DNA of 64,000 bases, from the NCBI GenBank assembly GCA_026129095.1, contig JAHCIT010000003.1, positions 310,001 through 374,000 of the forward strand. The letters run 5' to 3'. The position numbers and the translations under genes are program-made. Numbering within the stretch: position 1 is the stretch's first letter; every line of letters starts with the position of its first letter. The notes under the pieces are model-generated. The model did no database searches, was not told the origin of the DNA, and worked only from the letters and a program-made list of their open reading frames with translations. This DNA is from Deltaproteobacteria bacterium. GTDB taxonomy: Bacteria > JAGRBM01 > JAHCIT01. Positions 1 through 64,000 of the stretch are shown one piece after another.

Positions 1-198
1 CATCTGCGGCATCCGGAAATCGCTGATGATGAGATCATATGGCCGTTTCCGCAGCGCATCGAGAGCGTCGGCGCCGTTGGCGACCGCATCCACCTCGTAG
101 CCCTGCTTCTTCAGCACGGCTCCCAGCATGATCCGGATATTCTCCTCGTCGTCCACGACGAGAATCCGTGTATGAGCCTGGCTGGCGGCGTTCGCCAT
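1..198 (-). CDS. Response regulator receiver domain, N-terminal part (PilR/NtrC-like; runs off window start)
   Basis: Manual translation from ATG at 198: MANAASQAHTRILVVDDEENIRIMLGAVLKKQGYEVDAVANGADALDALRKRPYDLIISDFRMPQM (VVDD and D-x-x-MP receiver motifs); starts 5 nt after the kinase stop. Confidence 0.9.
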   Translation of the reverse strand, partial: MANAASQAHTRILVVDDEENIRIMLGAVLKKQGYEVDAVANGADALDALRKRPYDLIISDFRMPQM

Positions 199-203
199 GG
201 TGT

Positions 204-1724
204 CTACCGCTCCGCCACCGGCAGGCGCATCAGGAATACCGTGCCTTCGGGAGAACTGCGCTCGACCTGGAGACTGCCGCCGTGAGCCTCCACAAGCCGT
301 GCCGATATGGCGAGGCCCAGCCCGGTCCCTTTGCCCGGCTCCTTGGTCGTGAAAAACGGATCAAAAATCTTCACCAGATCCTCCTGCCGGATTCCGCTCC
401 CATGGTCTCTAACCCGTGCCTCGACCCAGCGGCCATCCTGTGAATCGGAAATCCGGATGTCGAGACGGCCGCCTGACCCCATTGCGTCGGCCGCATTCAG
501 CATCAGGTTGATGAAAACCTGTTCGATCTGTCCGGGCTCACCGGCAACGCGGCTGCTGGAACTGCAGCTATAGTCCACCGTAATACCATCGAACAACCCG
601 CGGCCCCGGCACAGTTCCACCGCCTGCGCGGCAACCTGACCCGGTTCGAACCGCAAATCCCCGCGGGAACCGGCCCGCGCATAGTCCAGCAGCCCCCGGA
701 TGATCCGGTCGGTCCGTGCCAGTTCGTCCTGCATCCGCCTGACGATATCGGCACGGGCGGCCGGTTCCAGTGTCTCGTCATCCAGAAGTTCCGCAAAACC
801 GGTCAGCGCGGCAAGCGGGTTTCCGACCTCATGGGCAATCCCCGCCGCCAGCCGCCCGATGCCGGCCAGCTTTTCGGCCTGAATTGTCTCGTCACGTGCC
901 TGCCTTATGGCCTGGTTGGCCTGCTCCAGTTCCTGCATCCGCCGGCCCAGTTCGGCGCTCTTTGTTTCCAGGGCCGCCGTCATCACGTTGAACTGTGCCG
1001 ACAGCTCACCCAGTTCGCGGCAGGTCCGCTCATTCACCCGGACCCCGAAATCACCCGCCTCGACCCGCCGCATCGATCCGATCATGCGTGCAAGGGGGTT
1101 TTCCACGAGGGTGCGGAGCCGCCACCAGCCCAGCCCCGTCAGCAGCACCACCAGCGCAACGAGATAGGCAAGCAGCCAGGGGCTCCGCAGGTCACCGAAG
1201 AATGCGGGTTCCCTCGGGTGTCCCCACATTACGATCATACGCGCAGGGCGGCGGGCTTCGTCATGTCCGGCAAAGGCGACCGCATGAAACGGGATGGGCG
1301 ACCACCACGGGCCGATACGCAACGGTGGCGTGGGACAGTCGCCGGTGCGAAAGCAGATTTCGCCGTCGGCGGCGAAATCCTGGACTTCATCCCGCGGAGC
1401 ACCGCCGCCGGACAGATGGTTCCGTTCCCCCGCCCGGTACCATGCCCAGCCGCGAACCAGCCCTTCGTCCAGGGCCGGGCCCAGCAGGAGCTTGATCCGT
1501 TCACGGGGAGGCCGGCCAGCCAGTTCGTCCTCATGCACGGAGGCCGCCACCGTCGCCGCCAGCGTCGTGGCCTCGGCGTGATCGCGCCGTACATTCGAGC
1601 GGTAAAGGACTATTGTCAGCACCCCGACGACGAGAAACAGGATGAGCAGCAGCAGCCAGCCCAGTTCCAGAAGAACATGGTCGGCCAGCGGCCGGTTCCG
1701 GTCGCGCTCGCGTCCCCAGTTCAC
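204..1724 (-). CDS. HAMP-domain sensor histidine kinase (PilS2-like position after pilD)
   Basis: 2 TM segments, HAMP, H-box AHEVGNPL, N-box [25 protein letters not shown]; 4-nt overlap with pilD. Confidence 0.92.
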
Positions 1725-2548
1725 AGCAACCTCTGCATCAGGTTGACCATCCCCAGCCGGAGCAGCAGTTCGATCTTCCCGCCGCCCAGAAACACCACAA
1801 AGGTTCCAGCGGCCAGGTACGGACCGAACGGTATCTCGGTAAACCGGCCAGCCCGGCCTGTGGCAATGAGCACCAGCGCCACGACGAAACCGGTCAGCGA
1901 CGCAGCCAGAATGGCCACGCAGACGCCGAGTGGCCCCAGCAGCGCGCCTGCCAGCGCCATCAGCTTGACGTCCCCCATGCCAAGCCCCTCACGGCCGGTC
2001 ATCCGGTAGTAAAGCTCGCGAACGCTCCAGAACATGCCGGCTCCAAGGAGCATCCCCAGTACGGCCGGTTCTGTACCCGTCCGCCCCGGCAGCCATGACG
2101 TGCCCAGGACCAGGGCCACGCCCGGCATCGAGATCGAATCCGGAATGATCTTGTGGTCGAAGTCGATCAGGCTGATGGCAACAAACGCCCAGCCAACCAT
2201 GAGCCCGGTCGCCACGGGCCATGGACCGGACTTGAACCAGACGACCAGCACGGCGACGGCGGCTCCGGCCAGTTCCACCGCAGGGTACCGGAACGGGATT
2301 GGCCACCCGCAGGCCCGGCATTTCCCGCGCAGCCAGATGAGCCAGCTGACGACGGGTATGTTGTCATACCAGCGGACCAGGGCCCCGCACTCAGGGCACC
2401 GGCTTGAAGGCGTGACCACGGAAGCGCCGCCGGGAAGACGGGCGATCACCACGTTCAGGAAACTGCCCGCGCACAGCCCGAAACAGCCGGCCACCGCCAG
2501 GCGAAACACCGGATCACTGAACGCTGAACTGAGGATATGGATCATCAA
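1721..2548 (-). CDS. pilD: Prepilin peptidase/N-methyltransferase
   Basis: GSFLNVVIARLP, SRCPEC, RGKCRAC, DFDHKIIPD, GMGDVKL, IPFGPYLA. Confidence 0.96.
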   Translation of the reverse strand: MMIHILSSAFSDPVFRLAVAGCFGLCAGSFLNVVIARLPGGASVVTPSSRCPECGALVRWYDNIPVVSWLIWLRGKCRACGWPIPFRYPAVELAGAAVAVLVVWFKSGPWPVATGLMVGWAFVAISLIDFDHKIIPDSISMPGVALVLGTSWLPGRTGTEPAVLGMLLGAGMFWSVRELYYRMTGREGLGMGDVKLMALAGALLGPLGVCVAILAASLTGFVVALVLIATGRAGRFTEIPFGPYLAAGTFVVFLGGGKIELLLRLGMVNLMQRLL

Positions 2549-2613
2549 CCGTCCGATTAGGAAGGGAGTTTAATGCCCAAAGTCGCCACGGAACAAGGCA
2601 GCGGCTATCCTCC

Positions 2614-3717
2614 TTGCCTGTGGAAACGTGGGCCACACCGCCATTCCGTCCGTCCGCCCCGGTAAACTGGGCAGCCTGGGGAGTATCAGCCCTTTTGCAT
2701 GGATTGGCCGCATGGCTGCTTGTCACCAGCGGTGCTTTTCATCCGGTAACCGACGGGCTCAGGAAATGGGCCGATGACCTTGTGCTGGTGGAGTTCGAGC
2801 CCCCGCCCCAATCCCCGCCGGGTGATACCCCCCTCCTGCCTGCCACCACCGTTTCCCAGTTGCCTCCATCGCCTCCTGCGGCAATCTCCGCTGGCCGCCA
2901 GATCGTCGATCTCCCCGCCGCTAACGACCAGGAACCTGAAACCGATACCCCTTTTGTCGCCGAACGGGCCTCCCGCGTCGAGCAGGAACAGCGCGGGAAA
3001 TACGGTGCGGCTCCTGAACTGGTAAATCCGGGGCTGCCCGGCGAGTCACCGGAGCCCGATACGGCAGATACTCCTGTCACCGCTCTGAGACCTCCGGAAG
3101 CCCGGCCCCGTGTTCCGGCGCTCTCTATTCCACCCGAACTGATGCCGGACTCTCCGCCTCTTCCCTCCGCTTCCACCAGCCCGGATGGAACGTCTGTCGC
3201 GCTGGTGAACCCCCGCAAGGAAGAAACGCCTCCGCCCCTGCCGCCGGGAACCGCCGGGCGGGGCGGCTCCTGCCCCAACCCGCCGTGCGGGCCGCAGGTT
3301 ACTGCCGACGTATCGGGCAGCACCATCGATTTCCTTGCCGGGATCGAAACCACCGGCAACATCACCCTGCTGAACGCCAAGTCGGTCACCTACGCCGGAT
3401 TTGTCCGTCGCGTCGCCACCAATGTTTTCAACCAGTTCATCCGGTCGTACCGGACCCGCGGCTGGCGCATCGATCCCGCACAGCTTGGCGAATCGCTCCG
3501 GGTGGACGCTCTCCTCGCTGCGGACGGGAACCAGGAGATGGTATTCATCCGGCAGTCTACCGGCCTCAGGCTCTGGGACGAGATGGGCCTCGACGCCATG
3601 AAAAAGGGCGCTTGGGATTCAAACCCGCCCAAGGGAGCGCTTGCCGCCGATGGCAAGATTCATTTTGTCTTTATTGTCGATCACCGTCAGGGGATCCTGA
3701 GGGCCGGGATACTGTAG
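2614..3717 (+). CDS. TonB/TolA-like membrane-anchored protein (Pro-rich linker, TonB_C-like C-terminus); start uncertain
   Basis: N-terminal TM with SALLH motif, Pro-rich stalk, C-terminal STG..WD..A..PP pattern. Confidence 0.65.
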   Translation: MPVETWATPPFRPSAPVNWAAWGVSALLHGLAAWLLVTSGAFHPVTDGLRKWADDLVLVEFEPPPQSPPGDTPLLPATTVSQLPPSPPAAISAGRQIVDLPAANDQEPETDTPFVAERASRVEQEQRGKYGAAPELVNPGLPGESPEPDTADTPVTALRPPEARPRVPALSIPPELMPDSPPLPSASTSPDGTSVALVNPRKEETPPPLPPGTAGRGGSCPNPPCGPQVTADVSGSTIDFLAGIETTGNITLLNAKSVTYAGFVRRVATNVFNQFIRSYRTRGWRIDPAQLGESLRVDALLAADGNQEMVFIRQSTGLRLWDEMGLDAMKKGAWDSNPPKGALAADGKIHFVFIVDHRQGILRAGIL

Positions 3718-3718
3718 G

Positions 3719-4633
3719 CTACTTCCCGTTTCCCGCCTCATCCTCGTCCTCATCATCATCCGTTTCCGGATCAGGCACCGCATCCGCGCCTTCCGGCAGC
3801 GCCTCGCGACGGGGCCGAACGCCCGAAACGAGCCACATGAACAGCTGAACCCCCGCATAAAAGTACATCATGCTGAACAGCATCAGTTCCGTATAAAGGA
3901 AAATGGCCGCCAGGAGGACGATGAACACCGGCAGCACGATGAAGGGCTTCTTGTCCTTCAGGTTGATGTCCTTGAAGGTCCGGAACGGCACTTCGCTCAC
4001 CATCATGAACCCGCAGAAAAACGTGAGTCCCAGGAAAAACGGGTGCCGGATCGTTCCCTCGATCGAGATGATCCCGAACAGGCTTTCGAAAAACTCCGGA
4101 TACTTCGTATGCAGCAGCACCGGGGTCATCATGAGGCCGGCTGCCGCCGGTGACGGCGTGCCGAGGAAATAGACCGCTTCGGTTTTTTCCTCCGCCCCCA
4201 CGTTGAACCGGGCCAGGCGGATCGCCGCGCACGCCACGTAGACGAAAGCCGCCACCCACCCCCACTGCCCGTAGGAACGGAGCACCCAGTGGTAAACCAG
4301 CATCGCGGGGGCGATACCGAAGCTGATAAGGTCGGCCAGTGAGTCGAGGTTCATGCCGAAAGCGCTTGTGGTCTTGGTCATGCGCGCCACGCGGCCATCC
4401 AGCATGTCGAAAATGCCGGCGATCACGATGGCCCAGGCCGCCTCGCGGAAGCGGAGGTCCATCGACGTCATGATCGAATAGAACCCGGCGAACATCGCCG
4501 TGGTCGTGAAGATCGCCGGGACGACATAGATCCCGCGTTGCCGGGCGGCCGAACTGATCCGCTGCCGGCGGCGGCGCAGCGCCTGGAGCGGCCCGCCCCC
4601 GGTGGCGGGGGCCTGTCCTGTCGCTTCGGCCAC
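3719..4633 (-). CDS. pssA: CDP-diacylglycerol--serine O-phosphatidyltransferase
   Basis: DMLDGRVAR..FGMNLDSLADLISFGIAPA CDP-alcohol motif; RLARFN. Confidence 0.93.
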   Translation of the reverse strand: MAEATGQAPATGGGPLQALRRRRQRISSAARQRGIYVVPAIFTTTAMFAGFYSIMTSMDLRFREAAWAIVIAGIFDMLDGRVARMTKTTSAFGMNLDSLADLISFGIAPAMLVYHWVLRSYGQWGWVAAFVYVACAAIRLARFNVGAEEKTEAVYFLGTPSPAAAGLMMTPVLLHTKYPEFFESLFGIISIEGTIRHPFFLGLTFFCGFMMVSEVPFRTFKDINLKDKKPFIVLPVFIVLLAAIFLYTELMLFSMMYFYAGVQLFMWLVSGVRPRREALPEGADAVPDPETDDDEDEDEAGNGK

Positions 4634-4693
4634 GGTGATCCCTCCAGATGTGGACAGGGAGTATAACCTATCGGTCCCCGACAGGAACCATCC

Positions 4694-5719
<1,026 letters not shown>

Positions 5720-5819
5720 TCAGTTTTCTCCAGTAAACACCGGGAGTTCCCGGCGATTTGTTTCCGTTTCCGGACCACCCCGTTTGCCACACGGGGACAG
5801 GCCGCGCAAGAGCCGGTTT

Positions 5820-6311
5820 TCACCCTCTCCGTTTGGCCGTTTCCGGGGCCTTCAGGGACCGGATATCCAGCTCGCGGATCATCCGGTCCAGCAGGCCGTT
5901 CACAAAGGAAGCCGTCGCGGCGTCGCCGAACAGCGCGGCCAGTTCCACCGCCTCGTTCAGGGTGACTTCCACCGGGATATCCGGCCGGAACCTGAGTTCG
6001 TAGGCGGCGAGGCGAAGGACACACCGGTCAATCACGGCCATGCGGTCGATCCGCTGCCGGGCCGCGAACCGGACGAGCATCGAATCCAGTTCGTCGCGGT
6101 TGGCAACAATGCCCTGGACAAGATCCACGGCGAACGAGCGGATTTCGCCCGAAAGGCGCCCTCCGCCCGGCTGTGGACGATTGACCACCTCTTCAGCCGG
6201 AGCCGGGTTCAGCTCGATTTCGTACAAGGCCTTTACGGCCTCCTCACGGGCACGCCGCCGCTTGCTCCGCCGGCTGGAGTCCGGGCGGCTTCTGTCCTTG
6301 GCATCCTGCAT
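5820..6311 (-). CDS. nusB: Transcription antitermination factor NusB (start moved to ATG 6311)
   Basis: RRRAREEAVKALY, DRCVLRLAAYEL, NEAVELA, FVNGLLD; follows ribH. Confidence 0.93.
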   Translation of the reverse strand: MQDAKDRSRPDSSRRSKRRRAREEAVKALYEIELNPAPAEEVVNRPQPGGGRLSGEIRSFAVDLVQGIVANRDELDSMLVRFAARQRIDRMAVIDRCVLRLAAYELRFRPDIPVEVTLNEAVELAALFGDAATASFVNGLLDRMIRELDIRSLKAPETAKRRG

Positions 6312-6331
6312 TGTGAACTGGTTGGCGCGGT

Positions 6332-6808
6332 TCAGGCCGGGATCGTGCGGTAGAGATCGGCCATCTCGATGGCCGCCACGGCCGCTTCCCACCCCTTGTT
6401 GCCGGCCTTGGTCCCGGCCCGCTCGATCGCCTGCTCGATATTTTCGGTCGTCAGCACGCCGATGGATACCGGCACACCAGATTCAGATGCCTGCGCCGCG
6501 ACGCCCTTGAACACTTCCGATGCGATGAGATCGAAATGCGCCGTCCCGCCCCTGATCAGCGCGCCCAGCACGATCACCGCCGAGGGCTTGAGCGATTTCG
6601 ACTTCAGCACCTCGCCCAGAACGGCGGGCAGCTCAAATGCGCCCGGCACCTTGACGACGCTGATGTCGGCATCCTTTGCCCCGTGGCGGACGAGCGCGTC
6701 CAGGGCGCCCTCCAGCAGGCGGTCAGTAATGAAGTGGTTCCACCGGCTCACGAGAATCGTGAACTTCATCCCCGTGGCGACAAGTTTTCCTTCGTAGATC
6801 TTCGGCAT
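6332..6808 (-). CDS. ribH: 6,7-dimethyl-8-ribityllumazine synthase
   Basis: VPGAFELP, IRGGTAHFD, QAIERAGTKAGNKG. Confidence 0.97.
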   Translation of the reverse strand: MPKIYEGKLVATGMKFTILVSRWNHFITDRLLEGALDALVRHGAKDADISVVKVPGAFELPAVLGEVLKSKSLKPSAVIVLGALIRGGTAHFDLIASEVFKGVAAQASESGVPVSIGVLTTENIEQAIERAGTKAGNKGWEAAVAAIEMADLYRTIPA

Positions 6809-6963
6809 AAAGACAGTAACGGGGCTCCCGAAATCCCCACAAGTTACGCCACACTACGGCTACAATGGCGCCGGGTCAAGGTGATGGGGTTGGCCTTGCC
6901 ATCCCCTGTCCGTTACCCTGCGTCTGCTATCAGCCCCGATATAACTTCCGGAGGATTTTCCCC

Positions 6964-7632
6964 ATGCGTGTCCATGTTTCCCTGATACCGTGCATCGCCG
7001 CCCTAGCCGTGCTCGCCGCCCTGCCACCCCGGGCCTTCAGCGAGGAACCGCCGCTCACGCCCACCCCGGAAGGCATGGCACAGGCGATCCGCGACGGAGA
7101 GTCCGAATCGAAGGAATACGTGCGCGAGGCAGCCTCCCAGCCCGATTCGGGTGCCATCGCCATTCTCTCGGCTGCCGTCGAGCCAGGCGTCAAGGCGGAT
7201 ATCCGGAAGGCCGCCATCGATGTCACCCTCAAGCACCGGCCCGGCGTGGCCGACAAGGTGCTCGGTCAGGTCATGAAATCTGGCGATCCGGCCGACAAGA
7301 GCCTGGTCATCAAGGGTGCCGACAAGCTGGACGAACAGGTGCAGTTCAACGTCCTCAAGGCAGCGCTTGAGGACCGCACCACGAAAGTGCGTGAGGAAGC
7401 GGTTGACACGATCCTCAAGCTCCGCTCGCCGGGCAACAAGGTGCGCCTCATGGTCGAAGCGGCCAAAACGCCCGAACGCCAGCTCAAGATAAAAATCCTC
7501 ACCGAAGCCGAAAAAATGGACCGCCAGGCCGCCTACAATGTCGCCCATACCTTCCAGTCCGACCGCGACGGGGCCATTCAGGATCTGGTCAAGCGGATCA
7601 AGGACAAGCACGATCTGCACGGAAAGAAGTAA
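6964..7632 (+). CDS. Exported HEAT-repeat-like protein
   Basis: GGAGG RBS before ATG 6964, signal peptide, HEAT-like 'LKAALEDRTTKVREEAV' helical repeats. Confidence 0.6.
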   Translation: MRVHVSLIPCIAALAVLAALPPRAFSEEPPLTPTPEGMAQAIRDGESESKEYVREAASQPDSGAIAILSAAVEPGVKADIRKAAIDVTLKHRPGVADKVLGQVMKSGDPADKSLVIKGADKLDEQVQFNVLKAALEDRTTKVREEAVDTILKLRSPGNKVRLMVEAAKTPERQLKIKILTEAEKMDRQAAYNVAHTFQSDRDGAIQDLVKRIKDKHDLHGKK

Positions 7633-7639
7633 CCTCTTT

Positions 7640-7725
7640 CCCATTAACCTTGTTTAACTTTTAATATGGATTAACCCATTGAAATTGTTTGACTTATCCC
7701 AAGCTGACTCTTTAGTTTAAGTAGA
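7640..7725 (+). promoter_or_regulatory. AT-rich promoter region of gspL with TTAAC direct repeats and a TTGACT -35-like box
   Basis: TTAAC at 7644, 7654 and 7671, TTAAT at 7661; TTGACT followed 18 nt later by TAGTTT. Confidence 0.45.
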
Positions 7726-7755
7726 TTACTTTCTTTTGGGGTCCGCCGCTGAAGT

Positions 7756-9834
7756 ATGCCGATTGAGTTCACGTCCGTCGAGCTAAACCACTGGGGTATC
7801 CGGTGGATCAAGGTCGGAGCCACGCTCCGGACGCTGGAGCTTGTCGAGACGGGCCTCCAGCCGCTGGATGAACTGACCGAAGCTGTCGCCGATATCACCG
7901 ACGAAACCGGAGCCGAACCGGCTCCCGGAGAGGGCGAGACCGGTGCTGACGAGGCGGCCGGCGACAGTGAGTCTGGCGGCGAAGAAGAAGGCGAAGCACC
8001 TCCTCCCGTTGCCGCCACCGCCCGCCCCGATGACGACGGCCTCGCGCCCTGGAGCGAGATCGAGCGCCGGCAGATTGCCACGCTCCGGCGGCTCGTGGCC
8101 GAAGGCCATATCCCCCACGAATTCGTCATCACGGCCCTGCCAGGCACGGCGGTGTCGGCGCGGCTCGCCACCTTCCCCTTCGACAAGCGCGCGAAGATCG
8201 AACAGGTGCTGAAGACAGAGGTGGACAGCCGCCTGCCGTTCGACATCGATGATGTGGTGACCGACTTCGTGGTGCTGGGAAAACTCCCCGCGCCCGGCGG
8301 CGAAGTGGACGAAGACGCAGGTACCTCCGTCCTGGCGTTCGCCGCTTTCAAGGGCGCTGTGGGCCGCCTGCTCCGGCTGTTCCGCGCCGCCGGAATCGAA
8401 CTCCGCCAGATCAGCACGCAGCCGGTGGCGCTGGCGGGACTCGCCGGTACTGCATCGGTGCCGGGGCCCCATCTGCGCGTCTATCTCGGCGAGAAGGAAA
8501 CATCAGCCGTCATCATGGATGGCGGCGGGCGTCCACTCTATGTGCGGACGGTGCCGCTCGGCCTTGAAAGCTCGATACTCCGATGGGAAGTTCCCGAGTC
8601 GGAGAAGGGCCGCTACCGCGAGTTCCTGGAACGAGGCACGGCCATTCCCGACGGCCCGGCCCGGCCCGATCACAGCCTCTATACAGGCCGCATACGCAAG
8701 GATATAGCCGCGGTCGTGCGGGCATTCGAAGCCCAGTTCTCCATTGATCTTTCCACCGTGACCTGGTTCGGACCCGGCAGCACGGACCCGGAACTGGTCC
8801 GGCTCGTGAGCGACGGGCTTTCGCTATCGACAGCGGAGTTCCAGCCCGACGCCGCGGCGCTCGGCGAGCTGGACTTTCCGCCGGACCGTTCGCCTTCGCT
8901 CTGGGGCCCCGCAACGGCGATGGTTCTCCGTCTTGCCCGGCCGGAAAAGGCCGCCACCGGCGTAAACCTGCGGCGCGAGGAGTTCGCCTACCGGTCCCGG
9001 TTCCGCGACCTCGGCGAAAAGCTGCTCCCCGCCACCTACTTCGTCGTCGTGGGCGCGATCCTGTTCGCCATTGGCACGATGGTCAGCATCTGGTCACTCC
9101 AGGAAAAGCTCGGCGAATCGCGTGTCCGCGTGGCCGAAGCGTACCGGCGCACCACCGGGAAGGACATCTCCAACTACAGCGAGGCCACCCGTGAACTGCA
9201 GAACCAGCTCGCCGCGCGCGAGCGGCTGCTGGAGGTCATGAGCGAGATCAGCGGCGTGTCGATCCTCAACCATTTGTCGGAGATTTCGCGGACCATCAAG
9301 AGAGAAGTCACGGTCGATACCGATAGCCTCTCCGTCGAGCGCGACCGAGTCCTGCTGGATGCCCGCACGGCTGACTACAACACGCTCGGACTGATCGAAA
9401 GCTACTTTGAAAAGCATCCGGTCTATCGCAAGGTGGAAGTCCGCAATACCCGGCGTCTGCCGGACGGCAAGGTCGGCTTCCGCATGGAACTGTATGTCAG
9501 CTCCGAGGAGGAACAGGCCAAGGCCCTGGACGAACAGAAGAAGAAGGAAGCCGCCGCTGCCGGTGCCACAGGCACTCCGGCCACTGACGCAGGCGTTTCC
9601 GGCGACGAAGCAGAAATGATCCCGGACGAACCGGCCGCGACGGAACCCGAAGGTGCCCCGGCTGAAACTCCCGGTGCCGCGGCACCAGGCAGTGACGGTC
9701 CCCAACTGGAGATCGTGCCGGTGCCTGCCACTCCGGCCGAACCTGCCGTTTCGCCGCCGGCTGCTGAAGCCGCGCCGGCTCCGCCCGAGGCCCCACGCAC
9801 CCGGCCCACCCGCCCCCGAAGGGAGCGCCAGTAA
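7756..9834 (+). CDS. gspL: Type II secretion protein GspL-like (PilM-like cytoplasmic domain, TM, PilN-like domain)
   Basis: LPFDIDDVVTDF, VNLRREEFAY before the TM, periplasmic ferredoxin-like region; followed by M- and N-like genes. Confidence 0.78.
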   Translation: MPIEFTSVELNHWGIRWIKVGATLRTLELVETGLQPLDELTEAVADITDETGAEPAPGEGETGADEAAGDSESGGEEEGEAPPPVAATARPDDDGLAPWSEIERRQIATLRRLVAEGHIPHEFVITALPGTAVSARLATFPFDKRAKIEQVLKTEVDSRLPFDIDDVVTDFVVLGKLPAPGGEVDEDAGTSVLAFAAFKGAVGRLLRLFRAAGIELRQISTQPVALAGLAGTASVPGPHLRVYLGEKETSAVIMDGGGRPLYVRTVPLGLESSILRWEVPESEKGRYREFLERGTAIPDGPARPDHSLYTGRIRKDIAAVVRAFEAQFSIDLSTVTWFGPGSTDPELVRLVSDGLSLSTAEFQPDAAALGELDFPPDRSPSLWGPATAMVLRLARPEKAATGVNLRREEFAYRSRFRDLGEKLLPATYFVVVGAILFAIGTMVSIWSLQEKLGESRVRVAEAYRRTTGKDISNYSEATRELQNQLAARERLLEVMSEISGVSILNHLSEISRTIKREVTVDTDSLSVERDRVLLDARTADYNTLGLIESYFEKHPVYRKVEVRNTRRLPDGKVGFRMELYVSSEEEQAKALDEQKKKEAAAAGATGTPATDAGVSGDEAEMIPDEPAATEPEGAPAETPGAAAPGSDGPQLEIVPVPATPAEPAVSPPAAEAAPAPPEAPRTRPTRPRRERQ

Positions 9835-9837
9835 GAC

Positions 9838-10377
9838 ATGTTCGACCGGCTGCAACCCCGTGAGCGCGCGCTGATCATCGCAATGGCCGCCGTGCTGGTC
9901 ATCACGGCCCTGTTCATGTTCGTGCATGTGACCGGCAAGAAGCGCCGCCAGCTTGCCGACCGCATCCAGCAGGCCAGTACCGACGTCGAGATGATCTACC
10001 GGATCGGAAACCGGCTGACGGACATCGAGGCGACGATCGGGAACATCAAGCTCCCCTCGGGAACGACCTGCGACCGCAACCTCTACGGCTCGATCGAATC
10101 CCTCGCCCGCCGCGAGGGCATCACGGACCTCACGATCCGTCCGCTCCAGTCCCAGGAAAACGACTATCTCGATGAACAGTCGGTGGAAATCGAGGTCCGC
10201 AAGGTGCCACTCGTGAACCTCGTCAACTTCCTGTATGCAATTGACCGCTCGCCCCAGGCCTACCGGGCCTGGCGTTTCAATGTCCGGCGGCGGTTCGATG
10301 ACGCGAACCTGCTTGACAGCCGCTTCCAGGTCTCCCTGTTCTGCGGCAAGCAGCAGGTGCCGGAAGGAGGTGGCTGA
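9838..10377 (+). CDS. gspM: Type II secretion protein GspM-like
   Basis: LQPRERALI plus TM, coiled coil, LVNFLYAID. Confidence 0.78.
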   Translation: MFDRLQPRERALIIAMAAVLVITALFMFVHVTGKKRRQLADRIQQASTDVEMIYRIGNRLTDIEATIGNIKLPSGTTCDRNLYGSIESLARREGITDLTIRPLQSQENDYLDEQSVEIEVRKVPLVNLVNFLYAIDRSPQAYRAWRFNVRRRFDDANLLDSRFQVSLFCGKQQVPEGGG

Positions 10378-11333
10378 TGGAACTGAGCCTCCCCGCATCC
10401 CTGTCAAAGCTGACCGCACGCCAGCGCACCGCGCTCAAGATTGGTGGCTATGTCCTGTGGGGACTGATCTTCACCCTCGTCTTCGTCGCCATGAAGTTTC
10501 CCGACAACCGGCTGCGGGAACTGGCCGAAGCCGAGATGTCGGTCATCACCGGGAAGGAAGTGAAGGTCGAGAAGGCCGGTCTGTACCGGCTGAGCGGACT
10601 CGACATGACCGGCGTCGATTTCTACTCCACAGGAGGGTTCGCGCAGCCCCTCCTCCGCCTGAAGCGCCAGCGGATCCGGATGTCCATCCTGCCTGCGCTC
10701 ATCGGACGGCTGTCGGCCTGGGGCATCACGGAACCTGAAGCTGGCGGCACACTGGAATTGAATGTCCGGGCGAAATCCAGCGACGCCAGCCTCGGTCTCG
10801 ATTTCCGCCAGTTCCAGCTTTCCGGTGCGCGCCTGGAGCCAAAATCGCCGGATCATCCTCCGACCGAAATCGATGCCACCATTTCCGGAAAAGTCAGTTA
10901 CTCGGTCGATCCGGGCGGCGAGGTAGGACTGGCTGACCTCGGCTCGGTCCTCGCCCAGATCTATGGAGCCACGGCCGGTATCGATCTCACGATCACCGGA
11001 GTCCGGCTTGCCAACCTCGCCTCGGAAACCCTCCCGCTCTCCGAACTGCGGTTCGATACCTTCACGATCAAGGGGGATATCGCCGAAGGACGGCTCAACC
11101 TGTCCGAATGTTCCGGCACCGGTCCCAAGGGCGATCTCTCCCTGCAGGGCCAGATCAGCTTCACTGATCCCATCAGGCAGTCCGGTCTCCGGCTCCAGAT
11201 CCGCTACCAGCCGGATGAAGAAACGCGGAAAACCCTCGGCCCGGTGATCGGTCTCAAGCTCCGCGACGACGGTCGCGGCGTCTACACCGGCTACATCGTC
11301 GGCCAGTTCGGATCGCCCCAGGTTCACAAATAG
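10377..11333 (+). CDS. gspN: Type II secretion protein GspN-like (deltaproteobacterial type)
   Basis: N-terminal TM then FP, beta-rich body, C-terminal GQFGSP; 1-nt overlap with gspM. Confidence 0.72.
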   Translation: MELSLPASLSKLTARQRTALKIGGYVLWGLIFTLVFVAMKFPDNRLRELAEAEMSVITGKEVKVEKAGLYRLSGLDMTGVDFYSTGGFAQPLLRLKRQRIRMSILPALIGRLSAWGITEPEAGGTLELNVRAKSSDASLGLDFRQFQLSGARLEPKSPDHPPTEIDATISGKVSYSVDPGGEVGLADLGSVLAQIYGATAGIDLTITGVRLANLASETLPLSELRFDTFTIKGDIAEGRLNLSECSGTGPKGDLSLQGQISFTDPIRQSGLRLQIRYQPDEETRKTLGPVIGLKLRDDGRGVYTGYIVGQFGSPQVHK

Positions 11334-11428
11334 CCGGAACGGTGCCGTTTGGGGTTTCCCACCGGTTCCGTATAGGATTACCACGCTCCCTGAAGTGAGG
11401 CGGCGCCCAGAAGCGCGAGGTAACCCCA

Positions 11429-13111
11429 GTGCCCCGACTGGTATTCGCAAGCGACCCGAAACGGGTATTCGACATCACCAAGGACATCATCTCCATCGGG
11501 CGCATGCCGGAGAACGATATCGAGATCAACGATTCGATGATCTCCCGCCGACACATCGAAATCCGCCGGGAAGGCGGCGGATGGATGCTCTATGACAACA
11601 ACTCTCTGAACGGGACCTTCGTCAATGGTGACCGTGTGCAGAAAACGGTTCTCCGCGCCGGCGACGTGGTGACGGTCGGACGCGAGAAGCTCACCTTCGA
11701 GGATACCACCGAACCGTCCGCGCCCAAGGTTCCGGACGAACTGTTCGACGCATCGGTACCGGCAGCCAGTCCGGCTACAGGGCCGAATGCCCCGAAGTCT
11801 CCGGGCGAGGTCGTGCTTTCCATCGACAAGGTGAACGATATCTACGGCATGAGCCGCGACGGCATTGCTGTTCGCCGCCAGCCGCCGCCGGCAGCGCAGG
11901 ACAAGTCCCGCCATTTCTATATCCTGTACCAGATCGGACGGCTGATTAACGCGAACAACGACCTCGACGATCTCCTCGCCACGGCGCTCCAGCTCATTTT
12001 CGAGGTCATCAACGCCGACCGCGGCGCGATTTTCCTTGTGGACGCAAAAGGCCCGCCAGTCATCAGGACCTGGCGGAACCGCGCCCAGGGTTCCCAGGCC
12101 GAACAGTTCCGCGTGAGCCGGACGATCCTGGACAAGGTAATCGGCGAGCGGATCAGCATCCTCACCTCGGATGCCAAGTACGATCCCCGGTTCGAGGCCG
12201 GCGAATCCATCGCCCAGTTCGCCATCCGGTCGGCCCTCTGCGTCCCCGTCTGGGAACGGTCGGAAATCTCCGGCGCCATCTATCTGGACAATGTCGAGGC
12301 GAGCGCCTTTTCAGAGAACGACCTGGAACTGCTGACCGCCATCGCCAACCAGGTGGCGATTGGCGTTTCAAACGTCCGCCTGACCGAGCGGCTCGCCCGC
12401 GAGGCGGTCGCCCGGACCAAGCTGGAGATGTACCACTCCCCGGACGTGGTGGAGATGCTGCTCCGCGAGGGCTCCGACGGCACCCAGATGACCTCGATCA
12501 ACGCCCAGGAGCGGGACGCCACCATCCTGTTCAGCGACATTTCCGGCTTTACGAGCATGTCCACGCGGTTCAGGGCAGCGGAAATCGCCTTCCTGCTCAA
12601 CGGCTATTTCGACGAGATGACCAAGGTGATCTTCCGCCACCGCGGCTCGATCAACAAGTTCATCGGCGATGCCATCATGGCCCTCTGGGGCGCGCCGCTG
12701 GCGCATGCCGGAGACCCCGCGCTGGCCGTCGCCTCCGCCATCGGCATGTTGCAGCGGCTTGACGCCTACATGCAGCACGTGGACGAATCCAAGCGGTTCA
12801 AGATACGGATCGGCATCAACACCGGACCGGTGATCGCCGGGAACATCGGCTCCACCAAGCGGATGGAATACACCGTCATCGGTGACACCGTGAACACCGC
12901 CCAGCGGCTTGAGAGCGTCGCTCCCAAGAACGGCATCCTCATCGGCGAAAGCACCGCCAACCGCGTGAAACACCTCTACCGGCTGAAAGACGTGGGACTC
13001 CTCAAGCTCAAGGGCAAGGAAGGCGGCACCCGAGCCTATGAAGTCCTCTGGCAGGAAATGGCCCAGCTTCCGAGCGTGCTGGAAAGCTCCGAGATCCTGA
13101 AGCGGCTATAG
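11429..13111 (+). CDS. FHA-GAF-class III adenylate cyclase
   Basis: FHA (IGR..ISRRH..SLNGTFVNG), GAF (IRSALCVP, GAIYLDN, F..DLELL), cyclase (FSDISGFT, KFIGDAIM, YTVIGDTVNTAQRLES). Confidence 0.92.
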   Translation: MPRLVFASDPKRVFDITKDIISIGRMPENDIEINDSMISRRHIEIRREGGGWMLYDNNSLNGTFVNGDRVQKTVLRAGDVVTVGREKLTFEDTTEPSAPKVPDELFDASVPAASPATGPNAPKSPGEVVLSIDKVNDIYGMSRDGIAVRRQPPPAAQDKSRHFYILYQIGRLINANNDLDDLLATALQLIFEVINADRGAIFLVDAKGPPVIRTWRNRAQGSQAEQFRVSRTILDKVIGERISILTSDAKYDPRFEAGESIAQFAIRSALCVPVWERSEISGAIYLDNVEASAFSENDLELLTAIANQVAIGVSNVRLTERLAREAVARTKLEMYHSPDVVEMLLREGSDGTQMTSINAQERDATILFSDISGFTSMSTRFRAAEIAFLLNGYFDEMTKVIFRHRGSINKFIGDAIMALWGAPLAHAGDPALAVASAIGMLQRLDAYMQHVDESKRFKIRIGINTGPVIAGNIGSTKRMEYTVIGDTVNTAQRLESVAPKNGILIGESTANRVKHLYRLKDVGLLKLKGKEGGTRAYEVLWQEMAQLPSVLESSEILKRL

Positions 13112-13144
13112 CACGATTTACAAAGTTGATAGAGCCCATCAATC

Positions 13145-13870
13145 TCAACTTTTAGGCTCTTCTAACTCTCCGAACATCGCGGCCACAAATGTTCTCACTA
13201 TGGCGGGAACATCCTCATCTGGCGGACGGAAGTGGCAGTCGTGGTGTTTTAGCAAAAACCTGATGCACTCAATATCCTTACACATCTGATCCGCTATCTG
13301 TACCAAATCGGAGATATCGACCCCTCTCTGCATGATTTGCTTGCCAGTCGGCATCTGTTCAAACGGATGTGCACTTATGTTCCGGAAATTGCGGATATCC
13401 GCAAATCGGTTCGTGAATTTTTGCAATAAATTATCGACATCCTTTTTAGTTGCTCCTCTGCACTCAGTCGTTGTTCCACTGTGCCCAGCCGTTCCGAACA
13501 GTTCTTGGAACTTCGATCTGCACGCCTCAGCGATCAACTTCCTATGTGGGGGTGGCACCTCACCATAAATGGCCTTATCCGGAATCTCGTCTTCAGATTT
13601 GCACCTTAATATCTGCGGGTTAGCCCGCAATTTATTGAATAGCCCGACCTCAAGACTTTTCTGGAGCGATGCAAGGTGGATAAAAAGTTGTGCATAGGAA
13701 TCCCAAAACATGAAAAAGAGCATGTTGCTGGCAACTGGTTTTCCTTCGTAGGCCCGAAGCTGGAGGAAACACTCCTGAATGTAATGAAGCCGATGGCGAA
13801 CCCGAATAAAGCGCCTTTCGAACTCGTCGATATCATGATACAACTCATTCACAAGTTCGGCAGCAGGCAT
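13145..13870 (-). CDS. Putative HEPN-domain protein (AbiU2-like), AT-richer than its neighbours
   Basis: ATG 13870 lies 2 nt after the qor stop; helical protein with RxxxxH motif 'FRNISAH'. Confidence 0.6.
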   Translation of the reverse strand: MPAAELVNELYHDIDEFERRFIRVRHRLHYIQECFLQLRAYEGKPVASNMLFFMFWDSYAQLFIHLASLQKSLEVGLFNKLRANPQILRCKSEDEIPDKAIYGEVPPPHRKLIAEACRSKFQELFGTAGHSGTTTECRGATKKDVDNLLQKFTNRFADIRNFRNISAHPFEQMPTGKQIMQRGVDISDLVQIADQMCKDIECIRFLLKHHDCHFRPPDEDVPAIVRTFVAAMFGELEEPKS

Positions 13871-13872
13871 TC

Positions 13873-14850
13873 CTACCCCATCACCAGCACCGATTTTCCG
13901 AGCACCTTGCGCCCCCCGAGGTCGGCGAGTCCCTCGACCGCCTTTTCGAGCGGGTAGGTCTTGTGAACGGCCGGCCTGATCTTCCCGGCCGAATACAGGT
14001 CGAACAGTTCCTTCTGGGCCTCCCCGACGAGCGCCGGATTGTGCTTGCGGTATTCGCCCCAGTGGAGCCCCACGACGGCGATGTTCTTGAGCAGTATCCG
14101 GTTCGCCTGGATGGACGGTATCCTTCCGCCCGCGAAACCAATCACCAGCAGCCTCCCCTCGAAGGCAATGCACTTGGTGGAAAGATCAAAGATATCGCCA
14201 CCCACAGGATCGTAGATCACGTCCGCGCCGTGACCGCCGGTGATCTCCTTCACCCGGTCCACCCACGCTCCGTCCCGGTAGTCGAGGGCCTCGTCAGCGC
14301 CCTGTTCCTTCACGAAGGCGAACTTGTCCGCCCCGCCCACGCAGGCGATCACTTTTGCCCCCATCGCCTTGCCGATCTGGACGGCGGCCGAGCCCACCCC
14401 GCCCGCCGCCGCATGGACGATCAGCCATTCGCCTGCCTTGAGATGGGCGCGATATTTCAGGGCGAAATAGGATGTCTGGTAGACGATCGGCATGGCCGCC
14501 GCCTCGGCAAATCCCATCGTGTCCGGAATCCGGTAAGCCGCGTCCGCCGGGACCACGGTTTCTTCCGCGTAGCCGCCGGTGCTCACCATCGCCATCACCC
14601 GGTCGCCCGGCCTGAACGCCGTTACCCCCGGCCCGACGGCCTCCACGGTTCCGGCCACCTCGCCTCCCGGCGTGAACGGGAACGGCGGCTTGTGCTGGTA
14701 TTTCCCCTGCACCATAAGGATATCGAAGAAGTTGAGCGCGGCCGCGCCGTTACGGATCCTGATTTCGCCTTTTCCTGGTTGCGAGGGTGCAACCTCGACG
14801 AGCTTCATCTGCGAGGGCTCGCACCACTCTGTGACCTGCCATGCCTTCAT
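13873..14850 (-). CDS. NADPH:quinone oxidoreductase (zeta-crystallin/MDR family)
   Basis: PFTPGGEVAG, HAAAGGVG, DPVGG, IGFAGG. Confidence 0.93.
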   Translation of the reverse strand: MKAWQVTEWCEPSQMKLVEVAPSQPGKGEIRIRNGAAALNFFDILMVQGKYQHKPPFPFTPGGEVAGTVEAVGPGVTAFRPGDRVMAMVSTGGYAEETVVPADAAYRIPDTMGFAEAAAMPIVYQTSYFALKYRAHLKAGEWLIVHAAAGGVGSAAVQIGKAMGAKVIACVGGADKFAFVKEQGADEALDYRDGAWVDRVKEITGGHGADVIYDPVGGDIFDLSTKCIAFEGRLLVIGFAGGRIPSIQANRILLKNIAVVGLHWGEYRKHNPALVGEAQKELFDLYSAGKIRPAVHKTYPLEKAVEGLADLGGRKVLGKSVLVMG

Positions 14851-14867
14851 GATTTCTCCTGGAACTG

Positions 14868-15803
14868 TCAGTCGCTGGCGCCAAGCTGCACCCGTATCAC
14901 GTACAAATGCTCCTCGGCCTCCTCGGATGCCCTGAGAGGCACCAGGTCTGTCACATCGAGGATGTACCGCACCTGCTTGTGGAGCACATCCAGATTGCGC
15001 ACTTCGTCGCGGATCAGCTTCGAGTCCGCATAGAAGCCACCCGACACCGCGTACCGGGACTGCCGCTTGAGACGGTCCAGGATCACCTGCTCCATCTCGG
15101 ACGGCGTGACGCTCCCCAGAATGCCCGCGTTGTCGATCCGGAACGACGGGCGGATCTCCTTCCCGGCAAATCCGATCGCCCGGAGCTGCTGGGTGAACTC
15201 GTCCAGCGCGATATAGGCCTCGATGGTCACGCCGCGCGGGGATGTTTTTTCCGAAATCTCCTTCACCGTATCCGATACGGCATCGGTCACGGCAGCCCGC
15301 CAGCCCGCCGGGAACCGGTGGAAGTCATCACGGCGGGCCCCACGCTGACCGTTGCCGAACGCCTCGGCGATGACCGTCTCGCGGGCCTTCTTCGCGTCGG
15401 CGCCGCAGGCCGTCACGTTCAGCCGCCGGGTGCCCGGATCGAGCCGGCTCACCATCACCTCGTTGGCGCACTTTTTCACCGGTACCGGTTTTGAAGGCTC
15501 GGGCGGCGGAGGTTCCGGTTCGGGCTCCGGAGGAGGAGGTGGTGGTGGTGGTGGCGGTTCCTCTACCGGGCCAAGCTTCTTCAGTACGATGGCCGGCGGC
15601 GGAGCTGGAGGTGGTGGAGGCGGAGGCTGGAGCAGCTCGCGCCAGATGGCGAAACCGGACGTCAGAAGCAGCCCCATCACCGCGAAATAGCCCGCGGGCC
15701 GGCGCGACCCTGACAGGACGGTAATCAGCACCGGAACACCGGCAAGAAGGCCGAACAGTCCGGCGTACTCGATAAACCTCAGAATAAAACCGGGGAATTC
15801 CAT
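14868..15803 (-). CDS. Hypothetical membrane protein with 2 TM and a Pro-rich linker
   Basis: ATG 15803 (MEFPGFILRF); two hydrophobic segments, poly-Pro tracts. Confidence 0.65.
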   Translation of the reverse strand: MEFPGFILRFIEYAGLFGLLAGVPVLITVLSGSRRPAGYFAVMGLLLTSGFAIWRELLQPPPPPPPAPPPAIVLKKLGPVEEPPPPPPPPPPEPEPEPPPPEPSKPVPVKKCANEVMVSRLDPGTRRLNVTACGADAKKARETVIAEAFGNGQRGARRDDFHRFPAGWRAAVTDAVSDTVKEISEKTSPRGVTIEAYIALDEFTQQLRAIGFAGKEIRPSFRIDNAGILGSVTPSEMEQVILDRLKRQSRYAVSGGFYADSKLIRDEVRNLDVLHKQVRYILDVTDLVPLRASEEAEEHLYVIRVQLGASD

Positions 15804-15961
15804 CCTGTCCCTGCCGCCGGGTGCCCCCTTTTGAGCTGAATCCCGTCCCCGGAAGCTAACACAACTTTCATGCCAATGGGGACACACCACTGGTTTATCC
15901 CGCCTTGCCTCACCGTCCCGAAGCGGCTTAAAGGAAAGACCGGAGGCCGAACACACGCATT

Positions 15962-16597
15962 ATGCAAACCCTCCTCTCGACCGGCGAACATGCCCTGCTG
16001 GCCCTGCTGGGTCTTGCCAGCTTCGCCTCGCTGGCGATCTTCATCGAACGGTTCGTTTACCTGCGCGCCGCCACCTTCGATGGCCGCCGCGAACTGGACC
16101 GTCTGAACGAGCAGGCCAACGCCGGCACGCTGGATGCCTATGCCAGCGAGGCTGAATACCGGCTGGGCGCCGCCGGCAAGGCAGTTGCCGCCGGTATCCG
16201 GAGCAGCCATCTCGGCAAGGCTGGCGTCCGCGAGACCATCGATTCCGCCCGGGCCTTCCTGCGCCTCGATCTGGAGCGCCGGGTGGCGGTCCTGGGCACG
16301 GTCGGCAGCAATGCCCCCTTTGTCGGCCTTCTGGGAACGGTTCTCGGCATCATCCAGGCATTCCGCGACCTCGCCGCTGCCATCCACAGCGGCAGTGCGC
16401 AGCCGGGAGCCGTCATGGCCGGGATTTCGACCGCGCTCGTCGCAACGGCGGTGGGGCTTATCGTCGCCATCCCCGCCGTCATCTTCAACAACATCTGCCG
16501 CCGCCGCATCGCCCGCATCGAGCGCGAACTGGATGGCCTCGCCCATGCCGTCATCGCCCATGCGCCGGACCACCCGGCCCCCAAAAAGGGAGGCTGA
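15962..16597 (+). CDS. exbB: MotA/TolQ/ExbB proton channel
   Basis: NAPFVGLLGTVLGII, ALVATAVGLIVAIPA. Confidence 0.92.
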   Translation: MQTLLSTGEHALLALLGLASFASLAIFIERFVYLRAATFDGRRELDRLNEQANAGTLDAYASEAEYRLGAAGKAVAAGIRSSHLGKAGVRETIDSARAFLRLDLERRVAVLGTVGSNAPFVGLLGTVLGIIQAFRDLAAAIHSGSAQPGAVMAGISTALVATAVGLIVAIPAVIFNNICRRRIARIERELDGLAHAVIAHAPDHPAPKKGG

Positions 16598-16601
16598 CCC
16601 C

Positions 16602-17054
16602 GTGGCAGGCGGTACACCGGACACCGGCGACGGGATGATCGAGGAGATCAACATCGTCCCGCTGGTGGATATTGTCCTTGTGCTTCTCATTATCTTCATG
16701 CTGACGGCGAACTTCCTCGACCAGCAGGCCATCCGCATCAACCTGCCCGCTGCCGCCGCCGGAGACGGCGCCGTGCCCGGCACTTTCTCCATCGTGATCG
16801 ACGAAAGCGACCGCCTGTACCTGAACGGCGCGCCCGCCACGCCTGAAGCCATTACTGCCGAACTGGCGAAAACCGGGGGCGGTCCCGCGCAGGCGACCGT
16901 GCTGATACAGGGCGACCGCCGCGCCAGTCACGGCCGCGTGACCGAGGTGATGGGACTTCTGAAAGCGAACGGCGTCACCCGCTTCGGGATCAATCTGGAC
17001 CCCGGCGTCCAGCCGGTCCCGTCCGCGCCGCCCCAGGGAGAACCTCCGCCGTGA
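16602..17054 (+). CDS. exbD: ExbD/TolR biopolymer transport protein (GTG start)
   Basis: EINIVPLVDIVLVLLIIFM, IQGDR; GGAGG upstream. Confidence 0.92.
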   Translation: MAGGTPDTGDGMIEEINIVPLVDIVLVLLIIFMLTANFLDQQAIRINLPAAAAGDGAVPGTFSIVIDESDRLYLNGAPATPEAITAELAKTGGGPAQATVLIQGDRRASHGRVTEVMGLLKANGVTRFGINLDPGVQPVPSAPPQGEPPP

Positions 17055-17830
17055 GCGCTGCCCGTGAGCAGTTGGTACGGCCTGCGGCCATCAGCCCCCG
17101 GAGGCTCCTTCTGGCGAGCCTCGCCATTTCAGCCGCTGTTCATGCCGCCGTGCTGGGGCCCATGATCAGCAGCTTCGGTGAAACCACCTACTCCGCCAGG
17201 CCGCCCGAACTGGTGCTCGTGGAACTGCTGCCCGATGCTCCCGCGCCAGTTCCGTCAGAACCGGGCGCCGACGAGCCACTGATCACCACCGTCAGCCCTG
17301 TCCCGGAAGCACCTCCGCCGCCCTCGCGCAGTGCGGTGGCCGCAGCCACCGGCGCGACACCGGTCAAGTTCGGCGTTGCGCCGGAAAGCCTGAATCCCCT
17401 GCCGGAGACCGGCGCTGCCGAAGCACCCGCCGGGAACACGCTGGCCGTTCCGCCCGATACCGGCCGTGATATTCCGCCAACGGACGCGCTCGCCTACTCC
17501 GGCGGCGGCGTTCCCACCACCGAACCGCCCGCCTTTGCATCCCTGTCGTCAGTCACCGAATTCCCCCGCTTTCTCGACTTCGCCCCGCCCCGCTACCCCG
17601 AGGCTGCCCGCCGGAGCGGACACGAAGCGATCGTGCGGATCGAGGTGGACATTGCGCCGGACGGCTCGGTCATCGCCGCCAGGCCGGCGGCGGGCGAGGC
17701 GGCCGACCCGCTCTTTGTCGAAAGCGCCCTTCGCTCGGTCCGTGCGGCCCGGTTCAGCCCGGCCCGCATTGGCACGAGACCGGTCGCCGTCCGCGCCACC
17801 CTTCCCGTCAAATTCCAGCTCAGGAACTGA
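17051..17830 (+). CDS. tonB: TonB family energy transducer
   Basis: SAAVH TM, Pro-rich linker, PRYPEAARR..FSPA..PVKFQL. Confidence 0.88.
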   Translation: MSAAREQLVRPAAISPRRLLLASLAISAAVHAAVLGPMISSFGETTYSARPPELVLVELLPDAPAPVPSEPGADEPLITTVSPVPEAPPPPSRSAVAAATGATPVKFGVAPESLNPLPETGAAEAPAGNTLAVPPDTGRDIPPTDALAYSGGGVPTTEPPAFASLSSVTEFPRFLDFAPPRYPEAARRSGHEAIVRIEVDIAPDGSVIAARPAAGEAADPLFVESALRSVRAARFSPARIGTRPVAVRATLPVKFQLRN

Positions 17831-17839
17831 AAAGCCCCC

Positions 17840-19651
17840 GTGAACCGAACCCCTCCGCCTCCGGCACATCCCTCTGATCTGGCTTCACCTCCAGTGACCG
17901 GTCGCGGACTCCGGTCCTTCGGCCGGCGAACCCGGGACCGGATACTCGAATCGCCCGAGTTCGGCGCCCTGGTCGTGGGCGCTGCGGTCGGCCTGCTCGC
18001 CATCGCCTTTACCGAGGCCACCCACGGCCTGCGCGAACTGGTCATCATGGCCGCCTCGCCGGACGGGACCTGGGGACTGCCGGGTCTCATCTCGCTCGTC
18101 GCCATCACCGCCACCGGCTGCGCCGTCGCGACAGCGATCGGCGCCTGGCTGCTCGGCGAGGCCGCCACCGGCGGGATCAATGTCGCCATCGCCCGTTATC
18201 ACGATGGCAAGCGGCTGAAGACCCGCACACTCTGGCACAAGTTCATCCAGTCGGTGCTCGCCCTGGGGAGCGGCAGCGCCGGCGGCGGCGAAGGCCCCAT
18301 CGGCTACATGGGCGCTGCCGTCGGGGCCACTGTCATCAAGTTCATGCGGCTTCCGCCACTTCCCCGCCGGGCCCTGCTGGCCGCCGGCATGGGCGCCGGC
18401 ATCGCCTCGCTCTTCAAGGCGCCCATCGCCGGCGCGATTTTTGCTGCCGAAGTCCTGTACCGGTCCATGGGCATCGAGGCCCGCGTCCTGTTTGTGTCGG
18501 TCCCCGCCTCGATCGCCGCCTTCTGTGTTTACGCGACGGCATACGGCTTTGGCCCTGCCCTGCCGCTCGACGCCCAGCCGTTCGACCATCCATCCGAACT
18601 GATCGGTTATGCGCTGCTCGGGGCCGCCTGTGCTGTCACGGGCCGCTTCTTTCACGGGCTGATCCACAAGGTCCAGAAATATGCGGGAGACTCGTGGCGA
18701 CGTACCGGAATCTCCCTCGCAGGAGGGCTTTGCCTCGGGACCACCGTCGCCCTGATTATCCAGTCGGGAATAAACCCTGAAAAAGCGCTTGCCCTGCTGG
18801 GCGACGGCTACCAGCTGTTCCGGGCCGGTGCTGTCGATCCCCACCTGGACAATGCGCTCATTCTGCTCGCGGCCGTGCTCGGGCTCAGGATCATCTTCTC
18901 CGCCATCGGAATCGGCACGGCCACCGGGATCGGGGATTTTGCTCCCGCCGTGACGATCGGAGGCCTGCTGGGTGCGCTCGTCTCCACCGCCATCGGCACG
19001 CTCTATCCGCCTTTCGCCCCGCCCGTCGCGGCAAGCGCCGTCGTCGGAATGGCGGCCTTCTATGGCGGTCTCTCCCGGGCCCCCCTGTCGGGTGTCCTGC
19101 TCGTGTCCGAAGTCACGGGGCGTTACACGCTGATGATCCCCGCCCTGTGGACGACGTTCATCACCTTCCGGCTTCTCGGCAACACATCGTTTTATTCCGC
19201 CCAGAAGGACCGGCCCGAGTCGGCCGAGGATATCTGGCTCAAGCCAACCGGAGAGGACCTGCCCGTGCGCGACGCGCTCCCCGTGAGCGCCGCCACCATA
19301 CCGGTGCTCGATCCCGGGGAACCCGCCACGCGGCTAATCCTCATGCTGGCCCCGATCGCCCTCGTGAAGGGGAAGGACGACCCGCCGGACTCCGCGCTCC
19401 GGTTCCTGCTGTCCAACGATATTCTGCACTATCCCATTGGCAGTGCCGCCATTGATCTCGCGCTGGCCGGTGCGCTGGCCCGCACCGACCTGCATCCCGT
19501 GGCCGAGGACGACTCCCTCTCCACCGCGTTTGCCCTCATGCTCCGCGACGGTGTGAACGCCATCCCGGTCATCCGCAAGGACGGGACTTTTACGGCTCTC
19601 ACCCGGGATGAAATACTCCTGCATCTGAAGGTCCGCCCCCCTGCAGACTGA
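17840..19651 (+). CDS. ClC-family chloride channel/antiporter with degenerate CBS tail
   Basis: GGEGP, FKAPIAGAIFAAEVLY, FAPAVTIGG, VVGMAAF. Confidence 0.9.
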   Translation: MNRTPPPPAHPSDLASPPVTGRGLRSFGRRTRDRILESPEFGALVVGAAVGLLAIAFTEATHGLRELVIMAASPDGTWGLPGLISLVAITATGCAVATAIGAWLLGEAATGGINVAIARYHDGKRLKTRTLWHKFIQSVLALGSGSAGGGEGPIGYMGAAVGATVIKFMRLPPLPRRALLAAGMGAGIASLFKAPIAGAIFAAEVLYRSMGIEARVLFVSVPASIAAFCVYATAYGFGPALPLDAQPFDHPSELIGYALLGAACAVTGRFFHGLIHKVQKYAGDSWRRTGISLAGGLCLGTTVALIIQSGINPEKALALLGDGYQLFRAGAVDPHLDNALILLAAVLGLRIIFSAIGIGTATGIGDFAPAVTIGGLLGALVSTAIGTLYPPFAPPVAASAVVGMAAFYGGLSRAPLSGVLLVSEVTGRYTLMIPALWTTFITFRLLGNTSFYSAQKDRPESAEDIWLKPTGEDLPVRDALPVSAATIPVLDPGEPATRLILMLAPIALVKGKDDPPDSALRFLLSNDILHYPIGSAAIDLALAGALARTDLHPVAEDDSLSTAFALMLRDGVNAIPVIRKDGTFTALTRDEILLHLKVRPPAD

Positions 19652-19705
19652 CACGACGGGCAACGGAGCCCAGTTGTGGCCCCCCGTGCCGGGTGCTATG
19701 GCGGA

Positions 19706-20536
19706 ATGGCTGAAGTGCTTATGACTGCCGGAACCGAAGAACAGTTCGAGAGCGAGTTCGACTACGACCTTGAGCTTCCGCTCTTTGAAGGGCCGCTCGA
19801 CCTGCTGCTTCACCTCGTCCAGAAAAGCCGCGTCAACATCTTCGACATCCGGATTTCGCTCATCACCGAGCAGTATCTCGAGTACATCGAGCTGATGAAG
19901 GAGCTCAATATCGACATGGCGGGCGAGTTCCTCGCCATGGCGGCCGAACTCGCCCGCATCAAGTCGAAAATGCTGATTCCCGTGGAAGACACCGGTGAGG
20001 AGGCCGAGGCGGAGCCCCCTTGGGCCGAACTCCAGCGGCGGCTGATCGAATACCAGCGGTTCAAGGAAGCGGCCATCGAACTGGGCAAGCGGGATATTCT
20101 GGGCCGCGATACCTTCACCCGCGAACTGCCCGTCGAGGAAAAGCTCCCGCCCGGCGAGGAGACCATCGAGCCGGTCGAGTTCATGGGCCTGTTGCGCGCA
20201 TTCAAGAAGGTTCTGGAGCGGCTGCCAGAAGCCAACCTCAAGGAAGTCGCCCGCGAGGAGATCACGATCCGGGCCCGCGTCATGCAGCTGATTGACGGGC
20301 TGAGGTCCGGCGGCCGGCGCCAGTTCACCTCGCTGTTCGCCGGCGACCGGAACCGCCAGCAGGTGGTCATCACTTTCCTCGCCATCCTGGAACTGGCACG
20401 CCTCCGCATGGTCCGCATCGAGCAGGGTGCCGGCGAGGACGAATTCTGGATCGACCCGCGTGAAACCCTGGATGCGGAGCACGCACAGGCTGCACTGGGC
20501 AATACCGAGGAAGAAGGCGGCGGATACCGTGGCTAG
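19706..20536 (+). CDS. scpA: Segregation and condensation protein A
   Basis: FEGPLDLLLHLV, GEFLAMAA, ITFLAILEL. Confidence 0.95.
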   Translation: MAEVLMTAGTEEQFESEFDYDLELPLFEGPLDLLLHLVQKSRVNIFDIRISLITEQYLEYIELMKELNIDMAGEFLAMAAELARIKSKMLIPVEDTGEEAEAEPPWAELQRRLIEYQRFKEAAIELGKRDILGRDTFTRELPVEEKLPPGEETIEPVEFMGLLRAFKKVLERLPEANLKEVAREEITIRARVMQLIDGLRSGGRRQFTSLFAGDRNRQQVVITFLAILELARLRMVRIEQGAGEDEFWIDPRETLDAEHAQAALGNTEEEGGGYRG

Positions 20537-21302
20537 GAAAAACGAGCAGGAAGAGACCGGAACCGTGACGGAGGGGGGCGACAACCCCGCGCCGCGCCAG
20601 AAGCTGCCGCCTGAACGGCTGCGGTCGGTCGTGGAAAGCCTCCTGTTCGTGAACGGCCGCCCGCTCCGGGCCTCCGACCTCGCGGCCGCCATTCCGGAAA
20701 CGACGAAGAAGGAACTTGAAAAGCTGCTCGCCCAGTGGGCGAAGGAAGAACCCGGCGAGGGCCGGGGCGTGCAGATCGTGGCCGTCGCGGGCGGCTATCA
20801 GGTCCGCACGATACCGGAGAACGCCGCCTGGATCCGCCGGCTGTCGGGCACCCGGCTGTTCCGCCTGACCCAGCCTTCCCTCGAAACGCTCGCCATCGTC
20901 GCCTACAAGCAGCCCGTGACCCGGGCCGAGATCGACGAGGTCCGCGGGGTCGATTCGGGTGCCGTGATCCGGGCGCTTCAGGAGCGCAAGTTCATCCGCG
21001 CCGTCGGCACCAAGGACGTCCCCGGCCACCCCGAACTGCTGGGCACCACGGCCGAATTCCTGGAGTTCTTCGGCCTCGAATCCCTGGAACAGATGCCGCC
21101 GCTCAAGGAAATCCTCGAACAGAAGTCCGAGGAAATCACCGAGAACGTCCCCGATGGGCCCTTCGCCGCCCACACGACGAGCCAAGGGCTCTCGTTCGCC
21201 GACCTCGAAGCCCGCCTTCCGCCCCCGCCCCTTGAGGACGACGAGATGGACGACATCCCCGACGTTCCCAAGACCAGCGTGGACGACGCGGGGAAGGTGT
21301 GA
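20529..21302 (+). CDS. scpB: Segregation and condensation protein B (GTG start overlapping scpA)
   Basis: ESLLF, LETLAIVAYKQPVTRAEIDEVRGV, TTAEFLEFFGL. Confidence 0.95.
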   Translation: MARKNEQEETGTVTEGGDNPAPRQKLPPERLRSVVESLLFVNGRPLRASDLAAAIPETTKKELEKLLAQWAKEEPGEGRGVQIVAVAGGYQVRTIPENAAWIRRLSGTRLFRLTQPSLETLAIVAYKQPVTRAEIDEVRGVDSGAVIRALQERKFIRAVGTKDVPGHPELLGTTAEFLEFFGLESLEQMPPLKEILEQKSEEITENVPDGPFAAHTTSQGLSFADLEARLPPPPLEDDEMDDIPDVPKTSVDDAGKV

Positions 21303-21315
21303 AGTCCCGCCCCCG

Positions 21316-21395
21316 GTGCTGACCCGCCAACAGATCGAACGCTGGCAGGTCATCGTTTATGCCGGAGCCATTGCCGCCGGTGCCGCTACCAGACC
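21316..21395 (+). pseudogene. Possible N-terminal remnant of an ACR3/bile-acid:Na+ symporter-family gene
   Basis: Reads VLTRQQIERWQVIVYAGAIAAG, resembling recalled N-termini of this family, then loses similarity. Confidence 0.4.
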
Positions 21396-21498
21396 GGACG
21401 CGCCTGATCCCCGCCTTTCCACCTCAAGCCCCCTTGCCCTCACGGCGGCGACTGGCTATCAAGTGGCCCCGGCGGACTTTTTTGCGGCCCGCTGACAC

Positions 21499-21574
21499 TC
21501 CGGTGTAGCTCAGTTGGTAGAGCAGCGGACTGTTAATCCGCCTGTCCCTGGTTCGAGTCCAGGCACCGGAGCCA
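21499..21574 (+). tRNA. tRNA-Asn (GTT)
   Basis: 76-nt cloverleaf: TCCGGTG/CACCGGA acceptor stem, TAGCTCAGTTGGTAGAGC D-arm, CTGTTAA anticodon loop, GGTTCGAGTCC T-arm, CCA end. Confidence 0.97.
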
Positions 21575-21690
21575 AACTTTTCAACGAAACCCTTTTCGCC
21601 CCGCTCCGCCGGAGCCTGTCGCAGACAACGTGAACCCGCCGCCGGTCTTGCCGGCCCGCTTCCACGCCCCTGTCCCTAGGGAGGTTTCAC

Positions 21691-23016
21691 ATGCTGCCCG
21701 AACCGGCCCCCGAACGCCTCACGGTCGATGAACTGCGCGATGTCTGGTCCGCGCTGTCGGCCGAGGAGCGCGCCGAGGGGTTCATCGTTCTCGCCCGCGA
21801 CGAGGCCGGGGAGTTCTTCCAGAGCCTCGATCCGCTCGGGCAGGCACAAATTCTGGAGCGTGTCCCCCCTGGTGAAAAGCGGCTGTGGATCCGGCTTCTC
21901 GCCCCGGACGACGTGGCCGACGTCCTGCAGGAAACGGACGAGGAGCACCGCCCCGAACTCCTCGCCCTGCTCGACGAAACCACGCGCCGGGAAGTGAATG
22001 CCCTCATGGCCTACGCCGAGGACGATGCCGGCGGCCTGATGAGCCCCCGGTTCGCCCGGATCCGGGCCGACATGCAGGTGGACGAGGCGATCCGGTACCT
22101 CCAGAAGCAGGGCCGGTCGCACCTGGAAACGATCTACTACATCTATGTGCTGGATTCGGCCCAGCGGCTGATCGGCGTCGTCTCGTTCCGGGACCTTTTT
22201 GCCTCCCCCCCCGACAAGCCGGTGCGGGAGATCATGAACCCCGAGCCCGTCGCCGTCCGGGCGGACATGGACCAGGAGGCCGTCGCGGCCCTGTTCAAGC
22301 AGCACAGCTTCCTGGCGCTGCCGGTCGTCGATGCCGACGGCAAGATGCAGGGCATCGTCACTCTGGACGACATCGTGGACGTGGTTCAGGAAGAGGCCAC
22401 CGAGGACGCCCAGAAGTTCGGCGGTATGGAGGCCCTCGACGCGCCCTACCTCCAGACCGGCCTGTGGGAGATGATCAAAAAACGGGGCGGCTGGCTGACC
22501 CTGCTGTTCGCGGGCGAGATGCTGACAACGGGTGCGATGGCCCGCTACGAGGACGACATCACCAAGGCCGTCGTGCTCGCGGTGTTCATCCCGCTCATTA
22601 TTTCGAGCGGCGGCAACTCCGGCTCGCAGGCGGCCACGCTGGTGATCCGCGCCATGGCTCTTGGCGAAGTCCGCCTTCGTGACTGGACCCGGATCATCCG
22701 CAGGGAGATCGGCGCGGGCTTCGGGCTGGGAATGATTCTCGCCCTGCTGGGACTGTCCAAGATACTGTTGTGGGAGTTCCTGTTCGACAGCTATGGCGAC
22801 CACTCCGGGCTTCTGGCCCTCACCGTCGGCAGCAGCCTTGTCGGCGTCGTCCTGTGGGGAACGATTGCAGGCTCGATGCTTCCGTTCATCATCCGCCGGT
22901 TCGGGTTCGACCCCGCCAGCGCATCGGCCCCGTTCGTGGCGACGCTGGTCGACGTCTCTGGACTCATCATCTACTTTACCGCCGCCCAGATTTTCCTCGG
23001 CGGGACGCTTCTCTAG
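21691..23016 (+). CDS. mgtE: Magnesium transporter MgtE
   Basis: AGGLM, CBS pair, PLIISSGGNSGSQ, DPASASAPFVATLVD. Confidence 0.96.
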   Translation: MLPEPAPERLTVDELRDVWSALSAEERAEGFIVLARDEAGEFFQSLDPLGQAQILERVPPGEKRLWIRLLAPDDVADVLQETDEEHRPELLALLDETTRREVNALMAYAEDDAGGLMSPRFARIRADMQVDEAIRYLQKQGRSHLETIYYIYVLDSAQRLIGVVSFRDLFASPPDKPVREIMNPEPVAVRADMDQEAVAALFKQHSFLALPVVDADGKMQGIVTLDDIVDVVQEEATEDAQKFGGMEALDAPYLQTGLWEMIKKRGGWLTLLFAGEMLTTGAMARYEDDITKAVVLAVFIPLIISSGGNSGSQAATLVIRAMALGEVRLRDWTRIIRREIGAGFGLGMILALLGLSKILLWEFLFDSYGDHSGLLALTVGSSLVGVVLWGTIAGSMLPFIIRRFGFDPASASAPFVATLVDVSGLIIYFTAAQIFLGGTLL

Positions 23017-23152
23017 CAAGAAACTGCATCTTTCCCTCTATGAAACACGGTTAATCTTAGTGTTTCGTTACGGTTCATTTTCCCGTTGCATCGGCCCGTT
23101 CCTGTACCGGATACTAGATGCACATTCGATCAGGTGATGGGAGGCAAGGCGC

Positions 23153-23614
23153 GTGGATAACCGCGAGAAGATGCAGCGGCTGGCATCGGCTGTCCGCCAT
23201 TTCAGGATGGGCCACCCCTACGATGCGCTCAAGGTGCTCCGGCAACTGGACACGGAAAGCCCCGGCGATACGCTTGTCCAGTCATATCTGGGGCTTGCGC
23301 TCACCCTCTCCGGTGCCGACACCGACCGTGGCATCCATCTTTGCGAGGCGGCAGCCGAAAAATCATTCCACCGGCCCGAATGCATGGCGAACCTGGTGAA
23401 GGCCACTCTTCATGTGAAGGACCGCTCGCGGGCCTCCGACGCGCTTCTGCAGGGGCTTGCCATGCACGGCGACCACAAGGAACTGAACCTGCTTGCGCAG
23501 AAAATGGGGCTCCGCCGCCGGCCCCTGTTCGGCTTCCTGCCACGCAGCAACTTCATCAACCGCCTGACTGGACGCTTCACCTGGTGGCTCGGCGTCGGCC
23601 GTCAGGCGGAATAG
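23153..23614 (+). CDS. TPR-like hypothetical protein
   Basis: SYLGLAL..GIHLCEAA helical repeats; C-terminal GLRRRP..FLPRSNFINR. Confidence 0.7.
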   Translation: MDNREKMQRLASAVRHFRMGHPYDALKVLRQLDTESPGDTLVQSYLGLALTLSGADTDRGIHLCEAAAEKSFHRPECMANLVKATLHVKDRSRASDALLQGLAMHGDHKELNLLAQKMGLRRRPLFGFLPRSNFINRLTGRFTWWLGVGRQAE

Positions 23615-23635
23615 GAAAACCCGCCGCCCTCATTT

Positions 23636-25171
23636 TTACGCGGCCTCCTGCCTGAGCGGCCGGTCGAGACTCCGGTACTGGACCGCCTCGGCCAGATGCG
23701 CCGGACCGATGATATCGGAGCCGTCCAGGTCGGCGATCGTCCGGCCCACCTTGATGATCCGGTCCCAGGCCCGGGCCGAAAGACCCAGCCGGTCCACCAC
23801 CCGCTCCATGAGCCGCTCGGCTTCCGGGGCCAGCGGACACTGTTCTCGCCGGAGGGCCGGGGTCATCCGGGCGTTGACATGGATGCCGCTGCGGGAGAAC
23901 CGGCGGGACTGGACCTGCCTCGCCTCCACCACCCGTTTCAGCACCTCGGACGATTTTTCCCCGCGCCGGGTGTCGGCAAGGTCCCGGTACCGGACCGCGC
24001 CCACCTCCACCTGGATGTCGATCCGGTCCAGCAGCGGGCCCGATATCCGCGAGCGGTAGCGCCGGATCTGCTCGACCGAGCAGGTGCACTCATGGAACGC
24101 ATCACCCAGATAGCCGCAGGGGCACGGGTTCATCGCCGCGACCAGCATGAACTTCGCCGGATAGGTGAGCGAAACGGCCGCCCTCGAAAGGGTCACATGG
24201 CCCTCCTCCAGCGGCTGCCGGAGGACTTCCAGCACGTTGCGCTGGAACTCCGGCAGTTCGTCGAGAAACAGCACGCCGTTGGTGGCGAGCGACACCTCGC
24301 CCGGCTTGGGAATCGCGCCACCGCCGATCAGCCCCGCATCCGAGAGCGTATGGTGCGGGGCCCGGAACGGGCGCTCGCGCAGAAGGCCACCGCCCCTGGG
24401 AAGCATCCCCAGGACAGAGTGGACCTTGCTCGTTTCGAGGGCCTCCTCGAAGTTGAGCGGCGGCAGGATCGTCGGGAACCTGCGGGCGAGCATCGTCTTG
24501 CCCGCCCCCGGCGGTCCGATCAGCAGGATGTTGTGCCCACCGGCTGCGGCCACCTCCAGCGCCCGCTTGGCGTGCTCCTGCCCCCTGATGTCCTGCAAGT
24601 CGGTCGCCGCCAGTGGCGGGGCCTCTGGCGGCGGAGCCGGTCTGGCCGGTCCGATTTCCAGCTCTCCAGCGAGGAACTTCACCACTTCGGTCAATGTCTG
24701 CACGGGAATAACCCTGAGCCCCGTCACGACGGCCGCCTCGGCGGCGTTCTCCCGCGGCACCAGAAGCCCCTCAACCTTGAGACGAGCGGCGAGTGCCGCC
24801 ACGGGCAGCACGCCCCGCACCGGACGGAGCGCGCCATCCAGCGACAGCTCGCCCATGAGGAGAAACCCGGAAAGGCGGCCAGCGGGTGCCTGTCCGGTGG
24901 CAGCCAGGATCGCAATGGCAATCGGGAGGTCCAGCGCCGAGCCGTCCTTCCGGATATCGGCGGGGGTAAGGCTGATCGTCACGTGCCGGCCGGGAAAGTC
25001 GAAGCCGGAGTTCTTCACCGCCGCCCGTACCCGGTCCTTTCCCTCCCGAACGGCCGCCTCGGCGAGCCCCACTGTCGAGACATGCGGAAGCCCCAGTTGC
25101 AGATCCACCTCGACCCCGACCGGATAGGCGTCAATTCCCAGCACGGCGGCACTCCGGGTAACAGCCAGCAT
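23636..25171 (-). CDS. comM: YifB/ComM Mg-chelatase-like AAA+ ATPase
   Basis: GPPGAGKTM, PFRAPHH, PGEVSLA, FLDELPEF, MNPCPCG, SGPLLDRID. Confidence 0.95.
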   Translation of the reverse strand: MLAVTRSAAVLGIDAYPVGVEVDLQLGLPHVSTVGLAEAAVREGKDRVRAAVKNSGFDFPGRHVTISLTPADIRKDGSALDLPIAIAILAATGQAPAGRLSGFLLMGELSLDGALRPVRGVLPVAALAARLKVEGLLVPRENAAEAAVVTGLRVIPVQTLTEVVKFLAGELEIGPARPAPPPEAPPLAATDLQDIRGQEHAKRALEVAAAGGHNILLIGPPGAGKTMLARRFPTILPPLNFEEALETSKVHSVLGMLPRGGGLLRERPFRAPHHTLSDAGLIGGGAIPKPGEVSLATNGVLFLDELPEFQRNVLEVLRQPLEEGHVTLSRAAVSLTYPAKFMLVAAMNPCPCGYLGDAFHECTCSVEQIRRYRSRISGPLLDRIDIQVEVGAVRYRDLADTRRGEKSSEVLKRVVEARQVQSRRFSRSGIHVNARMTPALRREQCPLAPEAERLMERVVDRLGLSARAWDRIIKVGRTIADLDGSDIIGPAHLAEAVQYRSLDRPLRQEAA

Positions 25172-25376
25172 GTGTTTCGGTTCTCCTTGCCCAACGGACC
25201 TATCGACACCTCCCGCAGCTTCAATTTCCGCGCCCTGCCGGATAGATATTTACGCGAGTGATTTCAGTAGCTTGAATGAACCCGATTTCACCCGGAGCGG
25301 TTCCCCGTTCAGATTCCGAACGGCTACACTCGAAACTGCCCGCACTAGCTGGCCGCACCATGACGAGGCTGCCCGA

Positions 25377-26738
25377 TTGATACGGTTCCGGTTCATCCTG
25401 CTCCTGTCGCTCCTTGCAGCCGGACTGCCGGGTACGGGCGCAGCCCAGCACCCGCCCTCCGATCTTCCGAGCGGACGGCCTGACTCTACCGGAGACCCTG
25501 CCCAACTCCCCGATCTCCCCAGCGGCAAACCCTTCACGCCGGAAACCCCCGATCCTGCCGTCCCGGAACACGAACGGCTGCTCCGGCCCGATCCAGGGAA
25601 AGAAGAAACAGCGGCTCCGAAACCGTTTACGGTCCGCCAGATTACGGCCGACGGCCTCAGCCACACGCCCTGCTGGGTAGAAGGCGACCGGTTGCTCTAC
25701 ATCCGGTCGGAACCGGACTACGACCCTGCCGGAACCGATTCCGCCTTCTGGCAGAAAGTGGAAACCGGAGACACCGGACCCGGTTCGCCGGTCGTTCACC
25801 CCCTTTTCTATGCACGCGGACAGGTGGTTCTCCGCGAGCCAGATGGAACCAGCCGGGTGCTCACCCGGTTCGAAGGCAAGCACCTGCGTACACTCCGGTG
25901 CCCCCCGTCTGGGCCGTTCGCCGCGTTTCTCCTTGGGGAGCCGGGCGAAAACCCTTCCGTGCTCGCCATCCTGAGGTGGGATGCCGATCCCGCTCCCGAT
26001 CCGGTGCTCATCGACGCCGAGGGGATCGATGATTTTTCATGGAGCGACACCGGAAGCCGCCTTTACTTCCTCAAGCAGGGATGGCCCTGGTATCTCAATC
26101 CGGTCACGGCGGCGATCAATCCCGTTACGTCATCCCCCGCACTCAGGAAAAACGATTTCATCGCCCTCTGGGGCGGACCCCGCGAGCTTGACCTTGTCCT
26201 GGCCACGCTTCAGCGGGACAAGGCCGGAAAGCCCGCCGGCAATTCGCTCCTGTTCCTGAACACCCAGACGCTCAATACCGTCCGCCTCCCCGCCGCCAAA
26301 CCGGGCCTCGGCAGCCGGTTCGAGCAGTGGATGCCGCCGCGAACCATACTGCTAAGTTCGACCGATTTCGTCCGGTTCCGGCTGTTCCGGCATGACCTCT
26401 CTACCGGCCAGCGGACCGAGCTGCGTCCGCTCCCCGGAGATGCCGATGGCCACTGGCGCTGGAGCGGCGGGCGGGGCTTCTGGGCCCGGTGGAACGGCTC
26501 GGCCTTCGACGAACTGACCCTGCTGGGGAAGGACACCGAGACGGGCGAGGTCATTCTCAGGGCCAATATCCGCTACGCCCTCTGGTCGCCGTCCGGCACC
26601 CGCATCGCCGTTGACACTGGCTCCGGCGGCACGCCCCTGAACGGCATTGATATCCGCCGGGATATCACCGTCGTGGAGTTTGCGGACGGGAAAAGCCCGG
26701 CCCCAAAACCGCCGGCGGGGAAACCGCCCGCGCCCTAG
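25377..26738 (+). CDS. Exported hypothetical protein with TolB/PD40-like beta-propeller features
   Basis: TTG start plus signal peptide; FSWSDTG and WSPSGTRIA blade motifs. Confidence 0.6.
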   Translation: MIRFRFILLLSLLAAGLPGTGAAQHPPSDLPSGRPDSTGDPAQLPDLPSGKPFTPETPDPAVPEHERLLRPDPGKEETAAPKPFTVRQITADGLSHTPCWVEGDRLLYIRSEPDYDPAGTDSAFWQKVETGDTGPGSPVVHPLFYARGQVVLREPDGTSRVLTRFEGKHLRTLRCPPSGPFAAFLLGEPGENPSVLAILRWDADPAPDPVLIDAEGIDDFSWSDTGSRLYFLKQGWPWYLNPVTAAINPVTSSPALRKNDFIALWGGPRELDLVLATLQRDKAGKPAGNSLLFLNTQTLNTVRLPAAKPGLGSRFEQWMPPRTILLSSTDFVRFRLFRHDLSTGQRTELRPLPGDADGHWRWSGGRGFWARWNGSAFDELTLLGKDTETGEVILRANIRYALWSPSGTRIAVDTGSGGTPLNGIDIRRDITVVEFADGKSPAPKPPAGKPPAP

Positions 26739-27196
26739 ATGTAGTACATGATCTGGATTGGGCGGCCTTCGCGCTGCGAACGGGAACGGTCGATGACATT
26801 TTCCAGCGTGGTCGCGTCCACGATCCGGCTAATGGCGTCGCGCACCTCGCCCCAAACGTCGTAGTAGGAACACTCCGACTCGGCGCACTCCTTCGGCCGT
26901 TCCCCGGCGAGGCACTTGATCGGCGCCACTGCCACCGGCCCGTCAATGAGCCGCAGTACCTCGCCCAGCGTGATTTCAGCCGGTTTTTTCGCAAGGTAGA
27001 ACCCGCCCCGCGCCCCCTGTACGCTCGTCACCAGTTTGGCCCGCTTCAGCAGGACAAGCAGGTTAGCCAGCACCCCTTCGGGGACGCGCTGCGCACGGGC
27101 AATCTGGCCGACAGTCAGCGGGCGGCCGCCCGGCTTCTGGAGTCCCAGCTCGAGCAGGGCCCGGAGGGCATACTCGCATCTTCTCGATACTCGCAT
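26735..27196 (-). CDS. Rrf2 family regulator (IscR/CymR-like)
   Basis: YALRALLEL, SVQGARGGFYLAK..EITLGEV; 3 C-terminal Cys; ends MYYI. Confidence 0.93.
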   Translation of the reverse strand: MRVSRRCEYALRALLELGLQKPGGRPLTVGQIARAQRVPEGVLANLLVLLKRAKLVTSVQGARGGFYLAKKPAEITLGEVLRLIDGPVAVAPIKCLAGERPKECAESECSYYDVWGEVRDAISRIVDATTLENVIDRSRSQREGRPIQIMYYI

Positions 27197-27347
27197 GGTG
27201 TATGGTGTAATTCATGGCCCGTACCGGAGCCAAGGCCTTTTGCATCCTGCCCGGGCCGCCATATGGAAAACCGCCGCGGGGGCGGCTATATCCTGCCCAT
27301 CAGCCGTCAACACTGTGTGAGGCAGAATCAGACGCGGCCGGAGCCCC

Positions 27348-27812
27348 ATGGACGCCGAACAGCTCAAGAAAATGTATCTCTTCGAAGGCCTGGACGAGGA
27401 CGGTATCGCCAAGATCGCCGCCATCTGCAAGGAAGAAACCTTCAAGGCAGGCGACAGGATCTTCAATGAAGGCGACAAGGGCGACAAGCTCTACATGGTC
27501 TTGTCGGGCGAGGTCCGCATCTCGAAGATGATACCCGGCGTGGGCGAGGAAGCTCTCGCCATGTTGAAGGAAGGCTCGTTTTTCGGCGAAATGGCCCTCA
27601 TTGACGACATCGAACGCTCGACTCACGCCATCGCCAACAAGGCGACCAAATGCGCCACCATATCCCGGGGCGACTTCGAGCAGCTCCTGTTCGTGGACGA
27701 GAAGATTGCCACCCCTATCCTGTGGACATTCGTGCGGACCCTGTCGTCCCGCCTCCGCGAGACGAACGAGAAGATCAAGGCGTTCTTCGCCATGACCGGC
27801 GGCTTCAAGTAA
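27348..27812 (+). CDS. Stand-alone cyclic nucleotide-binding domain protein
   Basis: IFNEGDKGDKLYMVLSGEV, FFGEMALID..RS; no HTH. Confidence 0.9.
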   Translation: MDAEQLKKMYLFEGLDEDGIAKIAAICKEETFKAGDRIFNEGDKGDKLYMVLSGEVRISKMIPGVGEEALAMLKEGSFFGEMALIDDIERSTHAIANKATKCATISRGDFEQLLFVDEKIATPILWTFVRTLSSRLRETNEKIKAFFAMTGGFK

Positions 27813-27862
27813 AGAGGCCCGGCGCTGCCGCCGGGCCCCAGGCTTCAATACCAGGCAATCCG

Positions 27863-29341
27863 CTACTCTTTCACGACGCTGGGGATTTCACCGCCGCTGT
27901 CGTCACAGGCAGGGCGCAGCTCAACACCGTAGTAGTCGGCCATCTGGAAGAATTCGTACAGGTTGCCCCACGGCAGGCGGGCACCGGTCGGGTCCTGCCC
28001 CGGCCCCAGCGCGAACAGGCTCTCGCGCCGGGTGAACTCGGGCTTGGCCGACTGGACGAGAATCGGGTCGAAATTGCAGAGCTTCACGCGCAGGTCGCCC
28101 GGCATGACCAGCCTGCCGTCCTGCACCAGGATCGGAACCTGAACATAGCCCATGCGGGGCCGCACCAGTTCCAGCGCAACCGAGAACTTGTCCACCACGT
28201 TCCGGAACTGCAGCGGTGTCACTTCCTTCAGTGCCGTTCGGTACTGCACCAGCTTGCCCATCACGCGGTTATACATCTCCAGCCGGAGCACCCGCGTATC
28301 GGCATGCATCTGCGGCTTGGTGTGGAGAAACTCCAGGTAACCCGCCTGATTGAGCTGGAGCTGCAGATATACCGTTCCCACATCGTTCGTGGGGTCATAA
28401 ATGATGTTCAGCGTCACCGGCTTCTTGGTATAAAGCTGTAGTGTCGATTCCAGGTCGATCCGTTTCGCCGCCTCGGCGAAGTAGCCCTGGAACTGCGGGG
28501 TCAGGTTCGTGTATTCGAACCTGAGCTCGAACGTGCTTTCGGCGTCGGCGATCTCTTCCTCGTAGAAATCGAGAATGCGGGACACACGCACGATCTCGTT
28601 TTCCACGTAACCGATCAGCACGGTGTCGTCGCTGCTCAGCACACGGCGCTGGCCAAACTCATACTCTTTCTGAATCTTCTGCATCACCGCCCGGGCCCGT
28701 GACAGCTCGCGGGCGATGCGGTCCTTTTCCGCCTTTTCCAGTGTGCGGAACAGCGCCACCGGCGGAAGCGTCTCGCGGACCGTGCCGTCGGCGTATTTGA
28801 GCTTGAGCGCGGCGCGATCTTCGTAGCGACGCACGATCTTGACTGCGTCATAGACCGCGAACTGGTTGGGGTCGCGGTAGCTGGCCAGCATCTTCGACTC
28901 CAGCGACATCCACACGCCTTCGGCCGAACCGCCCTGGACGGCCTCGTTGAATACCGCCTGGCCGACCGTGGTGTTCAGGATGCGGACACCGCCGGTAAAC
29001 GTGTTGCCGCTGAACTGCCCCTCGATCACCAGTATGTCGTCAACGTCGTTAAGGGCACCCGTGAACAGCACTTTCTGGAAATCCAGCTCGCCAGCATCGG
29101 CCTGGAGTGGAATGGTGCTGGTCTGGTAAAAAGTCCGGAACCGCTCGACCACGTCGTCCAGAAACGCAGTGGCCTGCTCCTGCGTCGAGGAGGCCGACAC
29201 GTTGACCTTGTAGACATATCCGTATTTGCGCTCACGCGCATAGATGACCGGCGAGAGTTCCTGCCGGGACTTGACGGCGCAAGCACCCATCAGTCCGGCC
29301 AAAAGAGTTGCGGTTACAAGAAACGAAATCGATCGACGCAC
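27863..29341 (-). CDS. Hypothetical lipoprotein
   Basis: AGGAGG then GTG 29341; lipobox-like LMGAC; long open frame. Confidence 0.7.
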   Translation of the reverse strand: MRRSISFLVTATLLAGLMGACAVKSRQELSPVIYARERKYGYVYKVNVSASSTQEQATAFLDDVVERFRTFYQTSTIPLQADAGELDFQKVLFTGALNDVDDILVIEGQFSGNTFTGGVRILNTTVGQAVFNEAVQGGSAEGVWMSLESKMLASYRDPNQFAVYDAVKIVRRYEDRAALKLKYADGTVRETLPPVALFRTLEKAEKDRIARELSRARAVMQKIQKEYEFGQRRVLSSDDTVLIGYVENEIVRVSRILDFYEEEIADAESTFELRFEYTNLTPQFQGYFAEAAKRIDLESTLQLYTKKPVTLNIIYDPTNDVGTVYLQLQLNQAGYLEFLHTKPQMHADTRVLRLEMYNRVMGKLVQYRTALKEVTPLQFRNVVDKFSVALELVRPRMGYVQVPILVQDGRLVMPGDLRVKLCNFDPILVQSAKPEFTRRESLFALGPGQDPTGARLPWGNLYEFFQMADYYGVELRPACDDSGGEIPSVVKE

Positions 29342-29477
29342 GAGCGCCTCCTGGTTCACGGCAGCGGGCACGCCCCACATTTCCCGGCTTGTCAAAGATT
29401 ACACATCACCCGGCTGGATGTAAACGCTTTATCCGGTTTCCGGCCCGTCTCGCGGCCGGCTCTGCTTTAACAAATAC

Positions 29478-32429
29478 TTAGTGAAGCACGTGAGCGTCGC
29501 TGCCACTGATCACAATGAAATCCGGCTGCCCGTCGCCGCTCACATCGGCCGCACCATGATACGCGGCGGGTGGAACGGTGAAGTAGCCCGCCTCCGGCGG
29601 CCGCCCGGTGGTGAGCACCGGCCCCCACACTTCCCGGGACTCCAGCGGCAGCCGGTTGATATGCACCCGCACTGTGTTTTCGTTACCGGCGTCGGGCGCG
29701 GCTTCCTCCAGCCGGCGGAAGAACCGCGGAGCGGCGGCGATCGGCTCCACGTCGATCGTCACGCGGCCCCGGAAATCCCGCCCCACCGCGCCCAGCGATC
29801 CGTCATTGCCGTCCAGCACCGGATCGATCCCCTGCTGCGCCGAGGCCCGGCCCCTGATCTTCCCCCGCACACGTGGAAGCGCGTCGCAGGTCCGGCCCCG
29901 GAGCGCGGACTCGACCGCCAGCGCCACATCCTCGGGTTTGGAATAGATCTGAACGACCCGGACAAGCTCCGTGATGGTGCAGACATCGGCATCCGGAGCC
30001 ACCCAGGGGGCGGTTCCTGCCACGAGGCCATTCAGCACCACCGGGACGGTCCCGGCGGGGGTTTCCGCCAGAAAGGAAAGATCATCGAGACCATCCGGAA
30101 TCGTGTCGGCCGCGAACAGGGGTCCCGTCACCACCGCATCCGGGCCGCCCACCATCGCCACCTGCGGCAGACCGAAGATGTCGGGCTCGGCGAGGTTCAG
30201 GATGCAGAACACGCACCGGTCCTCGTGCGGATCGAGCAGGCTGTCGCCGTTCAGGTCCACGCGGCGGTTCACGTCCCTGTTGCCCATGTTGATCGTCTGG
30301 ACCGGGTAGAACGGCGAACCGCCCGTTACGTCCGGATCCACGACATACGCCTGAGGCGGGGCCGGATGGTAGGGTGTCACCAGGAACTGGTACAGTATTC
30401 CCTCGCCGCCTGTTCCGGCGCCCAGCACGGCGAGATCGGCGACCGAATCCAGGTTGAAATCGCCCCCAAGTTCCAGCGCAAGGCCGATGCGGTCCCCCGC
30501 CTCCGCGCCCCAGATCTCGAAATGCCCGTGATCGGAAAGAAGCGGCCCGTCCGGCCCGTCCGGGTCGCTGAAGTTGTAGACGCCATCGGACAGCGAACCC
30601 GGCGCCCGCCAGTCCCGCGACTTCAGGTAGCGGTCCACGAGAAACGCATACACTTTCCCGGCCGAAGCCCGGCCGTCCGCAACGGCTCCGGGCGCACCCA
30701 TCGCCAGCCCGAAATACGGCACCATCGGGTCTTCGGCCTCCGGCGTGGCGGGGTTCGTCCGGGCCGTGACGCCCGTGGCCACCGAGGTACCCAGCCGGTC
30801 GCCTGCATTTTCACCAAGAAACACGACATCCGGGCGGGCATCGAAGCGCGCCAGATCGCGGATGCCGCTGGGCAGCGTGTTTGGCCCCTCGCCGGTGATC
30901 GCCGTGAACCGCCCGTCGCCAAAGAGCACGAACACCGCGCCCCGTTCGGCGAGCGGCACGTCGCGTTCGGCCCAGGAGACGCCATCCAGTCCCGACAGCC
31001 CCAGCACCACGTCGGCGATGCGGTCATCGTTGATATCACCCCGCGCCTCGATCACCTCACCGAAACCGGACGGCAGGCTGTTCGCCACCGGCACCGGGCC
31101 CAGGATCGCGAGCTGCGGAACGCTGGTCCCCCCTGCGCCCGTGAGCGACAGCGCCGTCACCGGCTTCCTGAGTCCGCCCATGACGAGGAACGGACTGTCT
31201 TTCACGGTCACCAGCGTCCGTCCGGCGGCAAGATCGCGGTAAATCCTCCACGACTGGCCCGTGGCCGGAGTCAGCGCCTGCGCGTTCCGGACGGCCGGGT
31301 CGCACCGGACGATCCGCAGCACGTCAGGCAGCACCGCCTCCAGCCCGTGAATCCGGCACCGGAATCCCAGGTTCGGTCCGCTGGTGATCTCGAAGAGCCA
31401 GCCCTCCTGCACTCCGTCCAGGAGGCGGCCGTTCACGACATGGTGAACAGGATCGGCGAGCGATGCCGCGTCCGTGCCCGCCAGCATCGGCGTGCCGCTG
31501 TAGTAGGTCCACTGCTGCTCGCGGTTGCCGGCCACCGATTCGGTGAACCGGTTGGCGAACCGGATGAACGGCGGATCGGACGACATCACCTTCGAGACAT
31601 AGCCCTGCTGCGGACCGGTCTGGATCGACAGGAAATCGCCCGGCGCGGACCGCTGCCCGCCGGCGCGGACGAGGAACACCGCCCCCCGGGGGCCGAGGCC
31701 GTCGTTCCGGTCGAAATCCGGCGCGCCGATCAGCAGTTCCCCTGCACCATCGCCGTCCACATCGCCGATGGAGAGCGCCGCGCCGAACCGCCCGCCCAGT
31801 AGCGCACCGTCCAGCACCGCGTCCGGCTCGCAGAACCGCGCCGCCGGAAGCAGGTCGAACGGCCGGTAGGGTTCGCCATAGAACAGCAGCACCCGGTTGT
31901 TGTCCGGGTCGCCCACGGCGATGTCATCGCCCGGCAGTCCGTCCAGATCGCCTGCGGCGATGGCCGACAACGACGGCGTGCTTCCCAGCGGGCACACAAG
32001 GTCGAGCAGGTTGGTGAAGACCGAACCGTCCGCGTTTTCATCCGTACCCGAAGCCGTGGCGAAGGGTCCAACGTTTCCCACCTCGTCGCGCTGCGCGACG
32101 AGCAGGAAAACCGGACGCCCGAGGCTGAGGCGTCTCACCAGATATTCACGCGGCGTCTGCGACAGGCCCGATCCCGGCACGTTTTCCATCACCACCGTGT
32201 CAGCAACGTTCTCCGGCCGGAACGCCGCCTGGCTCGCGTCATCCGGGTCGAAGGCGGCGCGGACGTCGGTAAGCGCGCCGCGGCCGTGATCGCCGTCGTC
32301 ACCTGTCGAAACCCAGGAGAGGTGCCTGAGGTTCGTATCGAACAGCACGCTCGACGGAGTTCCCGGCGGCACATCGTCGCCCAGCGTGCAGGCAGACAGG
32401 AACAGGAGAAGTATGGCGGCCTTCTTCAA
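29478..32429 (-). CDS. Large FG-GAP/integrin-alpha repeat lipoprotein
   Basis: TTG start overlapping the HDAC stop; LSAC lipobox; repeats GDLDG, FGAALSIGDVDGDG..IGAP, GDINDD, GDFNLDS, DVSGDG. Confidence 0.8.
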   Translation of the reverse strand: MKKAAILLLFLSACTLGDDVPPGTPSSVLFDTNLRHLSWVSTGDDGDHGRGALTDVRAAFDPDDASQAAFRPENVADTVVMENVPGSGLSQTPREYLVRRLSLGRPVFLLVAQRDEVGNVGPFATASGTDENADGSVFTNLLDLVCPLGSTPSLSAIAAGDLDGLPGDDIAVGDPDNNRVLLFYGEPYRPFDLLPAARFCEPDAVLDGALLGGRFGAALSIGDVDGDGAGELLIGAPDFDRNDGLGPRGAVFLVRAGGQRSAPGDFLSIQTGPQQGYVSKVMSSDPPFIRFANRFTESVAGNREQQWTYYSGTPMLAGTDAASLADPVHHVVNGRLLDGVQEGWLFEITSGPNLGFRCRIHGLEAVLPDVLRIVRCDPAVRNAQALTPATGQSWRIYRDLAAGRTLVTVKDSPFLVMGGLRKPVTALSLTGAGGTSVPQLAILGPVPVANSLPSGFGEVIEARGDINDDRIADVVLGLSGLDGVSWAERDVPLAERGAVFVLFGDGRFTAITGEGPNTLPSGIRDLARFDARPDVVFLGENAGDRLGTSVATGVTARTNPATPEAEDPMVPYFGLAMGAPGAVADGRASAGKVYAFLVDRYLKSRDWRAPGSLSDGVYNFSDPDGPDGPLLSDHGHFEIWGAEAGDRIGLALELGGDFNLDSVADLAVLGAGTGGEGILYQFLVTPYHPAPPQAYVVDPDVTGGSPFYPVQTINMGNRDVNRRVDLNGDSLLDPHEDRCVFCILNLAEPDIFGLPQVAMVGGPDAVVTGPLFAADTIPDGLDDLSFLAETPAGTVPVVLNGLVAGTAPWVAPDADVCTITELVRVVQIYSKPEDVALAVESALRGRTCDALPRVRGKIRGRASAQQGIDPVLDGNDGSLGAVGRDFRGRVTIDVEPIAAAPRFFRRLEEAAPDAGNENTVRVHINRLPLESREVWGPVLTTGRPPEAGYFTVPPAAYHGAADVSGDGQPDFIVISGSDAHVLH

Positions 32430-33466
32430 CCGAGCGCCCCCCAGTATGGCCGGAAATGGTGGATGAGTTCCTTCGTGTATTCCCGGATGCCGGGGGCGGC
32501 GGTTTCCGGGTCGGTCACCGGCTGGGCGGGGTCGCCCAGCAGTTCGCCCACGACCTTCCCGACGCTCGCGGCGAGCCCCTGCGTGTGATAGCCGCCCTCC
32601 AGCGCGAACAGCACCCGGCCTCCGCACAGATCGCCTGCCGCCCGGACCAGAAGCCGCGACAGTTCGGCGAATCCCTGCTCGGTCACCTTCATGCCGCCCA
32701 GGGGGTCCAGCCGGTAGATGTCGAAACCGGCCGACACGATGATGAGGTCGGGCCGGAACTTTTCCAGCGCCGGACGGACGATGCGCTGGTACAAGTACAA
32801 GAACTCGGCGTCCCCCTGCCCCGGCGGCAACGGGATGTTCAGGGTCTTTCCCTCGCCTGCTCCCGTGCCGGTTTCGCGGAAATGGCCCGTGCCCGGATAG
32901 TAGGGATACTGGTGGGACGAGATGTAGAGAACCTCGCCCTTTCCGTAAAAGGCGTTCTGCGTGCCGTTACCGTGATGGATGTCGTAATCGACGATGGCGA
33001 CCCGCTTCCATTCGGTCTGACGGAGCGCATGGTCGGCCGCCACTGCCACGTTGTTGAAAAAGCAGAACCCCATCGCACGCGACGGCTCGGCGTGGTGGCC
33101 TGGCGGACGGACCAGCGCGATGCCATTCTGTACCGTACCGGTGGCGATCGCCTCCACCAGATGCAGCAGCCCCCCCGTGGCCAGCCGCGCCACCTCGAAC
33201 GTCTCCGGGGCGGCATAGGTGTCGCCATCCAGCCCGCCGCCGCCCCGGCTGGAGAGGAACTCCACCCGGTGGTACAGGGCGGGGTCGTGAATCCGCACGA
33301 TGTCGGCCTCGCCCGCCGGGCGGGCTTCCAGATGTGTGAGGCGCGGCATCAGGTTCAGCCGGTCCAGTTCCCGGTGGATATCCCGCAGCCGGTCGGGCGA
33401 TTCGGGGTGGCCCGCTCCCATGTCGTGGGCGAGAAACCGGTCGTCTCGGATGATCCCTGTGGCCAT
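32426..33466 (-). CDS. Histone deacetylase/AcuC family Zn-dependent deacylase
   Basis: HPESPDRL, RPPGHHA, GFCFFNN, DYDIHHGNGTQ, SAGFD, LEGGY. Confidence 0.95.
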   Translation of the reverse strand: MATGIIRDDRFLAHDMGAGHPESPDRLRDIHRELDRLNLMPRLTHLEARPAGEADIVRIHDPALYHRVEFLSSRGGGGLDGDTYAAPETFEVARLATGGLLHLVEAIATGTVQNGIALVRPPGHHAEPSRAMGFCFFNNVAVAADHALRQTEWKRVAIVDYDIHHGNGTQNAFYGKGEVLYISSHQYPYYPGTGHFRETGTGAGEGKTLNIPLPPGQGDAEFLYLYQRIVRPALEKFRPDLIIVSAGFDIYRLDPLGGMKVTEQGFAELSRLLVRAAGDLCGGRVLFALEGGYHTQGLAASVGKVVGELLGDPAQPVTDPETAAPGIREYTKELIHHFRPYWGALG

Positions 33467-33567
33467 ATGATTAACGTAACTATGCGAAAAGGCCGGGATT
33501 GCGGCCCGTCCGAAGCCGTCTATGCTATATCCCCGGTGGCAATTCAACGCCGCCAGGCGGGGGCACC

Positions 33568-34029
33568 GTGTTCAACATCGGCTTCGGCGAAATCCTCGTC
33601 ATCCTCGTCATCGCCTTCGTGGTCGTGGGACCGCGCGGGTTGCCGGGGCTGGCCCGCTCGGCGGGCCGCCTGTGGCGCGAAATCCGCCGCTACGCCGAGG
33701 AGATTTCCGCCGAGCTGCGCGAGAACGTGGGCGACCTTGAGAAGGAACTGGGCGAGATGCCACGGGAGATCCGCAAGACGGCCGCCGCCCTCGACAAGGT
33801 GAGCGACACCATCGCCGGGAAGGTGGAGACGCGGGATTTCCTCGGGCTCGATGCCGGCGGCCGCAGGCGCAAACCGGCAAAAGACGGGAAAGATGAAACC
33901 GGCAGCACCGGACCAGTCCCGGCGGATGTGCCCGGCGCTGCCACCAGGGCGGCCGCCAGCACCGAAGTCGTCGCCGACCCTGACCTCGAAACCTTCGTCA
34001 CCGGGAAACTGCCGAAGGGGGACGGATGA
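33568..34029 (+). CDS. tatB: Twin-arginine translocase subunit TatB
   Basis: FNIGFGEILVILVIAFVVVGPRGLP; adjacent to tatC. Confidence 0.88.
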   Translation: MFNIGFGEILVILVIAFVVVGPRGLPGLARSAGRLWREIRRYAEEISAELRENVGDLEKELGEMPREIRKTAAALDKVSDTIAGKVETRDFLGLDAGGRRRKPAKDGKDETGSTGPVPADVPGAATRAAASTEVVADPDLETFVTGKLPKGDG

Positions 34030-34799
34030 CGGACGAAACCCCCGAGCCGCGCCCCCCCGGCGACCGGGAGATGCCGCTCGTCGAGCATCTGGAGGAGCTG
34101 CGTTCCAGGATCATCAGGATCGTGATCGCCCTCGGCGCCGCGTTTTTCGCCTGCTACAGCCAGTCGGACAAGCTCGTGGCGTTTTTCGTCAAGCCCCTGA
34201 AGGCCGCCCTTCCGCCCGGCGGCACCCTCCAGTTCACGAAGATCACCGAGCCTTTCATGGTCCACCTCAAGGTGTCCCTCGTCGCCGCGCTGGTGGTGGC
34301 CTTCCCGTATGTCTGCTGGCAGGTGTGGGCGTTCGTCTCCCCCGGCCTGTACAAGAAGGAGAAGCGGCTCGCCCTCCCCTTCGTCACCGCCGCCAGCCTC
34401 GCCTTTGCCGCTGGCGTCGCATTCTGCTTCACCGTCGCCTTCCCGTTCGGTTTCCGGTTCCTCGTGCAGGGCTATGCAACCGATGACATCGTCGCCATTC
34501 CCAAGCTGGAGGAATACTTCACGCAGGCGACCACCATGCTCGTCGCCTTCGGCCTCGTGTTCGAGCTTCCCGTCGTGTCTTTCGTTCTCGCCCGCCTCGG
34601 CGTCATCACCGCCCGCGGGATGCTCGGCGGCTTCCGGGTCGCGGTGCTCCTCATCGCCATCATCGCGGCCGTGCTCTCGCCGCCCGACGTGATCTCCATG
34701 AGCATCCTCGGCGTCCCGATGCTGCTGCTCTACCTGGGCAGCGCCGGGCTCGTGGCTCTGGTGGAGCAGGACCGCCCGCCAGACGGGGAAGTATCCTGA
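34026..34799 (+). CDS. tatC: Twin-arginine translocase subunit TatC
   Basis: MPLVEHLEELRSR, WAFVSPGLY, FELP, SPPD. Confidence 0.96.
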   Translation: MTDETPEPRPPGDREMPLVEHLEELRSRIIRIVIALGAAFFACYSQSDKLVAFFVKPLKAALPPGGTLQFTKITEPFMVHLKVSLVAALVVAFPYVCWQVWAFVSPGLYKKEKRLALPFVTAASLAFAAGVAFCFTVAFPFGFRFLVQGYATDDIVAIPKLEEYFTQATTMLVAFGLVFELPVVSFVLARLGVITARGMLGGFRVAVLLIAIIAAVLSPPDVISMSILGVPMLLLYLGSAGLVALVEQDRPPDGEVS

Positions 34800-34809
34800 A
34801 AAATCACAA

Positions 34810-34841
34810 GCCCCGTCTCCTCTGTCATGAGGAAACGGGGC
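34810..34841. terminator. Hairpin between convergent tatC and lipoprotein genes
   Basis: GCCCCGTCTCCTC-N6-GAGGAAACGGGGC. Confidence 0.55.
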
Positions 34842-34872
34842 CGGATATAACTGCGATTTCGATTAAACGGGA

Positions 34873-35700
34873 TCAGGGAACGTAGGTGATTGCCGCGATG
34901 TCTCCCGGCAGCACGCCGATCTCCTCTGTCTCTCCGGTCTCGGGGTCGATCTCGACGAGAATCGTGTCCTCGGCGGTTTCATAAACCACCAGCCCGAGCA
35001 GGCGGCCTTCCACGAAAGTCAGGTCGGTAATGTAGGAGCCATCATCGGTATTGTTTTCCCACTCGGCGATCTCCTCGTCCACCGAACCGTCATCCGGGTC
35101 GATCGTGACGAGGAATTCGTTCAGAATGCCGTAGATGGTCCCGTCGCTGTCGGTGGCAATACCGGCACCATAGGAACCGTAACCTTCGGCGGTGCCGAGT
35201 TCTTCCATGATGCCCGTCTCGGGATCGATCGAGTAGAACGCCGGATCTTCGACATCGGTTTCATGCCCGTACAGCGTCCCGTCGATATACACGAGTCCGG
35301 CAATCACATAGCCGGGAGCGTCGGTTTCATTTTCCTCGGCGATCTCGTCCAGGTCGCCGACCAGTTCAGCTTCGAGCGTCTGGGTGGCATTGTCGGAGAC
35401 AAACCGGTAAAGCCGCAGGTTGCCCGCGCCGTCAGTGTCGGTAGTCATATAGGACGTGACACCGTAGATCGTCCCGTCGGGAGCGGTCACCATCGCCGTG
35501 AGGCCGCGTGGCAATGTCCCCACTTCATCCCCGATTTCGCCGGTTTCCGGGTCAATGGTATAGATGCTGCCATTAACGCCTTCCTTGCCGTCAGCGACGA
35601 TCAGCTTGCCGCTGAGAAAACTGCCGCTCCCGCTGCTGCCGCACCCGGCGGCGAATACCATCGTGGCGGCACAGGCCGCCGTGAGAAAACGGTTCGTCAT
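34873..35700 (-). CDS. Acidic repeat (probable beta-propeller) lipoprotein, paralog A
   Basis: Lipobox FAAGC; repeated IDPETG/IDPDDG. Confidence 0.75.
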   Translation of the reverse strand: MTNRFLTAACAATMVFAAGCGSSGSGSFLSGKLIVADGKEGVNGSIYTIDPETGEIGDEVGTLPRGLTAMVTAPDGTIYGVTSYMTTDTDGAGNLRLYRFVSDNATQTLEAELVGDLDEIAEENETDAPGYVIAGLVYIDGTLYGHETDVEDPAFYSIDPETGIMEELGTAEGYGSYGAGIATDSDGTIYGILNEFLVTIDPDDGSVDEEIAEWENNTDDGSYITDLTFVEGRLLGLVVYETAEDTILVEIDPETGETEEIGVLPGDIAAITYVP

Positions 35701-35811
35701 TTTTTCTGCTCCTTGAAACTGGCCCCTTCGGGCGGATGTGAGGCCGACACTAAAAGACTCCAAGGGAACCGGCAATAGCCAGCTTGAATTTGCCGCTCGC
35801 AGTCGGAAGGT

Positions 35812-36804
35812 TCAGTAGTTCTCCGAACGCTGCCGGACATATTCACGGTCCTGGGCGTATCCGGCGATCAGCGCCGCCGCTGCCTCGGCCGGAGTCGCCC
35901 GCGGCTCATAGCCGATCATCCGGCGCGCCTTCTCCACGGAGTAGTGATTGGGGTTGAACAGGTAGCCGTCCTGGTCCGGCGGAAGGTCGTGGAGGCCGAG
36001 CGTTCTCGCCAGCCGGATACCGCCGCGTGCCGCCCATACGGGTATCCGGACGATTCTTGACGACGACCCCGCCGCCCCGGTCATCGCCCGGATCACCTCC
36101 AGTTGCGACGAGGCCCCCTTGCCGGAAATGTTGAACGGCTCGCCGGGCGCGGCGGGATGATTCGCGGCCAGCATGAAACCCTGGACCACGTCCTCCAGCA
36201 GCACGAAATCCCCCGGAACGGAGCCGTCGCCGATCACCGCCACCGTCTTGCTGTCGAGAATACGGTCCATCAGTTTCAGCAGGGGCCGGTTGTTGTAAAA
36301 GCCCTGGCCGCAGATCGTGGGCATCCGCAACGCGACCGACGGGAGTCCGGTTTTTTGGCTGAAGTCCCACAGCATCTGCTCGCAGATCCACTTGTGCCGT
36401 CCGTACCAGCCGACCGGCTCGTCCTTGGGCGCGTCCTCAAGGCACGGGAACGGCGGCGTCACGCCGTAAATCTCGATGGTGGAGGTGTAGACAAACCGCC
36501 TTACACCTTCCGCATGGGCGGCTTCCAGAAGGTTCGTCATTCCGCCGATGTTGATCCGGTACCGCTCGGCCTCCGGGCGGCGCGACATGGACTGGACGAA
36601 CGCGATGTGGATGACCCGCTCGATGCCGCGCATGGATGCCCGCACGTCTTCCGGGCGGGACATATCCCCCTCGAAAAACTCCGCCCCGGCCGGACAGTAG
36701 GGCGTCTTCTGCACGTCGAGAATACGGACCCGCCGCCCGTCCGCCATCAGCGCGGCTACCACATGGGAGCCGAGATACCCGCCGCCGCCCGTCACCAGAT
36801 CCAT
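35812..36804 (-). CDS. NAD-dependent epimerase/dehydratase (extended SDR)
   Basis: TGGGGYLG, YTST, YGRHK (YxxxK). Confidence 0.9.
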   Translation of the reverse strand: MDLVTGGGGYLGSHVVAALMADGRRVRILDVQKTPYCPAGAEFFEGDMSRPEDVRASMRGIERVIHIAFVQSMSRRPEAERYRINIGGMTNLLEAAHAEGVRRFVYTSTIEIYGVTPPFPCLEDAPKDEPVGWYGRHKWICEQMLWDFSQKTGLPSVALRMPTICGQGFYNNRPLLKLMDRILDSKTVAVIGDGSVPGDFVLLEDVVQGFMLAANHPAAPGEPFNISGKGASSQLEVIRAMTGAAGSSSRIVRIPVWAARGGIRLARTLGLHDLPPDQDGYLFNPNHYSVEKARRMIGYEPRATPAEAAAALIAGYAQDREYVRQRSENY

Positions 36805-37018
36805 CCGGAAAATCTCCCCCTGGCCGCCCCGGCACCGCCGGAGCCCGCGCATCCTAACGTAAAAGCCCGGCCGCCGCCCGTTTGGGGATCAAGAACCGGG
36901 CAGGCCGTATCCCGAAACCTTGCCCACCCGCCTTTTTTCGCGTATGGACAAGCGCGAGCAAGGCTCACGGCTTATCAAGCCTGTCCTTGCATTGCCCAGA
37001 ATAAAGAGGAGTTTTTCC

Positions 37019-37852
37019 ATGTTGAAGTCCAGCATCAGTTTCCTGGGTGCGGCGCTCGTCGCCGTCACCATCACCGCCTGCGGAAGCAGCGGCGGCCGCA
37101 ACGGCTTTCCCCAAGGCCTCTACATCGCCGACGGCAAGGAAGGCGAGATCGGCCGCCTGTACCTGGTTGATGAAACCACCGGCGACGTCCTAGAAACGAT
37201 CGGCGATCTGCCCGCCTGCATTACTGCCCTGGCGCTGTCTCCGGACGGCTCCATTTACGGAACTACCTGCGGTGCGGCACCCAATAGCCATCTGAACCTG
37301 CTCTACCGGCTGACCTACTTAGGCGAAGACGATTCGGTTGACGTCAAGAAGGTCGGCGCCATTGATTTCGGCGACGAGGATGAGGCAGACGCCATCTCCG
37401 GTCTCGCCTTCATCGGTGACGTCCTGTACGGCTGGGAAGGCGGCACCAGCGCACCAAGGTTGTTCACCATCGACACGGACACCGCCGAAGCGGAGCTGGT
37501 CGGATCGGATAGCGATATCGACAGCTACTATGGCAACTCCCTTGCCGCCGACAGCGACGGAACCCTTTTCGCATTCGAATACATTGGGACGGAAAAGTAC
37601 ATGATTCTGGACCCGGATGACGGTTCCGTGCTCGAGGAACTGGGTGAGGTCGATTACGGTACCGACGGCGCCTATGGCGTCGGCGACATGACCTTCATCG
37701 GCGACCAGCTTTACGGCATCGAGGTGGACGATAGCGGCGTCGATGACGACGACTACCCGTCGGGGCTGGTGCGGATCAATCCGGAGACAGGAAAGAACAC
37801 CCTGATCACCGAACTCCCCAGTTCAATCAGCGCGCTCGTCTACGTGCCCTGA
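37019..37852 (+). CDS. Acidic repeat (probable beta-propeller) lipoprotein, paralog B
   Basis: GAGGAG RBS; lipobox ITAC; shares ADGKEG, DPDDGSV and terminal YVP with paralog A. Confidence 0.75.
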   Translation: MLKSSISFLGAALVAVTITACGSSGGRNGFPQGLYIADGKEGEIGRLYLVDETTGDVLETIGDLPACITALALSPDGSIYGTTCGAAPNSHLNLLYRLTYLGEDDSVDVKKVGAIDFGDEDEADAISGLAFIGDVLYGWEGGTSAPRLFTIDTDTAEAELVGSDSDIDSYYGNSLAADSDGTLFAFEYIGTEKYMILDPDDGSVLEELGEVDYGTDGAYGVGDMTFIGDQLYGIEVDDSGVDDDDYPSGLVRINPETGKNTLITELPSSISALVYVP

Positions 37853-37881
37853 TCCGCCGCCTTTTGTCCCTTGAAACAACG

Positions 37882-37917
37882 GCAGGCCCTCCGGAAACCG
37901 GGGGGCCTGCTTCTTTT
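37882..37917 (+). terminator. Rho-independent terminator
   Basis: GCAGGCCCTCCGG-AAA-CCGGGGGGCCTGC followed by TTCTTTT. Confidence 0.8.
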
Positions 37918-37978
37918 GGCTGTTCCTTTGGCCAGCCGCCGGAGCTATGACACTGTTTCAAGGAGACTGGTGAACCTG

Positions 37979-38698
37979 ATGAACCCGTTACCCCCGCACG
38001 CCCGCGCCCTCCTGCTGCTTGCCGCCCTTACCCTTCTGCCGCTCCAGTCCTGCAAAAAGAAGGAACCGGAGCGCACGCCCGAACAGGCCGCCGCCATCGA
38101 GGCCCGCAAGCAACGGGCCGCGGAGCTCCGCGAATGGCAGAAAAAGGCCCGCGAGCGCCGCGAGGCCAACAAGGACAAGCCGCCCGTCCCCAGCCGCTGC
38201 ACCGGCCGTATCTCGAAGGAGTTGCGTCTCGTCAGGGGCGAAATGGTCATCTGGACGAAGCCCAACACCGAGGTGGTCCGGCTTCCCGGCTCGGTCACGC
38301 CCGAAAAGCGCGGCAAGCCGCTGGAACTCCGAACCTGGATTGCGATGGAGAATCTCATCCCCACCGGGGAGAAACCCGCCGCCGTCGAGATGGTCCCCTG
38401 CCGGGGCGAGCCGTTCCGGATCGCCGCCGCCGACCTCGCCGCCTCGCCCGGCCGGTTCCGCCTCTCGGTGAACCGGCGCGGCATGATCAAGCTGATGGAC
38501 ATGGCTGCCGTCCAGGGCGGCGCCACCGGCGAGCCGGATACCGGTGAAACAGACGACGACGCCGAAGGCGACGGGACCGGTCCGGCCGGTGAAGGCGCGC
38601 AAAGCGGGGCTGACAGCGAACCCGAAACTCCCGCCCCCCGCTCCAAGCGGCGCGATGTCGGGCGGAACTTCCACGAACTGAGGCTCGTCGTCGAGTAG
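37979..38698 (+). CDS. Hypothetical lipoprotein
   Basis: Signal peptide ending LQSC; coiled segment; start uncertain (37970 or 37979). Confidence 0.6.
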   Translation: MNPLPPHARALLLLAALTLLPLQSCKKKEPERTPEQAAAIEARKQRAAELREWQKKARERREANKDKPPVPSRCTGRISKELRLVRGEMVIWTKPNTEVVRLPGSVTPEKRGKPLELRTWIAMENLIPTGEKPAAVEMVPCRGEPFRIAAADLAASPGRFRLSVNRRGMIKLMDMAAVQGGATGEPDTGETDDDAEGDGTGPAGEGAQSGADSEPETPAPRSKRRDVGRNFHELRLVVE

Positions 38699-38712
38699 AG
38701 CCCCGCCGGTTT

Positions 38713-39498
38713 CTATTTTGGCAGCAGTTCGAAGTAGGGCCTGAACAGGCCGAAGAACCCCCGCTTGCAGGCGATCATGTCCTGCGGGGCGCGCCCGGCG
38801 TTCATGAGGGTGCGGAAATCCAGTTCCGTGCCGTCCAGGTTGTAGAGCGTTCCGCCCACGGCGTAGACAAGCGCCATCGGGGCAGCGAGATCCCACACGC
38901 GGCAGCGCGGCACGTGGCTCGCCACGAATCCTCCGGCGGCGAGGTAGCCGAGTTGCGAGGCCACCGACCCCAGCGCCCGCACCTTGCCGGGGAACGTGAT
39001 CCGGAACTTCCGGTGCGAGCCCGACTGCACGGCGATCTGCGTGTTCTTCCCGATCACCGGATCGCGCAGGCCGGTGAGTGCGGCGCCGTTCAGCCGCGGC
39101 GTGCCGCCCGGAGCGAGCAGGAACAGGTCGCCCGATCTGGGCACGTTCATCACTCCGCCCACCGGCTGTCCCTGGTGCAGCAGCCCCGCGCAGATCGCCC
39201 AGGACGACAGCGCCGCCGTGAAGGCTGCCGTCCCGTCGATCGGATCAATGGCCCAGCAGAGGTCCGCGCCCGATGGCGCGGGGCCCGGCATCGGTCCCTC
39301 CTCCTCGGCGAGGAAGGCATGGCCGGGGAACGCCTCGTGGATGCGGCTGACTACAAGCTGCTGGACGCGGCGGTCGGCCTCGGTAACGAGCGATTCGTCG
39401 TCCTTCACGTCGAAGCTGACCTTTGTGAAGAGCGAGAGCGCCAGTTCCCCCGCCTCGCGCCCCAGGTCATGCAGGAATGTCTCGGTGACGTTCTTCAC
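38713..39498 (-). CDS. Inositol monophosphatase family protein
   Basis: VTEAD, AEE, WAIDPIDGT, WDLAA. Confidence 0.92.
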   Translation of the reverse strand: MKNVTETFLHDLGREAGELALSLFTKVSFDVKDDESLVTEADRRVQQLVVSRIHEAFPGHAFLAEEEGPMPGPAPSGADLCWAIDPIDGTAAFTAALSSWAICAGLLHQGQPVGGVMNVPRSGDLFLLAPGGTPRLNGAALTGLRDPVIGKNTQIAVQSGSHRKFRITFPGKVRALGSVASQLGYLAAGGFVASHVPRCRVWDLAAPMALVYAVGGTLYNLDGTELDFRTLMNAGRAPQDMIACKRGFFGLFRPYFELLPK

Positions 39499-40133
39499 GC
39501 GGCGTCCTCCCTGCCGGCCGCCTGCCTTCCGGCGCGGCGGGCCACACCCTCGAACGACCCCGACCGGAGCCTGCGCCAGTGGACGGTTTCCAGTTTCACG
39601 GCGCGCAGCGTATCGCGGAATTCGTCCTCGGAGAACATCATGTCGTACGGGTGGTCCGTCACTGCCCGCAGGACCGGCCCCAGCGGAAGCCGGGAGAAGA
39701 ACTCGATGGGCGTGTCGGTGAAAATGAAATATCCGCCCGGCCTCAGGACACGGCTCACCTCGGCCAGGGCCGTGCGCCAGTTGGGAATGTGGTGGAACAC
39801 CTGGAACTGGAACACCGTGTCGTATGTGCCGGGCGGCGCGGGTATGGCCGCCGCCGATCCGGTGCCCAGCACGACACGGCCGCCTTCCGCATCGAACTTC
39901 CGGCGGGCACGTTCAAGCTGCCGCTCGTCCAGATCGAAGGCATCCAGAACCGACGGGCGGACGGCCTTCAGGATCGGTCCGATGGCCGCTCCCTCCCCGC
40001 AACCGATCTCCAGCGCCCTTCCGTCCGGTGAAATGTCCCTCAATGGCGCGACCAGCCGGCGGACCGATCGCGCCCGCAGGCTGCGCCGCACCGGCGAGTT
40101 GACGAACCATCTTTCGACCGGGTTCAGTTCCAT
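39495..40133 (-). CDS. Class I SAM-dependent methyltransferase
   Basis: LEIGCGEG, FHHIPNW, RVLRPGG. Confidence 0.9.
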   Translation of the reverse strand: MELNPVERWFVNSPVRRSLRARSVRRLVAPLRDISPDGRALEIGCGEGAAIGPILKAVRPSVLDAFDLDERQLERARRKFDAEGGRVVLGTGSAAAIPAPPGTYDTVFQFQVFHHIPNWRTALAEVSRVLRPGGYFIFTDTPIEFFSRLPLGPVLRAVTDHPYDMMFSEDEFRDTLRAVKLETVHWRRLRSGSFEGVARRAGRQAAGREDAA

Positions 40134-40304
40134 GGCTGAAATTTGCGGTTTCCCCGCCGTCCGGCTGTGTTATCTTCCTGTCCGGCGGCGGTGACTTCAC
40201 TCACCTTGATTGTGTAGACTTGGGCAAAGCAAGGGCTTCTCATTGAGCGTCACGGCCGGGGCGGGGGATACGGGTTACGGCTGCCGGGACGGAACGAGGG
40301 GGAT

Positions 40305-41759
40305 ATGACGGTAGCGGCTGAAAGCGAACTGCCCGGAGCGGCCGTCTCCCGGCTGGCCAACCGGGTCCGCTTCCGGGTGCTGACGGCGAACTTCGCCGTT
40401 ACGGTCATCGCCACGGCCTTCACGGGAATCCTCGTCCCCTTCATTGTCCAGATCCGCCTGAAGGATCTCGCCTCGCTGGCCCCGTTCGTCATGGCCATTA
40501 TCGCCATTGCCGGCGTCACCCAGATCTTCCTGAACGAGCGCGACTTCCAGAAGATCGTCCTCTACTCCAACCCCGACCGCCCCGAGGCCCGCGAGCTGGA
40601 GCCGATCCACTGGGTCGTGATCCGGATGCTGCTGGTGCTGTCGCTGATCGCAATGGTGTTCATCCCGGCAGTGCTGTGGGCATACAACGTCACCGTCGCC
40701 GACATGATCCGCATCGGCATGACCGGGATCGTGAACCTCCTCATCGCCGACGTGGTGGTGGTCATCATCCTCGCCATCGGGCTCATCCTGCATGCCCGTC
40801 TCCGGAAAGACGTGGAAGCCAAGGCCCCTGAGGCGCACAAGCACGTCCACCCCATCGAGGTAAAGGCGCTGGCCGACAACTTCGCCATGCGGGCCGCCCT
40901 CGTCTCGACCGGCCTGTGGGGGTTCGGCGCCGTCTCCGGGGCGCTCGTCGCCCTGCTCATCCTCCACTGGGGCGACTTCTTCGCCCTGTTCATCCTGACG
41001 GTGACGGCCGGGATCGGGATTGCCGTCTTTCCGTTCCAGTATTTCGTGTTCCGGTGGCTGTTCGGCCCCCTGCGCCGCGAGGTGATCAAGTCCCTCAGCC
41101 GCAGCTACGAGGTGGCGAGCCTCCACGAGGCATCCCATCTGATGCAGGGCGACGTGCTTGAAAAGGGCCGCATCCTCGTCGTGGTCCGCCTGCTGGCCGG
41201 CGTGTTCACCGCGGCAGCCCTGTTCATCTTTGGCGATGCCATCCCCACCTACATGTTCTGGACCGGCATCGGCTACGCCGCCGCCATCACCGTCTGTCTT
41301 GCCCTCACCTTCACCGACGAGCGCGGCGAGCAGCTCTCCGAGGGCCTCCGGCTGCTGGCCGACGGCGTGGCCCTGATCCTGCTGATCCAGTTCGCCGGTT
41401 CCATGACGACGCCCGCGCCCGGCATCTTCTTCGTCATCATCTTCTCTGTCTGCCTCCACAAGAGCTACGAGGCGGCCATGGTCGTGACGATCTTCTTCTC
41501 GGCCATGTACGGAAGCATCCTGGTCCTCGAATACCTGGGAATTATCCCCTACGCACCGTTCATGCCGGACAACCTCCTGCTCGACACCATCCTCAGCAAG
41601 GGGCTGTGGGCCAACTACGGACGGCCGGTGCTGTTCGCCATGAACTTCACCATCGTCGCCGGGGGCATGCTGCTGTCCGGTTTCATCGGCCGCCACTACC
41701 GCCGCCGGTTCCAGCTTGACCGCGACGAGCAGGAAGACCTCCTGGACAAGTGGGGATAA
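40305..41759 (+). CDS. Polytopic membrane protein with no output domain; C-terminal half resembles a PilS-type TM sensor
   Basis: About 11-12 hydrophobic segments; YGSILVLEYLGIIPYAP. Confidence 0.7.
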   Translation: MTVAAESELPGAAVSRLANRVRFRVLTANFAVTVIATAFTGILVPFIVQIRLKDLASLAPFVMAIIAIAGVTQIFLNERDFQKIVLYSNPDRPEARELEPIHWVVIRMLLVLSLIAMVFIPAVLWAYNVTVADMIRIGMTGIVNLLIADVVVVIILAIGLILHARLRKDVEAKAPEAHKHVHPIEVKALADNFAMRAALVSTGLWGFGAVSGALVALLILHWGDFFALFILTVTAGIGIAVFPFQYFVFRWLFGPLRREVIKSLSRSYEVASLHEASHLMQGDVLEKGRILVVVRLLAGVFTAAALFIFGDAIPTYMFWTGIGYAAAITVCLALTFTDERGEQLSEGLRLLADGVALILLIQFAGSMTTPAPGIFFVIIFSVCLHKSYEAAMVVTIFFSAMYGSILVLEYLGIIPYAPFMPDNLLLDTILSKGLWANYGRPVLFAMNFTIVAGGMLLSGFIGRHYRRRFQLDRDEQEDLLDKWG

Positions 41760-41767
41760 GCGCCCCC

Positions 41768-42610
41768 ATGCCCCGCGCCGCTTCCACCCGGACAACGCCC
41801 GCCGGTTCCCGGCGCGGACGCCGCCGCAAGCCCGGCACCCGACCGCAGCCCGACCGCGCCGGCACGAGCGCCGAGTCGCTCGCGCTGCTCAAGCGCCAGA
41901 CCACCGCCTTCGTCCGGCAGTTCCGCACACTCAGCCCCGAGGTGTTCCGGGCGCTGATTCTCCCCGGCGAGGAGATCACGCCCCGCCCTGCCTCCGGTTT
42001 CAGCCGCGACCGGTCGTTCGACTACGTGGTCCGCATGTCGGAAAGCATGGGGGTGAACCAGAGCTACGGCCGCATCCTGCGCGGCGCGGCGGCCGAGTTC
42101 GGCGAGAAGGGCTACGACGCGACCAGCATTGACGGCATCCTGGAGGCCTCTGATGTCGCCCGCCGCACCTTTTACCAGTTCTTCAGCGACAAGGGGGACG
42201 TGCTGGACGACCTGTTCGATCTCGTCATGGAGGTCTGGGGCGAACTGTTCGCCGAAGCCGCCCGTTCGGAAGCCCCCCCGCAGGTGAAACTCAAGCGGGC
42301 CGTGCGTGTCTGCATCGGGGGATTCAGCTTCGCGGGCCGCCTGATCCGGGTGCTGCTCACCGAGGCCCTCCGGCCGGGCTCGCCGCTCGAAGGCCGCTAC
42401 CGGAAGATACTCGACGGCCTCACCGCCACGATCCAGCCGGCCTACGAGGCCGCCGTCGGCCGTGAGGTGGACCCGAAATACATCCGCGCCCAGCTCGTCG
42501 CCGTCTTCGCCATCGCCCTCGACCTGAACCTGTCGCCCGCCAGCACCCGCGCCGAGCTGGAGGAGGCCCAGCGGCTCATGATCCGCATGATCGCCGCGCT
42601 GGGGAGGTAG
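41768..42610 (+). CDS. TetR family regulator with N-terminal extension
   Basis: FGEKGYDATSIDGILEASDVARRTFYQFFSDK. Confidence 0.85.
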   Translation: MPRAASTRTTPAGSRRGRRRKPGTRPQPDRAGTSAESLALLKRQTTAFVRQFRTLSPEVFRALILPGEEITPRPASGFSRDRSFDYVVRMSESMGVNQSYGRILRGAAAEFGEKGYDATSIDGILEASDVARRTFYQFFSDKGDVLDDLFDLVMEVWGELFAEAARSEAPPQVKLKRAVRVCIGGFSFAGRLIRVLLTEALRPGSPLEGRYRKILDGLTATIQPAYEAAVGREVDPKYIRAQLVAVFAIALDLNLSPASTRAELEEAQRLMIRMIAALGR

Positions 42611-42616
42611 GAAACC

Positions 42617-43336
42617 GTGGACAATCCGATTAATCTTGGCTTCTTCGTCTTGATGCTCGTGCCAGGATACATTTTTGCACAATCGAAGGATATCCATCTG
42701 CTTCGAGAGAATGTCCCCCAATTCGAAAAGACATTCGAAATAATCTTGTACAGTGCAATGATATGGGCACTTGCAATCATGATCCCGTATTTCCCATTCA
42801 GAGAGAACGTAGTTTCTAGTGTCACCAATGCGACGAAAAACGGAACGGTCGACTGGACTGAGGTAATCAATGATTCCACAAGCTATTTTTATCTCGTCAT
42901 TCTAGTTGCCACATTTTTGCTTGGAAATGTATGGGGCTATTTGCGAAAAAAACCATTAATAGACTCTCTTATCAAGTATTTTACTGGCCGCGATTGGTAT
43001 CCTTCAGTCGCGTTTCGATTTTTCCAGGAAAACATCAATCGCGGCGTAATCGTCAGCATGGATGGTTTCAAATACTTTGGCGTACTGTTTAGTGCCCCCG
43101 ACACAAAGGATGATTCTTTCATTTTACTTAAGGACGTTTACGTAGTACTGATATCTCAACCCAATCAGCCCCCTCAGAAACTGACGTTTGTGGATTCTGT
43201 TCTAATTAGAATTACCGATATAAATGAAATCCAGTCTGTAGTTCCTAAGGCCGTAATTCCCCCTCTGCCCAAATCTTTCTGGAAAATTTTAAAGGAATTC
43301 TTCAGCAGTTTTTGCAATGAGCAGCATCATCGGTAA
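42617..43336 (+). CDS. DUF6338-like membrane protein (AT-rich)
   Basis: N-terminal VPGY TM, 3 TMs, then W..F.FF and DGFKYFG beta domain; family recalled by pattern. Confidence 0.6.
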   Translation: MDNPINLGFFVLMLVPGYIFAQSKDIHLLRENVPQFEKTFEIILYSAMIWALAIMIPYFPFRENVVSSVTNATKNGTVDWTEVINDSTSYFYLVILVATFLLGNVWGYLRKKPLIDSLIKYFTGRDWYPSVAFRFFQENINRGVIVSMDGFKYFGVLFSAPDTKDDSFILLKDVYVVLISQPNQPPQKLTFVDSVLIRITDINEIQSVVPKAVIPPLPKSFWKILKEFFSSFCNEQHHR

Positions 43337-43363
43337 CAATTATCCTCACGAATGGAGATTATT

Positions 43364-43564
43364 ATGCCTGGCAAACGTCTGGACGAATCATTCTCGGCTG
43401 AAACACTGCAAAAGTCACTTACGGGGCAGCCCGGTGCAAAAATCGATTCAGAATTTATTCAGTCTGTGGCTGTAGACCCAAATGCGGGCGGACAATTGGT
43501 ACCTAAGCCGCCGCCCTCGCCGCCTTCCAGCACCAATGGCTCCACTTCAGGGGATGGCAATTAG
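43364..43564 (+). CDS. Small hypothetical protein with Pro/Ser-rich tail
   Basis: GGAG RBS 6 nt before ATG 43364; fills the gap to the convergent cyclase stop. Confidence 0.5.
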   Translation: MPGKRLDESFSAETLQKSLTGQPGAKIDSEFIQSVAVDPNAGGQLVPKPPPSPPSSTNGSTSGDGN

Positions 43565-43566
43565 CC

Positions 43567-44937
43567 CTACCCCGCCTCGTACGTCTTGACCGGATGGTGG
43601 ATGCCCTTGACGGTGATTTCACCTTGGGGCTGACACTCAATCTCGTCCTTCACCAGCGCCCAGGTGGAGTGGCTCATCAGGATCCTGCCGGGAGTGCAGC
43701 TGGACTCAAGGCGGGCGGCGAGGTTCACCTGCCTGCCGATCGCCGTGTAGTCCATGCGCCCCTCGGAGCCGAAGTTCCCCACGGTGGCGACACCGGTATT
43801 GATGCCGATCCGGATCTGGAACGGGTTTTCGATCCCCTCGTCCGACCACTTGCGGGCCAGTTCCCCCATGCGGGCCTGCATCTCCAGCGCCATGCGGACG
43901 CACCGGAGCGCATGGTCGCGGTCGTCGGTGGCCGCCGGCGCGCCGAAGAAGATCATGATCGCATCGCCCACGAACTTGTCCAGCGTCGCGCCGTACCGCT
44001 CGGCGATGGCCGACATTTCGTAAAGGTATTCGTTCAGCACGCGGGAGAGGTCCTCGGCCTCCAGCTCGTCGCTGGCGTCGGTGAACCCCTTGATGTCAGA
44101 GAAGAACAGCGTGAGCTTGCGCCGCTCCCACTTGCCTTCGTGCTCAAGGTCGCCGGAGAAGATCCGCTCAGCAAGCTGCCTGGGCACGTAGCGGCGGATG
44201 AGATGGGCCGCCTCCTCCATCCGGGTGTTGGAGGCGCGGAGCAGGACGTGGGCCTCGGCCAGTTCCTCCTCGCGGCTCCGCCAGTGGTGGAAGAAGTAGC
44301 CGAACAGGACCATCGTGAGCAGCGTCATGAATATCGAGAGCGGCCAGCTCACCAGCAGCCAGTTCAGCAGGAGCTTGCCGTCGCGGACCGCCACCACGTT
44401 GAAGAACGGCGCGTAAGGAATCATCCCGTTCCACGCGGCGGTTTCCAGGAGAATCCCGATCCCCACGAACGTGCTCATGCCGAGCAGTGTCGGGAACCAG
44501 CCCAGCACAAGCACACCACCGATGGCCCCCGTCACCGACACGAAACCGAGCATGAGGCTCGTCGTGGGACCGAAGGCGTAGCAATGGACGGCGAACGTGA
44601 ACCCCCACACCTGGCAAACCAGATGCGCCCAGAGGCGGCTTTCGGGAAACCGGTTCCGCAAGGCAAAGCTGGCCACGGCCAGCAGGCCCCATATCCCCAC
44701 GAACAGCCCTGTCCAGAACCGGGCGGTCTGGATCACAGCCTGATCGGCTTCGGACAGCTCCATCACCCGGAGGCCGGGTATGGCATTGAGCAGGATGAAC
44801 CGGCCGAATGCCCACCAGCCGGTCAGGATCAAGGCCACCGGCCAGCACCGGTCGGCCTGGCTCCAGTCGAGCGGTATACCGATCCGGTCCACCAGACGGC
44901 CCAAATGGCCGGGCCCGTTCTTTGAGGCTTCGGACAT
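43567..44937 (-). CDS. Membrane-bound class III adenylate cyclase with W..PYAP multi-TM sensor
   Basis: FFSDIKGFT, DKFVGDAIMIFFG, DYTAIGRQVNLAARLES; N-terminal multi-TM region. Confidence 0.9.
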   Translation of the reverse strand: MSEASKNGPGHLGRLVDRIGIPLDWSQADRCWPVALILTGWWAFGRFILLNAIPGLRVMELSEADQAVIQTARFWTGLFVGIWGLLAVASFALRNRFPESRLWAHLVCQVWGFTFAVHCYAFGPTTSLMLGFVSVTGAIGGVLVLGWFPTLLGMSTFVGIGILLETAAWNGMIPYAPFFNVVAVRDGKLLLNWLLVSWPLSIFMTLLTMVLFGYFFHHWRSREEELAEAHVLLRASNTRMEEAAHLIRRYVPRQLAERIFSGDLEHEGKWERRKLTLFFSDIKGFTDASDELEAEDLSRVLNEYLYEMSAIAERYGATLDKFVGDAIMIFFGAPAATDDRDHALRCVRMALEMQARMGELARKWSDEGIENPFQIRIGINTGVATVGNFGSEGRMDYTAIGRQVNLAARLESSCTPGRILMSHSTWALVKDEIECQPQGEITVKGIHHPVKTYEAG

Positions 44938-45043
44938 GCTTCCCCTTCGTGCGGCAGGGGAAGGATATCCGGCCGCCGGTCCGGAAGGAACCGGCAGGCT
45001 TGGACTCCCGCCTTGGGGAACGGCCATCCTTGTCATTACATCC

Positions 45044-46324
45044 ATGACCCGCACCGCCCCTGAAACGCCGGACCCGTCGCCGGTCCGCTTTGCGTGGATC
45101 GACAGCCGCACGTCCGATCTCGTCTGGTATATCGGCTCGGCCGCCGCCGGGTGGCTGTACGCGGCGCTCATCCTATGGCTCGGAAGCGGCCTCGAAAACC
45201 CGGAGACCGATCCCGTTTTCACATTCCGCGCAGGCGGACTGGATATCCCGGTCACGCTGACCGTGATCGTCCTGTGGAGCTGGGCGTTCGTGCTCGATGG
45301 GCCGCACCTGTGGGGGACGCTTGGCCGGACCGTGATGGACCCCACCGAGCGTGCAACCCGCGGCCCGGTACTGTGGAAGTCGTTCCTGTTCTTCCTCGCG
45401 GGACCGGTGACGATCCTGGGCCTGTGGCTCGCGGGGGCCGCCGCCGGAGCGCCCCGCCTCGCGCTCGCCGGAACGCCGGTCTTCTACTTCCTGTTCCGGT
45501 TGTGGGCCTACTACCATGTCGTGCGCCAGCACTGGGGGTTTTTCAGGCTCTACAAGCGGAAGGCCGGCGATTTCGACCCCGCCGGGGACCGGGCCGACGC
45601 CTGGTATTTCAACCTGGCGATGTATCTCCCCGTGGCGCTGTTCCTCACGGCGCCGTGGTACCCGCCGCCGACGGGCGGTTTCCCTGATCTCGGCCTGAAC
45701 ACGGCTTTCGTCGGGGGCCTTTCCGTCGCCCGGATCATCCGCCCGCTCTCATGGATTCTGCTCGCAGCCGGGACGGCCGCCTATGCCGGGTACCAGATCA
45801 TGCGCTACCGGCGCAGCCAGACGGTCAATGGCCCCAAGCTGATGCTGCTTCTCGCCACCGTACCGCTGCACGCGGCCGCCCTCTCGCACCCGGTGCTCGC
45901 CCTGTTCACCATCCCGCTCGTCACCGCCGGGCACAACCTCCAGTATCACCGGATCGTCTGGAGCTATGCCCGGAAGAAATACCATTCGGCGGCAGGCGGC
46001 CCGCCGCCACGCGGGAAACGCCAGAGGCCGGAAAACCCGTACGGGCTCGCCCGGCGGATTTTCTCGCATCCGGCTGTCTATGCCCTGACCGGCCTTGTCT
46101 TCACGTTCGCGCTGTTCCGGGGGCCGTGGATCGACTTTCTCCAGTCGGACATCGGCGCCGGGCTCGACGGCGCGATGGACCGGCCGGGATATCCCGCCGT
46201 CGGCCAGGCCCTCTTCGCCTCGTTTCTCGTCGGCTGGTCGCTGCAGCACTACTACCTGGACGGCATCATCTGGCGCGTCGGCTCGGATGCCGGCGTGAGG
46301 AAGCACCTCGGCATCGAGGGCTAA
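45044..46324 (+). CDS. Uncharacterised polytopic membrane protein with four His-containing motifs
   Basis: DGPHLWGT, YHVVRQHWG, GHNLQYH, QHYYLDGIIW. Confidence 0.7.
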   Translation: MTRTAPETPDPSPVRFAWIDSRTSDLVWYIGSAAAGWLYAALILWLGSGLENPETDPVFTFRAGGLDIPVTLTVIVLWSWAFVLDGPHLWGTLGRTVMDPTERATRGPVLWKSFLFFLAGPVTILGLWLAGAAAGAPRLALAGTPVFYFLFRLWAYYHVVRQHWGFFRLYKRKAGDFDPAGDRADAWYFNLAMYLPVALFLTAPWYPPPTGGFPDLGLNTAFVGGLSVARIIRPLSWILLAAGTAAYAGYQIMRYRRSQTVNGPKLMLLLATVPLHAAALSHPVLALFTIPLVTAGHNLQYHRIVWSYARKKYHSAAGGPPPRGKRQRPENPYGLARRIFSHPAVYALTGLVFTFALFRGPWIDFLQSDIGAGLDGAMDRPGYPAVGQALFASFLVGWSLQHYYLDGIIWRVGSDAGVRKHLGIEG

Positions 46325-46374
46325 CGCACATCACCGCCGGATGTCCGGCGGCAAAAGCGAAACGGAGCGAAGCC

Positions 46375-46839
46375 CTAGGCGGCTTTCATCTCGCTCGTGC
46401 AGTGCGGGCAGCGGGTCGCCTTGATATGGATTTTCGAGAAGCAGTGCGGGCATTCCTTTTCCGTTGGAGCCGCCGGGGCCGCGGGAGCTTCCTTCCGTGC
46501 CAGTTCGGTTTTCACCCGGTTGAACTGCTTGATGATCATGAACATCACGAACGCCGTGATCGTGAAATCGATCACCGTGTTCATGAACAGGCCGTAGTTG
46601 ATGGTCGCCGCACCCGCCGCCTTGGCGTCGGCCAGCGACTTGAAATCACCACCCGACAGGCTGATGAACAGGTCGCTGAAGTTGACCCGTCCGACCAGCG
46701 CGCCGACCGGTGGCATCAGCACGTCATTGACGGCGGAGGTCACGATCTTTCCGAACACGCCGCCGATAATCACACCGACGGCCAGATCGATCACGTTCCC
46801 CCGGATTGCAAAATCACGGAACTCTTTCGCTATCGACAC
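46375..46839 (-). CDS. mscL: Large-conductance mechanosensitive channel with C-terminal CxxC..CxxC
   Basis: [27 protein letters not shown]; tail CPHC..CPHC. Confidence 0.96.
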
Positions 46840-46880
46840 GGAATGTCTCCTTGCACTGCTTATGGTGCGTTTTGAACTGG

Positions 46881-46910
46881 AAAAACCCCAGCTTGCTGGG
46901 CCGGGGTTTT
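46881..46910 (-). terminator. Probable terminator downstream of the OmpA-like gene
   Basis: Minus strand ACCCCGGC-loop-GCTGGGGT followed by TTTT. Confidence 0.55.
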
Positions 46911-46928
46911 CCGTACGGTATCAATCTA

Positions 46929-47810
46929 TCAGTTCTGGGCGGGTTCGAGAACCAGAAACTCGACCCGGCGGTTCTGTGCCTGCTTGTCCGGGGTATCGTC
47001 GGGGGTAACAACCGGCCTTTCCTCCCCGTAACCAACCGGCGAAAGGCGGCCACCCGCCACACCCTTTTGCACGAGATACGCCTTGACCGAATCGGCACGG
47101 GCCGCGGAAAGCCGCTGGTTCGCGGCAGCGTCGCCGACCGTATCCGTATGGCCAGCCACCTCGACCTTCGTGATCTGCGGGTTGTCCACCAGTACCCGGG
47201 CGACATCGTTCAGAAGGTCATATGACTTCGCCAGGATGTCGGCCTTACTGGTTGCGAAGTAGACCGGCTGAAGGATCACGATCCGGTTGCCTTCCACCCG
47301 TGCCAGGGCCTTGCTGCTTGGCAACAGCGTGAAATCCGTCACTGTCTTTTTACCAGCAGCGACTTTCACGTCCTTCACTTGCGGCTCATGATCCTTGGCG
47401 GCCGCACGGACATGGTAGTTTCCCTCAGGCAGTTCCTCGCTGTAGGCAGCATCCCTGGCAGAAACATTCCTGACGGTTTTCCCGTTCTGCTCGAAGGCAA
47501 GGGAGGCCGAAAGCGGCGATCCATCAGCAGACGTCACCTTGCCCTCAGCCGAACCCTGCGTCTTGGCGGCAGCAGCCACCGGTGCCTTGACGGCAGGCTC
47601 GGACCTTGCCGTATCCTGGGCAGGAGCCTTCTCCGCCTGCCTTCTTCCCCAGCCACTGCCGCATTCATCCCAATACCTGCAGCGGCGCATCCCGCGCTCA
47701 TTCAGGGTGCCGCGGTAGTTTTCGTATTTCCCCGCTCCAAGATCAGCACATCCCGCGGCAAATACCGACAAGACCAAAGTGAACAGAAGTTTTTTCAAGT
47801 TTGTCTCCAT
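46929..47810 (-). CDS. OmpA-family lipoprotein with carboxypeptidase-regulatory-like domain
   Basis: Lipobox AAGC; GHTD..NQRLSAARADSV..GYGEERP..NRRVEF. Confidence 0.92.
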   Translation of the reverse strand: METNLKKLLFTLVLSVFAAGCADLGAGKYENYRGTLNERGMRRCRYWDECGSGWGRRQAEKAPAQDTARSEPAVKAPVAAAAKTQGSAEGKVTSADGSPLSASLAFEQNGKTVRNVSARDAAYSEELPEGNYHVRAAAKDHEPQVKDVKVAAGKKTVTDFTLLPSSKALARVEGNRIVILQPVYFATSKADILAKSYDLLNDVARVLVDNPQITKVEVAGHTDTVGDAAANQRLSAARADSVKAYLVQKGVAGGRLSPVGYGEERPVVTPDDTPDKQAQNRRVEFLVLEPAQN

Positions 47811-47913
47811 CGTTTAGTAGTTTTGTCAGCCAGTCCACATCCCCGGCCAAACGCCCGTAGCATCCCTCAGGGCAGACCAGCCCCGCCATGACCAATATCA
47901 TTACACAACCGGT

Positions 47914-48582
47914 TTACTCAACCGTATGGCTCCCGTCCTTCAACTGCGCGTATACCATCCCCGCCAGTTCGCTAACCAGTTCCTCCCGGGAGACGTCCGC
48001 CGGGCGGTTCAGCGCGATCCGTATGACCGCCACGGCAGCCATGCTTAGCAGGAGGAAAAACCGTGCCCGGCGTCTGGATTCCGGCTGCCTCGCGTCTATC
48101 TCCCGCCAGCCGAGCTGGCTGACCGCCACCAGAATACGGGTTTCGATCTGCCGTGCGACGGCCGCCTGCTCGATCATGGGAACCCCGGTGAGGATTGCCC
48201 GTGCGTACACCCGGTTATGCTCGATAGCCGCCACCGCCGTCTCGACAAGTCCGTGGACGGTTTCCTCCAGGGAAGTCCTGGACAGGAGCGGAGCGCCGTG
48301 AAGGACGAAATAGCCGGTAGTCTCGGAAATCGCATGGTCTGTCATCGCCTCGATGACCGATTCCTTGTTGGGGAAATAGTGATAGAGCGAGCCGATGCTG
48401 ATACCCGCCCGTTCAGCGATCCGGTTCGTCGTGGTCCGTTCATAGCCTTCGGCGAGCAGCACTTCGGCAGCCGCCTGGATTACCGCCCGGACAGTCTCCC
48501 GCGAGCGGTTCTGCACCGGCGCCCGGCGGGCAGGCGTCACGGCCGGCCTCCCGGCCCTTTTCCGGGTGCGTTTCCGGTTCAT
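47914..48582 (-). CDS. TetR family regulator
   Basis: PVQNRSRET, TTNRIAERAGISIGSLYHYFPNK. Confidence 0.93.
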   Translation of the reverse strand: MNRKRTRKRAGRPAVTPARRAPVQNRSRETVRAVIQAAAEVLLAEGYERTTTNRIAERAGISIGSLYHYFPNKESVIEAMTDHAISETTGYFVLHGAPLLSRTSLEETVHGLVETAVAAIEHNRVYARAILTGVPMIEQAAVARQIETRILVAVSQLGWREIDARQPESRRRARFFLLLSMAAVAVIRIALNRPADVSREELVSELAGMVYAQLKDGSHTVE

Positions 48583-48603
48583 GCAGTCAGTCTATCCATA
48601 TTC

Positions 48604-48647
48604 GAGCATTTGCTCAATTTTCAGGAGCCCATTTCCCTGAAATGGGC
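48604..48647. promoter_or_regulatory. Palindromes in the divergent tetR/coq4-like intergenic region (candidate operators)
   Basis: GAGCA-TT-TGCTC (48604-48615); GCCCATTTC-CCT-GAAATGGGC (48627-48647). Confidence 0.45.
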
Positions 48648-48770
48648 AAAAGGAGCCCTTCAAGGCATGAAAACGAATGCGAGTAGTTCCGGGCGAACGG
48701 CCGTATATCCTTATAAATAGCGAAGCGGAGGCTGTGCAGGAGCATTACAACCCCGGTCGAAGGAGCGTTC

Positions 48771-49568
48771 ATGAGCGTTTACAGCAAGCCATCAAGAAAG
48801 GGCGGCCTGTTCAGTGATCTCGGCAAATACCGCGAGATGCTGTTCTCGCGCAGCAGCATGCTGCCAGACGGGATCATGGACCGGCTCCTGTCAGCGAAGA
48901 ACCTGCTCGTCACCATCGACAACCCGTGGAACTCCGACATCGAGCAGGGGATCAATGCGCTCATCAATACCACCCTGTCCAGAAATCCCGTGAGCGACGC
49001 TGAGGTGGCCTCAAAGGCGCACCCCGCCCTGTGGTCAATGTACAAGGAGCGGTACGATCCGCCGGTCGATCTTGCCCGTCTGGAGAAGCTCCCCGACGGC
49101 ACCCTGGGACGAACCTACGCCCGGTTCATGTCGGACAACGGCATCCAGCAGCTGCAAAGCATGGTAAAAATCCGGCAGCCCCGGAACTTCAGCGAATGGG
49201 TCATCCGGCGGGCCTACAAGCTGCACGATGTAATGCACGCCATACTGGGCTGCGACGCCGAGATCATGGGGGAAGTCAGGATCAATGCATGGTCGGCCGG
49301 TCAGGCGATGGCGGATGCTACGCTTCAGGGAAAAGGCCGCCAGGGAGCCGGCTCTCATGGGTTCATGGGTGTTGGCGTGCTTCTCATGCACGTCGCCTAC
49401 AAGCGCGGGCAGGATTTCCCCGAGGCTCTCTCGCTTGCCGTCGAGTGGCTGGAGCGCGGCAGGAAGGATCCGTTCCACATACCGCTCAAGGTCGAGGAGC
49501 TGTGGGAAATGCCCCTTGGCGATGTGAGGGAGTTCTACCGGTCCGGGCGGTTTCTAGCAGCAGACTAA
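48771..49568 (+). CDS. Coq4-like protein
   Basis: LPDGTLGRTY, HDVMH-x11-E metal motif, EELWEMPL. Confidence 0.82.
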   Translation: MSVYSKPSRKGGLFSDLGKYREMLFSRSSMLPDGIMDRLLSAKNLLVTIDNPWNSDIEQGINALINTTLSRNPVSDAEVASKAHPALWSMYKERYDPPVDLARLEKLPDGTLGRTYARFMSDNGIQQLQSMVKIRQPRNFSEWVIRRAYKLHDVMHAILGCDAEIMGEVRINAWSAGQAMADATLQGKGRQGAGSHGFMGVGVLLMHVAYKRGQDFPEALSLAVEWLERGRKDPFHIPLKVEELWEMPLGDVREFYRSGRFLAAD

Positions 49569-49611
49569 ACCGGGCAAGCAAGCGGCCACAGACTCCTGCC
49601 AGCAATGGCTG

Positions 49612-51033
49612 CTACGCCGCGAGTTCCTCCTGGCCAGCCGCACTGCCAAGGGGGATATCCACCGTTACGGTTGTACCGCGCCCCTCCTCACTGTCGAGAC
49701 CGATACTTCCTCCAGCCCGGTGCACAAGTTCGTTTACCACGTACAGACCCAGGCCGACATTCCCGCTAGCCCCCTCACCCGTAATGAATGGCTTGAAGAT
49801 CTCTGCCTGGAGTGCCTTTGGAATGCCCCGGCCCGTATCTGAAATCTTCAGCCGGAGCGAATGGCCATGTAATGATGCCGCGAGCCTGGGTTCCTGTGCG
49901 CCGCCTGCTCCACGGGCATTATCCAGCAGGTTCCGGAGCATGGTGAGTGTCATCCGCTCATTGACGGGAGCCTGGTCCACGCCCGCCTCCGTATGAACAG
50001 CAATACCGGGATACTCGGACCGGATCGTGTCGAGGATAGTGGACAACGGCCGCGACGAGTCTTCAGGAGCCAGCAGGTCGGCCAAAAGATACAAACGGCT
50101 GGCAATATTCGCCGCCCTCGCCTGCCCTGACAGGCAACTATCAATGCTTTGCAGGACTTCCCGCTTCTGGGAAGCCGTGGCACCCGACTGCTCGACATCC
50201 TCCTTCAGCATCTGGAACAAGGCCCCGCTGGATGAAAGCGGGTTCCGGAGCTCATGGGCGGCACCCGTTACCAGCGAACCCATCGCTGCCAGCGACTCGG
50301 CACGCACCAACTGGTCCTTCTGTTCCCGAAGGAGTGCGTATGCCGCTTTCAACTGCTCCTCCCGCTTTCGCCACTGTTCGACCAGATATATCGCAAAGAC
50401 GAACATACTGAGCTGGAACACCGTTACCCAACTTCCCGTGAACAACAGCCAGGAAGAGTGAAGCCTTCCGTCAATCACCAGATCGTCCCGCATTAGCGGA
50501 GCGTACGGGAACCACCCAAACTGCGAACCCGCAATGGAAATCGCCTGGAATGAGACGCCCGTAACAACCGCATAAACAACCGGACGGATTCCAAACAGCA
50601 GCCCGCCCAGGAGCACTCCTGATATTCCAAACAAGACCGCATAGGGAGTGGTGAACAGCCCGAAACCGTGTGCCGCCAGCATGGTATGAACGGTGCATAG
50701 CTGAATGACTGTATGCATCATCACTGTTTCGAGAGATTTCACCTTGCGCACCGCAAAACAGATCATCGCCAGAACTGCCCATCCGGCAATGAACCCCATC
50801 TCGATCTGGTCGGCGACATGTGCCGCAGCCGGTTCAAGATATGGTGCCCGCAAGGGATCAGCCAGCAACCATTTGAACATCAACCCGTGCGCACCCGAAA
50901 GACCGAGACAGATCACCGAAGCCAGCGCCGTCCGGTCCCCGAGGCTCCACTCCAGCAGGTTGCTGAACTTCTGGCTAACCCCATCAAGAAACGACTTCCC
51001 GCTGAAAGCGGCTTTCGAAACACCACTCATCAC
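49612..51033 (-). CDS. Sensor histidine kinase with W..PYAP TM domain (intact H-box)
   Basis: AAHELRNPL, NLLDNA, DTGRGI, FKPF, GLGL. Confidence 0.9.
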   Translation of the reverse strand: MMSGVSKAAFSGKSFLDGVSQKFSNLLEWSLGDRTALASVICLGLSGAHGLMFKWLLADPLRAPYLEPAAAHVADQIEMGFIAGWAVLAMICFAVRKVKSLETVMMHTVIQLCTVHTMLAAHGFGLFTTPYAVLFGISGVLLGGLLFGIRPVVYAVVTGVSFQAISIAGSQFGWFPYAPLMRDDLVIDGRLHSSWLLFTGSWVTVFQLSMFVFAIYLVEQWRKREEQLKAAYALLREQKDQLVRAESLAAMGSLVTGAAHELRNPLSSSGALFQMLKEDVEQSGATASQKREVLQSIDSCLSGQARAANIASRLYLLADLLAPEDSSRPLSTILDTIRSEYPGIAVHTEAGVDQAPVNERMTLTMLRNLLDNARGAGGAQEPRLAASLHGHSLRLKISDTGRGIPKALQAEIFKPFITGEGASGNVGLGLYVVNELVHRAGGSIGLDSEEGRGTTVTVDIPLGSAAGQEELAA

Positions 51034-51036
51034 CCG

Positions 51037-52446
51037 TCACATCCCATGCGGTGCTCCATCTACGGGAAGCAGTATTGAAACCGAAGTGCCGCGGCCTGCC
51101 TGGCTTTGCAGATCGATGGTCCCCCCGGCCCGATGGACCAGTTCATGAACGATGTACAGTCCAAGCCCCAATCCGTGTCCCTCACCAGCCTTCTGTCCGG
51201 TAAAAAACGGCTTGAACACCTCGCTTTGCATCGCCTCCGGGATTCCTCTCCCCGAATCACTGACCCTGATATCCAGGAAGCGATCCGCCAGCGACGCCAC
51301 AACCCTCGGCGGCGTGTCCCCACCTGCGGCAACTGCGTTCTTCAGAAGATTCCGGAGAACCGTTGCAACCAGCCGTTCATTGACTGGTACCGAAGCTGCC
51401 TGCGGCGATACCTGAAATACAGATTGCGGGTAGTCGCTCCGGATAAGGTTCATGACCGCATCCAGTGGATGGCTTTCACCCCCCGGAGCAAGCGCTTCTG
51501 CGATCGAGTTCAGCCTGCCAGCAATATCCGCTGCACGCTCATGCCCTTTCAGCGACATCTCGACAATCCGCAGCGCTTCCGATTTCTGGGATTCGGGAGC
51601 ATCTGATGCGGCGATATCTGTCCGGAGCTTCTGGAAACTCGTCCGGGCGAAATCGAGCGGACGCTGCAACTCCCTGGCCGCTCCCGATACCAGTGAACCG
51701 ACCGCCGCAAGCGATTCGGCCCTGACCAGCTGGGTTTTCTGCTCACGCAGCAGCACGTATGCAGCCTCAAGCCGTTCCTGCCGGCCTCTCCACTGGGACA
51801 GGATGTAGAGGCCGACCACCATCGTCGCAACCTGGCAAATCGTCACCCAGCTACCTGTCAGGACGAGCCAGGAAACCGGGAGGCGTTCATTAATGACCGG
51901 AGTTCCACGCAATAACGGAGCATAGGGGAACCAGCCGTTCTGGCTGCCGATGGTCGACAGGACCTGGATCGCGACCCCCGTCAGCACGCCATAACTCACT
52001 GGCCTGACGCCCATGAGGAGCACGCCCAGCAGCATTCCACACACACCGAAAAGAACCCCATAGGGCGCAGTGAACAGCCCGAAGGCATGTCCAACCAGCA
52101 TGGTATGCACGGTGAAAAGCTGGGCCGTCAGGTATACCAGCGGCTGGCCAAGAATCCGGAGCCTGTCAGACCGCGCCGCCAGGCAAATGCCCAGGAATAC
52201 GGCCCATATCACAACGAATGCGTTCTGGAGATTTCTCGCAAATAACGCCGCCTGAGGTTCCATGTACGGAGCCCGGGACGAATCCTCGACAAGCCAGTAA
52301 AAATATACCGCCCAGGAGAACGCAAGACCGAGACAGGTCCCGCAGGCAAGCGCCGCCTTGCCGGCAGGGCTCCACTCCAGCGGATTACCAATCCGCTGGA
52401 TCAGGGAGTCAACTGCACCTGATGAAGCTGACGGCTTTTCGGGCAT
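51037..52446 (-). CDS. Histidine-kinase paralog lacking the phospho-acceptor His (pseudokinase candidate)
   Basis: H-box reads AARELQRPL; NLLKNA, DSGRGI, FKPFFT and GLGLGL retained. Confidence 0.85.
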   Translation of the reverse strand: MPEKPSASSGAVDSLIQRIGNPLEWSPAGKAALACGTCLGLAFSWAVYFYWLVEDSSRAPYMEPQAALFARNLQNAFVVIWAVFLGICLAARSDRLRILGQPLVYLTAQLFTVHTMLVGHAFGLFTAPYGVLFGVCGMLLGVLLMGVRPVSYGVLTGVAIQVLSTIGSQNGWFPYAPLLRGTPVINERLPVSWLVLTGSWVTICQVATMVVGLYILSQWRGRQERLEAAYVLLREQKTQLVRAESLAAVGSLVSGAARELQRPLDFARTSFQKLRTDIAASDAPESQKSEALRIVEMSLKGHERAADIAGRLNSIAEALAPGGESHPLDAVMNLIRSDYPQSVFQVSPQAASVPVNERLVATVLRNLLKNAVAAGGDTPPRVVASLADRFLDIRVSDSGRGIPEAMQSEVFKPFFTGQKAGEGHGLGLGLYIVHELVHRAGGTIDLQSQAGRGTSVSILLPVDGAPHGM

Positions 52447-52555
52447 GCCAGACTGATAACCGGGAAAGCAGCCTCGCGCCAGCTAAACACGTAAAGGAAC
52501 CGGTATGTCCACTGTGTTCCGGCAAGATTGTTTATAAAGAGGCGTGGACCCCAAG

Positions 52556-52596
52556 AAGAAAAACGCCAGAGCTTTCATAGCTCTGGCGTTTTTCTT
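52556..52596. terminator. Rho-independent terminator (perfect 18-bp stem including A/T tracts)
   Basis: AAGAAAAACGCCAGAGCT-TTCAT-AGCTCTGGCGTTTTTCTT. Confidence 0.85.
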
Positions 52597-52616
52597 GCCG
52601 TTACGAGCACTACTCG

Positions 52617-53117
52617 TCAGTTACAGCCCGGGCTCTCGGTGCTTGCATCTCCGATATTGCAGTCCACAAGCGACATGACGTAGTCCTGCGACTCACCGCC
52701 GGGTATCCCGTCGTAGTAGACCGTAATGTCCCAGCTCTCCGTGCCTTCATTATAGGACATGTCGGTGATTTCGAGCGTGACATCGCCGCTCTCGCCATCA
52801 AGGACCACATCGATACTGTCCTCACCCGTGAATTCGTAGGTTCCGTCGTAAGCGCCGCCCCGTTCCAAGTTGGTGCTGTCATAAAGTGAACCCGACACGA
52901 TCACCTGGGCATCGCCATCACCATACAACGCGATCTTCAGGGCAATCGAACTGGTCCCGGCACTCTCCCAGTAGGATGTCCCGGTCGCAGCGGTAGCACC
53001 GGACAAAAAGACAGCGAGGGGATGGGGCTCATCCTCTACGGCCGCACGGTTGCTGCCGCAACCCATGATAGTCCCGACAGAAATGATCGCTACGAAAAGT
53101 GCAATGGAACGCTTCAT
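52617..53117 (-). CDS. Acidic hypothetical lipoprotein
   Basis: Lipobox-like IMGC; followed by a terminator. Confidence 0.7.
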   Translation of the reverse strand: MKRSIALFVAIISVGTIMGCGSNRAAVEDEPHPLAVFLSGATAATGTSYWESAGTSSIALKIALYGDGDAQVIVSGSLYDSTNLERGGAYDGTYEFTGEDSIDVVLDGESGDVTLEITDMSYNEGTESWDITVYYDGIPGGESQDYVMSLVDCNIGDASTESPGCN

Positions 53118-53314
53118 TATATGGAATTCCCCTGTAGTTTGTGTTGTGCGGCTGGAACCTTGAGTTCAGACACATCCGCGAAGGGATCAGCCATAACCGA
53201 AGCCGTGAAAACCTGCAACCCGGCAGACCCTTTTAGTGGAAATCCCGCTGCGTGGGATATACAGCTCTCCCCACGGGCAGCCAGCGGCCATGCTGCCATG
53301 AGACCAGGAGCGAA

Positions 53315-54886
53315 ATGAAACATCTGCTGCTCGGATTACTGGCGACAGCCCTTATCACTGGACTTCCCACCGGGTGCGGATCATCCGGCCATCCCGTGGA
53401 CAACGCTACCGGCTTCGTGACCGGCATTATGGACGAACTGGCTACGCCGACACAGGCCGACTGGGGTTCGGATGGACGGCTCTACGTCGCGACCCTTGGC
53501 GGCACGATTTACGCCTACAGCTTCGATGACGATTACCGGATCACCGGCAAACAGGCCATTGCGACGCTGGCAGGGCTGGACGACCGGTATATCCTGGGGA
53601 TTGCGGGAAACCCGTTCGATCCACCCGGTACGACGACCATCTATGTGTCCCACAGCCGTCTTTTTACCGGCGCACCATGCCCGGTGATCACCCACGAGTA
53701 TGCCGGCCGGGTTTCGATGCTCACGGGACCGGACTTCGATACGCTCACGCCAGTCATCACCGGCCTGCCATCCTCACCCGGCGGACACGGAGTGAACAAT
53801 CTCCTGTTCGACAACGACGGCGACCTGCTGATCGCCCAGGGCGGGCAAACGAATGCTGGAGTTCCCCATTGTGCCCAGGGCGGACTGCCTGAATCCCCCC
53901 TGTCGGGTGCTGTCCTGAAGGCACGGCTGTCCGATCCGGATTTCGACGGCGAAATTACCTACGTCGAGCGTGACGGTGGCACTCCCAACAACGACCAGGT
54001 TGATGGCGACATTGTCGAACTGGCCGAGCCCGCATACGTCGGGGTTTTCGCCGCCGGTCTTCGCAACCCGTTCGATCTCGTACTGACCACGGCGGGCCTG
54101 CTATACGCCACCGACAACGGTCCCAACGGCCCAAGCGGCGCCGAGGGGGATGTTTCCACGGGGCCCGGCACGTCCGCCCCTATCGGGGAGTCTGCCCCGG
54201 ACGAACTGAACCTTCTGGAAGCCGGCCACTACTACGGCCACCCGAACCGTAATCGCGGCATCGATGACGATCGCCAGAATGTTTATTATGGACCGGATGC
54301 AGAAACGGGCGACTTCACACAGGCGATCGCCTGGTTCCCGTCCACCACCAACGGGCTCGACGAATACCGGGCACAGACCTTCGGCGGCGCCTTCCGGGGC
54401 AGTCTCATGCTGGTCCACTGGACGAAAGGACTTTACCGGGCACGGCTTTCCGCAAATGGCCGGTCAGTCGTGACGCATGAGCTGGTCAACAGCGAGATGC
54501 CCGGCATTGGCCTCGTGGCCGGACCGGGCGGTGTCCTGTTTTCAGCGGACTATCTGGGCGGCAAACTGCGGATGGCCGCTCCCCTGGCGGCGGATTCCGG
54601 CGGCCCCCAGGTCCACGATATCTTTCCCTGGCGGGCTCCTTCCACGGGAGGCTCGCGGTTTGTCATCAGCGGATCGGGATTTGGAACTGCCGCCAATACG
54701 GCAGTCACCATCGGTGGCGCAGCCGCTTCGATCACCAGGGTGAGCCCGACCCGTATCATCGGCACCATACCGGCGGAAACGGAGCCAACAGCGGATCTGG
54801 TGGACGTCGTGGTAATCGCCAATGGCGTCTCACGTACGCTGCCGGCGGCTTTTCGGTACCTGATACCGCCGGTTCCAGGGCCATAG
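53315..54886 (+). CDS. Glucose/sorbosone dehydrogenase-like beta-propeller lipoprotein with C-terminal IPT/TIG domain
   Basis: AGGAG RBS; PTGC; GLRNPFD, ATDNGPN, DELN, YYGHPN; GGSRFVISGSGF. Confidence 0.8.
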   Translation: MKHLLLGLLATALITGLPTGCGSSGHPVDNATGFVTGIMDELATPTQADWGSDGRLYVATLGGTIYAYSFDDDYRITGKQAIATLAGLDDRYILGIAGNPFDPPGTTTIYVSHSRLFTGAPCPVITHEYAGRVSMLTGPDFDTLTPVITGLPSSPGGHGVNNLLFDNDGDLLIAQGGQTNAGVPHCAQGGLPESPLSGAVLKARLSDPDFDGEITYVERDGGTPNNDQVDGDIVELAEPAYVGVFAAGLRNPFDLVLTTAGLLYATDNGPNGPSGAEGDVSTGPGTSAPIGESAPDELNLLEAGHYYGHPNRNRGIDDDRQNVYYGPDAETGDFTQAIAWFPSTTNGLDEYRAQTFGGAFRGSLMLVHWTKGLYRARLSANGRSVVTHELVNSEMPGIGLVAGPGGVLFSADYLGGKLRMAAPLAADSGGPQVHDIFPWRAPSTGGSRFVISGSGFGTAANTAVTIGGAAASITRVSPTRIIGTIPAETEPTADLVDVVVIANGVSRTLPAAFRYLIPPVPGP

Positions 54887-54950
54887 GCAAGACGCAGATA
54901 AAAGGCACGCGAAAGCCAGGCGCCGGACTGCTTATCCGGGGACTCCGGGC

Positions 54951-55688
54951 TTAGGCGGTCAGTTCCGCTTCGATCATCCGGTGCGCGCTGGTCATCAGGC
55001 GGCCGGCGGCTTCAGCGTCATTCCCGTCCGGATGGACAGGCGGCAGCACCACAATCGTCACCCTGCCCGGTTCGTGACCGAGCCTGCGGCCAAGAACGCC
55101 GGGCCCGAGTGCCGGATGTTCCTCGACAACCGCTACCGGAACGACCGGAACATTGCAGGCGACAGCCAGTTCAAACGCCCCGCGCCTGAATTCACCCAGG
55201 ATTTTCCCGGTGGGCCGCTTCCCTTCCGGATACATGAGAATTGAAGTTCCACGTTCCAGGAGCGGCCGGCACTGCCGGATCAGATCGGCCGTCGTGGCCC
55301 GGCGCGGCAGAAAGAGCTGTCCCGTTTTCGCCGAGAAATACCCGCCAAGAGGGAATTTTCGCAAGTCAGCCCGGATCACGGCCCGCCAGTCCAGCCGCAC
55401 AAAATGCGTAAACAGGTACCAGTCCCACTCGCTGCCGTGATTGGAGACGTACACGGCGGGTGTGTCCGGATGTACATGCTCAAGCCCGCGTGCCGACGCA
55501 TTGATCCCGCAGCCCCGGAGCACTCCGCCGGACCACAGGCGGCTCAGATGCTCATAACCCCATTCCGGCGTCTTGCCGGCCGCGAAAAAAACGCTCGCCA
55601 CAGCGCCGACACCGGCCGTGACGCCGGCGATGACCGACATTCTCTGAAGCGTACGGACGGTTTTTGCCGGTGAATGGGGCCTGCTCAT
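54951..55688 (-). CDS. PlsC-like lysophospholipid acyltransferase
   Basis: NHGSEWD (HxxxxD), YPEGKR, FRRGAF. Confidence 0.85.
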   Translation of the reverse strand: MSRPHSPAKTVRTLQRMSVIAGVTAGVGAVASVFFAAGKTPEWGYEHLSRLWSGGVLRGCGINASARGLEHVHPDTPAVYVSNHGSEWDWYLFTHFVRLDWRAVIRADLRKFPLGGYFSAKTGQLFLPRRATTADLIRQCRPLLERGTSILMYPEGKRPTGKILGEFRRGAFELAVACNVPVVPVAVVEEHPALGPGVLGRRLGHEPGRVTIVVLPPVHPDGNDAEAAGRLMTSAHRMIEAELTA

Positions 55689-56836
55689 GGCAGCGTCTCC
55701 AGCCGGACCGTCCACGGGGACGGCTGTTCATCCAGCGACCGGGCGAGAGCCGCGGCGAACTCCGGCTTCCGGAGTGCCTCGTACCAGTCCGGACCACCCA
55801 GAACCGCCAGGTTCTGGACCAGCGATACCGTTCCGGCCCCGCCGGCCGCCTCGCTCCAGTTCTTGTCGATCTGCCTGATCCGGTAACCGGCAATGGCTCG
55901 TCCGCTGTCCGTATGGACATACAGCATCGGCCGCAGATGCACCGCCGGACCAGGAAGTTCGAGCCAATGCAGGATCGCACCGGCCGGATTTGCCAGCAGG
56001 ATCCAGTCGTAAGGAAGTTCTTCCTCCACCCGGACGGCCGGGCGGAGCGATCTGCCACCGGGCAGAAGCATTTCCGTACCTTGCGGCAGATCGAAACCGT
56101 TACGCAGCGTGACATCGGCTCCGAGCTGCATGATCAGTTGCGGAATCGCCAGTTCCACTTTCTGCAAGATGGTGTTTCCGCACACGAGCATATTCTGCGG
56201 ATGTGGATCGACATAACGCACCAACGCCCTCACCGATGCATCCGAGCGGCGCAGCGCACACTGCGAACCGGTCTCGAGCGATTTCACTTGCCACCGGAAA
56301 TCACCCTCGTCGCGGTACACCTTGACAAGACCGAACAACCGGGCGTCAAACTGCAGTTTCAATGCGTCGATTATATTCAGGCTCACGCCGGTCATCCGGA
56401 GATTGCTGAAGAACCCGGAGCCGCCGGGGAAATCCAGTCCGAAGACAGGACCGTGCATCGCCCCGGCTTCGAGCCGGTAAGCGCTCTGGACGCTTTCGCC
56501 TTCGACGAGAAAGCCTTCCCGGCGGTCGCCGCCGGAACCGGCCACGACACGCCATCTGGCACCCGGGGGGATTTCGCTCCCGGCCGGGCCCAGGCCGCCT
56601 GCGCGAAAATGCAGATCGTACGCTGCCGGCTTGCGGCCGGGGACCTCGAACGTGTCCACATCGATATCGGTCCACCCGTCAGGGCTCCGGGTGCGTATCT
56701 TCCATGGACCGGGAGCGGCCATTTCTGCCGACACATGATCGAATATCCGGGTGCGGGTAAAATCGGCGGGATTCATGGATGGGCCTTCTCCGTTGGCTAC
56801 GGCGGCGAGCAGGATCACGGCGGCTAGAGGGCCCAC
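55685..56836 (-). CDS. Hypothetical, probably exported protein
   Basis: GTG 56836 overlaps the upstream stop and gives a short hydrophobic leader; stop overlaps the acyltransferase start. Confidence 0.6.
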   Translation of the reverse strand: MGPLAAVILLAAVANGEGPSMNPADFTRTRIFDHVSAEMAAPGPWKIRTRSPDGWTDIDVDTFEVPGRKPAAYDLHFRAGGLGPAGSEIPPGARWRVVAGSGGDRREGFLVEGESVQSAYRLEAGAMHGPVFGLDFPGGSGFFSNLRMTGVSLNIIDALKLQFDARLFGLVKVYRDEGDFRWQVKSLETGSQCALRRSDASVRALVRYVDPHPQNMLVCGNTILQKVELAIPQLIMQLGADVTLRNGFDLPQGTEMLLPGGRSLRPAVRVEEELPYDWILLANPAGAILHWLELPGPAVHLRPMLYVHTDSGRAIAGYRIRQIDKNWSEAAGGAGTVSLVQNLAVLGGPDWYEALRKPEFAAALARSLDEQPSPWTVRLETLP

Positions 56837-57450
56837 ACGACACCCCGGCGGCGGAACTCCGGCTCGACGACCCGGAAGTGAATGGTCAGGGCGAGTCCCG
56901 CACCGGCCAGCCCGTCGACCAGGAAATGCCGCTTGAGCAGCAGCGTGCTGGCGAACACTAGCGTCCAGATCAGCAACGCGGCGAGTGACACCCAGTGCGA
57001 CACTTTCAGCAGCGAAAGGCAGGCCAGCGTCGCCATGGCGACATGCAGCGACGGGAAGGCGTTCCAGCCCCGGTCGTCCAGCCACGGAAGTCTCGGGAGC
57101 AGGAAACCGTCAATCGGACCCGTGGCGGGTGGCGGAATGCACCGCACGGGCACCAGATAAAACAGCGAGAAACAGATAGCCATCGCCAGAAGATAGGCGG
57201 CAGCCCCCCGGCGGACGAAGTGCATCTCATGGAACGGAATTGCGGGACCGAGAATGATCACATATCCCAGCGTGTAGGGAATCGCCGCCCATCCCGCATA
57301 GGGAATAAACGATTCGACGCCAATCGACAGATCGTAACCGTCCCGTTCGCCGAGTATCCGGGGAATGCCGAGATATCCAGTCACGAACACGACGCCAACA
57401 GATGCCGCCCAGAACAGGAACTCCGGACTGAACCGGGAACCGGCGGCCAT
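56824..57450 (-). CDS. PAP2-family membrane phosphatase/phosphotransferase (AUR1/IPC-synthase-like)
   Basis: NAFPSLHVA and KRHFLVD catalytic motifs; multiple TMs. Confidence 0.82.
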   Translation of the reverse strand: MAAGSRFSPEFLFWAASVGVVFVTGYLGIPRILGERDGYDLSIGVESFIPYAGWAAIPYTLGYVIILGPAIPFHEMHFVRRGAAAYLLAMAICFSLFYLVPVRCIPPPATGPIDGFLLPRLPWLDDRGWNAFPSLHVAMATLACLSLLKVSHWVSLAALLIWTLVFASTLLLKRHFLVDGLAGAGLALTIHFRVVEPEFRRRGVVWAL

Positions 57451-57554
57451 CGCTGATATGTCCTTTCCAGCGGGCATGAGTCCAGCGTAACCGAAATCGG
57501 AGGAAAACAATCGTGGAAAGCGCCAGTCCAAAGGCCCTGGGCCGGATTTCCTGT

Positions 57555-57764
57555 GAACTGCGTCCTAACCTGTTTGTGAGGAACGGAGCCGTCGGATATT
57601 CCCTGGTGTTCCCGTTCGACATGATTGCCGAAGGCAACAAAGACGGTGATTGGCGGGCAGCGGGTGACGACCTTGGAACCTTCTGCCTTGACCATGCCGC
57701 CGAACTCAACGAAACCGATGCGCTTATCAGGGAGTTTCTGGTGACCGCTGACAACGCAGCCTGA
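57555..57764 (+). pseudogene. Probable C-terminal remnant of a large serine recombinase
   Basis: NLFVRNGAVGYSLVFPFDMIAEG..DWRAAGDDLGTF resembles recalled recombinase tails; no catalytic domain upstream. Confidence 0.45.
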
Positions 57765-57900
57765 TTCGTCATTTCCACCGGTTAGCTCAAACGCAACCTC
57801 GCAACCCTTTTCACAACAGTGTCCCTGAAAAGGATACCGTTGTGTCCGAGGGCTTTCTGCACCGTTAGAACTACCGGGTCCTGCCAGTGGAAGAGTCAAA

Positions 57901-57969
57901 AAGCCCCCACCAACCCCTAACTATTCTTCTTTTTCCAAAGAGAAATGAATAGTTACATGGTGGGGGCTT
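57901..57969. repeat. Long imperfect inverted repeat
   Basis: AAGCCCCCACCA/TGGTGGGGGCTT outer arms; TAACTATTC/GAATAGTTA inner arms. Confidence 0.8.
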
Positions 57970-58394
57970 GGGTGAGTGCCGGGTGATCGCTCCGTGAGGG
58001 TCAGGTTGGAGCGCAAAGGGCGTTTTTCATGGACCACCTTGGACGCTTGAATCTGTTCGTCGGCAAAAGGCTCTGGATATCAACGGGTTGGCAGTGAAGC
58101 AAGGCGCGGCGAAAATCCCGGTTGGTGGGTAGTGTGGCCTGAAAATTACCCCTGCTTTGGAGCCGATAAACTGCGGCACGACGATGGTCTGGTTTGGATT
58201 TCGGCCAAGGTCCAGTACTCAGTAGCCTTTGGTTTCGTAACTGGACGTGGCAAAAGTCGTCGCTGGCAACGGGGAATGTCGGCTGCGGTTCGGCTCTGGC
58301 GGCGACATCAATCGGCACGGGTCAGTTTCCGGGAAAATCACGGGGCGTAATATCTCATGTGGGACTTCCCCAGCCCGAATAAAAGCGGATACCG

Positions 58395-58428
58395 GCCACC
58401 GAGTGACATATTCTGTCACGACCGTGGC
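58395..58428. promoter_or_regulatory. Candidate operator upstream of the R-M operon
   Basis: GCCAC..GTGACA-TATTC-TGTCAC..GTGGC dyad. Confidence 0.45.
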
Positions 58429-58562
58429 TTACCATGGCCTTTTGGGTATTTTCGTAGCCAAAAAGTCGTTGCGGAAACCAGTTGATACTCGCCCAAGTTC
58501 ACTAAAGAATTGGTGCCAAACCAGAGCGCAGCTATTTAATGCAAAGGGGGAGCGCAGGGTCC

Positions 58563-61500
58563 GTGAAACAGGCTGTTATTGAAAATCCTATCCTGAACTC
58601 CCCGTTCAAGGAGCCCGACCGGCATTTCCGTTTTACCGACGAAGGTATCACGAACGAGATCGTCGACGGCCGCCGGAACAGTACCTATTTTGTTCCGATC
58701 CCCCAGCCCAAGAGGGGCAAGAAACAGCTCTCGCTCGATACCCAGTGGACTGCCGACCGGATAGAGGAGAACAAGCTCGTCAACCGGATTCGCCCGCAGA
58801 TCTACAAATGGCGCCAGGGCGGATACATCGGCGTAACCCGGACCACGGCCCGGCTGCTCGAATACTGGAACGATCCCGAGCGCTCCAAGCGGCTCTTCTT
58901 CTGCCAGATCGAAGCGCTTGAAACCGCCATCTACATCACCGAAGTCGCCAGCAAGTACGATCCCTGGATCGAGAACGAGCTTCGGCACGCAAGCGAAGAG
59001 GCTAACCCGCTCCTCTTCCGGATCGCGTTCAAGATGGCGACTGGCAGCGGCAAAACGGTCGTCATGGCGATGCTCATTGCCTGGCAGGCGTTGAACAAGA
59101 TCACCAATTCCCAGGATGCACGGTTCTCCGACGCCTTCCTGCTTGTCGCGCCGGGTATCACGATCCGGGATCGGCTTCGGGTGCTGCTGCCCAGTGAACC
59201 GGACAACTACTACCGTGAACGGGATATCTGCCAGCCGGAAGACCGGGCTCAGCTCCAGAAAGCCAAAATCGTCATTACCAACTATCACACCTTTAAACGG
59301 CGCGAGATCGGCGATGTCTCGAAACTGGGCAAGGCAATCCTCAAGTCAGAAGCGTTTACTGAGACGCCTGCCCAGATGGTTCGCCGCGTTTGCAGGGAGC
59401 TGGGGAACAAGAAGAATCTCATCGTCATCAATGACGAGGCACACCACTGTTACCGGGAGAATGTCGCGGTCGCCGAAGAGGCCCTGTCTGGCGAAGACCG
59501 CAGGGATGCCGAAGAACGGGCCGAAGCGGCCCGTATCTGGATCAGCGGCCTGGAGGCGGTGAAACAGAAGTTGGGCGTTCGGGCTGTCTACGACCTGTCG
59601 GCGACCCCGTTTTTCCTGCGCGGATCCGGTTATCCGGAAGGCACGCTGTTCCCGTGGGTAGTGTCTGATTTTTCGCTCATCGACGCCATCGAGAGCGGGA
59701 TTGTGAAGATCCCTCGTGTGCCGGTCGCCGACGATTCCATGGTCGGCGAACAGCCCACCTATCGCGACCTCTGGCTCCACATCCGGGAAAACCAGCTGCT
59801 CCCGAAGAAAGGCCGTGCCGAAACCGAACGGAAAGGCGCGCCCGAGCTGCCCATGGGACTGGAGGGTGCGATCCGGAGCCTCTACGACCACTATAAGAAG
59901 TATTACGAGACGTGGGAGCAGGATAAACAGGCGCAGCTTGCGGGGCGCACGCCGCCTGTATTTATCGTCGTCTGTGCGAATACGGCCATTTCAAAACTGG
60001 TCTACGACTACATCTCTGGCTGGGACACCGGAAAAACGACTCCCGCTGGCTCGCCGATCTGGGCAGACGGCGCACTACCGCTATTCAGTAATACGAAAGA
60101 CGGCCAGCCGGGCGGTCATCAGAACACGATTCTCGTGGACAGCAGCCAGCTCGAATCGGGCGAACCGCTGAAGGACGATTTCAAGAAGCTAGCGGCCCGT
60201 GAGATCGAGGATTTCAAGCACGAGTACGCGAGACGGCATCACCAGAACGCCGAAGATGTGACCGACGGCGACATCCTCCGCGAGGTGATGAACACGGTCG
60301 GCAAGCCTGGCAAACTGGGCGAGAAAGTCCGGTGCGTGGTGTCGGTATCCATGCTCACGGAAGGCTGGGACACCAACACCGTCACCCATATCCTGGGCGT
60401 GCGGGCGTTCAGCACACAGCTTCTGTGCGAGCAGGTGGTGGGCCGCGGACTCCGCCGGATGAGCTATGCGGAGAACACCGAAGGCAAGTTCGAGCCTGAA
60501 TACGCCGAAGTCTACGGCGTCCCGTTCTCGTTCATCCCGACGGTGGCGAAACCGGCACTCTCCCTGATGCTGAAGCGCACGCGGGTTCACGCCATCGAGG
60601 ACCGGCGTGAGCAATGCGAGATCACGTTCCCCCGTCTTGAAGGCTACCGGTACGACCTGCCCGGAGAAAAACTCACGGCCCGATTCGACGAAAAGGCCCG
60701 AATGTCCGTCTCGACGCAGGATGTGCCGTCGTTCACGGAAGTACAGCCCATCGTCGGCGAGGGAAGCGTTCACACGCAGGAAGATCTGAAGTCCCGCCGC
60801 GAACAGGAGGTCGCCTTCCTGCTGGCCAAGCTGGTGCTTGAGAAATATTTCCGGCAGGACGGCGAGATCCAGAAGGACCGCCCGGCCGAGCACCGGTTCG
60901 ACTCGTCCGTCCAGGCGTGGCTCTTCCCGCAGGTGCTCCGGATCGCGCGGCAGTGGATGGAGCAGTGTCTCCAGCTCAAGGACGACACCTTTCCGCAACT
61001 GCTCCTGCTGATCCAGCTTGCGCACGAAGCCTCGGACAAGATCTACGGGGCAATCGTCCGGTCGGCTGACGGAGAAAAGCGGATCGTTCCGCGCCTGAAG
61101 CCTTTCGACACGGTGGGCAGCACGGCAATCGTCGATTTCGATACGTCCAAAGAGGTCTGGACGACCGATCCCGCCAAGTGCCACGTCTCGCATGTGTCGG
61201 CCGACAGCGGCTGGGAGCAGAAGATGGCCCAGTCACTGGAGACGATGGACGAGGTGGTCTCCTACGTGAAGAACCAGGGGCTCAACTTCACGATACCCTA
61301 CCTGATAAACGGTCAGGAGAAGAACTACGTTCCGGACTTCATCGTCCGTATCCGTGACGAGGCCGGCATAGAGCCGCTCAACCTGATTGTCGAGGTCACC
61401 GGCCAGAACAAGAAGGACAAGGAGCAGAAGGTCGCCACCGCCCGCGACCTCTGGATACCCGCGGTCAACAATCACGACGGGTTTGGGCGTTGGGGGTTCA

Positions 61501-61583
61501 TTGAAATCAGGGATCCTTGGAATGCGAAGACCGAAATCAGAGAATTCCTGCAACGGTACCAAGGCGCTGGAGTCGCCGCGTAA
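58563..61583 (+). CDS. res: Type III restriction-modification Res subunit (SF2 helicase plus C-terminal nuclease; BPTD_3080-like)
   Basis: IENPILNSPF, KMATGSGKT, NDEAHH, SATP, MLTEGWD, QVVGRGLRR, YVPDFIV..VEVTG. Confidence 0.9.
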   Translation: MKQAVIENPILNSPFKEPDRHFRFTDEGITNEIVDGRRNSTYFVPIPQPKRGKKQLSLDTQWTADRIEENKLVNRIRPQIYKWRQGGYIGVTRTTARLLEYWNDPERSKRLFFCQIEALETAIYITEVASKYDPWIENELRHASEEANPLLFRIAFKMATGSGKTVVMAMLIAWQALNKITNSQDARFSDAFLLVAPGITIRDRLRVLLPSEPDNYYRERDICQPEDRAQLQKAKIVITNYHTFKRREIGDVSKLGKAILKSEAFTETPAQMVRRVCRELGNKKNLIVINDEAHHCYRENVAVAEEALSGEDRRDAEERAEAARIWISGLEAVKQKLGVRAVYDLSATPFFLRGSGYPEGTLFPWVVSDFSLIDAIESGIVKIPRVPVADDSMVGEQPTYRDLWLHIRENQLLPKKGRAETERKGAPELPMGLEGAIRSLYDHYKKYYETWEQDKQAQLAGRTPPVFIVVCANTAISKLVYDYISGWDTGKTTPAGSPIWADGALPLFSNTKDGQPGGHQNTILVDSSQLESGEPLKDDFKKLAAREIEDFKHEYARRHHQNAEDVTDGDILREVMNTVGKPGKLGEKVRCVVSVSMLTEGWDTNTVTHILGVRAFSTQLLCEQVVGRGLRRMSYAENTEGKFEPEYAEVYGVPFSFIPTVAKPALSLMLKRTRVHAIEDRREQCEITFPRLEGYRYDLPGEKLTARFDEKARMSVSTQDVPSFTEVQPIVGEGSVHTQEDLKSRREQEVAFLLAKLVLEKYFRQDGEIQKDRPAEHRFDSSVQAWLFPQVLRIARQWMEQCLQLKDDTFPQLLLLIQLAHEASDKIYGAIVRSADGEKRIVPRLKPFDTVGSTAIVDFDTSKEVWTTDPAKCHVSHVSADSGWEQKMAQSLETMDEVVSYVKNQGLNFTIPYLINGQEKNYVPDFIVRIRDEAGIEPLNLIVEVTGQNKKDKEQKVATARDLWIPAVNNHDGFGRWGFIEIRDPWNAKTEIREFLQRYQGAGVAA

Positions 61584-61592
61584 GAGATTACG

Positions 61593-63395
61593 ATGAGCAC
61601 CAAAGAAACCACTATCCAAGTATCGCCGAGGATATTTGACCATCTCGGCCTCGCAGCATACGAGAGTCTCAAAAAATGCTTGGCTGAATTGGCAGCCAAT
61701 TCATATGACGCCGACGCCACCGAAGTGCGAATACACGTTCCAGTACAGTTGGAGGGAGGTTCGGTCATTAAGGTCACTGATAATGGCGAAGGAATGACCG
61801 CCGATCAGATCGAAAAGTCCTATCTTTTTATCGGGCGGGATCGGCGCACGTTGGGGCAACGAACATCAGGCACCAAATCAGGTAGGCCTAGATTAGTTAT
61901 TGGGAGTAAGGGGATCGGTAAGCTCGCGGGCTTTGGTGTGTCATCTCAACTCCGATTGATATCAGTTCGCACAGGCATGAAGTCCACAGTCACTCTCGAT
62001 CGGCATCATTTCGACGATCTTAAAACCCTTGCAGATCAGAAAGTCGTAATCGAGACAGCGCCTACGGATGCAGCGGATGGCACATCTGTCGAACTTCATA
62101 ATCCCAATTCTCAACTCTCCGTCCCCGATGAAGCTACTATTCGCCGACACCTATTTCGTGTTTTGCCGAATACCCCGGATTTTCGTGTCTACGTGAACGA
62201 AAAGGAATGTACAGCTGACGCTCTTGAAGGGACGCGAACACCATTTGACCAAGAAATTCCGAGCGTCGGGAGAGTACATGGTTTCTATGTAATCGCAGGG
62301 AACCGACTACCGAATTTTGGTATGGCCGTCCGGGTGCGGGGTCGTTTGGTTAAGGAGCCAAATCTTTTCGGCATTGACACGACGAAACATTGGTTCTTTT
62401 CCACGAACCGGATTTACGGTGAAATCAACGCTGATTTTCTTGATCCCGAGGATGGAGAAAATCGCGCACATGATGTCATCAATACTAGTCGAGATGGGTT
62501 CTTGGAGGATTCTCCGGTCGTCCAGAAGTTTGAGGAGTGGGTTCGGGAGTTTTTAATAAGAATATTCAGAGCGATCGAAGACGCCGAAGAAAAAAAGCGT
62601 GAATCAGTTGTTTTAAAAAATCCTGAATATGAAGCGAGACTGAACAAACTTCCGGCCCATGTTAAATCAACCGCAGAGCGTGTTGCTCGAACAGTATTTT
62701 CTAAACTCAAAAGCGTTGACCAAGACCAAGCCTCAGAGCTGATCGATTGGATATTGAAATATTACGAGTCGAACGTCTTGCGTGAGTTGATAAGTGCTAT
62801 CGTGAAGGCCGACACGAAAGATGTCGCAATATTGTCGGAGATGATAAGAGAGTGGGGCTTACAGCAGGTCAATGGGGTTGTTGAGCATGTCAAGGATCAG
62901 ATCAGCATCATAAAGCGGCTTGAAGATTTGATCTCCGACGACACGGCGGAAGAAATAGATTTGCATAAACTCGTTGAGAATAACCTTTGGCTAGTTCGGC
63001 AGGGTTTGGAGCTTTGGAGTTCTGACAAACCACTAAAAACTGTTTTGGATAAAAAAGTTGACGAAAATTATAAGGACTACGCAGATATTCGCCCGGATAT
63101 CGTATGTCGTTCAAGAGATGAAGGGCGACAAGCCGTTGTTCTTGAATTCAAACGCCCCAAGGAAAAGATCAGACCAGAACATATTACCCAAGCCATGACG
63201 TACGAAGGGATTATTGCGGCCCACAGACCTGGCATAATCTTTGAGACCTACGTGATTGGTCGGCAATACGATCCCGCTGTTCTTGCCGTGAAGGAAAAAC
63301 AAGCGAAGGCTGGGAACCATCTAGTTTCCTATGAACACCTGCTTCAGGGAGCTCGGAACCGCTTTGAAACAATCTTAGAATTACTCGGCCAGTAG
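61593..63395 (+). CDS. GHKL (MORC/HSP90-like) ATPase fused to a PD-(D/E)xK nuclease
   Basis: ELAANSYDADA, DNGEGM, GSKGIGK, GTSV; C-terminal RPDIV..LEFKRP..QAMTY. Confidence 0.85.
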   Translation: MSTKETTIQVSPRIFDHLGLAAYESLKKCLAELAANSYDADATEVRIHVPVQLEGGSVIKVTDNGEGMTADQIEKSYLFIGRDRRTLGQRTSGTKSGRPRLVIGSKGIGKLAGFGVSSQLRLISVRTGMKSTVTLDRHHFDDLKTLADQKVVIETAPTDAADGTSVELHNPNSQLSVPDEATIRRHLFRVLPNTPDFRVYVNEKECTADALEGTRTPFDQEIPSVGRVHGFYVIAGNRLPNFGMAVRVRGRLVKEPNLFGIDTTKHWFFSTNRIYGEINADFLDPEDGENRAHDVINTSRDGFLEDSPVVQKFEEWVREFLIRIFRAIEDAEEKKRESVVLKNPEYEARLNKLPAHVKSTAERVARTVFSKLKSVDQDQASELIDWILKYYESNVLRELISAIVKADTKDVAILSEMIREWGLQQVNGVVEHVKDQISIIKRLEDLISDDTAEEIDLHKLVENNLWLVRQGLELWSSDKPLKTVLDKKVDENYKDYADIRPDIVCRSRDEGRQAVVLEFKRPKEKIRPEHITQAMTYEGIIAAHRPGIIFETYVIGRQYDPAVLAVKEKQAKAGNHLVSYEHLLQGARNRFETILELLGQ

Positions 63396-63431
63396 TTTCC
63401 TACGCGCTCAAATTTAAGGATCACACAGTTA

Positions 63432-64000
63432 ATGCCTCCCAAGAAGACCCCAATATCCTCATCCTCTCCGTCTCTACCGATCGAGTCCGTACGTCACAAG
63501 GACAAGCGGGCGAACATCCCGACGGAGGAGCTGAAGGATTTCATCAAGGACGACGAGAAGGCTCCGAAGTCCATGCTCTACCCGCGCGATCCGTCGCTGG
63601 ATCCGCAGTTGGTCTGGAAGGGGAAGGACGAGCAGGACGCCAAGGACCTCGAAGTGCCGGTGGTGCCGGTTTACATACAGGAGAAGATCCATCCGCAGGC
63701 GCTGATCGAGGATTTCCGCAGTTCCGCCAGAACGGGCGGGCCGGCGCAGGCGTCTCTGTTCAGCGACTTCAACGGGATCGCCTTTGAAGACCTGATCGAG
63801 TTCTACCAGCACGAGCAGAACTGGACGAACCGCATGATCCTGGGCGATTCACTACTCGTGATGACATCGCTGGCCGAAAAGGAAGGGCTCAAGGGCAAGG
63901 TCCAGACGATCTTCATGGACCCGCCGTACGGCATCAAGTTCGGTTCAAACTGGCAAGTTTCAACGCGCAAGCGGGATCTAAATGATGGCAAAAGTGAGGA
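63432..64000 (+). CDS. mod: Type III R-M Mod adenine methyltransferase, N-terminal part (runs off window)
   Basis: Manual translation from ATG 63432: MPPKK..RANIPT..DPQLVWKGKD..NRMILGDSLLVM..IFMDPPYGIKFGSNW; absent from the ORF track because it has no stop in the window. Confidence 0.9.
   Translation, partial: MPPKKTPISSSSPSLPIESVRHKDKRANIPTEELKDFIKDDEKAPKSMLYPRDPSLDPQLVWKGKDEQDAKDLEVPVVPVYIQEKIHPQALIEDFRSSARTGGPAQASLFSDFNGIAFEDLIEFYQHEQNWTNRMILGDSLLVMTSLAEKEGLKGKVQTIFMDPPYGIKFGSNWQVSTRKRDLNDGKSE

Follow-up and report, generated by a model that had tools for sequence, protein, structure and literature searches.

The architecture closest to the gene described here, a GHKL ATPase and S5 domain joined to a C-terminal restriction-fold nuclease with an E-D-ExK active site, was described in 2008 as paraMORC3 by Iyer, Abhiman and Aravind (PMC2292703). 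These proteins are sporadic and mobile and occur both in restriction-modification (R-M) loci and as standalone genes; for the versions outside R-M contexts, mismatch repair was raised as a possibility (PMC2292703). Gu et al. define type 1D Shedu as HATPase_c_3+N24+N50+DUF4263 and report 602 of 5,499 Shedu genes inside R-M operons, those of type III included (10.1101/2023.08.10.552793). VcSduA, a type I-D Shedu, is a tested single-gene anti-phage system; it protects alone, needs both the ATPase Glu and the nuclease Lys, and restricts T1-like Drexlerviridae, and what its GHKL clamp senses is presented as a hypothesis (PMC12137116). The closest named family by score comprises the BbrUII/HgiDII restriction enzymes (NF050001), which have a cognate methylase.

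Here we describe a gene (the insert) located between res and mod of a type III R-M operon in the window, the whole 64,000-nucleotide stretch of DNA analyzed. The insert has the paraMORC3 architecture, since classed as type 1D Shedu. As a system, its locus is not new, and the suggestion of a sequence-only reading that it is an undescribed one was not supported, given the validated member VcSduA; the association of MORC-like ATPases with R-M loci, which that reading gave as known, and the presence of Shedu genes inside R-M operons had been reported (see above). The reading that we favor, with a probability of about 0.6, takes the insert for a DNA-targeting defence nuclease that is complete in itself and belongs to the paraMORC3/type 1D (GHKL) Shedu kind; a variable res-mod slot would carry it as a passenger.

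Locus organization and base composition

The three genes follow one another in the order res, insert, mod on one strand (Table 1). An in-frame ATG at 58539 is an alternative to the GTG start of res. GC content was 0.471 for the insert (GC3, 0.47), 0.596 for res (GC3, 0.78), and 0.575 for mod (GC3, 0.79), and nowhere else in the window does a 1.8-kb stretch have so low a GC content (window mean, 0.627; standard deviation, 0.040). The layout, spacings and AT richness first read from the sequence were thus borne out. At 26 of 27 loci of relatives, the gene of the insert family was AT-richer than the sequence on either side, and none of these 27 loci contained this res or mod. The proposal of separate acquisition was upheld. 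Direct repeats flanking the insert were absent from the 20 largest of 27 repeat families listed, the sole tRNA detected in the window lies at 21.5 kb, and promoter and terminator scans gave results no better than chance.

Table 1. Features of the res-insert-mod locus (window coordinates; aa numbering is that of the insert product)
Feature	Coordinates	Strand	Evidence
res, type III Res of the BPTD_3080 family; SF2 ATPase with MATGSGKT and DEAH motifs, C-terminal PD-(D/E)xK domain	58563..61583	+	GTG start; NCBIfam NF046055; Pfam ResIII, RE_endonuc; 17-relative alignment
Spacer res/insert, 9 nt	61584..61592	+	Sequence
Insert, paraMORC3-type GHKL ATPase-nuclease, 600 aa, AT-rich cargo gene	61593..63395	+	Pfam HATPase_c_3; NF050001; paraMORC3-annotated GenBank gene
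GHKL + S5 ATPase module, MORC-like, aa 18-330	61644..62582	+	AF2 model; VIA-align; Foldseek
Linker, all-helical, about aa 331-448	62583..62936	+	Secondary structure of model
Shedu-related PD-(D/E)xK nuclease domain (E454, D502, E518, K520, Q533, Y537)	62937..63392	+	Model; VIA-align; Foldseek; profile
Spacer insert/mod, 36 nt	63396..63431	+	Sequence
mod, 5' part with DPPY motif, ends at window edge	63432..64000	+	PADLOC MTase_III PDLC03632

The res product passed the NF046055 cutoff (1174 bits; cutoff, 800) and matched both Pfam domains. The 189 aa of Mod within the window matched the PADLOC model with an E value of 2.6e-50, and this N-terminal part was 41 to 74% identical to Mod of related operons. 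Order and sequence of res and mod match plasmid-borne operons (identity of up to 62% for Res and 74% for the Mod N terminus), and the identity of the cargo gene is the sole difference between the R-M genes of the window and those of the BPTD_3080 family (NF046055).

The insert joins a MORC-like ATPase to a Shedu-related nuclease

The ATPase module of the insert passed Pfam HATPase_c_3 (71 bits; cutoff, 25). Its model was most similar to MORC3 (VIA-align Z, 22.7; rmsd, 3.3; 281 residues aligned), followed by MORC2 (Z, 21.8) and SMCHD1 (Z, 19.8), and it covers 281 to 297 residues of these three modules, which places an S5 domain after the GHKL domain. Foldseek retrieved MORC2/3 at E values of about 1e-13. 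A sequence search of the PDB returned MutL/MORC N termini and chance helical matches only.

The GHKL motifs are complete (E32/N36, D63-G65-G67, G104-K106-G107-G109-K110, and G163-T164). Among the best 119 non-self matches (49 to 56% identical), E32, N36, D63, G65, G104, K106, G107, G109, and G163 are invariant, G67 and K110 are each present in 118, and T164 is present in 108. Within the linker, aa 406 to 425 were modeled with low confidence.

The nuclease residues E454, H458, N464, W466, P501-D502, E518-K520-P522, and Q533-Y537 are likewise invariant in all 119 relatives. The model of aa 425 to 600 (pLDDT, 92.8) had Shedu proteins as its top three VIA-align matches (Z, 10.5, 9.6, and 9.5) and as its first Foldseek match (E, 5e-4). 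Motifs, helical linker and MORC-Shedu fusion are therefore as the sequence-only reading had them. A dimer prediction for aa 305 to 600 scored 0.02 and was not used as evidence.

The nuclease model also neighbors NucS/EndoMS (Z, 8.0). This similarity, the 2008 mismatch-repair suggestion for versions outside R-M loci, and five loci (L002, L005, L008, L013, and L019) where no defence-type or mobile neighbor was found among the scanned ORFs are what one would expect of a mobile MutL-like endonuclease that serves repair or housekeeping and not defence. We consider such a role very improbable, given the patchy spread of relatives over unrelated phyla, the foreign composition at 26 of 27 loci, the frequent breakage of the gene, and the tested anti-phage activity of a relative with the same architecture.

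At the level of sequence, the kinship with Shedu was detected by profile comparison but not by the curated domain model. A profile comparison with a catalogued Shedu gave a match (probability, 91; E, 9e-7; 182 columns), although a profile of the narrow insert clade alone gave none (probability, 1.8). By motif order and this alignment, E454, D502, E518-K520, and Q533 correspond to Shedu motifs I to IV (E, D, E-x-K, and Q). Against SduA_C (DUF4263), the insert scored 16.1 bits, below the cutoff of 27 (a control Shedu scored 107.8 bits). Three of 24 scanned relatives (P0157, L021, and L045) passed that cutoff, with matches beginning at aa 439 to 443; together with the profile match, they support Shedu homology of the insert. 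The start of these matches resembles the N-terminal length in 12 of the 19 GHKL entries of the Shedu catalogue, which is 437 to 443 aa.

Position of the insert clade

The insert shares with type 1D Shedu its domain order (10.1101/2023.08.10.552793). The N-terminal length of type 1D equals that of the 585-aa sister clade of the insert, and some of its members pass SduA_C; the insert itself falls below this cutoff and has a shorter motif II loop than the Shedu aligned in the profile comparison. Like VcSduA, it holds a GHKL ATPase, a middle domain, and a Shedu-type nuclease in one gene, and the sequences of the VcSduA paper that were inspected share its nuclease motifs (E-DLH, NLWL, SD, PD, EFKRP, Q--Y, and SY). 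The VcSduA subfamily is longer (about 660 to 690 aa), and its ATPase has GKGFGR/KGIGR where the insert has KGIGK, a motif with no occurrence in the paper's hit tables (543 hits; motif search only, no direct alignment). As far as tested, the insert thus appears, from its motifs, to lie outside the VcSduA subfamily. No structural difference separates it from paraMORC3, of which it represents one unmodeled clade. The comparison for full-length homology to paraMORC3 used XSB42653.1, annotated as such by its depositors (E, 2e-23; 24% identity over 569 columns).

The clade is large and tightly conserved: it holds more than 100 clusters, with identities of about 50%, and fell below the cutoff of every nuclease or system model tested from Pfam, NCBIfam, and PADLOC. 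In a tree of 76 rows built by a quick method, the joins between major clades had supports of only 84 to 92, and we therefore claim no direction of evolution. Five of 17 close loci had a frameshifted or partial gene (decay or assembly error). The literature covered, which mostly excluded subscription journals, held no description of the insert clade or of a type III cargo slot beyond the papers cited.

Relation to type II restriction enzymes

The best family match of the insert was to NF050001, with which it is homologous over its full length, ATPase and nuclease included (188.9 bits, matched at both ends). The family was also matched by 79 of 81 relatives, and two PADLOC REase_II models were also among the best matches. 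The insert could accordingly be an orphan type II-like enzyme of the HgiDII/BbrUII kind, specific for a site and harmless to its host through an unlinked methylase or site rarity. Five clade-specific invariant S5 residues (R247, R249, R251, H266, and F269) could read bases, and a neighboring branch carries methylases beside the gene (L016 and L020) or fragments of one (L018); further distant relatives pair with methylases at L047, L049, L050, L052, and L053.

We nevertheless regard this explanation as unlikely. The score of the insert is far under the NF050001 cutoff of 550, which none of 76 other relatives reached either (best, 409). The insert clade, unlike the BbrUII/HgiDII enzymes, is mostly without a methylase: in the locus sequence examined, none was present at 16 of 17 close loci, and the methylase at the remaining locus is part of a separate NgoMIV-type operon encoded on the opposite strand. 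Several loci are on short contigs, so an unlinked methylase is possible. Beside the insert itself lies a type III Mod, which has a Res of its own, and not a cognate type II methylase. At L016, the relative lies between the methylase and a separate REase_II gene, so it may be cargo even there. A short recognition site avoided by all hosts was also sought: every contiguous word of 4 to 6 bp occurred in the pooled sequence (247 kb) of 13 hosts in which the gene is intact. This speaks against an enzyme that cuts constitutively at a common site of that length. GTCGAC, which we take to be the HgiDII/BbrUII site, occurred in 11 of the 13 host sequences.

A cargo slot between res and mod

Eight of 16 related operons had the res-mod junction filled by other, unrelated genes, and none of the 16 held GHKL cargo. 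The idea that the insert guards or backs up this particular R-M complex was not supported. A conserved three-gene system was rejected on the same counts, together with the 27 relative loci that lack res and mod. Across the 17 close loci, no neighboring gene was conserved, and the genomic evidence points to a single gene with no obligate partner. A nuclease, toxin-antitoxin, or defence-type gene lay within three ORFs in 9 of these 17 loci, a count made with no background control.

Other operons carry cargo with a GmrSD domain (L038) or a NOV_C domain (L034) in this slot, and one relative (L022) has an SRA-HNH gene nearby. This company would suit a type IV-like, modification-dependent nuclease acting on phage DNA that is methylated or hypermodified and gets past Res-Mod. 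Such an enzyme would back up Res-Mod through its choice of target, not through a physical link, and would need no methylase. We rate this possibility slightly lower than that of an orphan type II enzyme: family and structure searches detected no modification-reading domain in the insert, and the T1-like Drexlerviridae restricted by VcSduA are not known to be a set defined by modified DNA.

Cooperation with Res-Mod, in which the insert would be a third component (as a guard, by taking the Mod mark as self, or by cleaving for a Res that lacks its lysine), seems improbable. It would fit the tight spacing in one operon, the recurrence of relatives in or beside type I and II R-M operons (L021, L016, and L020), and motif III of Res, which reads E-V-T-G, with Thr where Lys is expected, in an alignment with 17 plasmid relatives. 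Ser replaces that Lys in 9 of the 17, however, and 6 of these 9 operons are cargo-free, so replacement of a dead Res nuclease by the insert was rejected as a general rule. The window Res and 7 of the 9 Ser-type relatives, versus none of 8 canonical ones, have a Lys in the next helix, which suggests from sequence that the lysine has shifted, rather than that the enzyme is dead. The lack of this res or mod at relative loci and of GHKL cargo in related operons also counts against cooperation, as does, weakly, the absence of 1051- to 3000-aa fusions to R-M subunits among 7,994 longer candidates. In its most specific form, a long shot, the GHKL nuclease would be a recruited third subunit: Res, with Thr for its catalytic Lys, would find unmethylated sites together with Mod and the ATP-gated paraMORC3 protein would cleave, or the insert would fire when Res-Mod is inhibited. 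If true, the operon would be a type III system whose effector is exchangeable and comes from the cargo slot between res and mod.

Proposed mode of action and implications

A defence role, as the sequence-only reading had proposed, is judged likely. As a self-contained passenger nuclease, the insert would probably take only transcription from the res-mod operon. If it works as GHKL clamps and VcSduA do, it would form a dimer whose N-terminal clamp closes on DNA upon ATP binding; hydrolysis at E32 would then allow the active sites in the C-terminal domains to nick or cleave invader DNA, and the host cell would not be killed. Since most close relatives are without a methylase, we infer that the enzyme spares its host not through a cognate methyl mark but by responding to some property of invader DNA; one guess would be free ends or replication intermediates, to which other Shedu enzymes respond. 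The insert probably arrived when the operon recombined with a donor res-mod operon, and the left crossover may have fallen in the 3' end of res.

The novelty of the insert clade is modest: it forms a link from type II restriction enzymes of the GHKL kind to Shedu. Placed between Shedu and those GHKL restriction enzymes that are paired with a methylase, and missed by the curated models tested, the clade may show how a restriction-type enzyme dispenses with its methylase and which feature a GHKL clamp senses. The res-mod junction of the BPTD_3080 family is itself a cargo slot whose contents include defence candidates, and it offers a place to look for new defence genes.

Organization and composition of the operon

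A 600-aa GHKL ATPase-nuclease gene (the insert) lies between res and mod of a type III restriction-modification (R-M) operon. The gene order and spacing proposed in the sequence-only reading were borne out when the coordinates were re-derived from the sequence, as was the higher AT content of the insert (GC3 of 0.47, versus 0.78 in res and 0.79 in mod). Its GC content of 0.471 was the minimum among the 1.8-kb stretches of the window (mean, 0.627; standard deviation, 0.040). The hairpin 5' of res (z score of -2.9; 1 of 200 shuffles equally stable) may represent an island boundary. Across the whole window, the palindromic hexamers CTCGAG (5 observed, 27 expected), GTCGAC (5 and 21), and AAGCTT (1 and 12) were depleted, as expected for a host once exposed to type II restriction.

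Features of the R-M operon and its 5' flank
Feature	Position	Strand	Size	Remarks
ORF	57513-57764		83 aa	No match in Pfam scan
Low-GC segment	57532-58562		~1 kb	Lowered GC, about 0.53; short ORFs only
Hairpin	57901-57969			~600 nt 5' of res; perfect 12-nt outer arms; no match in Rfam
res	58563-61583	+		BPTD_3080 family, above NCBIfam cutoff
Res C-terminal domain	about 61380-61430			Thr replaces Lys of motif III
Start of low-GC3 segment	~61482 (range, 61455-61533)			Within final res codons
res-insert spacer			9 nt
Insert	61593-63395	+	600 codons
Insert-mod spacer			36 nt
mod	63432 to window end	+		In-window portion fits type III methylase model

Predicted domains of the insert protein

Pfam detected a GHKL domain and nothing else in the insert. 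Against the NCBIfam BbrUII/HgiDII restriction enzymes, the protein scored 189 bits (below the cutoff of 550), with both ends aligned. In a study by Orlowski and Bujnicki (PMC2441816), HgiDII was noted to have a GHKL domain, and its C terminus was left without assignment. In an AlphaFold2 model of the full-length insert (pLDDT, 78; pTM, 0.51), residues 18 to 343 resembled the ATPase modules of MORC3, MORC2, and SMCHD1 (Z, 19.8 to 22.7), with a predicted helical linker C-terminal to this module. The nuclease domain (residues 425 to 600) was modeled separately (pLDDT, 92.8) and compared with 48,161 chains. The three best structural matches of this model were Shedu proteins (Z of 10.5 [rmsd, 3.6; 153 aligned], 9.6, and 9.5), followed by BspD6I (8.8) and NucS (8.0); Foldseek also ranked Shedu first for the model (E = 5e-4).

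At the sequence level, the proposed likeness of the C terminus to DUF4263/Shedu held in part. A profile built from 81 insert relatives matched WP_207159509.1 (probability, 91; E = 9e-7; 182 columns), which is a type 1A protein in the Shedu catalogue (Gu et al., PMC10441436), whereas a profile from the narrow clade of the insert by itself did not. The insert scored 16 bits on SduA_C, below the cutoff of 27, which was reached by 3 of 24 relatives scanned.

Relatives of the insert and their neighborhoods

Homologs of the insert made up 903 of 8,000 scored candidates. Among the matches listed, one was identical to the insert and the other 119 shared 49 to 56% identity, with full-length alignments in almost every case. 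All 119 retained the residues predicted to be catalytic (E32, E454, D502, E518, K520, Q533, and Y537). In the HMMER library, 169 representatives matched at E values of ≤1e-30. A quick tree of 76 rows placed the insert within a 19-row clade (support, 99), with weaker deeper joins.

One scan of GTDB genomes yielded 27 loci of insert relatives, with flanks of up to 10 kb per side (shorter on short contigs). The sequence-only reading had tied the insert to type III R-M; this res or mod had a match in 0 of the 27 loci, which argues against such a tie. The full-length Mod and Res of related operons matched only a separate methylase, ~8.5 kb from a distant relative (L026). Among the 17 close loci (48 to 54% identity), one contained a methylase, part of an NgoMIV-type operon on the opposite strand, and nine had an HNH, PIN, SIR2, ABC-ATPase, or like gene within three ORFs, a count without a background control. 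Five of the 17 carried a frameshifted or partial relative, and in 26 of the 27 loci the relative was lower in GC than its flanks. Some more distant relatives adjoined a C5 methylase and Vsr (L020) or immediately followed a type I operon and lay ahead of Druantia (L021), and the one at L016 had a methylase on one side and an independent REase on the other; no methylase was present in the genes examined at L023, L024, L045, L046, and L048. Longer BbrUII-like relatives had a C5 methylase partner; one of them, a P2-like phage gene annotated in GenBank as paraMORC3, aligned to the insert across 569 columns.

In two P2-like phages (L052:3986-7034 and L053:2935-5980), paraMORC3 and the C5 methylase adjoined a replication gene in differing orientations. 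Two Nitrospira-family genomes (L008:877-2664 and L014:10001-11897) carried an insert relative at the same site by cstA; one copy is intact and the other has a frameshift. A second GHKL protein of 624 aa (L006:13903-15777), 2 kb from an insert relative and accompanied by SIR2-like and primase-like genes, did not match NF050001 at 1e-25.

Cargo between res and mod

Res matches occurred in 39 plasmid records; 17 of these were examined, and Mod was located in 16. The interval between res and mod was filled in eight of these related operons (L032 to L036, L038, L043, and L051), in no case with a GHKL protein. The cargo comprised DUF4209 (PADLOC PDC-S39), UPF0175 plus DUF3368, NOV_C, a GmrSD-domain gene plus partner, DUF3800, and, in three operons, hypothetical proteins. 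The three-gene layout of the window may recur rarely beyond the GTDB loci and plasmid operons surveyed. The hypothetical proteins of L033, L035, and L036 (139 to 307 aa), which had no Pfam or PADLOC match, and a 271-aa unknown protein beside the GmrSD-domain gene of L038 are candidates for new defense genes.

Among six cargo-bearing operons analyzed for GC3, a drop comparable to that of the window was present in three (L033, L034, and L038); it was also seen in cargo-bearing L032, an operon that is not GC-rich. Cargo-free operons showed no drop when core GC3 was ≥0.49 (0 of 4) and a slight drop when AT-rich (3 of 3). The drop near the res 3' end in some cargo-bearing operons hints, in this small sample, that cargo may be exchanged via recombination inside res.

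The Thr in motif III of the window Res is an oddity that could speak for the insert as a functional partner of Res-Mod. However, the same lysine is lost in six operons without cargo, and this explanation is barely alive. Ser or Thr replaces the lysine throughout a BPTD_3080 Res subclade (L028 to L033, L041, L042, and L044). A lysine in the helix after motif III, present in the window Res and seven of these nine relatives and in none of eight canonical Res proteins, is possibly a shifted catalytic lysine, judging from the alignment.

A probable independent nuclease of a described architecture

The insert is best read as an independent ATP-gated DNA nuclease: its fold, motifs, and conservation point this way, as do its mobility and the finding that no partner gene is fixed. 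The protein would form a dimer whose clamp closes on DNA, and cutting would depend on hydrolysis, with a trigger such as free DNA ends. No 4- to 6-bp word was missing from 13 host sequences, which, together with the lack of a methylase, favors gating over a constitutive site-specific cutter; a site-specific cutter in a host protected by an unlinked methylase is possible.

In earlier work, paraMORC3 was defined as GHKL plus S5 plus a restriction-fold nuclease, including a standalone subset (Iyer et al. 2008, PMC2292703); GHKL fusions, 19 of them listed, constitute type 1D Shedu, and 602 of 5,499 Shedu genes lie inside R-M systems of types I to IV (Gu et al., 10.1101/2023.08.10.552793, PMC10441436). 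Vibrio cholerae VcSduA was equated with paraMORC3 and was protective by itself, with cells staying viable and both active sites required (PMC12137116), and Escherichia coli Shedu senses DNA ends (Loeff et al., 10.1101/2023.08.10.552762). Nothing was found in the Tiamat preprint, PMC5829577, or PMC12707154 to alter this picture. The undescribed defense layer guarding the R-M complex that had been proposed is not supported; the insert is a known kind of gene in a known kind of context (paraMORC3/type 1D Shedu, with R-M-embedded Shedu already reported): a real feature and a new representative of an already described architecture.
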